This document shows, piece by piece, positions 1-32,000 of a DNA stretch of 32,000 nt. The first letter of the stretch is position 1. Each line of letters opens with the position of its first letter. Location: contig NZ_CP045650.1 in the NCBI RefSeq assembly GCF_009557235.1, forward strand, positions 180,001 through 212,000, given 5' to 3'. The position numbers and the translations under genes were made by a program. Under the pieces are notes generated by a model. It was given only the letters and a program-made list of their open reading frames with translations, was not told the DNA's origin and did not search any database. Source of the DNA: Acinetobacter wanghuae. Lineage in GTDB: Bacteria > Pseudomonadota > Gammaproteobacteria > Pseudomonadales > Moraxellaceae.

Positions 1-2512
1 GTGCTTCACCACCTGACAGTGTTGTTGCAGATTGACCGAGACGGATATAACCCAAACCAACTTGCATCAAGGTATCTAAACGACGGTGAATGACAGGAAT
101 GGCATCGAAGAACTGAGTGGCATCTTCAACAGTCATTTCTAAAACATCAGAAATGTTCTTGCCTTTGTAATTCACTTCTAAGGTTTCACGGTTGTAACGT
201 TTGCCATGACAGGCATCGCAAGGTACATACATATCGGGTAAGAAATGCATCGCGACTTTAATCATGCCATCGCCTTCGCAGGCTTCACAACGACCGCCTT
301 TCACGTTAAATGAGAAACGACCTGCGGTATAACCACGACCTTTGGCTTCAGGTGTTTGTGAAAATAACTCGCGAATTGGAGTAAATAAACCCGTATATGT
401 CGCAGGGTTTGAACGTGGTGTACGTCCAATTGGGCTTTGGTCAATATCGACAACTTTATCGAGATACTGTAAACCATCAATCGAATCGAACTTCTCTGCG
501 GTAAGTGTGGTTGCACCATTCAACTGGGTTGCTGCCAAAGGCAATAAAGTACGGTTAATCAAGGTTGATTTACCTGAACCCGAAACCCCAGTAACACACG
601 TCATAATGCCAAGTGGAATGGTTAAATCGACATTTTGTAAGTTATGCCCACACGCACCTAACAGCTTAATTTGTTCTTCAGGTTTAGGTGGTTTTACTCG
701 TGTTTTCGGGACTTCAATTTTACGCTTACCTGTCAGGTATTGACCGGTCAGTGATTTTTCATTGGCAATGATTTCATCATACGTCCCTTCCGCAATGACA
801 TAACCCCCATGCACACCTGCACCCGGACCAATATCAATAATATGGTCAGCCGCACGAATTGCATCTTCATCATGCTCAACGACAAGCACGGTATTGCCTA
901 AGTCACGTAAGCGTACAAGCGTTTCAAGCAAGCGATCGTTATCACGTTGATGTAAACCAATCGATGGTTCATCCAGTACGTACATCACGCCCATTAAGCC
1001 CGCACCAATTTGCGAAGCCAAACGAATACGCTGTGCTTCACCGCCCGACAAGGTTTCCGCAGAACGCGATAAACTTAAATAATTCAAACCAACCGACACA
1101 AGGAAATGCAGACGTTCACGAATCTCTTTAAAGATTTTATCTGCGATTTCACCGCGTGCACCTTCAAGGTTGAGACCTTGATAATAGCTTTCGGCATCGC
1201 CAATCGACATTTTGGTAATTTGTGCGATGGTTTTGTCTAAAATTTTCACATTACGTGAGATTTCATTCAGACGTGAGCCATCGCAGGCATCACATGCCGC
1301 ATTCGATAAATACTGTGCAAGATCATCACGCACATAATTACTTTCAGTTTCACGGTAACGACGTTCTAAATGTGGCAACACACCTTCAAAAGCAATTACA
1401 CGATTATGACGACGACCGCGTTCATCGATATAACTTAAATCAATTTTTTCTTTACCTGTACCGTATAAAAATTTCTTTTTCACATCGGCATCAAGTTCGT
1501 TCCACGGGGTATCCAGTGAATAACCAAAATGTTCGGCAACTTTTTGGATCATACTGTAATAGTACGGGCGTTGACGATCCCAACCACGAATAGCGCCTTG
1601 GCTAATAGAAAACTCAGGACTTGGAATCAGTTTGTCTGCACTAAAGTGACTACGTGTACCTAAACCATCACAGACAGGGCATGCGCCAAATGGATTGTTA
1701 AATGAGAATAGACGGGGTTCAAGTTCACCCACCGCACGTTCACATTCAGGACATGAGTGTTTTGCAGAGAACACACGGTCGGGCTGTTCGTCATTCATCC
1801 ATGACAAAATGGCAATATCACTACCTAAACGTAGCGCTGTTTCAAAACTTTCAGCAATACGGTTACCAAGATCATCACGGACTTTAAAACGGTCAACCAC
1901 AACTTCAATGCTGTGTTTTTTCTTTTTATCGAGTTCAGGCGGTGGATCAATTTCCATGATTTCGCCATCAACACGGGCACGAACAAAACCTTGGCTTTGT
2001 AATTGTTCAAACAGCGCGGTGTATTCACCTTTACGTTCACGCACGACAGGCGCTAATAACAGGAGTGCAGTACCTTCTTCAAGCCCTTTGACTGCATCGA
2101 CCATTTCCGTCACGGTTTGCGCAACCATCGGTAGGTCATGTTCAGGGCAATACGGTGTACCAACACGTGCATATAGCAAACGTAAATAGTCATAAATTTC
2201 GGTAATAGTACCGACCGTCGAACGTGGGTTATGACTTGTCGATTTTTGCTCAATAGCAATTGCAGGGCTTAAACCTTCAATCGAGTCGACTTCGGGTTTT
2301 TCCATTTGCGATAAAAACTGACGTGCATAAGCCGATAATGATTCAACGTAACGACGCTGACCTTCGGCATATAAAGTATCAAAAGCCAAGGATGATTTAC
2401 CTGAACCGGAGAGCCCCGTAATCACCACAAACTTGTCGCGTGGAATATCAAGGTTCACATTTTTTAAGTTATGGGTTCGTGCGCCTCGAATACGGATATG
2501 ACTTTGGCTCAT
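1..2512 (-). CDS. uvrA: Excinuclease ABC subunit A (UvrA), C-terminally truncated by the window edge
   Basis: The reverse complement from 2512 reads [80 protein letters not shown]. The reverse complement of the window start reads [19 protein letters not shown], the second ABC signature. The plus-strand ORFs listed at 342-2189 are antisense shadows of this gene. Confidence 0.95.
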
Positions 2513-2797
2513 GCAATGATCCTAAATAATTCATTTAAATAAAACCTATATATGATACCGCATGAAAAATGTTCAAGTGCAAAGAAAAGTATGTTAAACG
2601 TCAAGTTATGGCGGTGAATGTGGGTTTACTGTCTGCTTATGCAGCATTCAGACACAATTTTAAAATAAAGATAAAAATTGAATGAATTTTTAAATGATTT
2701 TAAATGTTTGTTTTTTATTTGAATTTTTAATTATTTTATACTTAATGGTGAATAAATATTCTATACTTATATGAAAATAAAAAAGAAATGAAGGTGA

Positions 2798-3577
2798 ATG
2801 CAGATGTTGAAATCAATCGGGGTATTTATCTTTTGTATATGCGCTTATATAAACGTCTATGCGCAAGATTTCAAAATCATGCAATTCAAACAAGCCATCG
2901 ATTTAGCAACTACGCAGCAGATTGATCTTGAAATTACAGAGGTAGAGCAAGATCAGCAATTTTGGACAGCTATCTATGTCATTGCCCATCAAGGCATGTC
3001 GGATGCTCAAGCCCAACTTCATGTTCAAATTCAAGCCAAAGGGGCTTTAAATATCGCGAATCCTACGGTCAATCCATGGCTTGCACAGATTCAAGCCACA
3101 GATCTTCCACGTTCAGATCGCTATTTACTGACGGATTTACCCACTATCAGTGCTGCGATTCAACAGCATGAGCAAACCAAGATTGAAGCACCGCTATTAC
3201 AAGCAGACAATCCTGTTCGGGTGTATGCACAATTTATAGATTGGCTGCCGAGCTATAATCATCAAGATGATATTCATCTCACGCTGAGCATTCCTGTGCA
3301 ACATGGTTTATATGCGGCTGCGGTGTATGTGATTGTGGGGCAAGGCGCAAAGCCTGAAGAACTGTTAAAAATAGCGCTTCAAAGTGAAGCATCAAGCCTA
3401 CATAAGCCGCAAGCAGAAACGATTCAACATGAGGCTGTATCAGATGTGGTAACGGATACGGATCGAACACAAGAAACTACAATTGAGCATGCCGCTGAAT
3501 CGGGCAAGAAGAATATGATACTTGCCGCATTGGCGATTTTAATTTTAGCGTATTGGTTGTGGCGTCGACGACGTTGA
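2798..3577 (+). CDS. Hypothetical exported protein with an N-terminal signal peptide and a C-terminal TM helix plus RRRR tail
   Basis: It is a 259-aa ORF. The AAGGTG Shine-Dalgarno at 2791-2796 favours the second ATG at 2804, giving MLKSIGVFIFCICAYINVYAQ. The C-terminus reads ILAALAILILAYWLWRRRR-stop. I recognise no family. Confidence 0.6.
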   Translation: MQMLKSIGVFIFCICAYINVYAQDFKIMQFKQAIDLATTQQIDLEITEVEQDQQFWTAIYVIAHQGMSDAQAQLHVQIQAKGALNIANPTVNPWLAQIQATDLPRSDRYLLTDLPTISAAIQQHEQTKIEAPLLQADNPVRVYAQFIDWLPSYNHQDDIHLTLSIPVQHGLYAAAVYVIVGQGAKPEELLKIALQSEASSLHKPQAETIQHEAVSDVVTDTDRTQETTIEHAAESGKKNMILAALAILILAYWLWRRRR

Positions 3578-3734
3578 TCGATCTAGTGGTTATTTTTCCA
3601 TTCAGATAATTCAGTCGGAAAAATCAAAAATAATGTAAAAGCAACAGGGAATGACTTTGGTTTAAATCACAAAAGTCTCATAATTAGCCCATCTTTGTAT
3701 TTTTAATCCATCATTTTATTCAAGGTTAACTTTT

Positions 3735-4815
3735 ATGTGGAAACATTTTGGTTTCTCGATCATTTTTACGATCGTCTGTTTAGCTTTGTCGGCGTATTGG
3801 GGTTATACCCATGGTCCTGAGGCAGGCATAAAGACCATGCTTTCAGCACTGACCATCACTGCGATTTTAGCCATTATGGAAGTGTCTTTTATCGTTTGAT
3901 AATGCAGTCGTTAATGCATCTGTGCTGCGTGGTTGGGATCATTTTTGGAAAATGCTGTTCTTAACGGTCGGTATTGTGGTTGCCGTATTTGGTATGCGTT
4001 TAATTTTCCCTGTTGCCATTGTTGCTGTGACCGCAGACATGGGCTTTGTGGAAGTGGTGCAACTGGCACTCAATGATCCAAAACTCTATTCAGCAAAATT
4101 AATGGCACATCACCCTGAAATTGCTGCCTTTGGTGGTGCATTCCTGATGTTGGTGTTCTTGAATTTCTTCTTAGATGAAGGTAAAGACACGCATTGGTTT
4201 AAATTTTTGGAACGCCGTTTAGCCAATTTGGCAAGTGTGCCTGCAATGTCAGTCTTTGTGACTTTAATTGCGTTGTTGGTGATGGCAAGTTATGTCGATG
4301 AAGCAAAACGTTTAGTCGTGACAATGGCAGGTATTTGGGGCATCGTGATTTATATCGGTGTACAAGTATTGGGTCATTTACTCGGTGGTGAACCTGAAGT
4401 CGATGAAAACGGCAATGCAATCGCGCACGATTCAAATGGTGCACCGACAGGCGTTGTAAAAGCTGGTATTGGTGGCTTCTTGTATTTAGAAGTACTGGAT
4501 GCATCGTTTAGTTTCGACGGCGTGATTGGTGCTTTTGCCATTACCTCTGACGTTGTGATTATTATGCTGGGTCTTGCAATTGGTGCGATGTTCGTGCGTT
4601 CAATGACCATTTACTTGGTGGATAAAGGCACATTAGATGCATACGTCTACCTTGAGCATGGTGCACATTATGCCATTGGTGCGCTTGCATTTATTATGCT
4701 TGCAAGTGGTACAGGTTTGCATATTCCTGAAGTTGTAACAGGTTTAATTGGTGTAGCATTTATTATTTGGGCAGTTATTGCGTCTATTCAGTACAACAAA
4801 CGCCAAGCCCATTAA
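3735..4815 (+). pseudogene. TerC/DUF475-like integral membrane protein, interrupted by a +1 frameshift in a T4 run (about 3887-3890)
   Basis: ORF 3735-3899 encodes MWKHFGFSIIFTIVCLALSAYWGYTHGPEAGIKTMLSALTITAILAIMEVSFIV-stop. The next frame continues DNAVVNASVLRGWDHFW into the listed 3922-4815 ORF. Deleting one T restores EVSLSFDNAVVNA, the conserved SxDN membrane motif of this superfamily. Confidence 0.7.
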
Positions 4816-4837
4816 AGCATTTGATTACAGTTGATTT

Positions 4838-4867
4838 TAAAAGCGTGGCTCTGGCTGCGCTTTTTTA
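4838..4867 (+). terminator. Rho-independent terminator after the DUF475-like gene
   Basis: The sequence aaaagcgtggctctggctgcgctttttt forms a GC-rich hairpin with G-U pairs followed by a T6 run. Confidence 0.6.
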
Positions 4868-4974
4868 TTTCTTAGATCAACTTCAGTTTTAATTCAAATA
4901 AAATTCATGCATCCATCGCGGCTGAATGTCCTATAATCGCTGTTCAAGATCAACTCAATGAACTGCCATATTTT

Positions 4975-6339
4975 ATGATGAATGCTTTAGAACGTCGCTC
5001 GACCTTTGCCCTGAGCAGTATTTTTGCACTGCGCATGCTGGGGTTGTTTATGATTATTCCTGTGTTTTCCGTGGCAGGGCAGTCATATCAATATGCTACG
5101 CCTGCGCTCATTGGACTTGCAGTCGGGATCTATGGCTTGACCCAAGCGATTTTACAAATTCCATTTAGCCTCATTGCAGATCGTTATAGCCGTAAACCAT
5201 TGGTGGTTTTGGGCTTGTTGATGTTTGCATTGGGGGGTGCCATTGCCGCGATGTCAGACACCATTTATGGCGTGATTATTGGTCGTGCCATCGCGGGTGG
5301 TGGTGCAGTCTCGGCTGTAGTGATGGCGCTGCTTGCCGATGTGACCCGTGAAGAAAATCGGACTAAAGCCATGGCAACTATGGGGATGAGTATTGGCTTA
5401 TCTTTTGTTGTGGCATTTAGTTTAGGACCATGGCTTACAGGTTTAGTCGGCATTTCAGGATTATTCTGGGTGACCACGATTATGGGTATTGCAGCAATTT
5501 CAATGTTATTGCTTGTACCTAAAGTCACGCGTCATCATCGTAATTTTCAGCAAGGTTATATTGCACAACTGAAACAAGTCCTAAAAATGGCGGATTTAAA
5601 TCGTCTGCATGTTTCGGTCTTTTCACTGCATTTATTGCTGACTGCGATGTTTATCTATGTGCCCTCACAGTTGATTGAGTTCGCTGAGATTCCGTTGGCG
5701 AAGCATGGCTTGATCTATTTGCCATTGCTTGTGATTAGCCTGTTCTTTGCCTTCCCAAGTATTATTCTTGCAGAAAAATACCGCAAAATGCGTGGCATTT
5801 TCTTGACGGCTATCGCTGGTATTATTTTGGGCTTATTGGTGCTGATTTTCGGTTATGAATCGAAATATATTCTGATTGCAGGCTTAGGTTTATTCTTTAT
5901 TGCTTTTAATGTGATGGAAGCTTTATTGCCGTCATGGTTATCGAAAGCTGCACCGATTCAATCCAAAGCCACTGCCATGGGCGTGAATGCGAGTAGCCAG
6001 TTCTTAGGTGCATTTTTTGGCGGTATGATTGGCGGTCAATTATTGCTGCTGAATAACACAGCAATGGGTTGGAGTATTTTGTCTGCTATTGCTATTATTT
6101 GGTTATTGCTGAGTTTTGGTTTGGCGCAGCCGCGATATTTATCATCGTTGGTGTTGCGTTTGCCGGAGAGCAAAGAAACGGACGAATGGACTTCTCAACT
6201 TTTGGCAATTCATGGTATTGAAGAAGTCGTGGTGATGTCCGAGCAGCAAGTGGCCTATATAAAAGTCGATAAACAGTTGATAGATGATACAGCGCGACAA
6301 CAATTAACGCACTTGTTGGGTAAAGAGGTAGCCATTTAA
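4975..6339 (+). CDS. MFS transporter (the uvrA/ssb-linked type seen in pseudomonads and Moraxellaceae)
   Basis: The 454-aa protein has roughly 12 hydrophobic segments and starts MMNALERRSTFALSSIFALRMLGLFMIIPVF. It has a soluble C-terminal tail. It sits between uvrA and ssb. Confidence 0.85.
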   Translation: MMNALERRSTFALSSIFALRMLGLFMIIPVFSVAGQSYQYATPALIGLAVGIYGLTQAILQIPFSLIADRYSRKPLVVLGLLMFALGGAIAAMSDTIYGVIIGRAIAGGGAVSAVVMALLADVTREENRTKAMATMGMSIGLSFVVAFSLGPWLTGLVGISGLFWVTTIMGIAAISMLLLVPKVTRHHRNFQQGYIAQLKQVLKMADLNRLHVSVFSLHLLLTAMFIYVPSQLIEFAEIPLAKHGLIYLPLLVISLFFAFPSIILAEKYRKMRGIFLTAIAGIILGLLVLIFGYESKYILIAGLGLFFIAFNVMEALLPSWLSKAAPIQSKATAMGVNASSQFLGAFFGGMIGGQLLLLNNTAMGWSILSAIAIIWLLLSFGLAQPRYLSSLVLRLPESKETDEWTSQLLAIHGIEEVVVMSEQQVAYIKVDKQLIDDTARQQLTHLLGKEVAI

Positions 6340-6390
6340 GCATAACTCTTATAAAGTAAAATATAGAAATAGATAGGAAGTGAATGTCAG

Positions 6391-6969
6391 ATGCGTGGTG
6401 TAAATAAAGTCATTTTAGTCGGTACTTTGGGTAAAGATCCAGAGACCAAAACGTTTGCCAATGGTGGATCACTCACTCAGTTTTCGATTGCAACCAGCGA
6501 CTCATGGACAGATAAAAGTACCGGTGAGCGTAAAGAACAAACTGAATGGCACCGTATTGTTTTGCATAACCGTTTAGGCGAAATTGCACAGCAATATTTG
6601 CGCAAAGGCTCAAAAGTATATATCGAAGGTTCATTACGTACTCGTCAATGGACAGACCAAAATGGTCAAGAACGTTACACCACAGAAATTCGTGGTGAAC
6701 AAATGCAAATGTTGGACTCAAACCGTCAACAAGGTGAGCAAGGCGATACTGGTTTTAATCAACCACGCTTTAACAATAACCAAAATAACCAAGGTGGCTA
6801 TAACAACAATGCTAACCAAGGTGGTTATAACAATGCACCGCAACAAGGTGGCTTTAATAATGCGCCTGCAAATGGTTATGGCAACAATAACCCAAGCGGT
6901 TTTGCACCAAAAGCACCTGCGCCAACAACTGCACCTGCAGCAGATTTAGATGATGATCTTCCGTTTTAA
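6391..6969 (+). CDS. ssb: Single-stranded DNA-binding protein
   Basis: The OB-fold N-terminus reads [22 protein letters not shown]...TEWHRIVL. It is followed by a Gly/Asn/Gln-rich linker and an acidic tip, DDDLPF. Confidence 0.95.
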
Positions 6970-6987
6970 GTAAAGATCATCATCACC

Positions 6988-7017
6988 AAAATCCGCCTTC
7001 GAAGGCGGATTTTTTTA
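6988..7017 (+). terminator. Rho-independent terminator of ssb
   Basis: The sequence aaaatccgccttcgaaggcggattttttt has a 7-bp stem (atccgcc/ggcggat) followed by a T7 run. Confidence 0.85.
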
Positions 7018-7212
7018 TGGATGAATACCGTATCTATGTGATTAACAAATTTAATTTTTTGGTTTATTGATTCATACATAAAAATTTAAAAAATAATAAA
7101 ATTCAAAAAAACGATTATAATTATAAAAAAGTACGGTTTTACCAATCAATAACCTTGTTCTATGATGGCTTCACTGAATAGGCAATCTCATTTACATATC
7201 GAGGAATAGATC

Positions 7213-7776
7213 ATGAGTTTAATCAACACAGAAGTTAAACCATTTAAAGCAACAGCGTACCAAAATGGTCAATTTATTGAAGTATCTGAACAAGATTTTA
7301 AAGGCAAATGGTCGGTTGTTTTCTTCTATCCTGCTGACTTTACTTTTGTATGTCCAACTGAATTAGGCGATCTAGCCGATCACTATGCTGAATTCCAAAA
7401 AATGGGCGTAGAAATTTATTCAGTATCGACAGATACGCACTTCACGCATAAAGCTTGGCATGATTCTTCTGATGAAATCAAAAAAATCCAATATCCAATG
7501 CTAGGTGATGCTACTTGGACTTTGGCGAAAAACTTTGAAGTACTGATTGAATCTGAAGGTTTGGCTGACCGTGGTACTTTCGTGATTGACCCTGAAGGTA
7601 AAATCCAAATCGTAGAAATCAATGCTGGTGGTATTGGTCGCGATGCACAAGAACTGCTTCGCAAAGTTAAAGCGGCGCAATATGTACACGCGCACCCAGG
7701 CGAAGTATGTCCTGCAAAATGGAAAGAAGGCGAAGCAACTTTAGCACCTTCAATTGACTTGGTTGGTAAAATCTAA
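7213..7776 (+). CDS. ahpC: Alkyl hydroperoxide reductase subunit C (2-Cys peroxiredoxin)
   Basis: The 187-aa protein carries [14 protein letters not shown] (peroxidatic Cys) and GEVCPAKW (resolving Cys). No ahpF follows it in this window. Confidence 0.95.
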
Positions 7777-7796
7777 GTATTTAGATTGAACTCACT

Positions 7797-7828
7797 AAAA
7801 AAACCAGCATCTCGATGCTGGTTTTTTT
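7797..7828. terminator. Bidirectional rho-independent terminator between the convergent ahpC and LysR genes
   Basis: The sequence aaaaaaaccagcatctcgatgctggttttttt has an A-run, a hairpin (ccagcat/atgctgg) and a T-run. Confidence 0.85.
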
Positions 7829-7843
7829 ATGTGTTGAGCTTAA

Positions 7844-8767
7844 TTAATGGGTGTAACCTGTGTTTTCTTCGGCACTTGCTCTTAAGCCTTCAATTAAATG
7901 CTCGATTAACTTTTCCATAACCAAGCGTTGACCTTTACGCGATGCATAAACCAATTGCACAGTACCAATATTCGAACACCATTCTGGCAAGATATGCACC
8001 AATCGACCCGCAGCAAGATCTTTTTCAACCGTTAAATAGGGCAGGTCTGCAATCCCTAAACCATCGATTACCGAATAATAGACCCCTGCCAAATCGTTAC
8101 TTTTAATACGCGGTGCTAAAGGAATATCGATACTTTCATGGGTGTCTGGACGATGTAAATGCCATTGATAACGCGGTTTTTGCGTGCCAAGCACAATGGT
8201 AGGGAAATCACTAATTTCGATTGGATATTGAATGCTTCGACCGTTGATTAAACTTGGACTTGCCACCAAACAATGCGTGGTTTTAATGACATCACGCACA
8301 ATGACACTTGAATCTTCATTACTTGAAAAATTGGTGCGAATTGCGAGATCAATATCATCATGCAGTACATCAACACGACGGCTACTGAGTTCCATTTCAA
8401 TTTGTACTTTTGGATATTGCTTTAAAAACTCATTCAATAAAGGGCGGATTTGATAGCGCATCATGACCGAAGGACAGCTCAGTTTGATCAGACCTTGAGG
8501 TTCACTGGTTTGTTTAAGCAACACATTATGTGCGCATTCTACTTGATGAATGACTTTTTCACATTCAATGAAAAATTCTTGTCCAAGTGGAGTGACTTTA
8601 AAATGTCGTGTTGAACGCTGAATAAGCGTCACATTAAACTTTGCTTCTAAGTCTAGAATACGACGACTCAGTTTAGATTTGGTGATGTTGGATGCATCGC
8701 TGGCTGCACTAAAGCCGCCATACTTCACTACCAAATAAAAGTAGTAGTAATCGTCAAAAGAATGCAT
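7844..8767 (-). CDS. LysR-family transcriptional regulator
   Basis: The 307-aa protein has an N-terminal wHTH, FSAASDASNITKSKLSRRILDLEAKFNVTLIQRSTRHFKVTPLGQEF. The rest is a typical substrate-binding domain length. Confidence 0.9.
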   Translation of the reverse strand: MHSFDDYYYFYLVVKYGGFSAASDASNITKSKLSRRILDLEAKFNVTLIQRSTRHFKVTPLGQEFFIECEKVIHQVECAHNVLLKQTSEPQGLIKLSCPSVMMRYQIRPLLNEFLKQYPKVQIEMELSSRRVDVLHDDIDLAIRTNFSSNEDSSVIVRDVIKTTHCLVASPSLINGRSIQYPIEISDFPTIVLGTQKPRYQWHLHRPDTHESIDIPLAPRIKSNDLAGVYYSVIDGLGIADLPYLTVEKDLAAGRLVHILPEWCSNIGTVQLVYASRKGQRLVMEKLIEHLIEGLRASAEENTGYTH

Positions 8768-8880
8768 GGCTTGCTCCGAACGTTCTGAATTGAGAAGAGG
8801 AGAAAATGTATATTAAGGCGAATATGGCACTGTGGCTTCTAAAATAATTTAAATAACAGCCGAACGATACTAAAGAGTTA

Positions 8881-8909
8881 AAAAAAAGCGATCAAAAGAT
8901 CGCTTTTTA
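8881..8909 (-). terminator. Rho-independent terminator downstream of the isochorismatase-family gene
   Basis: The sequence aaaaaaagcgatcaaaagatcgcttttt gives, on the minus strand, the hairpin gcgatc/gatcgc followed by T7. Confidence 0.75.
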
Positions 8910-8918
8910 AGAGAAATC

Positions 8919-9545
8919 TTACTTTTTCTCCGTGTTATATGCATAACTTTGAATCAGATTACTGTAATCAGGAATGTGTGCACCAAAAAGTGCGCCCAAA
9001 CCATCGACATCGTTACGCCAATCGCGGTGCAACTCACACGATGTACCAAACCAAGTCATCAACTGAGCACCGGCTTGTGTCATACGTTGCCAAGCTGAAT
9101 CACGAGTTAGATGGTTAAATGTACCTGAGGCATCTGTTACCACGAAGACATCAAAATCTTCTTCGAGTGCAGAAAGTGTCGGAAATGCAACACAGACTTC
9201 TGTCACAACACCCGCAATAATCAACTGTTTTTTGCCTGTTGCTTTGACTGCTTTGACAAAGTCTTCATTATCCCATGCATTGATTTGACCTGGACGTGCA
9301 ATATAAGGTGCATCTGGGAACATGGCTTTAAGTTCTGGAACAAGTGGACCATTTGGACCTTGTTCAAAACTTGTGGTTAGGATCGTTGGTAAATTGAAGT
9401 ATTTCGCTGCTGCTGCAAGTGCAAGGACATTATTTTTAAATTTATCAGGGTCAATATCGCGAACCAATGATAATAAACCGGTTTGATGATCAACCAACAA
9501 AACGGCGGCATTGTCTTTGTCTAAACGTACGTATGGCTTACCCAT
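8919..9545 (-). CDS. Isochorismatase-family hydrolase (YcaC-like)
   Basis: The 208-aa protein contains AVLLVDHQTGL...LIIAGVVTEVCVAFPTLSALEEDFDVFVVTDASG, which includes the catalytic Cys motif of the cysteine-hydrolase fold. Confidence 0.85.
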   Translation of the reverse strand: MGKPYVRLDKDNAAVLLVDHQTGLLSLVRDIDPDKFKNNVLALAAAAKYFNLPTILTTSFEQGPNGPLVPELKAMFPDAPYIARPGQINAWDNEDFVKAVKATGKKQLIIAGVVTEVCVAFPTLSALEEDFDVFVVTDASGTFNHLTRDSAWQRMTQAGAQLMTWFGTSCELHRDWRNDVDGLGALFGAHIPDYSNLIQSYAYNTEKK

Positions 9546-9850
9546 TTTATTCTTCCTTTATAAATTTCAAAAAATATAGCAATTGAATTGTCAGAAAATG
9601 ACAAGCATCATGCTATTTTTAGAATAATACTTAGAAAAACCCGATAGAATAAGTCGTAGATATGAGACAATAAATCTTAAAAATGAGATGGTGTAGACAT
9701 TTTATTGATTGATAATAAACTAAAATTAATAAATAGTGTGATTATTATCTCATTGGTGAAATTCTGCATACTGTTTTGTTTATTTAATCAGCACATATTT
9801 AAGCATAAGATAAAGTCATGTTCATCCTATCTTATATAGGAGTATAAAAG

Positions 9851-10729
9851 ATGAAAAAAGTAATCGGTGTTTATCGTAACCATAATATGCATTGGGTCGG
9901 GGACGGCTTTCCTGTTAAAAATTTATTTTCGTATGATCGTTTAGGTCAAGCAATTAGTCCCTTTCTGCTCTTGGATTATGCAGCACCTTATCATTTTGAA
10001 CCAACCTCAGCGCAACATGGCGTTGGTTCGCATCCTCATCGTGGCTTTGAAACTGTGACGTTGGCCTATCAAGGTGAAGTGACGCATAAAGATTCGAGTG
10101 GCGGTGGCGGTACCATTCAAGCCGGTGATGTACAGTGGATGACAGCAGGCTCAGGCTTAGTGCACGAAGAATTTCATTCTCCGAGCTTTGCGCAACAAGG
10201 TGGCTTGTTTGAGATGGTGCAACTTTGGGTCAATTTACCTGCCAAAGATAAAATGACCGCGCCACGTTATCAAGCCATTACTGCGGCAGAGATTCCGCAT
10301 GTCCAACTTGAAGATAATGCTGGACATATCCGTGTGATTGCGGGTGAATGTGCTGATCAGCAAGGTCCAGCGAACACCTTCAGTGCCATAAATGTATGGG
10401 ATGGTGAGCTTAAGGCTGAACATGAAAGCTTTGTGCATGTACCAATGCAGCACAATGTGTTGGTGGTGGTACTGAAAGGCGAGGTTGAAATTAATGGAAC
10501 GGAGGTTCTCGACAGTTCAATCGTGATGTTTGCGCGTGACCAAGATACGGCTATACAGCTACAAGCACATACGGATACGCAGTTTTTAATTTTGACGGGT
10601 GAGCCTTTAAATGAACCCATTCAAGGTTATGGTCCATTTGTGATGAATAGCAAAGATGAAATTGTTCAAGCCTTCCAAGACTTTAACAATGGCAAATTTG
10701 GTGAAATTCCAGTTCAAATCGAGTCATAA
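9851..10729 (+). CDS. Pirin-family (bicupin) protein
   Basis: The 292-aa protein contains HPHRGFETVTLAYQGEVTHKDSSGGGGTIQAGDVQWMTAGSGLVHEE, the pirin metal-binding signature. Confidence 0.9.
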   Translation: MKKVIGVYRNHNMHWVGDGFPVKNLFSYDRLGQAISPFLLLDYAAPYHFEPTSAQHGVGSHPHRGFETVTLAYQGEVTHKDSSGGGGTIQAGDVQWMTAGSGLVHEEFHSPSFAQQGGLFEMVQLWVNLPAKDKMTAPRYQAITAAEIPHVQLEDNAGHIRVIAGECADQQGPANTFSAINVWDGELKAEHESFVHVPMQHNVLVVVLKGEVEINGTEVLDSSIVMFARDQDTAIQLQAHTDTQFLILTGEPLNEPIQGYGPFVMNSKDEIVQAFQDFNNGKFGEIPVQIES

Positions 10730-10745
10730 GCGTATAAAAAATTGT

Positions 10746-10774
10746 AAAAGCCCCTGTATGTACAGGGGCTTTTA
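10746..10774 (+). terminator. Rho-independent terminator of the pirin gene (short U-tract)
   Basis: The sequence aaaagcccctgtatgtacaggggctttta has a 10-bp stem. Confidence 0.65.
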
Positions 10775-11120
10775 CGTTGAACGCGCTATCGTTTTTTATT
10801 CTTTTACATGTAGTTATGATTCATGGATGGTTTAAAAGTGTGATGTGGTTATCATTTTGGTAAGAATCATACGAAATTAGTACTAGAAAGTAAATCCTTT
10901 AAAGCTAAATAGGTAAAAAATAATCTTTGTTTTTTAATGAATAAATTATAAATAGTGCCTTCTATAAGATAATTTTTTGAATAGCTGTATCAATTGAAAG
11001 TTAAATAGCTTCATTCTTCACTCTGTTTAAGTTTAGTGAAAAAGCCATAATCTGGAATATTTTAATAACATCATTCCTGCGCGCATAGGTCATAATTTCG
11101 AAAAGTTTTTTCTATAATGG

Positions 11121-12428
11121 ATGATCAGTTTGGATATCGCAGTAATTGGGAGTGGCATGGCCGGACTGGCAACTGCCAGAATCCTTAAAGATGCAGGACA
11201 TCAAATTACGATTTTTGAAGCACTTCAAGGTCGTGGTATGGACAGTCATAGTCTTGAGTTCGAAGGTGGTTTAATTGATGCACCTTTACGTGTCATGAAT
11301 CCCCATCTGTGGAAAAATACTTTAAGTCTTGCTACCCATTTGGGGATTAAAACCTTTCCTGTACGAACATATATGGCGTGCAGTTGGTTATTTGAAGATA
11401 AAACCGAAACATGGCTGACCACCTCACGCAGCCGCATTGGTAATTTCCCGATTATTAATAACCGCAAAGGTTTACAGCAATATGGCTGGCGCTTGGTCAA
11501 AGGATTATTGCAACTCAAAGCCGCACTGACACGCTTCTTCAAATCTAAAAATCAAGATATCAGTTTGGCTGAATTTATTAATCGTAGTGAAATTGAAGAA
11601 GTCTTTTTGCATGGTGTCGTAATGCCTGTGCTGTATACCATTTGCACTTGTGATCCTAAAACTATTGGTGAATGGCCAGCCAAACCGCTATTAATTTTCT
11701 TACGCCAATTAACCGATGGTGATGCACTATTGCGCCTGCAAGGTGGCACACCGGCATTGGTCGATAAACTTATTCAAGGCATTCACATCGAAGATGGTTC
11801 AGCCATTACCTTAGTTCAACAACAAGGTGAACAGGTTAAAGTTGAAAATGCGGCGGGCTATTCAAAGTGTTTTGATCGCGTGATTGTGGCAACACCGACC
11901 ACTAAAATTGATCAATTCCTTGATACTGAACAATTCGCTGATGATATTGAATTGCTTAAAAAATTCAAATTTGAGCAAGGGCAATTGGTCATTCATACCG
12001 ATACGACCGTAATGCCACCGAAGCGTAAAGATTGGGCTGTGCTCAGTTATATGATGGATCGTAAATTTACCCGTCAACAATTTACTGTATGGCTGAATTC
12101 AATTGAACCGAGCTTGGTGGGTAAATCTGCCGTATTCCAAACGTGGCGTCCAGTGACTGAGATTGACCCGAAAAAAGTGATTTCATCCGTGACATTAACG
12201 CGTGCAGTAGTAGATGCTGATACTGTGGCACTGAATACCGAATTACAGCAACGACACTTAGATTCAAATCGTAAAGTGTTCTTCTGCGGTTCTTGGTCAT
12301 GCGATGGCTTACCTATTTTAGAATCGGCTGTCACGTCTGCCATGAAAATCGCAGAAGTATTTGGTGCGCCGCTGCCATTTGAAGGTCTCAAACCTGTTGT
12401 GGAAGTCGCACCGCAATTGGGTTACTAA
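11121..12428 (+). CDS. NAD(P)/FAD-dependent oxidoreductase (amine-oxidase-like fold)
   Basis: The 435-aa protein has an N-terminal Rossmann motif, IAVIGSGMAGLATARILKDAGHQITIFEA. Its stop is 3 nt from the next gene. Confidence 0.75.
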   Translation: MISLDIAVIGSGMAGLATARILKDAGHQITIFEALQGRGMDSHSLEFEGGLIDAPLRVMNPHLWKNTLSLATHLGIKTFPVRTYMACSWLFEDKTETWLTTSRSRIGNFPIINNRKGLQQYGWRLVKGLLQLKAALTRFFKSKNQDISLAEFINRSEIEEVFLHGVVMPVLYTICTCDPKTIGEWPAKPLLIFLRQLTDGDALLRLQGGTPALVDKLIQGIHIEDGSAITLVQQQGEQVKVENAAGYSKCFDRVIVATPTTKIDQFLDTEQFADDIELLKKFKFEQGQLVIHTDTTVMPPKRKDWAVLSYMMDRKFTRQQFTVWLNSIEPSLVGKSAVFQTWRPVTEIDPKKVISSVTLTRAVVDADTVALNTELQQRHLDSNRKVFFCGSWSCDGLPILESAVTSAMKIAEVFGAPLPFEGLKPVVEVAPQLGY

Positions 12429-12431
12429 ACC

Positions 12432-13280
12432 ATGAGATTGTTTCAGGCTTGGTCAAAACAAAAGCTTCAGCATAAGTACGCAATTAATGCAGCTTTACTT
12501 GGTGATCAAACGCCATTGCCTTGGAGCAATCTCGGTTATTGGCAAACAGGTCAGCATGATTATCGTACCGCTTGTATTGCCTTGGCAGATCATCTTGCCC
12601 AGGTCGTAGGTTTAAATTCAGAAGATAAATTACTGGATTTAGGTTGTGGGCAAGGGGCAAGTTTATTGCATTGGCAGCAGCACTATCAGGTCAGATATTT
12701 GGCAGGGTTAGAATTGCAAAGTCACTGTGTCAGTCATATTCAACGTAACTTACCTGACTTGAATGCCATTTATGCAGCATCATTTTTACGACTCAAAGAC
12801 ATTCAATTTTCACAAAAATTTGATGTGGTGCTGTGTCTTGATGCTGCCTATCACAGTCCACTTGATATTTTTTTAGCGCAAATGCAAAGTATTTTGAATT
12901 CAAATGCGCGAATTGGTTTTCATCATTTAATGTTATCTGAGCGTTGGCAGACTTTGAATTCATTTCAAAAATCGAAATACGGACTATTGCTCAAATCCGC
13001 AGATGTGAATTTAAAAAATTTAAAAACTTATTCTGAATTTAAAACGTTGCTTGAGCATTTTGAATTTAAAAATATTCAGATTGAAGATTTGTCAGAACAT
13101 GTATTGGCGGGATTTTCGGATTATGTCATCCAACATTTGAATTTAAAAGATCGGGATCAATCTGTTCAGGCAGGGGCATTCGATATTTTAAAAATTCAAA
13201 TGACCGCAAAATTGTGTCGAAAATTATATGCAGATGGTTTGATTCGCTATGTACAAGTCACGGCACAAGCGAAGTATTAA
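12432..13280 (+). CDS. Class I SAM-dependent methyltransferase
   Basis: The 282-aa protein carries motif I, LLDLGCGQGAS. It is tightly linked to the preceding oxidoreductase, so the two probably form an operon. Confidence 0.75.
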   Translation: MRLFQAWSKQKLQHKYAINAALLGDQTPLPWSNLGYWQTGQHDYRTACIALADHLAQVVGLNSEDKLLDLGCGQGASLLHWQQHYQVRYLAGLELQSHCVSHIQRNLPDLNAIYAASFLRLKDIQFSQKFDVVLCLDAAYHSPLDIFLAQMQSILNSNARIGFHHLMLSERWQTLNSFQKSKYGLLLKSADVNLKNLKTYSEFKTLLEHFEFKNIQIEDLSEHVLAGFSDYVIQHLNLKDRDQSVQAGAFDILKIQMTAKLCRKLYADGLIRYVQVTAQAKY

Positions 13281-13330
13281 GCTTTTGGTACGCTTATTAT
13301 TTTAAAAATCAAATACCCAGAAACATCAAA

Positions 13331-13350
13331 GCCTCACTAAAAAGCGAGGC
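13331..13350 (-). terminator. Hairpin downstream of tRNA-Thr (minus strand)
   Basis: The plus-strand sequence gcctcactaaaaagcgaggc reads on the minus strand as gcctcgc...gtgaggc followed by tttgatgttt. Confidence 0.5.
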
Positions 13351-13358
13351 TAAGATAA

Positions 13359-13434
<76 letters not shown>

Positions 13435-13653
13435 GTTGTGGAATGCATTCTACAGATTTTTTTTAAGCACGCAAGCCAAAAAATGAGCGGTTAATGTTTT
13501 TATAGGGCTTTTTAAATGATAAGAGGCGAATATGATTTGTGATCAATCTGTATTTTGAGTCATCCATTCGAATGAATTTAAAATGAATGAGTTTGTATAA
13601 AGAGTAAAAGGCGGTACAAAGATCGAATTTTATATGGAAGATTGAGCAGATGT

Positions 13654-13680
13654 AAAAAAAGCCACACAAGGTGGCTTTTT
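13654..13680 (-). terminator. Rho-independent terminator of the OMP gene
   Basis: The minus strand reads aaaaagccaccttgtgtggcttttttt. Confidence 0.8.
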
Positions 13681-13696
13681 AAAAGATATTAAGCAA

Positions 13697-14380
13697 TTAG
13701 AAACGGTATTTTAAACCGAAGTTGTAGCTGAGTCCGTTAACATCAAGAGCGCCGCTTCGACCACTATCACACCAACTACTTCCTTCAATATTTAAACAAT
13801 CTTTCGCTTTATGATTGTCTGTCCATTTGTAGCCTAGACCTGCGTAAGCTGCTAGTTGTGGCATGAAGTAATGACCTAGCTCGACATTGACTGGAATTAA
13901 GAAATTATCAGCGCTGATTTTATTGGTTACAGTCACATCGCTGCCTTCAAATGAAAACGTAGCACTTTCTTTCCAATCACCCCACATATAACCAATACCG
14001 GCTTGACCAAGTACATAGGTATTATTTTTATTGTAGAACGTATATTGAGCACCAAATGAGATGAGATCAACATCTACATTGTCGCTGCTTTGGTTTTCGT
14101 ATTTCGTCCAAAGTCCACGTCGGTCAAAATCATAGGTTGAACCAATTTGGAAACCACGGAAACGGCCTTTACCGAGTTCGCTAGAATCGACTTTCCAACC
14201 AGAATAACCGCCATGTAGTGTGAAACTATTTGGACTTTGCTCAGATACGACCGTTGTTGAAACATAATTTGGTGTTGTACCTAGTGGCGCAGGTTGACCA
14301 TATTGAACATTGAGTGCCTGATCAGCACATGCCACGCTTGAAGAAAGGATCGTTAGACCGATCATTAATGTTTTTTTCAT
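13697..14380 (-). CDS. Outer-membrane beta-barrel protein (OMP_b-brl/OmpW-like small porin)
   Basis: The likely start is MKKTLMIGLTILSSSVACA at 14380, preceded by a GGGGGT Shine-Dalgarno; the track start at 14410 is an upstream extension. The protein has alternating aromatic/Gly strands. The C-terminus GLKYRF-stop ends in the typical terminal Phe. Confidence 0.75.
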   Translation of the reverse strand: MKKTLMIGLTILSSSVACADQALNVQYGQPAPLGTTPNYVSTTVVSEQSPNSFTLHGGYSGWKVDSSELGKGRFRGFQIGSTYDFDRRGLWTKYENQSSDNVDVDLISFGAQYTFYNKNNTYVLGQAGIGYMWGDWKESATFSFEGSDVTVTNKISADNFLIPVNVELGHYFMPQLAAYAGLGYKWTDNHKAKDCLNIEGSSWCDSGRSGALDVNGLSYNFGLKYRF

Positions 14381-14678
14381 TATTGTGTACCCCCCTATAA
14401 TATGCAACATGCTAACAAAAAATAACCGTTTTACAATATTTTATTGAAATATTACTTAAAAAATTAATGAATAAGTTTGTCTTTGTCATCTTCTAATTTG
14501 AGCTTTTTAATGCTTTTATATTTTTAAAATTAAAAACATTGATTGCAAATAAAAGCTTTAGCACTTGAACGGCATAGAGCCTATATATTTATTGAATGAT
14601 GACATATCTTAGATTTAAGTTGATGGTATATATATATCGAAAAGAGCAAATATTGATTTCATGCGTATATTTTGGAAA

Positions 14679-14825
14679 ATATACCGTCAAATGTACCGAC
14701 ATCATGATGATTACATCTTATTTTTTGATTTTTAAAAGGTATAAAAAAGAGCTTAAATCTATATAGATTCAAGCTCTTTAGGTTTGCTTTGGATTGCAGG
14801 TTTTTCGAATTTGGCGGTGAAAGAG
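14679..14825. repeat. att-like module A (left boundary)
   Basis: A 23-bp block, atataccgtcaaatgtaccgaca (14679-14701), is identical to 22482-22504. A minus-strand terminator hairpin lies at 14743-14779. A 21-bp block, tcgaatttggcggtgaaagag (14805-14825), is identical to 22610-22630. Spacing between the blocks is 104 bp here against 106 bp in module B. Confidence 0.8.
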
Positions 14826-14915
14826 TCCGTCAGGTTTAACATCTAAATACTTGAATTAGTTAAACATGAAATTTCATGTTTGTAAATGTACCGTCATTTA
14901 TACCGTCAAAATAAA

Positions 14916-17543
14916 TTATGCTTCCATTGTAGCTAAAGTTCGGGCTTTAAAGGCTTTAATCCATTTAGCTAACTTTTGAGTATCTTCTGTAATACTTTGG
15001 AGATCTGGAGATGGAGGTGGCATTTCATCAGGTTGTGAATGTTCGAATACAGAGTAGCGAGTCATGAGTTCATCAATTAACTCACAATCTTCAAGTTCAA
15101 TTTTTGCAAGAGCTGAAAGTCTTCCTTGAGTTTGGACGGCACGTCTAAACCGTGTAACAACTTCATTTAAAAGTATAGTTTCTACGCATTTTTCAACTTG
15201 AATCCTAAATTCACTACAATAGTGGTAAGCATCTTTTTCAAAGTTTTCTACATCACCATCTGCAATATATTTTTCTAACTTTGGAATTAAGATAGATAAC
15301 ATTTTATTAAGAGCTGTATCAGGTTTATCATTGCGTATTAAAGGATTCGAAACTATACCAGTTTCATTTTGAAGTCGTGTAATAGTCTCTACATGGATAT
15401 TTACAGAAGAGGGAACTCCACTAACCTTAGCTATCTCTTTTGCTTTCTTTTCCGCGCTTTGGACTAAAGCCAATAAAGACAATCTATGAGTAAAAATGAT
15501 AACTTGTCTTTCTTTAGACAGTTCAATAAGGCGTTCTACAACTTTTTCCTCAAAAACATGATCTAAGGAACAAATAGGATCATCAAATATAAAAGGTGTA
15601 TTCTGTCCAGAGCCCGTGATATCTGCTAAAAATGCCGCTAAGGCAACAACTCGGGCTTCTCCCTCACTTAAAACTTGGTGAGCTTGAGCTTCTTGTACTT
15701 TACCTTGAATGACTAGATCAAATAAAATTTTACCTTTTCCTTTATTTAAGCTGACAGGCTTAATTGGTATTCTAGTACCGCCTAGCTTTTTTAATTCTTC
15801 TTCAAATCTTTGAATATATTTTAATTCTAGTTCATCCGTTGCTAGTTCAGTTTTCTTACGAGTTAATGCATTAGTACTACAAAGTTTGATTGCTTTATCA
15901 AGTTCAGCAATAGTAAGTAAACGAGTTCTTTCAGTTAATAAAGCGCTTTTATTCTGATGCAACCATTGAGAGCTTTTTAAATCTTTTAGTTTCTGTTCTA
16001 AAGCTTTTCTAGAGTCATCTTCATTTACAGAGATTAATGATAGCTCTTCTTTTTCGGTTGCTTGCAACTTTCTTTTATAAGCCTCAGAAATGATACTCCA
16101 ATTAAACATTTTTAATTCATTAATAGAATCTTTGTGGATTACTGTTTCAATTAATACATTTAACTCTTCAAATAAGTCATTAATTAGTTCTTTATCAAGG
16201 TGTAATTTTTCTAAATGCAATGTCCATTCACCTTGAGTCAAACATTTTCTTAGGGTTGCTAAGAGTTGATCTTTTGCTTTTTCGGCTGATTTAGCCTCAG
16301 TTTCCAAACTACTTCGAATGAAATCTTCAAAACTATGAAGGCGAGCTTTGGCTATATCTGTTAAGGGTTGATGACAAAGTACACAATTTGCATGTTCACC
16401 TGTAAATGGGAAGTTATGGTTAGGGTAGGCGATATGTTCCGAGTATTCTTTTGCTTTATTCCATAAAGAAATCCAAGCTTCCTGACCTACTCCTTCTAAC
16501 TCACTATTAGAAAATACACGCTGTGCTTCTACTACAGCTAATTTTCGCTTATATGTAGCTTGGTGCTTAGCTTCTACTATAGATTCTAGAGACTTTATAG
16601 AAGTTAATTCCTTGAGCTTATCAATATATTGACCAGTTACTTTTAAGCTAATTTTAGTGGTTTCTATCTCTTTTAAAAGAGAGGGAATATCTTGCTTAGC
16701 TAGAGTTGCTTCAATCTGAACCCGTTCTTGGTCATCTGTATCAGTGTAAGTACATTTTGAGTCAATAAATTCAATTGTGGGCTTTGCACTCAGTGAATTT
16801 ATTAAATCTGATGCACTAGAAGAATAAAGATGTACAGGGATTTGAGGTAGATGTGAACTTAAAAGATCTTTCTTACTTTGCAAAGTTGAAGATACTTCAT
16901 CGCATACTTTTATAAGTGAAGATATAAACCTCATTCTCATAGGCTCATAAGTTGCTTCACTCTTGTTCATATGAATTTGAGCAGTTTTATTATCAAAAAT
17001 ATGAACATGTTTTAGATGTTGATCTTCTGAACCGTTAGGAAGCCATACATAAGTATAAGAAGGGGGATGATTATTCAAACATACCTCAATATCTGCTGAT
17101 ATAGGGTGTTGTTTATCTGCAAAAATATTACCTAAAATTTCTTCTTGTGCTTTTGATCCACAAATTTTTTTCAATAATCGAGAATAACTAGATTTTCCTG
17201 AACCATTTGAACCAAAAATTACGGTTAAATTACCTCCACCAAAATCTAATGTAGATCCCATTCTTATAGCATTAACACCTGAGATTTTATTGATTTTATT
17301 GATTCGGATTTGTGGTCTAATAGCAGCATTATTTAATGAGCCCGCACTAATAGTAGTAAATGCTCCCGCCAAATCTTTAGCTTCTTGTTCGCATAGAGTT
17401 ACAAAAGATGCTAATTCTGAATCATTAGGCATTCTTTTATTGGAAATTAAAAATTCAGCTACGCTTTGTAACCATTTGGGTCTTTCACAAATCCATTGTT
17501 CAAAATTATCTAGTTGTACGGTTGGTTGCCCCATCATATTCAT
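14916..17543 (-). CDS. AAA_13-family ABC-type ATPase with a coiled-coil CxxC hook; RloC/PrrC-like putative anticodon nuclease (abortive-infection type)
   Basis: The 875-aa protein has Walker A (FGSNGSGKSSYSRLL). A long coiled-coil insert contains NCVLCHQPL. It also has an ABC signature (LSEGEARVVALAAFLA), Walker B/D-loop (FIFDDPICSLDH) and an H-loop (IIFTHRL). The C-terminal domain has R/E then H motifs (EFRIQVEKCVE ... YSVFEHSQP) like the PrrC/RloC nuclease region. A GGGGGA Shine-Dalgarno lies upstream. Confidence 0.6.
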   Translation of the reverse strand: MNMMGQPTVQLDNFEQWICERPKWLQSVAEFLISNKRMPNDSELASFVTLCEQEAKDLAGAFTTISAGSLNNAAIRPQIRINKINKISGVNAIRMGSTLDFGGGNLTVIFGSNGSGKSSYSRLLKKICGSKAQEEILGNIFADKQHPISADIEVCLNNHPPSYTYVWLPNGSEDQHLKHVHIFDNKTAQIHMNKSEATYEPMRMRFISSLIKVCDEVSSTLQSKKDLLSSHLPQIPVHLYSSSASDLINSLSAKPTIEFIDSKCTYTDTDDQERVQIEATLAKQDIPSLLKEIETTKISLKVTGQYIDKLKELTSIKSLESIVEAKHQATYKRKLAVVEAQRVFSNSELEGVGQEAWISLWNKAKEYSEHIAYPNHNFPFTGEHANCVLCHQPLTDIAKARLHSFEDFIRSSLETEAKSAEKAKDQLLATLRKCLTQGEWTLHLEKLHLDKELINDLFEELNVLIETVIHKDSINELKMFNWSIISEAYKRKLQATEKEELSLISVNEDDSRKALEQKLKDLKSSQWLHQNKSALLTERTRLLTIAELDKAIKLCSTNALTRKKTELATDELELKYIQRFEEELKKLGGTRIPIKPVSLNKGKGKILFDLVIQGKVQEAQAHQVLSEGEARVVALAAFLADITGSGQNTPFIFDDPICSLDHVFEEKVVERLIELSKERQVIIFTHRLSLLALVQSAEKKAKEIAKVSGVPSSVNIHVETITRLQNETGIVSNPLIRNDKPDTALNKMLSILIPKLEKYIADGDVENFEKDAYHYCSEFRIQVEKCVETILLNEVVTRFRRAVQTQGRLSALAKIELEDCELIDELMTRYSVFEHSQPDEMPPPSPDLQSITEDTQKLAKWIKAFKARTLATMEA

Positions 17544-17747
17544 TAAATTTCCCCCAAGTTTTTATAAATTAAAATAATTTTAATCAATATAACTAATTTT
17601 ATTGATTAAAAGAAAGTAAGTTATAGGCAACTTTTGGAAACTTATTTGAGAAGTATAAGACCTTTCAAATTTGCACAAAATTTACGAATAGTCTCCATAG
17701 AGTAGAACGCTTTTATTCTAAGACTTCGCCGATTCTACTTATGAAAC

Positions 17748-17771
17748 AAAAGGGGAGTTGATTCCCCTTTT
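17748..17771 (-). terminator. Rho-independent terminator after the 240-aa gene
   Basis: The sequence is aaaaggggagttgattcccctttt. On the minus strand it is followed by ttttgttt. It separates the 240-aa gene from the ATPase gene. Confidence 0.8.
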
Positions 17772-17787
17772 GCTAAGTTATATAAGA

Positions 17788-18510
17788 TTAGCAACGTCTG
17801 TCGCGCTCATAATCAATCTTACGTAATACGGCATCTACATTACCTTCATAGAGTAAGGGAGGTAAAGCCATACCTTCATTGGGTGTCCATTGTTTTAGAT
17901 TTGAATAAGGGGCTGTCCAATATGCTACTGCACCGCAAATATATCCGTCTACTTTTGATGGATATTCTTTACGACTAATGTGTACATGAAGTTTGCAATG
18001 TGTGTCACTTGAGAAGCAATCCAAAGATACATCTGTAAACTTTAGTCCTTGAGATATCATGAAATTGCCTAAACCAGTATCTTCTCCGTTAAATGGTAAA
18101 AAATTAGCGCCTTTTAAATTATTGTTTTGCATGTCACGGACATCATCACTAAGTTTTGCTCGCTCTGGGCTTGCATCGAAAGCATCCCAATCAAACTCCT
18201 TTTCAATAGAGCTTTGAGTTTCATTTTCCTCAACTACCACATCGGATTCTGGTGCTTCTACCGCTGCACTTGATTCCGAGTCATTTTCTATTACAGTTGC
18301 ATTTGAAATAGATGGGGTTGTACTTGCAGATCTTTCTTTGTTTAAAGAAATCATGGAATTAATGATTGCGAAAGCGAGTCCGCATGAAAATAAAATGATT
18401 CCGTATTTATGCAAATTTGAAAATTTTGGTACCTTTAGCCCAAGAACAAAAAATAATGCCCCTAAAAGGATCATTAAAGTAAATATAACCGCCATTCTAA
18501 TCTCTGTCAT
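17788..18510 (-). CDS. Hypothetical membrane protein: two N-terminal TM helices, an acidic linker and a Cys-containing C-terminal domain
   Basis: The 240-aa protein has TM1 (VIFTLMILLGALFFVLGL) and TM2 (GIILFSCGLAFAIINSMISL). A Ser/Glu-rich linker follows, then a globular C-terminal region with 5 Cys. I recognise no family. Confidence 0.6.
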   Translation of the reverse strand: MTEIRMAVIFTLMILLGALFFVLGLKVPKFSNLHKYGIILFSCGLAFAIINSMISLNKERSASTTPSISNATVIENDSESSAAVEAPESDVVVEENETQSSIEKEFDWDAFDASPERAKLSDDVRDMQNNNLKGANFLPFNGEDTGLGNFMISQGLKFTDVSLDCFSSDTHCKLHVHISRKEYPSKVDGYICGAVAYWTAPYSNLKQWTPNEGMALPPLLYEGNVDAVLRKIDYERDRRC

Positions 18511-18712
18511 AAGTTATAAAGTGTTAAGACAGGTATGATATTTTGTGTGAAAAGTAAAATAAATCCGACTAAGGATCAATAATGTATGTCTATAAAGATA
18601 ATATATGTATAGGTATTAGGAAGATCAAAATTAGAGGATCAGTAAGAGTATATATAAAACAATATCTTACTGATCTTTTTCTTTTGGAAAGCTGAGGTTA
18701 AATCATTAATTT

Positions 18713-19933
18713 TTAGAAATTACGACTGAGGTTAAAAACAGCTTTTGACACAAGCTTATTCAGCTCCGAATAAGGTTGAATTCCATCTTCAAGCGAGCCT
18801 TTTTTATGTTTAATAGTTTCTTGGCCGAAGGGTTTGATCCGTTCCTCGTAATACTCTTTTAGCTTACTAGGAGGGTGAGAGTTCAAACGAGTGAAGCTCA
18901 AAAACTTAAATCCCTTTTTGATGATATTGGCTAAGTTTTCAATTGAATGATCTTTCACTTCAAACCTACCATTGTTCAAAGTTACTTCTACTCTTAAACG
19001 GTGTTCCTCTAACGGTAAAGGCTGTTTGTTGCTATCAGTCGTTTTTACATAAAGCCGATAACATAGCGGTGAGCCTTTAGGATTCACACCTAGACACCAA
19101 TCCTTATTAAACCGTTTAAGAAGCATGGACGGCGCATGCGGGACAGGATTGAACTTATTCCGAATATCCTCTTTGACGAACTTATAAATTCGAAAGTTAT
19201 CCGCCGTGGCTTCGTATCTAAGTGACTTATGGAGAGCTGAAAGCATAGCTTTACTTGGGGCATGATAGAAATCTAATGAAAGCTCAATATTTGCAATCTT
19301 CATTTGGCTAATGTCTGCACCGTATTGTCTTGCAAGTAATTCAGCAATTTTAAGCACATCATTCTTGTGCTTAATGTCATGCAGTCGAATAGTAAAAGTT
19401 AAATGCTCTTGGGCGATATGACTCTCATCCGCTTTTACATAATGTCTCGTGCCAGTTTTAAGCGTAAGAAAACTTTTGATCAGACTTCTTGCATTGGGTT
19501 TATGTGCAAAGGTGCATTTGCTTGGGTTCACTTCAAATGATAAATCTAGCCAATCAATGACTGCCTTAATTTGAATGGGTTTAAAGTTAATAGAAAAGCC
19601 TTTTTCCGACAGCTCTGGATTTTCGAAGTCCATGCGTTTTTCAATGCTATAACTAGAGACGCTGCTGTAAATTTCAGCTTCAATGATTTCCGCAACATCA
19701 GCATTGATTTGTAAACGCCGTTGGTAGGCATCTAAGAAAGTATGAAGTTCGGTAATTCCTGTTCTTTCTGAAAATGTTAAATGTTTTCCTGACGAGTTTT
19801 GAAGGGTTTCTTTAACGAGAAACTCAAATAAATAATTACCATTAGTATTCATTCGCTGTTCATCACACGATTTCACGGCATCATAGAATGATTCCGAGAG
19901 TTCTGAGCAATGTTGATCCTGATCCATATTCAT
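18713..19933 (-). CDS. Putative replication initiation protein (Rep_trans/PF02486-like)
   Basis: The listed ORF starts at 20011 (MCACPTCTH...). The AAGGA Shine-Dalgarno sits next to MNMDQDQ, so the start is at 19933 or 19927. The motifs VIDWLDLSFEV and HRLRVEVTL resemble the Rep_trans family. Its position next to alpA and int is typical for a satellite or IME replication module. Confidence 0.4.
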   Translation of the reverse strand: MNMDQDQHCSELSESFYDAVKSCDEQRMNTNGNYLFEFLVKETLQNSSGKHLTFSERTGITELHTFLDAYQRRLQINADVAEIIEAEIYSSVSSYSIEKRMDFENPELSEKGFSINFKPIQIKAVIDWLDLSFEVNPSKCTFAHKPNARSLIKSFLTLKTGTRHYVKADESHIAQEHLTFTIRLHDIKHKNDVLKIAELLARQYGADISQMKIANIELSLDFYHAPSKAMLSALHKSLRYEATADNFRIYKFVKEDIRNKFNPVPHAPSMLLKRFNKDWCLGVNPKGSPLCYRLYVKTTDSNKQPLPLEEHRLRVEVTLNNGRFEVKDHSIENLANIIKKGFKFLSFTRLNSHPPSKLKEYYEERIKPFGQETIKHKKGSLEDGIQPYSELNKLVSKAVFNLSRNF

Positions 19934-20018
19934 CCTTGATGATGTTGAGATTGAAAAAATTTGATTATTACAATTCAGAGGGGAATGTGTGCATGTAGGA
20001 CATGCACACAAGAAGAGG

Positions 20019-20186
20019 CTATTCGACTAGATATTTTTCGTAAGCAGTATCAATCAGAAGGGTTTTGAAGCCTTCATAAATGATTGTGTATTCCGTTGTC
20101 GAAGCGCTTTTATCTTCTACTTTTAGAATTTCACTATGCTCTAGAATATCTGCGAAAAGTTCAGTGCTAACAATCGTCAAGTTCAT
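20019..20186 (-). CDS. Small hypothetical protein (55 aa), not in the ORF track
   Basis: The sequence is MNLTIVSTELFADILEHSEILKVEDKSASTTEYTIIYEGFKTLLIDTAYEKYLVE-stop. Its ATG lies 2 nt after the TAA of the upstream 81-aa ORF, which suggests coupling. Confidence 0.4.
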   Translation of the reverse strand: MNLTIVSTELFADILEHSEILKVEDKSASTTEYTIIYEGFKTLLIDTAYEKYLVE

Positions 20187-20188
20187 GA

Positions 20189-20434
20189 TTAACCCTTGCT
20201 CACAGGTAAGTGACGAATTAACTCGGTTGATAACAGTTTTAAGTCGACTTTAATTTTGTTAATCATTAAGTAGTCAACCGTGTAATCAACAGCATTTTGA
20301 ATTCCTTCAGGAGTTGTAAGATCAAATGTCCCGTCATTCTCTTCTAAAAGATTACGGATCGTATCTTCGATAATCTCAGTTTTTAGATTATCTAAGATGC
20401 TTGCTTGGTTAAGGTTAGTTGTTGAGTTGTTCAT
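20189..20434 (-). CDS. Small hypothetical acidic protein (81 aa)
   Basis: The ORF is coupled to the 55-aa ORF. I recognise no motif. Confidence 0.45.
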   Translation of the reverse strand: MNNSTTNLNQASILDNLKTEIIEDTIRNLLEENDGTFDLTTPEGIQNAVDYTVDYLMINKIKVDLKLLSTELIRHLPVSKG

Positions 20435-20659
20435 TGAACAATTTCCTTTTAGTAATGCTTATTCCCAATGGATAAGCGTATGTAGATACCATCACTGGCG
20501 TTAATTCAACTATTTATTAAAAAACAGTTGGTTATGTAGCTCATTAATTAAGTGATTCAAGAATTTAGGCATGACTTAGCCCGATCACTATTTCTGACCA
20601 ATTTAAGTAATGAAAATGTTAGGTTTTAAATTTACAGATGATCTGTATAGGCGACTGGC

Positions 20660-20959
20660 TTATTGAATTGCATCAAGCCAATTTTGAATATCTTCGGATT
20701 TCCATGCGGTGATCCGATCTGATAGTCGATATGGCTGAGGAAAGCTTCCCTGACGAACTTTATCCCATATCGTTGACTCACCTAAGGGAAGTAATCCTAT
20801 GCGAGCGGGACGTGCTTTAATATGCCGAATTTTTCCGTCTTTAGTAATATATGATCGTGCTCTCCTCTCTGCAGTAGTAGCAATTTGACTCATGCGAAGC
20901 CATTGGCTTGGCATTCTAGTCTGATAATCTGTATTCAAAGTTTTAGATGAATTTAACAT
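20660..20959 (-). CDS. alpA: AlpA/MerR-type excisionase-like DNA-binding protein
   Basis: The C-terminal half, IGLLPLGESTIWDKVRQGSFPQPYRLSDRITAWKSEDIQNWLDAI, matches the AlpA (Phage_AlpA) HTH pattern. It sits directly upstream of int. The N-terminus is unusually long, so the true start may be internal. Confidence 0.7.
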   Translation of the reverse strand: MLNSSKTLNTDYQTRMPSQWLRMSQIATTAERRARSYITKDGKIRHIKARPARIGLLPLGESTIWDKVRQGSFPQPYRLSDRITAWKSEDIQNWLDAIQ

Positions 20960-21090
20960 GCTTAAAACACCCCTATTTCAAATTCAGTATAGGGAGAATT
21001 TTCTTACTTTTTGTTTGAAATATTTTTAAGTGATTGTTATTTGTTCTATCGCGTTTTGTGGGCTTAAATTTATTCTAATTAAGACTTTTT

Positions 21091-21125
21091 ACAGCACCAT
21101 AGCTAGTTAAAAACTATGGTGCTGT
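21091..21125. terminator. 12-bp perfect inverted repeat just downstream of int
   Basis: The arms are acagcaccatag (21091-21102) and ctatggtgctgt (21114-21125). There is no clear U-tract on the minus strand, so this is a terminator or a protein-binding site. Confidence 0.4.
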
Positions 21126-21137
21126 TACCAATATTTT

Positions 21138-22409
21138 TTAAGCTGATTTATTAAAAAGAATAATATTCTCTTCTTGAAGTGGTTTAAAAACAGATACGTC
21201 TCCACCTTGACGTAAAGTGTCCAAATAGTCTGCCCATAACTGCATTAGCTCACGTCTACGGCGTAAAAACTTAGTACGGTTATAAGCAGTCCCATTAGGA
21301 TCACGTACCGTATGCGCTAATTGGTGTTCAATAATATCAATACGATACTCAAGCTCTTCACCTAAAATTGTACGTGCGGTTGCTCTAAAGCCATGTGCCG
21401 TGTGTTTGCCTTTATAGCCCAGTCTATTGAGTGCTTGACGAATCGTATCCTCACTCATGCTTTCATGAGATGACTTCACACTAGGAAATACAAATTCTGA
21501 AGTTGTCCGCATATCTTCAAGCTGTTTCAAAATGTCAAAAGCTTGACGAGAGAGGGGAACGATATGCTCTTGATGAGTTTTACTCGCACGAAAGCACAGA
21601 CGTTGATTATCAAAATCGACATGCTCCCATAACAATTCACGGATCTCATTTGGACGTTGATAGATATATGCTGAAAGCTTCAACGCAAGCTCTGTTCTTA
21701 AACGTGCACGAGGATTCTCCGCATGATATCGCCAAATCTTTTGGAGCATTGTTTTAAGCTCTGATTCGCTTACTACCGCGTTGTGATTACCTTTAATAGG
21801 CTTGGGTAAGGTAATGTCATAAGCTGGGTTATATGTGATGAGACGGCGTTTAAGCGGAAGCTTTAAAACCATACCCATAATAGATTTGGCACGGCGAGCT
21901 GACTCGAGCGCACCGCGTTCAACAAGGCTATTCGTTACATCACGCTCAAGCTGTTCGACACTTAAATCAGTCACAGGTAATTTGCCAATAAATGGCAAGA
22001 TATCACGGTTGAGTTTGCGGATTGTTTCTCGGTCTACTTTCCCTTCAAGCTCACGAATTTTGAGCCATTCAGTAGCAAATTTTTCAAAGGTATTCTCAAG
22101 TTTTGCTTTTAGTTCATCTCGATGGTGATTACGTTCCTCTGCGGGATCAATGCCATCAGCAAGCATACGCTTAACTTCATCACGCTTTAGGCGTGCTTTT
22201 TCTAGTGTGACTTCATCATAGATACCCAAAGCTAAGGTATTTCGTTTTTGACTGATTGGGCGGCGGTAATCTAAACGCCAATATTTTGATCCATTCTTAT
22301 GAATGAAAAGATACAACCCACCACCATCAGCATACTTATTAGTGCTATCAGGATCATAAGCTAGATTTTTCACAGTTTTAGCTGTCAGTTTGTTGGATTG
22401 CTTAGCCAA
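21138..22409 (-). CDS. int: P4-type tyrosine integrase (DUF4102 N-domain plus phage integrase catalytic domain)
   Basis: The 423-aa protein contains GGGLYLFIHKNGSKYWRLDYRRP (the arm-binding domain) and, in the C-terminal region, HGFRATARTIL...HQLAH...AYNR. It has a TTG start 6-7 nt after a GAGG Shine-Dalgarno. Confidence 0.9.
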   Translation of the reverse strand: MAKQSNKLTAKTVKNLAYDPDSTNKYADGGGLYLFIHKNGSKYWRLDYRRPISQKRNTLALGIYDEVTLEKARLKRDEVKRMLADGIDPAEERNHHRDELKAKLENTFEKFATEWLKIRELEGKVDRETIRKLNRDILPFIGKLPVTDLSVEQLERDVTNSLVERGALESARRAKSIMGMVLKLPLKRRLITYNPAYDITLPKPIKGNHNAVVSESELKTMLQKIWRYHAENPRARLRTELALKLSAYIYQRPNEIRELLWEHVDFDNQRLCFRASKTHQEHIVPLSRQAFDILKQLEDMRTTSEFVFPSVKSSHESMSEDTIRQALNRLGYKGKHTAHGFRATARTILGEELEYRIDIIEHQLAHTVRDPNGTAYNRTKFLRRRRELMQLWADYLDTLRQGGDVSVFKPLQEENIILFNKSA

Positions 22410-22481
22410 TTTTTAACCTCATTTGACGGTATAAATTTCAGGAAAAACGGAACTCTCCTCATAAATAGGCAGTTTTTAATG

Positions 22482-22637
22482 ATATACCGTCAAATGTACC
22501 GACAACTATGTCGGGATACTACTAGACTGCGCCGTAGTGTACAGGCATAAAAAAAGGCTTGAACCCTTTAGATTCAAGCCTTTCGCACTACGGTACAGTC
22601 CCGTAAAAGTCGAATTTGGCGGTGAAAGAGGGAGTCG
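22482..22637. repeat. att-like module B (junction of island 1 and island 2), containing a tRNA 3'-end-like fragment
   Basis: A 23-bp block lies at 22482-22504. A nested hairpin has an outer stem ccgtagtg (22532-22539) / cactacgg (22586-22593) and an inner minus-strand terminator aaaggcttgaa (22553-22563) / ttcaagccttt (22573-22583) followed by T7. A 21-bp block lies at 22610-22630. The reverse complement of 22617-22637 is CGACTCCCTCTTTCACCGCCA, which reads as T-loop, T-stem, acceptor, G73 and CCA. No tRNA body follows it. Confidence 0.75.
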
Positions 22638-22693
22638 TAAATAAATATTAAGTAATTGTATTTATAGATTTTTTATTTTTATAATATGTGAAT

Positions 22694-22717
22694 ATACCAA
22701 CAAAAATACCAACAAAA
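22694..22717 (+). repeat. Perfect tandem 12-bp repeat, ataccaacaaaa x2
   Basis: Read directly from the sequence. It resembles the TACCGTCA octamer pairs at the island 1 ends and has the same 12-bp phasing. Confidence 0.9.
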
Positions 22718-22748
22718 TTTTAAATGCCACTTATCCTAAATATTCTAT

Positions 22749-22943
22749 TTATTCTTTAAATGTATCATTCAAAGCTTGCTGCACGGCATCTACTCGTGAT
22801 TTGCAGGCTTTATAGGCAGACATGGATTCTTCAACGATTTGCATCAAATTATCAATGTCGGGCTCTTCTTGTGACTCAAGCAGTTCGGCATTCTTTTTAA
22901 GAATGTCATAGCCCTCTTTAAACGATAATTCTTTCTTATTCAT
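22749..22943 (-). CDS. xseB: Exodeoxyribonuclease VII small subunit-like protein
   Basis: The 64-aa helical protein contains LSFKEGYDILKKNAELLESQEEPDIDNLMQIVEESMSAYKACKSRVDAVQQAL. This follows the XseB pattern (SFEEAL..LE.IV..LE.G.l.Leesl..fe.G..L...c...L..ae.kv). It overlaps xseA by 8 nt. Confidence 0.8.
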   Translation of the reverse strand: MNKKELSFKEGYDILKKNAELLESQEEPDIDNLMQIVEESMSAYKACKSRVDAVQQALNDTFKE

Positions 22944-24198
22944 TACTTGATACCTGTATCACGTTGGCTTCAATGATCCCATCCTGTAATTCTACATGGA
23001 TACTGTCACCTGAAATTTGCTGGATAGAGCGAATAGCTTTGCCTTGGCTGCGGACTATACCGTAACCTTTTGCCATCACATTATGTGGATTTTGCACGAG
23101 AGTCTCACGCATTAATGATTCAACCTCATTGGAGGCTAACTTAATTTTCTGTTGGGCTAAGTAATGTGTTGAGCCTTTAATTATATCTAAAGTCTTATTC
23201 GCTTGATTGATCTGTCCATGCGCAAGGGTCTTGATCATTTTAATATACTGATCATTTTGGCTCTGATACGCCGTAATTTGATGCTGAGATAAAAGTTTGA
23301 TGGTCTGTAGTGATTCGATTACTTCCTGAGTACGTTCAATAATCAAATTGCGAATACCACCAATCACTTTACTTGGAGTATCAAATGATCGATGAGCGAC
23401 TTCATCTAATATCGTTCGATCCTTCTCGTGACCAATTCCGACCCAAATAGGGACTGATCGTTTAGCTAGAAGTGCAGCTAATTTGTAGTCATTCAGATAA
23501 GCCAAGTCATTTACCGCTCCGCCACCACGAATAATAACGATCAGATCAGGAGCAGTGTCAAAGTTTGAAGCCCATTGACGTAAACCATTACCTAGTGAAT
23601 CAATGATACTTATAGCAGCAGTATTTCCTTGGAAGGTCGCATTGTGATAAATGAAATGACATACACCGGCTTTATCTAATGTATCTGCATCTTTCTTAAA
23701 ATCACCTAATCCTGCGGCTTTTTCAGGAGCTATGACCAATACATTTTGGATGTCGAAAGGAGTAGGAATAGATTTATTTTTATCTAACAAACTCTCAGTG
23801 CGTAATCGTTCTAATATCTGTTGATAACGGCGTGCAATATCACCTAGGGTATAGCTTGAATCAATATCTTCAACATTGACTGAAAAGCCGTATTGAGGAT
23901 CAAACTTAGCTTTAATTTTAATTAATACGTTTAAATCCTTTGATAGCTCAATACCACTTTCACGTTCGAACTTTAAAACCATCTTGGCGGCAGAGAACTT
24001 CCAGATGGTTGCTTTGCAGCTGGCAATGACCTTATCTGTATTTTCATCTTTCTCAGCCAGCTCTAAATAATAGTGACCACCTTTAATACTGAGGTTTCGG
24101 ATTTCAGCTTTTACCCATACCGGTTCATCAAAAGCTATACGGATAACTTCTTGGACCGTTGCAAGGTATGCGCTTAAAGAAAGTTGAGATTCTGTCAT
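22936..24198 (-). CDS. xseA: Exodeoxyribonuclease VII large subunit-like protein (divergent)
   Basis: The 420-aa protein has an N-terminal OB fold (VWVKAEIRNLSIKGGHYYLELAEKD). The catalytic core is IIRGGGAVNDLAYLNDYKLAALLAKRSVPIWVGIGHEKDRTILDEVAHRSFDTPSKV, comparable to E. coli GRGGGSLEDLW...VGHETDVT...APTPSAA. The C-terminus has AKGYGIV, comparable to ARGYSV. Confidence 0.85.
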   Translation of the reverse strand: MTESQLSLSAYLATVQEVIRIAFDEPVWVKAEIRNLSIKGGHYYLELAEKDENTDKVIASCKATIWKFSAAKMVLKFERESGIELSKDLNVLIKIKAKFDPQYGFSVNVEDIDSSYTLGDIARRYQQILERLRTESLLDKNKSIPTPFDIQNVLVIAPEKAAGLGDFKKDADTLDKAGVCHFIYHNATFQGNTAAISIIDSLGNGLRQWASNFDTAPDLIVIIRGGGAVNDLAYLNDYKLAALLAKRSVPIWVGIGHEKDRTILDEVAHRSFDTPSKVIGGIRNLIIERTQEVIESLQTIKLLSQHQITAYQSQNDQYIKMIKTLAHGQINQANKTLDIIKGSTHYLAQQKIKLASNEVESLMRETLVQNPHNVMAKGYGIVRSQGKAIRSIQQISGDSIHVELQDGIIEANVIQVSSNE

Positions 24199-25470
24199 TT
24201 AGTTTTTTAAATTTTTTATTATTAATAAATATGCTATACAGCAGAAAAAAACAATTGAAAAAAAGTAAAAGTAATTTATTTTAGAAAATAAACTAAATAA
24301 AAAATCTATATTAATAATGCAGACACCAATTAAAAAACCAATAAATAGAGACACTATCAATAAAAAAATTTGATGACATAAAATTTTTTGATTTACAGGC
24401 TTAATTTCCTTTTTCCATTCAGTGGATAATTCCTTAGGAAGTTTAGCGGATTCATTGAATTGCTTAATTTGAATTCTAATATGCGTTAGATTGTAGGCTT
24501 GTTGACATCCAGAATAAAATACCATCATTAAATACACTAGAAAACCAGCATAGATATAGGTATTAACTTTATCAGGATCTTTAAAAAAAGTAATAGCTGA
24601 AATAGTTAATGGAATAGCGAGAATTTGACTTTGTAGATCAGTAATAACCTTATTAACTTTATTTAGAAATTCTTCGGAATGTTTATTAATTTTTTCAATA
24701 AATTTTGAGTACTTAAAATCATCTAGATATAAACTATATTTAGATTTTGTATCATTGATGACATTTTCTATATTTTTGATTAAATTGAAAATTCTATCAT
24801 TTTTATCTATTGTTATTAGATTCTCTATAATTTCAGTAGCAACAATAACATATAGTTCACTTTTATGAGCATTTAGGGGTTCAGTAACATCACCCTCCGT
24901 TTTTTGTTCAGTAATCCAATTTAAAAACTCTTGGAGAGATTTGGTTAATTTTTTATTTTCTTTGTATAGTTTGACTGAATCAAGGTATTTTTCAAAGGCA
25001 CGTGGTTGTACAGGAACTTCACAGTAATTTTTGGAGAAAAAAATTAAAACATTGTCTTTCTGGTAGTAATTTTCAGAAAGACATCGTATAAATTTAGTAA
25101 ATAACTTTAACTCAGGAATATAATCAGCCTGACCATTCTTCATCTCATTAAGATTCTCATATATTACATCAGCATCACTGCAATTAATTTTTTTAGTGAT
25201 ATCCAATTTATGCTGAATGTAACTTTGATAAGTCGCGTAATTACTTGAGTCTTGTATTAAGTTCAGTCTAAATAGGCTAGTCTCATTTGCTTTCGGCGTT
25301 ATTCCATCAAACTTAAAATCGTCCCCAAAAGTTTGCTCGATGAATACATTAATAAGAGCGATATCAGCCGCTGTGACAGGTGTTACTGTCCCAGAGATAC
25401 TGTTGTTTTTGAAATCGAGATCGTTACTTAAAGCAAGTAATTCCTCAATCTTCGCTTTCTTTTGGCTCAT
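24199..25470 (-). CDS. Hypothetical multi-pass membrane protein: a ~280-aa cytoplasmic domain plus about 4 C-terminal TM helices
   Basis: The 423-aa protein has hydrophobic segments ILAIPLTISAITFF, YIYAGFLVYLMMVFYSG, IFLLIVSLFIGFLIGVCIINI and YFYFFSIVFFCCIAYLLII. Its TAA abuts the xseA ATG. Its start is overlapped by 26 nt of the upstream gene. The coding DNA is extremely AT-rich. Confidence 0.7.
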   Translation of the reverse strand: MSQKKAKIEELLALSNDLDFKNNSISGTVTPVTAADIALINVFIEQTFGDDFKFDGITPKANETSLFRLNLIQDSSNYATYQSYIQHKLDITKKINCSDADVIYENLNEMKNGQADYIPELKLFTKFIRCLSENYYQKDNVLIFFSKNYCEVPVQPRAFEKYLDSVKLYKENKKLTKSLQEFLNWITEQKTEGDVTEPLNAHKSELYVIVATEIIENLITIDKNDRIFNLIKNIENVINDTKSKYSLYLDDFKYSKFIEKINKHSEEFLNKVNKVITDLQSQILAIPLTISAITFFKDPDKVNTYIYAGFLVYLMMVFYSGCQQAYNLTHIRIQIKQFNESAKLPKELSTEWKKEIKPVNQKILCHQIFLLIVSLFIGFLIGVCIINIDFLFSLFSKINYFYFFSIVFFCCIAYLLIIKNLKN

Positions 25471-26680
25471 TTATTGTACCTTGGTTCAGCTGCTGCCTTA
25501 ATGTTGCCACATCACGCAGCTCAACCTTAATTTTGACATATGGGCTATCGGGATCTTCCTCATTAAGCTCTATTGTATTTCCTGCATGCGATCGCATACC
25601 AGAAATTTTTATTGGCTCACTACCTTCGACTTTAATATCGAATTTTAACTGACCTAAACCTTTTACAGTTGTCCTATCAGGAAAGAATACATTACCAACT
25701 TCATCATCTTTAAATCCATTTGCTATTCTATAATTCTTAAATAAATTTGAAGATAAATCTATGTCACGCTGCGCTGCAATTTCATTAATGATTGGATCAA
25801 TATCACTTGTGATGTTAACAGGAAGTTTCTGTTCAGCTTTGTCGGCGAGCAAATTATAAACTAACTTATCTATAACATCTCTATCATTGTTAGCAAATGG
25901 GCTTGTGCCTAGATATCCTCTCAAGGTAAGCATTAGGTGTTTTGTAGTTTTAGCATCGTCAATTTTGTATTTAACAGGAATAAAGTTTTGTACATATTGT
26001 GGAATCTGTTCTTTACCTTTTTGAACCCACCAAACATAATTCGGTAAATCAGTGGTATTGTCTTCTGTTGCATTATTTTCTTGTTCTTTTAATTTTATAT
26101 AATGGTCATACATGCCATTAATATCTACTTTTAAAGCAATTTTAAAAGTATTCGAATTTAAGCTTGTTGTATCTAATATTTCGCCTGTATTCTCATCTAT
26201 AGTTATATCATCTTGTACATTTAACAAGGCAATATAAAGATAAAAAATATCATTTTTCTCATATAATATGATTGGAACATGGTCACCAGTTGTCGCTGGC
26301 ATGCTATAAACATGATGATCTAAGGCATGTGTAATAACTGCCAGATAACGGCGATATTGAGTTTGATAAATGTTTTCGACTGCTAAGTTTGTTTTTTCTA
26401 CATCGTGCCTATCGTCTAAAAGGTTTCCATCAAAAAGATACTCCTTGGAGATATTACTTAGCGTAGGCGTTTTTGTAAAATCAGATGCACATGAACTAGC
26501 ATATCCATATTTTTCCCGTTGAGTCTCTAAAAAATTAATCAGCTTTATTGCATTTTTATTATGTGGGTGCAAATTTGCGCGTATTAAAGGAGCTGTTCGA
26601 TTTTCTCTTTTTTGATGCTGTTCACGAATGATTTTATTAATAATCATTGCATGAACAATAATGTCATTCGAACCACTCAT
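25445..26680 (-). CDS. NA37/NdpA(YejK)-like nucleoid-associated DNA-binding protein with an ~80-aa C-terminal extension
   Basis: The 411-aa protein starts with IIVHAMIINKIIRE (family pattern: hydrophobic-H-x-I). It contains PIILYEKNDIFYLYIALLNVQDDITIDENTGEILDT...FKIALKVDINGM...NYVWWVQKGKEQIPQYVQNFI. This parallels YejK: LLFCHY...LLVAVLNN...RVNENLDI...ARIDLTEW...[22 protein letters not shown]. The assignment is from memory of the family, not a search. Confidence 0.5.
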   Translation of the reverse strand: MSGSNDIIVHAMIINKIIREQHQKRENRTAPLIRANLHPHNKNAIKLINFLETQREKYGYASSCASDFTKTPTLSNISKEYLFDGNLLDDRHDVEKTNLAVENIYQTQYRRYLAVITHALDHHVYSMPATTGDHVPIILYEKNDIFYLYIALLNVQDDITIDENTGEILDTTSLNSNTFKIALKVDINGMYDHYIKLKEQENNATEDNTTDLPNYVWWVQKGKEQIPQYVQNFIPVKYKIDDAKTTKHLMLTLRGYLGTSPFANNDRDVIDKLVYNLLADKAEQKLPVNITSDIDPIINEIAAQRDIDLSSNLFKNYRIANGFKDDEVGNVFFPDRTTVKGLGQLKFDIKVEGSEPIKISGMRSHAGNTIELNEEDPDSPYVKIKVELRDVATLRQQLNQGTINEPKESED

Positions 26681-26755
26681 ACTAAATTACCCTTACCGAA
26701 ATATATGTTAAACAAAATTTTAAATGATGCACTTTATAAAGCTTATATATTCAAA

Positions 26756-27241
26756 TTACGTTTGAACGGGAATCAAATTTAATTTCCACTGAATTCCAAA
26801 TTGTTCATTTAGATACTGTGATATAGCCTCTTTACAAGTTTCGTATTGAGTAGCCTTATAAAGAACTGCATTGCATCCAGTTGAAACGCCGTATCGAGTA
26901 AAACCTTCAATGGCATCATCAGCAGTAGTTACATTAGTAAGGAATATATGTGCCTTACCATTTTTAATAAATCTATTGATGTCCTTTAGTTTTGGGGCAA
27001 TTTCTTCAGGAAGAATAATTTCCACAACATGGTATGGGTCTTTAGAGACTGGCTGGATTATGTAATCTATGCCTCTGGTCATCCCACCACTAAAACTTTG
27101 AGCGGTTTCATCTGCGGATTCAACATCATCAAAGAGTCCTGTCTCAATCGCTTCTTGTTGTGACTCTGTAGTAGTAAGCCAACCGTCATCATCCGGAATG
27201 ATGTAGCAGTTTTCTGAAATTAGTTTAATTATATAAGACAT
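26756..27241 (-). CDS. Hypothetical acidic protein (161 aa)
   Basis: It is a clean ORF lying 75 nt upstream of the NA37-like gene on the same strand. I recognise no family. Confidence 0.5.
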   Translation of the reverse strand: MSYIIKLISENCYIIPDDDGWLTTTESQQEAIETGLFDDVESADETAQSFSGGMTRGIDYIIQPVSKDPYHVVEIILPEEIAPKLKDINRFIKNGKAHIFLTNVTTADDAIEGFTRYGVSTGCNAVLYKATQYETCKEAISQYLNEQFGIQWKLNLIPVQT

Positions 27242-27336
27242 ATATTTCCTAATATTTTCTTTCTTAGCAATGCTTTATAACGCTTATTGGTGAATTTTCC
27301 AACAACTATGTTTAGGCATGTTTAGTTATTCTATAA

Positions 27337-27615
27337 TTAATTCTTCATCGCATCGTAATCATGGCGATGCAGGGCGTATTGTTGATCTAAATAAATAGCG
27401 AAATCCTCAAGCCTGACCATCCACGGCGCCTTGGCTGATTGTTCAAGTTTAAATGCTGGAAATGGCAATTCATGAAAATTAGCTTTCTTGCGTGCTGTTT
27501 TCACATCCATATGAGTGAAGAAGTCCTCAACTATAGTATCTAAATGTACTACAGGGGAGACATATCTCATGCATAGCATTGTGAAAGTATTAAGCTTGGG
27601 ATCTCGTATCTTCAT
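27337..27615 (-). CDS. PrtN-family (pyocin activator-like) DNA-binding protein
   Basis: The 92-aa protein contains FTMLCMRY...VHLDTIVEDFFTHMDVKTARKKANFHELPFPAFKLEQSAKAPWMVRLEDFAIYLD. This matches the PrtN pattern (DYFsHLt...RK...gEi.LP..R.e.SQK...gVhl.DLA.YID). Confidence 0.55.
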   Translation of the reverse strand: MKIRDPKLNTFTMLCMRYVSPVVHLDTIVEDFFTHMDVKTARKKANFHELPFPAFKLEQSAKAPWMVRLEDFAIYLDQQYALHRHDYDAMKN

Positions 27616-27909
27616 TTAATTTATTCTCTTTCTGCCACGTTTATTCGTTAGGTTTGTTTTTAAAAGTGGTATTACTTTATTCGGGTCATAAAGGTGTTTG
27701 CCTGCTGTACCGACATTAAAAGAACCAATTTTTTCTATGATAGTTGTTCTAGACATTGGGAACCTTTTAAGAATCCAAGCGATATCAACGAGATCGGGGT
27801 ATTGTTCTATTTCCAATGCAATAACTGTAGCGCCGTAGATTGAATCTCCTAGGCATATTTTGGGTGGATTTTCTGACTCGATAGTGATGATATATTTTTG
27901 CTTAAACAT
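27616..27909 (-). CDS. Hypothetical small protein with a possible HTH and a basic tail
   Basis: The 97-aa protein contains MSRTTIIEKIG, a possible HTH, and ends in KRGRKRIN. Its stop abuts the PrtN-like start, which suggests translational coupling. It is the first gene of the leftward operon. Confidence 0.5.
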   Translation of the reverse strand: MFKQKYIITIESENPPKICLGDSIYGATVIALEIEQYPDLVDIAWILKRFPMSRTTIIEKIGSFNVGTAGKHLYDPNKVIPLLKTNLTNKRGRKRIN

Positions 27910-28012
27910 AATTTAAAACTCTGATTTTTTAATAGATATGACCGATAAGTAATAGATAGGTCCTTTGATACCTTATGTCCGTACTTTTGGTTGTTTTTCA
28001 TACATGGATTAT

Positions 28013-28083
28013 GTTACTACATCAAAAAAATGCTGTTACCACATCAAAACCTGTATATCTGTTTTTCTGTTACCACATCAAAA
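28013..28083 (+). repeat. Three iteron-like direct repeats, GTTAC(T/C)ACATCAAAA
   Basis: Copies lie at 28013-28027, 28035-28049 and 28069-28083. Start-to-start spacing is 22 and 34 bp, roughly whole helical turns. Confidence 0.85.
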
Positions 28084-28238
28084 TTTGATATAAAAAATGT
28101 CTTAGTTTTTGTCTATGGAATGATTTTACAAATCAAATATTTATTAAATTTTATATATATTGTTTGTCTAACATTTTGTCCAATTATTTTTTAGCCTAAA
28201 AAAGCAGAAGGTTGGCATTAGTCAACGCTGCTTAAATT

Positions 28239-28295
28239 GGGAATATACCCAATATTGGTATCATTCCGAAAACGGTAATATTCCCAATATTGGGG
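28239..28295. promoter_or_regulatory. Two 22-bp operator-like units, each containing the palindrome CCAATATTGG
   Basis: The units are gggaatatacccaatattggta (28239-28260) and ggtaatattcccaatattgggg (28274-28295), 35 bp apart. The second contains the perfect 12-bp palindrome cccaatattggg. Confidence 0.7.
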
Positions 28296-28343
28296 TTTTG
28301 AACGATCCCGTTTTTGGGATTTTGAATGTACCCGTTTTTGGGA
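28296..28343 (+). repeat. Tandem 24-bp direct repeat (21/24 identical)
   Basis: The units are ttttgaacgatcccgtttttggga (28296-28319) and ttttgaatgtacccgtttttggga (28320-28343). Confidence 0.9.
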
Positions 28344-28729
28344 TGCAGAACCTATCAATGAATCTACCAAAGAATCTGTCAATTTCTCTGAGAAGAAAAG
28401 TTCAACTTTTCAAGTGCTCATTACACTGTTTAGAAGTTGGGATTTTTATATGGATCTATAGTTTTTTAAAAGCCTATCCAAAAATGAACAAACATATAGT
28501 CCAATTTTGCAGCCATTTCCTTACTGAGTAACTTTAAGGAGAAAAATGACCTAAGGTATGTGAAAGGATTAACAGGGCTAATACATCAAATAAGAGCGTT
28601 TTAGAGATGCTCTTAAAAAGAGCTATTCAGACCTATTTGAATACGCCGTAATAATAAAGATGTTTAAAGGATGGGGCTGATTGCCAGGTAGGGTAAAAGG
28701 CTAAAAATATAGTGTTTAGCTCCCTCCCT

Positions 28730-28743
28730 CGCGCGCGCGCGCG
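28730..28743. repeat. (CG)7 alternating dinucleotide tract
   Basis: The sequence cgcgcgcgcgcgcg was read directly. It is preceded by tccctccct, lies in an otherwise AT-rich spacer, and is about 75 nt upstream of the 28817 start codon. Confidence 0.95.
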
Positions 28744-28754
28744 TTTTATTGGAA

Positions 28755-28773
28755 ATATACCCATTTTTTAAGG
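28755..28773 (+). promoter_or_regulatory. Conserved box ATA(T/C)ACCCATTTTTT(A/G)AGG, copy 1
   Basis: The sequence atatacccattttttaagg lies 44 nt upstream of the probable start at 28817. Copy 2 lies at 29647-29666. Confidence 0.5.
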
Positions 28774-28795
28774 TCGCCGATTATCCCCTAATAGG

Positions 28796-29119
28796 TTGAA
28801 ACTTATGGAGGTGGATATGGGAATTTATATTGAACTGAATAATTTTGAAGTATCCAAAAGACTAATTTTTATTAAAACTGCAATTAAATACAAAGCACCC
28901 GATTATTCGACAATGATCCAAGAGCTTAGAGACTCTCATGATATGACGGCAGAGAAAATAGCATTTATCTTGCCTGTATCTGGTGCATCTTCAGTTTCTG
29001 AGTGGGCTCGTGGTGGCATACCTCATTATGAGGTAGGAGAAGCACTGTTGGAGCTTTGGAAAACCCTGACTAATAAAACAGACGAAGATATCCCAAGACT
29101 TGATCGTTGGAGTGTATAA
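28796..29119 (+). CDS. Small HTH-like regulator (Cro/early regulator candidate)
   Basis: The track ORF begins at a TTG at 28796. The GGAGG at 28807-28811 favours the ATG at 28817 (MGIYIELNNFE...). The segment MTAEKIAFILPVSGASSVSEWARGG is HTH-like. Confidence 0.5.
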   Translation: MKLMEVDMGIYIELNNFEVSKRLIFIKTAIKYKAPDYSTMIQELRDSHDMTAEKIAFILPVSGASSVSEWARGGIPHYEVGEALLELWKTLTNKTDEDIPRLDRWSV

Positions 29120-29123
29120 GCAA

Positions 29124-29594
29124 ATGGCAAATACAAAAGTAGTAGCTTTCAGACCATTAGATTGCGATGACATGGAGAGATCTATCCAACTGTGTAACGG
29201 AATAGAATATTTAATTGATGAGTTTCTAAGACAGACCAATGGGAAAGAATCTAGACAGTTATTGAATAGTGAATATCAGCATCATCTACTGAAGATAGCA
29301 GATCATTTGGAAGAACTAATTCATCGACTTACTTATTTAGCAGATAAAAACAATAAGGAGTTTTACTTCAGTCATTTGTATTCGATTCTTAAAAGTTTGA
29401 ACTGTATGCCAAATACATTAATTATTACGGCGTTTTATCTAGATCCGACACGAGAGTTCAAGCGATTGGTTAATCGCAATACATTTAATTTTGAAGTGGG
29501 GCAGATTGTAAAAAAAATAAAATTCATTAAATCGGTTCTTCAATCTTTATACGTCGGTCGAAAATCAGGAATTAAATTAATTAGCAAAATGTAA
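29124..29594 (+). CDS. Hypothetical protein (about 156 aa)
   Basis: The ATG at 29124 (MANTKVVAFRPLD...) lies just after the stop of the previous ORF. I recognise no family. Confidence 0.5.
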   Translation: MANTKVVAFRPLDCDDMERSIQLCNGIEYLIDEFLRQTNGKESRQLLNSEYQHHLLKIADHLEELIHRLTYLADKNNKEFYFSHLYSILKSLNCMPNTLIITAFYLDPTREFKRLVNRNTFNFEVGQIVKKIKFIKSVLQSLYVGRKSGIKLISKM

Positions 29595-29611
29595 CGATGT
29601 CATCGAATGTG

Positions 29612-29640
29612 AAAAAGGAGTCTATATGACTCCTTTTTTG
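29612..29640 (+). terminator. Rho-independent terminator
   Basis: The sequence aaaaaggagtctatatgactcctttttt has the stem ggagtc/gactcc followed by T6. Confidence 0.85.
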
Positions 29641-29646
29641 TTTATG

Positions 29647-29666
29647 AATACACCCATTTTTTGAGG
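29647..29666 (+). promoter_or_regulatory. Conserved box, copy 2
   Basis: The sequence aatacacccattttttgagg lies 54 nt upstream of the ATG at 29720, immediately after the terminator. Confidence 0.5.
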
Positions 29667-29719
29667 ATAGGTAGCACTCTAAAGTAAATCTATTCATTTG
29701 GATCTATGGAATAACAGTA

Positions 29720-31711
29720 ATGATAATCCCACGCTCACAAGAACGTGTAGTTTCACAGCCAACATTACAGCAGCACACACCAATGACAGGCTTAAACGCA
29801 ATTGGTAATGCTATTGGCGGTGTTCTAGATGCTCGCAATGAAAAAATTAAAGAGGAAACAGAAAAAAAAGAGAAAGCCGATTTTGCATTGCAGTCATCTA
29901 AAGTTGGTGCTGACATTAGTGTGGTCGATAATGATCTACTTCTCAAAATGCAGAGTGGTGAATTAACTTATGATAATGCAGTAAAGCAAAGACAGGAAAG
30001 CCTTGAGTCAATCAAGACCCAGTATAAAACTGCCGTACCAAAGCAGTTTGAGCAAAACTTTAATAATTACTTCGAACAGCATTCTTATCAAAGTGCATCG
30101 AAGTATTTGCCGATCGCGCAGAAATCAGAACAACAACAGGCAATTGTCCAACTTAAGGACATGAAAGAAAATTATTTAAAGAACCCGAATGCTTCCGAAC
30201 AAGAAGTTTGGAATGGTTTAGCTACATATGGACAATCTAAGAGCCTACCTTTGGCCCATGTTAAAGATGCTTATAACGAATATAAAAATAATCGCTCCAG
30301 CAATGATGTGGCTGCATTCTATTTAGGAAATAAGTCGGACAATGAAAAGCTTACTGAACTAACGACTCCTGAAGCTGTAATAGCAAAACATCCCAATTTA
30401 ACCCAAGAACAGGCTGTCTACTGGAGTGGTCGTGCACTCACCCAAATGGATCAGAATAAACGTGCGGCTGCCTTGCAGCAAAAGCAGTTAGAAGATGATG
30501 CCAAGGATGCTGTTAATGAGATGAAGGCAGACATTGAGACATTACTAATTCCAAGTGAAGCGGTGCTTAAATCCCGTTTAGCGCGTGTTAAAGGGACTGA
30601 AAAAGAATCTGAATTTGTCCAGTACAGTGGTGCCTTGGTTGAAGTCCAGCAGTTCATGAAGCTAGGGGCAGATGAACGTGAAGCCTATCTTAGTAAAAGA
30701 CGCTCTGAGGCTCAAAATACGGCGCAAGACAATGCTAAAGATGTGAGTTGGAGGTTAAATCTTCTCTCTAAAACGCATGATAATATGCTTGGTTATGAGA
30801 AAAATAACTCAGCTTTGGCTTACTCAATTAAGACCGGCCAAGATCTGACGGTAGTACCCACCAATGCAATTTTAAGTGGTAGCCCTGAAGCGATTGCAGC
30901 TCTATCCAAAAATATTAAATCTATTCACGCCAACAATATATTAGATGGGACTGTAGGGTCCTTAAATCCTTTCTCTACCCAACAACAATCTGAATTAAAG
31001 CAGTTCTGGGAAAAAGCTAAACCTGGTGACAAGTTAGGTTTACTAACCAGTATTTATAAATCTAGTGCAGGCAATGCCAATGCATCCAGAGACATGATTA
31101 ATAGCATTGCAGGCGAAAGCGGTTCATATCGTTTATCTGCATCACTGAATAACCGTGGCCTGCAAGATATTGCCGGTCAGATCGTTACCGGCCAGGATCT
31201 GATTGAGAAGGGATTAGTCAAAGTAGATGAGAGCGGCTTAACAAAACATACAGAAACGTATTTAGCCGGCATTACTTCACCAGGTAAACCTGACTTTCAA
31301 ATCTATCTGGATTCAATCAAAGCCAACTATGCTTATTTGGTTCAAAAATCTGAAAAGGTCACTGATACAAAGGGCAATATTTTAAATAAAACCATTGATG
31401 AAGAGCTATTTAATAGAGCTGCTAAGAATGTCACAGGCGGTAAATTTACCTCAGGTGGATTCTTTGGGAGTAAGTCGGTAGTACTGCGGCCTCATACTGT
31501 TGGTGAGAAATCATTTCGTGAGCAGCTGGAGACGTTTAACTCTCGTAATGCACGTAACTATGGTGGATCTGATAAAGACTTCTTCTTGGATTTACCTTTG
31601 GAACAAGATCCAAAAAATCCATATGTCTATTACTTCAAGAATGGTACCAAGTACATCATGGATGCCACCGATAAGAAGCGTCAAACACGCTTAACTTTTA
31701 AAGTGAGATGA
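29720..31711 (+). CDS. Large phage-like protein (663 aa), coiled-coil/Gln-rich; possible virion-internal or ejection protein
   Basis: It is a long uninterrupted ORF. Its composition and length are typical of phage structural or ejection proteins. I see no catalytic motif. The function is inferred only from context. Confidence 0.4.
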   Translation: MIIPRSQERVVSQPTLQQHTPMTGLNAIGNAIGGVLDARNEKIKEETEKKEKADFALQSSKVGADISVVDNDLLLKMQSGELTYDNAVKQRQESLESIKTQYKTAVPKQFEQNFNNYFEQHSYQSASKYLPIAQKSEQQQAIVQLKDMKENYLKNPNASEQEVWNGLATYGQSKSLPLAHVKDAYNEYKNNRSSNDVAAFYLGNKSDNEKLTELTTPEAVIAKHPNLTQEQAVYWSGRALTQMDQNKRAAALQQKQLEDDAKDAVNEMKADIETLLIPSEAVLKSRLARVKGTEKESEFVQYSGALVEVQQFMKLGADEREAYLSKRRSEAQNTAQDNAKDVSWRLNLLSKTHDNMLGYEKNNSALAYSIKTGQDLTVVPTNAILSGSPEAIAALSKNIKSIHANNILDGTVGSLNPFSTQQQSELKQFWEKAKPGDKLGLLTSIYKSSAGNANASRDMINSIAGESGSYRLSASLNNRGLQDIAGQIVTGQDLIEKGLVKVDESGLTKHTETYLAGITSPGKPDFQIYLDSIKANYAYLVQKSEKVTDTKGNILNKTIDEELFNRAAKNVTGGKFTSGGFFGSKSVVLRPHTVGEKSFREQLETFNSRNARNYGGSDKDFFLDLPLEQDPKNPYVYYFKNGTKYIMDATDKKRQTRLTFKVR

Positions 31712-31718
31712 GGTAGAG

Positions 31719-32000
31719 ATGGATTTTTTAGCAGATGATGAATTAACGTTAAATCAGGACGACCCTCGCTTTAAACCTAAAAGTGAGCGCGGTGGACTTG
31801 CTGACGGCGTATTAGGTACTGTTTCCGGTGTTGCTATGGGTACCATTGAGGCAGCTACCGCCCCAGATGCCTTAGTACGTGGTGACAAGAAAGCAGCAGC
31901 TCTAAGAGCGCAAAACCTCGAGATTTTTAAGCCTGATGATTTAGGTGGCATAGGTGAGTTTACCTATGGCCTGACCAAAGACTTTACACGTATTGGCTGG
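31719..32000 (+). CDS. Phage-like protein, 5' part (runs off the window; not in the ORF track)
   Basis: The ATG at 31719 follows a GAGGTAGAG Shine-Dalgarno. The translation is MDFLADDELTLNQDDPRFKPKSERGGLADGVLGTVSGVAMGTIEAATAPDALVRGDKKAAALRAQNLEIFKPDDLGGIGEFTYGLTKDFTRIGW. It is open to the window end. Confidence 0.6.
   Translation, partial: MDFLADDELTLNQDDPRFKPKSERGGLADGVLGTVSGVAMGTIEAATAPDALVRGDKKAAALRAQNLEIFKPDDLGGIGEFTYGLTKDFTRIGW

What the first reader, a model, noticed from the sequence alone, without database searches (positions are those of the whole stretch)
22749..26680. Coupled four-gene cassette, NA37-like / multi-TM protein / XseA / XseB, at the edge of a mobile element: candidate undescribed defence or anti-MGE system
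Four minus-strand genes are packed with almost no intergenic space.
- The 411-aa NA37/NdpA-like DNA-binding protein overlaps the next gene by 26 nt.
- The TAA of the 423-aa protein (soluble domain plus about 4 TM helices) directly abuts the ATG of a divergent ExoVII large subunit.
- That large subunit overlaps a 64-aa XseB by 8 nt.

ExoVII is a housekeeping ssDNA-specific exonuclease. In enterobacteria xseA and xseB are unlinked, and they are not partnered with membrane or nucleoid proteins.

Here the pair sits between a tRNA-fragment att junction with a P4-integrase island carrying an RloC-like gene (left) and phage regulatory genes (right). That is the classic location of defence cargo. A DNA binder, a membrane protein and a nuclease is the sensor/effector logic of many abortive-infection systems. 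I cannot match the combination to any named system from memory.
Basis: partly seen in the sequence, partly recalled or inferred. Interest (0 to 1): 0.88.

Follow-up and report, generated by a model that had tools for sequence, protein, structure and literature searches.

The report
Known-type phage-defence pair beside phage-borne ExoVII
The four tightly packed genes are not one new defence system: they are a two-gene anti-phage module of a recently described kind (a nucleoid-protein sensor plus a membrane effector) sitting in a variable cargo slot, next to an exonuclease VII gene pair that many Acinetobacter prophages carry beside such slots.

Summary
Four minus-strand ORFs sit at the stated coordinates with a 26-nt overlap, a 0-nt gap and an 8-nt overlap, and the family assignments are correct.

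1. **The NA37-like + multi-TM pair is a self-contained module.** NA37 directly precedes the TM gene in 12/12 contexts, 8 of them without xseAB. It is a remote relative of E. coli DS-1 (validated, Science 2026) and has the architecture of type II PANGU (bioRxiv 2026), so it is not undescribed.
2. **xseA–xseB linkage is genus-wide** (80/80 species loci). This copy belongs to a clade carried inside prophages: 24 IMG/VR viral contigs, and some genomes hold two copies.
3. **The slots flanking phage-borne xseAB are hypervariable defence hotspots.** They hold retrons, RmrA, a type IV restriction enzyme, PDC-S15/S52 and others. The pair, with its lower GC, is one cargo among many.

The TM/xseA abutment recurs only in this element type, and part of the pair has been swapped as a block at that site.

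Verdict: a new member of a known kind, of modest interest. The phage-borne ExoVII "anchor" is the more curious by-product.

The parts
25445..26680 (-). NA37/YejK-like nucleoid-associated protein (411 aa); putative sensor, Pag2A/DS-1A-like
   Evidence: Pfam NA37 33.5 bits (GA 24.6) and phrog_3767 50.7 bits. The AF2 model's only significant PDB match is YejK 9be2, E = 2.6e-9. hhalign against DS-1A: E = 4.8e-5 over 232 columns. It always sits directly upstream of the TM gene (12/12 contexts).
24199..25470 (-). DS1_2/Pag2B-like protein (423 aa): mildly acidic soluble N-terminal part (1-283) plus four C-terminal hydrophobic helices; putative membrane effector
   Evidence: NCBIfam DS1_2_antiphage 36.5 bits, E = 3e-9, well below the equivalog cutoff of 315. 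BLASTP against DS-1B: E = 5e-6. Family profile against DS-1B: hhalign probability 92%, E = 8e-7. phrog_5023 63 bits. About 640 clusters (50% identity) family-wide. AF2 pLDDT 81 with no PDB fold match. Residues 1-283 have net charge -6 and pI 5.3, like DS-1B. GC is 27.5% against 38.7% for xseA.
22936..24198 (-). xseA, exonuclease VII large subunit (420 aa), of the prophage-associated Acinetobacter clade
   Evidence: TIGR00237 229 bits (cutoff 180), with RGGG/GHEKD present. It is 73-88% identical to copies inside 24 IMG/VR viral contigs. It clusters with copies in phage contexts.
22749..22943 (-). xseB, exonuclease VII small subunit (64 aa), Acinetobacter variant
   Evidence: NF045605 xseB_Acin_var 102 bits (cutoff 40). 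xseB follows xseA in 80/80 species loci.
26756..27241 (-). 161-aa FEKKY-domain protein; conserved left flank of the cargo slot in this element type, not part of the pair elsewhere
   Evidence: NCBIfam FEKKY_dom 27.3 bits (cutoff 26), phrog_2983 and phrog_2989. It is 87-88% identical in L010/L011 and also present in L045 with a different cargo gene.
27337..27909 (-). PrtN-like excisionase (27337-27615) and 97-aa gene (27616-27909): start of the leftward operon that ends in xseAB
   Evidence: Pfam PyocinActivator 64.9 bits, phrog_1300 excisionase, phrog_17994. Syntenic in A. johnsonii, L011 and viral contigs L100/L107/L115.
22610..22630 (.). att-like 21-bp direct repeat with a tRNA-3'-end-like sequence, 119 nt beyond xseB; end of the phage-like element and junction with the P4-type island
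   Evidence: Exact repeat at 14805-14825. A related motif followed by a terminator lies about 280 nt downstream of xseB in A. johnsonii.
14826..22609 (-). Separate 7.8-kb P4-type integrase island (int, AlpA, PDC-S06 cargo) inserted in tandem at the same att; not part of the cassette
   Evidence: Integrase domains and AlpA. The 875-aa protein scores 1002 bits against PADLOC PDC-S06. Direct repeats.

Best explanation
The region holds two separable units inside a phage-derived element.

**Unit 1 (25445-26680 + 24199-25470).** This is a two-gene abortive-infection module of the DS-1 / type II PANGU kind. By analogy with PANGU (shown in E. coli, inferred here), the mechanism would be:
1. The YejK-like protein sits on the nucleoid.
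2. An infecting phage degrades the host chromosome, which releases the protein.
3. The freed protein binds the acidic N-terminal domain of the membrane partner.
4. The membrane partner is activated and stops growth of the infected cell, probably by damaging the membrane.

**Unit 2 (xseA-xseB).** This is an intact exonuclease VII of a lineage that Acinetobacter temperate phages carry. It forms the conserved flank of hypervariable cargo slots that hold many different defence systems.

The pair was inserted into the slot between the 161-aa gene and xseA and replaced xseA's own upstream region. The four genes are therefore probably co-transcribed, but that reflects an accident of insertion and not functional coupling.
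For: **Separability.** NA37 precedes TM in 12/12 contexts, and 8 of those lack xseAB. xseAB lacks an upstream pair in 80/80 species loci and 24/24 viral contigs.

**Identity of the pair.**
- NCBIfam DS1_2 hit.
- BLASTP and hhalign to DS-1B, and hhalign to DS-1A.
- YejK fold.
- Intermediate relatives score 54-77 bits on both DS-1 models.
- DS-1 is a validated two-gene unit with the same gene order. Type II PANGU is a NAP plus a TM effector, and both genes are required.

**xseAB is phage-borne.**
- It sits centrally in 45-54 kb viral contigs, between Q/replication genes and terminase/portal genes. Sequenced phage Acba_3 has the same backbone.
- Two-copy genomes exist, with one copy in a chromosomal context and one in a phage context.

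**Hotspot.** The slot between xseB and the Q-like gene is 166-4697 bp long. Its 59 ORFs fall into 46 clusters, including retron RTs, RmrA, PDC-S52, a type IV REase, HNH and NOV_C.

**Insertion signature.**
- The pair's GC is 27.5-33%, against 37-40% for its neighbours.
- The conserved xseA upstream region seen in three other species is replaced by the TM gene's 3' end.
- A. johnsonii has a 237-aa gene in the slot instead.
Against: - Similarity to DS-1 is remote: 36.5 bits against a cutoff of 315, and the NA37 protein does not hit DS1_1 at E <= 0.01.
- No experiment exists for this clade.
- The exact TM-stop/xseA-ATG abutment recurs in at least three diverged versions (L010, L011-13).
- A different NA37/TM subfamily lies directly downstream of xseB in L080. 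That gives two independent associations with xseAB, which a hotspot explains but does not prove.
- I could not count xseA copies in the A. wanghuae genome, so this copy might be the cell's only ExoVII.
- IMG/VR prophage boundaries are predictions.
Confidence: 0.75

Rival explanations
1. One reading: all four genes form one defence system in which ExoVII is the nuclease effector, or a processing enzyme, downstream of the NA37 sensor and the membrane protein.
For: - The packing is tight, with no terminator or conserved promoter between the TM gene and xseA.
- The same junction is kept in diverged variants L010-L013.
- A second pair subfamily sits next to xseB in L080.
- PANGU senses DNA degradation, so a nuclease partner is conceivable.
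Against: - The pair occurs without xseAB in 8 contexts, and xseAB occurs without the pair in about 100 loci.
- DS-1 and type II PANGU protect as two-gene units.
- None of the ten largest NAP-operon clusters includes ExoVII.
- Gene order relative to xseAB differs between the window and L080.
- The GC break falls exactly at the pair.
Confidence: 0.07
2. xseAB is simply the host's housekeeping ExoVII at a fixed chromosomal site. Mobile elements, including the one carrying the pair, have integrated on both sides of it.
For: - XseA/XseB are 88/87% identical to A. johnsonii, like the flanking core genes (80-89%), and lie next to the same tRNA-Thr/methyltransferase/pirin block.
- Scores exceed the equivalog cutoffs.
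- Other lineages have xseAB in stable chromosomal contexts.
Against: - Only 1 of 80 species loci shares that core block.
- xseAB lies centrally in about 18 viral contigs whose phage gene order is continuous across it.
- The att-like repeat lies beyond xseB, which places xseAB inside the element.
- WIN-type viral contigs end just after xseB.
- Two-copy genomes exist, and this copy clusters with the phage-context copies.
Confidence: 0.13
3. The NA37/TM pair is not a defence system. It would be a prophage function for its own biology, for example nucleoid remodelling, lysogeny control or superinfection exclusion at the membrane.
For: - It is always found in temperate-phage or prophage contexts, once directly after a cI-like repressor.
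- No PADLOC hit.
- The clade is very divergent from the validated DS-1.
Against: - It is homologous to a validated anti-phage unit and shares the PANGU II architecture.
- It occupies slots that otherwise hold recognised defence genes.
- Superinfection exclusion would itself be a form of defence.
Confidence: 0.05

Closest known systems
DS-1 (DefensePredictor; E. coli WP_000355468.1 + WP_000150292.1; NCBIfam NF053868/NF053869)
   Same: A two-gene unit with the NA37/YejK-domain gene first and a roughly 400-aa partner second. The partner shares the HKSER motif and the helical stretch leading into C-terminal hydrophobic helices (BLASTP E = 5e-6; hhalign 92%). Its soluble part has a similar mildly acidic charge.
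   Different: Very remote. DS1_2 scores 36.5 bits against a cutoff of 315, and the NA37 protein misses the DS1_1 model. There is no N-terminal zinc-ribbon-like extension as in DS-1A. The last two TM helices are much more hydrophobic. The host genus differs, and this clade is untested.
Type II PANGU (Pag2A NAP sensor + Pag2B TM effector; bioRxiv 10.64898/2026.04.06.716658)
   Same: A bicistronic operon encoding a YejK-like NAP and an effector with an acidic N-terminal domain and a C-terminal TM region, located in mobile or defence contexts. This is the best available mechanistic model: release of the sensor from a degraded nucleoid, followed by abortive infection.
   Different: Sequence relationship not tested, because no sequences were available to me. 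The acidity of the N-terminal domain here is modest (net -6). How Pag2B is activated is unknown even in the reference system.
Lambda RexA/RexB (own knowledge)
   Same: A prophage-encoded pair made of a soluble DNA-associated sensor and a multi-TM membrane protein. It is expressed from the lysogen, lies next to the repressor (as in locus L004), and gives an abortive-infection outcome.
   Different: No sequence or fold relationship was detected. This is an analogy only.
Housekeeping exonuclease VII (XseA/XseB)
   Same: Full-length XseA with the OB fold, catalytic domain and RGGG/GHEKD motifs, plus XseB. Scores exceed the NCBIfam equivalog and exception cutoffs.
   Different: This copy belongs to a clade embedded in prophages next to defence hotspots. 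Its role there (recombination, counter-defence, or simple hitch-hiking) is unknown.

Membership tests
DS-1 (NCBIfam equivalogs) | Component 2 scores at least 315 bits on NF053869 DS1_2_antiphage | tested here: not met
   36.5 bits, E = 3e-9. The positive control, E. coli DS-1B, scores 375 bits.
DS-1 (NCBIfam equivalogs) | Component 1 scores at least 330 bits on NF053868 DS1_1_antiphage | tested here: not met
   No hit at E <= 0.01. The control DS-1A scores 451 bits. hhalign of the family against DS-1A gives E = 4.8e-5, probability 68%.
DS-1-like / PANGU type II superfamily | Adjacent or overlapping two-gene unit: NA37/YejK-like gene followed by the partner gene | tested here: met
   26-nt overlap here. 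The same order holds in 12/12 contexts across four genera and phages.
DS-1-like / PANGU type II superfamily | Component 1 has the YejK/NA37 fold | tested here: met
   Pfam 33.5 bits, above the gathering score of 24.6. Foldseek 9be2 E = 2.6e-9, probability 1.00.
DS-1-like / PANGU type II superfamily | Component 2 is homologous to DS-1B and carries C-terminal TM helices | tested here: met
   BLASTP E = 5e-6; hhalign probability 92% over 166 columns. Hydrophobic segments at 281-298, 302-323, 361-386 and 394-420.
PANGU type II | Acidic, DNA-mimicking N-terminal domain of the effector that binds the NAP | tested here: inconclusive
   Residues 1-283 have net charge -6 and pI 5.3, similar to DS-1B (net -8). 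Binding is not testable here.
PANGU type II | Both genes required, abortive infection, sensor relocalises when the host genome is degraded | not testable with these tools
   Shown for E. coli PANGU-Ecu only.
PANGU type II | Sequence homology to Pag2A/Pag2B | not tested
   No sequences are held for the preprint.
Exonuclease VII | XseA at or above the TIGR00237 cutoff, XseB at or above the NF045605 cutoff, catalytic motifs present | tested here: met
   229 bits against 180; 102 bits against 40. RGGG at residue 224 and GHEKD at residue 256.
Proposed four-gene NA37/TM/XseA/XseB system | The four families co-occur as a unit across genomes | tested here: not met
   0/80 species loci and 0/24 viral contigs have the pair upstream of xseA, and one locus has a different pair downstream. 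Eight pair contexts lack xseAB. The four-gene arrangement occurs only in one element type (window, L010-L013).
PADLOC v2 known/candidate systems | Any of the four proteins matches a PADLOC model | tested here: not met
   No hit at E <= 0.1. The database (2023) predates DS-1 and PANGU.

The most novel reading that the evidence does not exclude
Phage-borne ExoVII may not be a passive flank. It could be a shared helper for the variable defence cargo beside it. It might generate or clear the DNA-degradation signal that NAP sensors read, mature retron msDNA (ExoVII does this for some retrons), or shield the prophage from its own cargo. That would explain why it is the invariant neighbour of these hotspots, and why two different NA37/TM subfamilies have landed next to it independently.
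Probability: 0.1. Interest if true: 0.75.

Novelty: new member of a known kind. Interest (0 to 1): 0.36.

Why it matters
- **Extends a new defence class.** The result extends the newly described NAP-sensor/membrane-effector class (DS-1, type II PANGU) to a very divergent, Acinetobacter-specific, prophage-borne clade. Current tools miss this clade: PADLOC finds nothing and the NCBIfam scores fall far below the cutoffs.
- **Guards against over-calling.** It shows that tight packing alone can create an apparent "four-gene system".
- **Gives a practical landmark.** A conserved phage-borne xseAB marks hypervariable defence hotspots in Acinetobacter prophages. These hold retrons, RmrA, restriction enzymes, PDC candidates and many unknown genes. 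The landmark is useful for mining new systems in a genus where phage therapy is being pursued.

Tried and rejected
**Searches that gave nothing**
- PADLOC on all four proteins and their neighbours: no hit.
- Megablast of the right flank against sequenced phages: no match.
- Foldseek of the TM-protein model against the PDB: nothing significant, best E = 0.05. The KwaB hit for the NA37 model is not significant, E = 1.3.
- The promoter/terminator scan was uninformative: 21 promoter-like sites against 30 expected.

**An interpretation I revised**
- My first conclusion was that xseAB is the core housekeeping gene with insertions around it. It rested on identity to A. johnsonii matching that of the core genes.
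- I downgraded it after the species-level scan showed variable contexts and two-copy genomes, and after the IMG/VR scan showed xseAB inside prophages.

**Checks with limited yield**
- The 21-bp att motif is not a general feature downstream of xseB. It occurs only in the window, with a variant in A. johnsonii.
- The apparent similarity between the TM gene's 3' end and the native xseA promoter region is probably AT-rich chance, because the C-terminus is native to the family.

**Things I could not obtain**
- The phage spectrum of DS-1 from the supplement.
- Pag2A/Pag2B sequences.

Full report
**Observation.** The window comes from Acinetobacter wanghuae. Four minus-strand ORFs sit exactly where stated:
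- xseB, 22749-22943;
- xseA, 22936-24198;
- a 423-aa protein, 24199-25470;
- a 411-aa protein, 25445-26680.

The junctions are a 26-nt overlap, a direct stop/start abutment and an 8-nt overlap. Profile searches confirm XseA (TIGR00237 229 bits, cutoff 180), XseB (NCBIfam 'Acinetobacter variant' model, 102 bits, cutoff 40) and NA37 (33.5 bits, gathering score 24.6). The 423-aa protein has no Pfam domain. It has four C-terminal hydrophobic segments, and its AlphaFold model (pLDDT 81) shows an N-terminal alpha/beta domain and a long helical stalk, with no PDB fold match. The NA37-like model matches only E. coli YejK (9be2, E = 2.6e-9). To the left, a 7.8-kb P4-type integrase island is bounded by a 21-bp direct repeat at 14805-14825 and 22610-22630. 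To the right lie a PrtN-like excisionase and phage regulatory genes.

**The NA37/TM pair is an independent module.** I fetched the contexts of homologues of the TM protein. The NA37-like gene directly precedes the TM gene, usually overlapping it, in 12 of 12 contexts. Eight of these have no xseAB nearby:
- P2-like prophages, between ogr/gpD and the regulatory region (L001, L002, L014);
- a lambdoid prophage, directly after the cI-like repressor (L004);
- a Psychrobacter locus beside integrase genes (L006);
- Klebsiella phage Kp4865-4 and Sinorhizobium phage phi2LM21;
- two IMG/VR contigs.

An exhaustive profile search finds about 640 clusters (50% identity) in the family.

**The pair belongs to a described kind.**
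- *DS-1.* NCBIfam gave a weak hit of the TM protein to 'DS1_2_antiphage'. The DefensePredictor paper (PMC13092281) defines DS-1 as an E. coli two-gene unit: a 391-aa NA37/YejK protein followed by a 404-aa hypothetical protein. It was cloned and validated as anti-phage.
- *Direct comparison.* The window protein against DS-1B gives BLASTP E = 5e-6, across the shared HKSER motif and the helices leading into the membrane region. The family profile against DS-1B gives hhalign probability 92%, E = 8e-7. The NA37 family against DS-1A gives E = 4.8e-5.
- *Bridging relatives.* Pairs from Psychrobacter and from the Klebsiella and Sinorhizobium phages score 54-77 bits on both DS-1 models. The E. coli controls score 451 and 375 bits.
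- *PANGU.* A 2026 preprint (10.64898/2026.04.06.716658) defines PANGU systems. Type II is a YejK-like sensor (Pag2A) plus a membrane effector (Pag2B) with an acidic DNA-mimic N-terminal domain. Both genes are needed, and the phenotype is abortive infection. T4 escapes through EndoII mutations, and the sensor leaves the nucleoid on infection. Pag2A binds the N-terminal domain of Pag2B with a KD of 19 nM.
- *Limits.* The window protein's soluble part is mildly acidic (net -6, pI 5.3), like DS-1B. Membership of the strict DS-1 equivalogs fails on score. The architecture and remote homology are met.

**xseAB.** xseB follows xseA in 80/80 species-level loci, so linkage is a genus trait. I first read xseAB as core, because it is 87-88% identical to A. 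johnsonii, like the neighbouring core genes, and lies by the same tRNA-Thr/methyltransferase/pirin block. The wider scan changed that view:
- Only that one species shares the block.
- No flanking family occurs in more than 17 of 82 loci.
- Several genomes hold two copies.
- Lineage-specific clades sit in ordinary chromosomal contexts: LysE, lipid A acyltransferase and Cu-ATPase; aconitase B and TamB; an amino-acid permease.
- The clade containing the window's copy sits in phage contexts.

In 'type II' loci xseAB lies, in opposite orientation, between Q-like/RusA-like/replication genes and HNH/metallopeptidase/TerS/TerL/portal genes. Sequenced phage Acba_3 has the same backbone, with a Dam methylase at that position. 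Twenty-four IMG/VR viral contigs carry this xseA at 73-88% identity. About 18 of them, mostly 45-54 kb long, carry it centrally in the type II arrangement. Three are window-type, roughly 26-kb contigs that end just after xseB. The att-like repeat lies beyond xseB. So xseAB here is most likely the terminal gene pair of the phage-derived element.

**A defence hotspot.** In 30 type II loci the gap between xseB and the Q-like gene ranges from 166 to 4697 bp. It holds 59 ORFs in 46 clusters. Recognisable contents are:
- retron RTs of types I-C and I-A;
- RmrA and PDC-S52;
- an MrcB-N/HNH type IV restriction enzyme;
- an HNH nuclease;
- a NOV_C-domain protein.

In a window-type locus the same position holds PDC-S15. 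In window-type elements the slot upstream of xseA also varies. It holds the NA37/TM pair here and in L010-L013, a 237-aa gene in A. johnsonii, and a 344-aa gene in strain MB5.

The pair also differs in composition from its neighbours: 27.5-33% GC against 37-40%. The xseA upstream region conserved in three other species is replaced here by the TM gene's 3' end.

Between the window and L011, nucleotide homology breaks from about NA37 residue 51 to about TM residue 201. L011's NA37 is closer to the P2-prophage type (57%) than to the window's (42%). This amounts to a block swap that keeps the sensor together with the effector's N-terminal domain, which fits the two parts interacting.

**Weighing the four-gene idea.** In its favour:
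- The abutting junction persists in diverged variants.
- Strain UBA3106 carries a different NA37/TM subfamily immediately downstream of xseB.

Against it:
- The pair and xseAB are each found alone far more often than together.
- Gene order differs between the two associations.
- The validated relatives work as two genes.
- No large NAP-operon cluster includes ExoVII.

I give the four-gene model about 7%.

**Verdict.** The finding is a real, tightly packed gene set. It resolves into a divergent member of a known two-gene defence class lying next to a phage-borne ExoVII that flanks defence hotspots. Interest is modest. The ExoVII 'anchor' deserves separate follow-up.

Noticed in passing
window 22749-24198; loci L021-L037, L056, L100-L123: A clade of intact xseA-xseB is carried inside Acinetobacter prophages, between Q-like/replication genes and packaging genes, and flanks a hypervariable defence-cargo slot (166-4697 bp; 46 gene clusters). 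I found no paper describing phage-borne ExoVII in this genus.
   Followed up: partly
L034/L038, L021/L040, L036/L046, L030/L080, L058/L076: Five genomes carry two xseAB copies. In strain A7.4 both copies are in mobile contexts and are sister sequences. In ANC 3781 one copy is in a prophage and one in a chromosomal context. In several species only a phage-context copy was detected.
   Followed up: partly
window 14826-22609: The P4-type integrase island's 875-aa 'RloC-like' ATPase is PADLOC candidate PDC-S06 (1002 bits). The adjacent 240-aa and 432-aa proteins match nothing.
   Followed up: partly
window 14670-14825 vs 22473-22630: About 160 bp next to each copy of the 21-bp repeat is also duplicated (families D1 and D2). 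This suggests tandem or serial insertions at one att site. Neither copy is a complete tRNA, and the motif resembles a tRNA 3' end that is not tRNA-Thr.
   Followed up: partly
L080 9529-11744: A different NA37/TM subfamily, closest to the Klebsiella and Sinorhizobium phage pairs, sits immediately downstream of xseB. This is a second, independent association of this system type with xseAB.
   Followed up: partly
L011 2921-5372 vs window 24199-26680: Mosaic exchange: the body of NA37 and the N-terminal ~200 residues of the TM protein are swapped as a block, while the flanks (161-aa gene, TM C-terminus, xseAB) stay 76-78% identical at the nucleotide level.
   Followed up: yes
L009 11447-12097: A DUF6988 protein lies directly downstream of xseB. 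DUF6988 is one of the domains newly validated in defence by DefensePredictor.
   Followed up: no
L050-L072 (A. calcoaceticus-baumannii complex), genes just upstream of xseA: Even in the stable ACB chromosomal context, an S24/HTH repressor-like gene (223 aa) and a 77-aa gene sit directly upstream of xseA. This hints at an old phage remnant there too.
   Followed up: no
window 28011-28083 and 28282-28329: There are three copies of a 17-nt repeat (CTGTTACCACATCAAAA) and tandem 24-nt repeats in the divergent intergenic region between the leftward operon and the repressor-like gene. They look like operators.
   Followed up: no
L018 628-2806 (Sinorhizobium phage phi2LM21 p68/p67); L017 2605-4804 (Klebsiella phage Kp4865-4): Sequenced temperate phages carry DS-1-like pairs (54-65 bits on both NCBIfam DS-1 models). 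They are annotated only as 'nucleoid-associated protein' plus 'hypothetical protein', or not annotated at all.
   Followed up: partly
window 26756-27241: The 161-aa protein combines two PHROG families (2983 and 2989) and just passes the NCBIfam FEKKY-domain cutoff. It is a conserved flank of the cargo slot, and its function is unknown.
   Followed up: no
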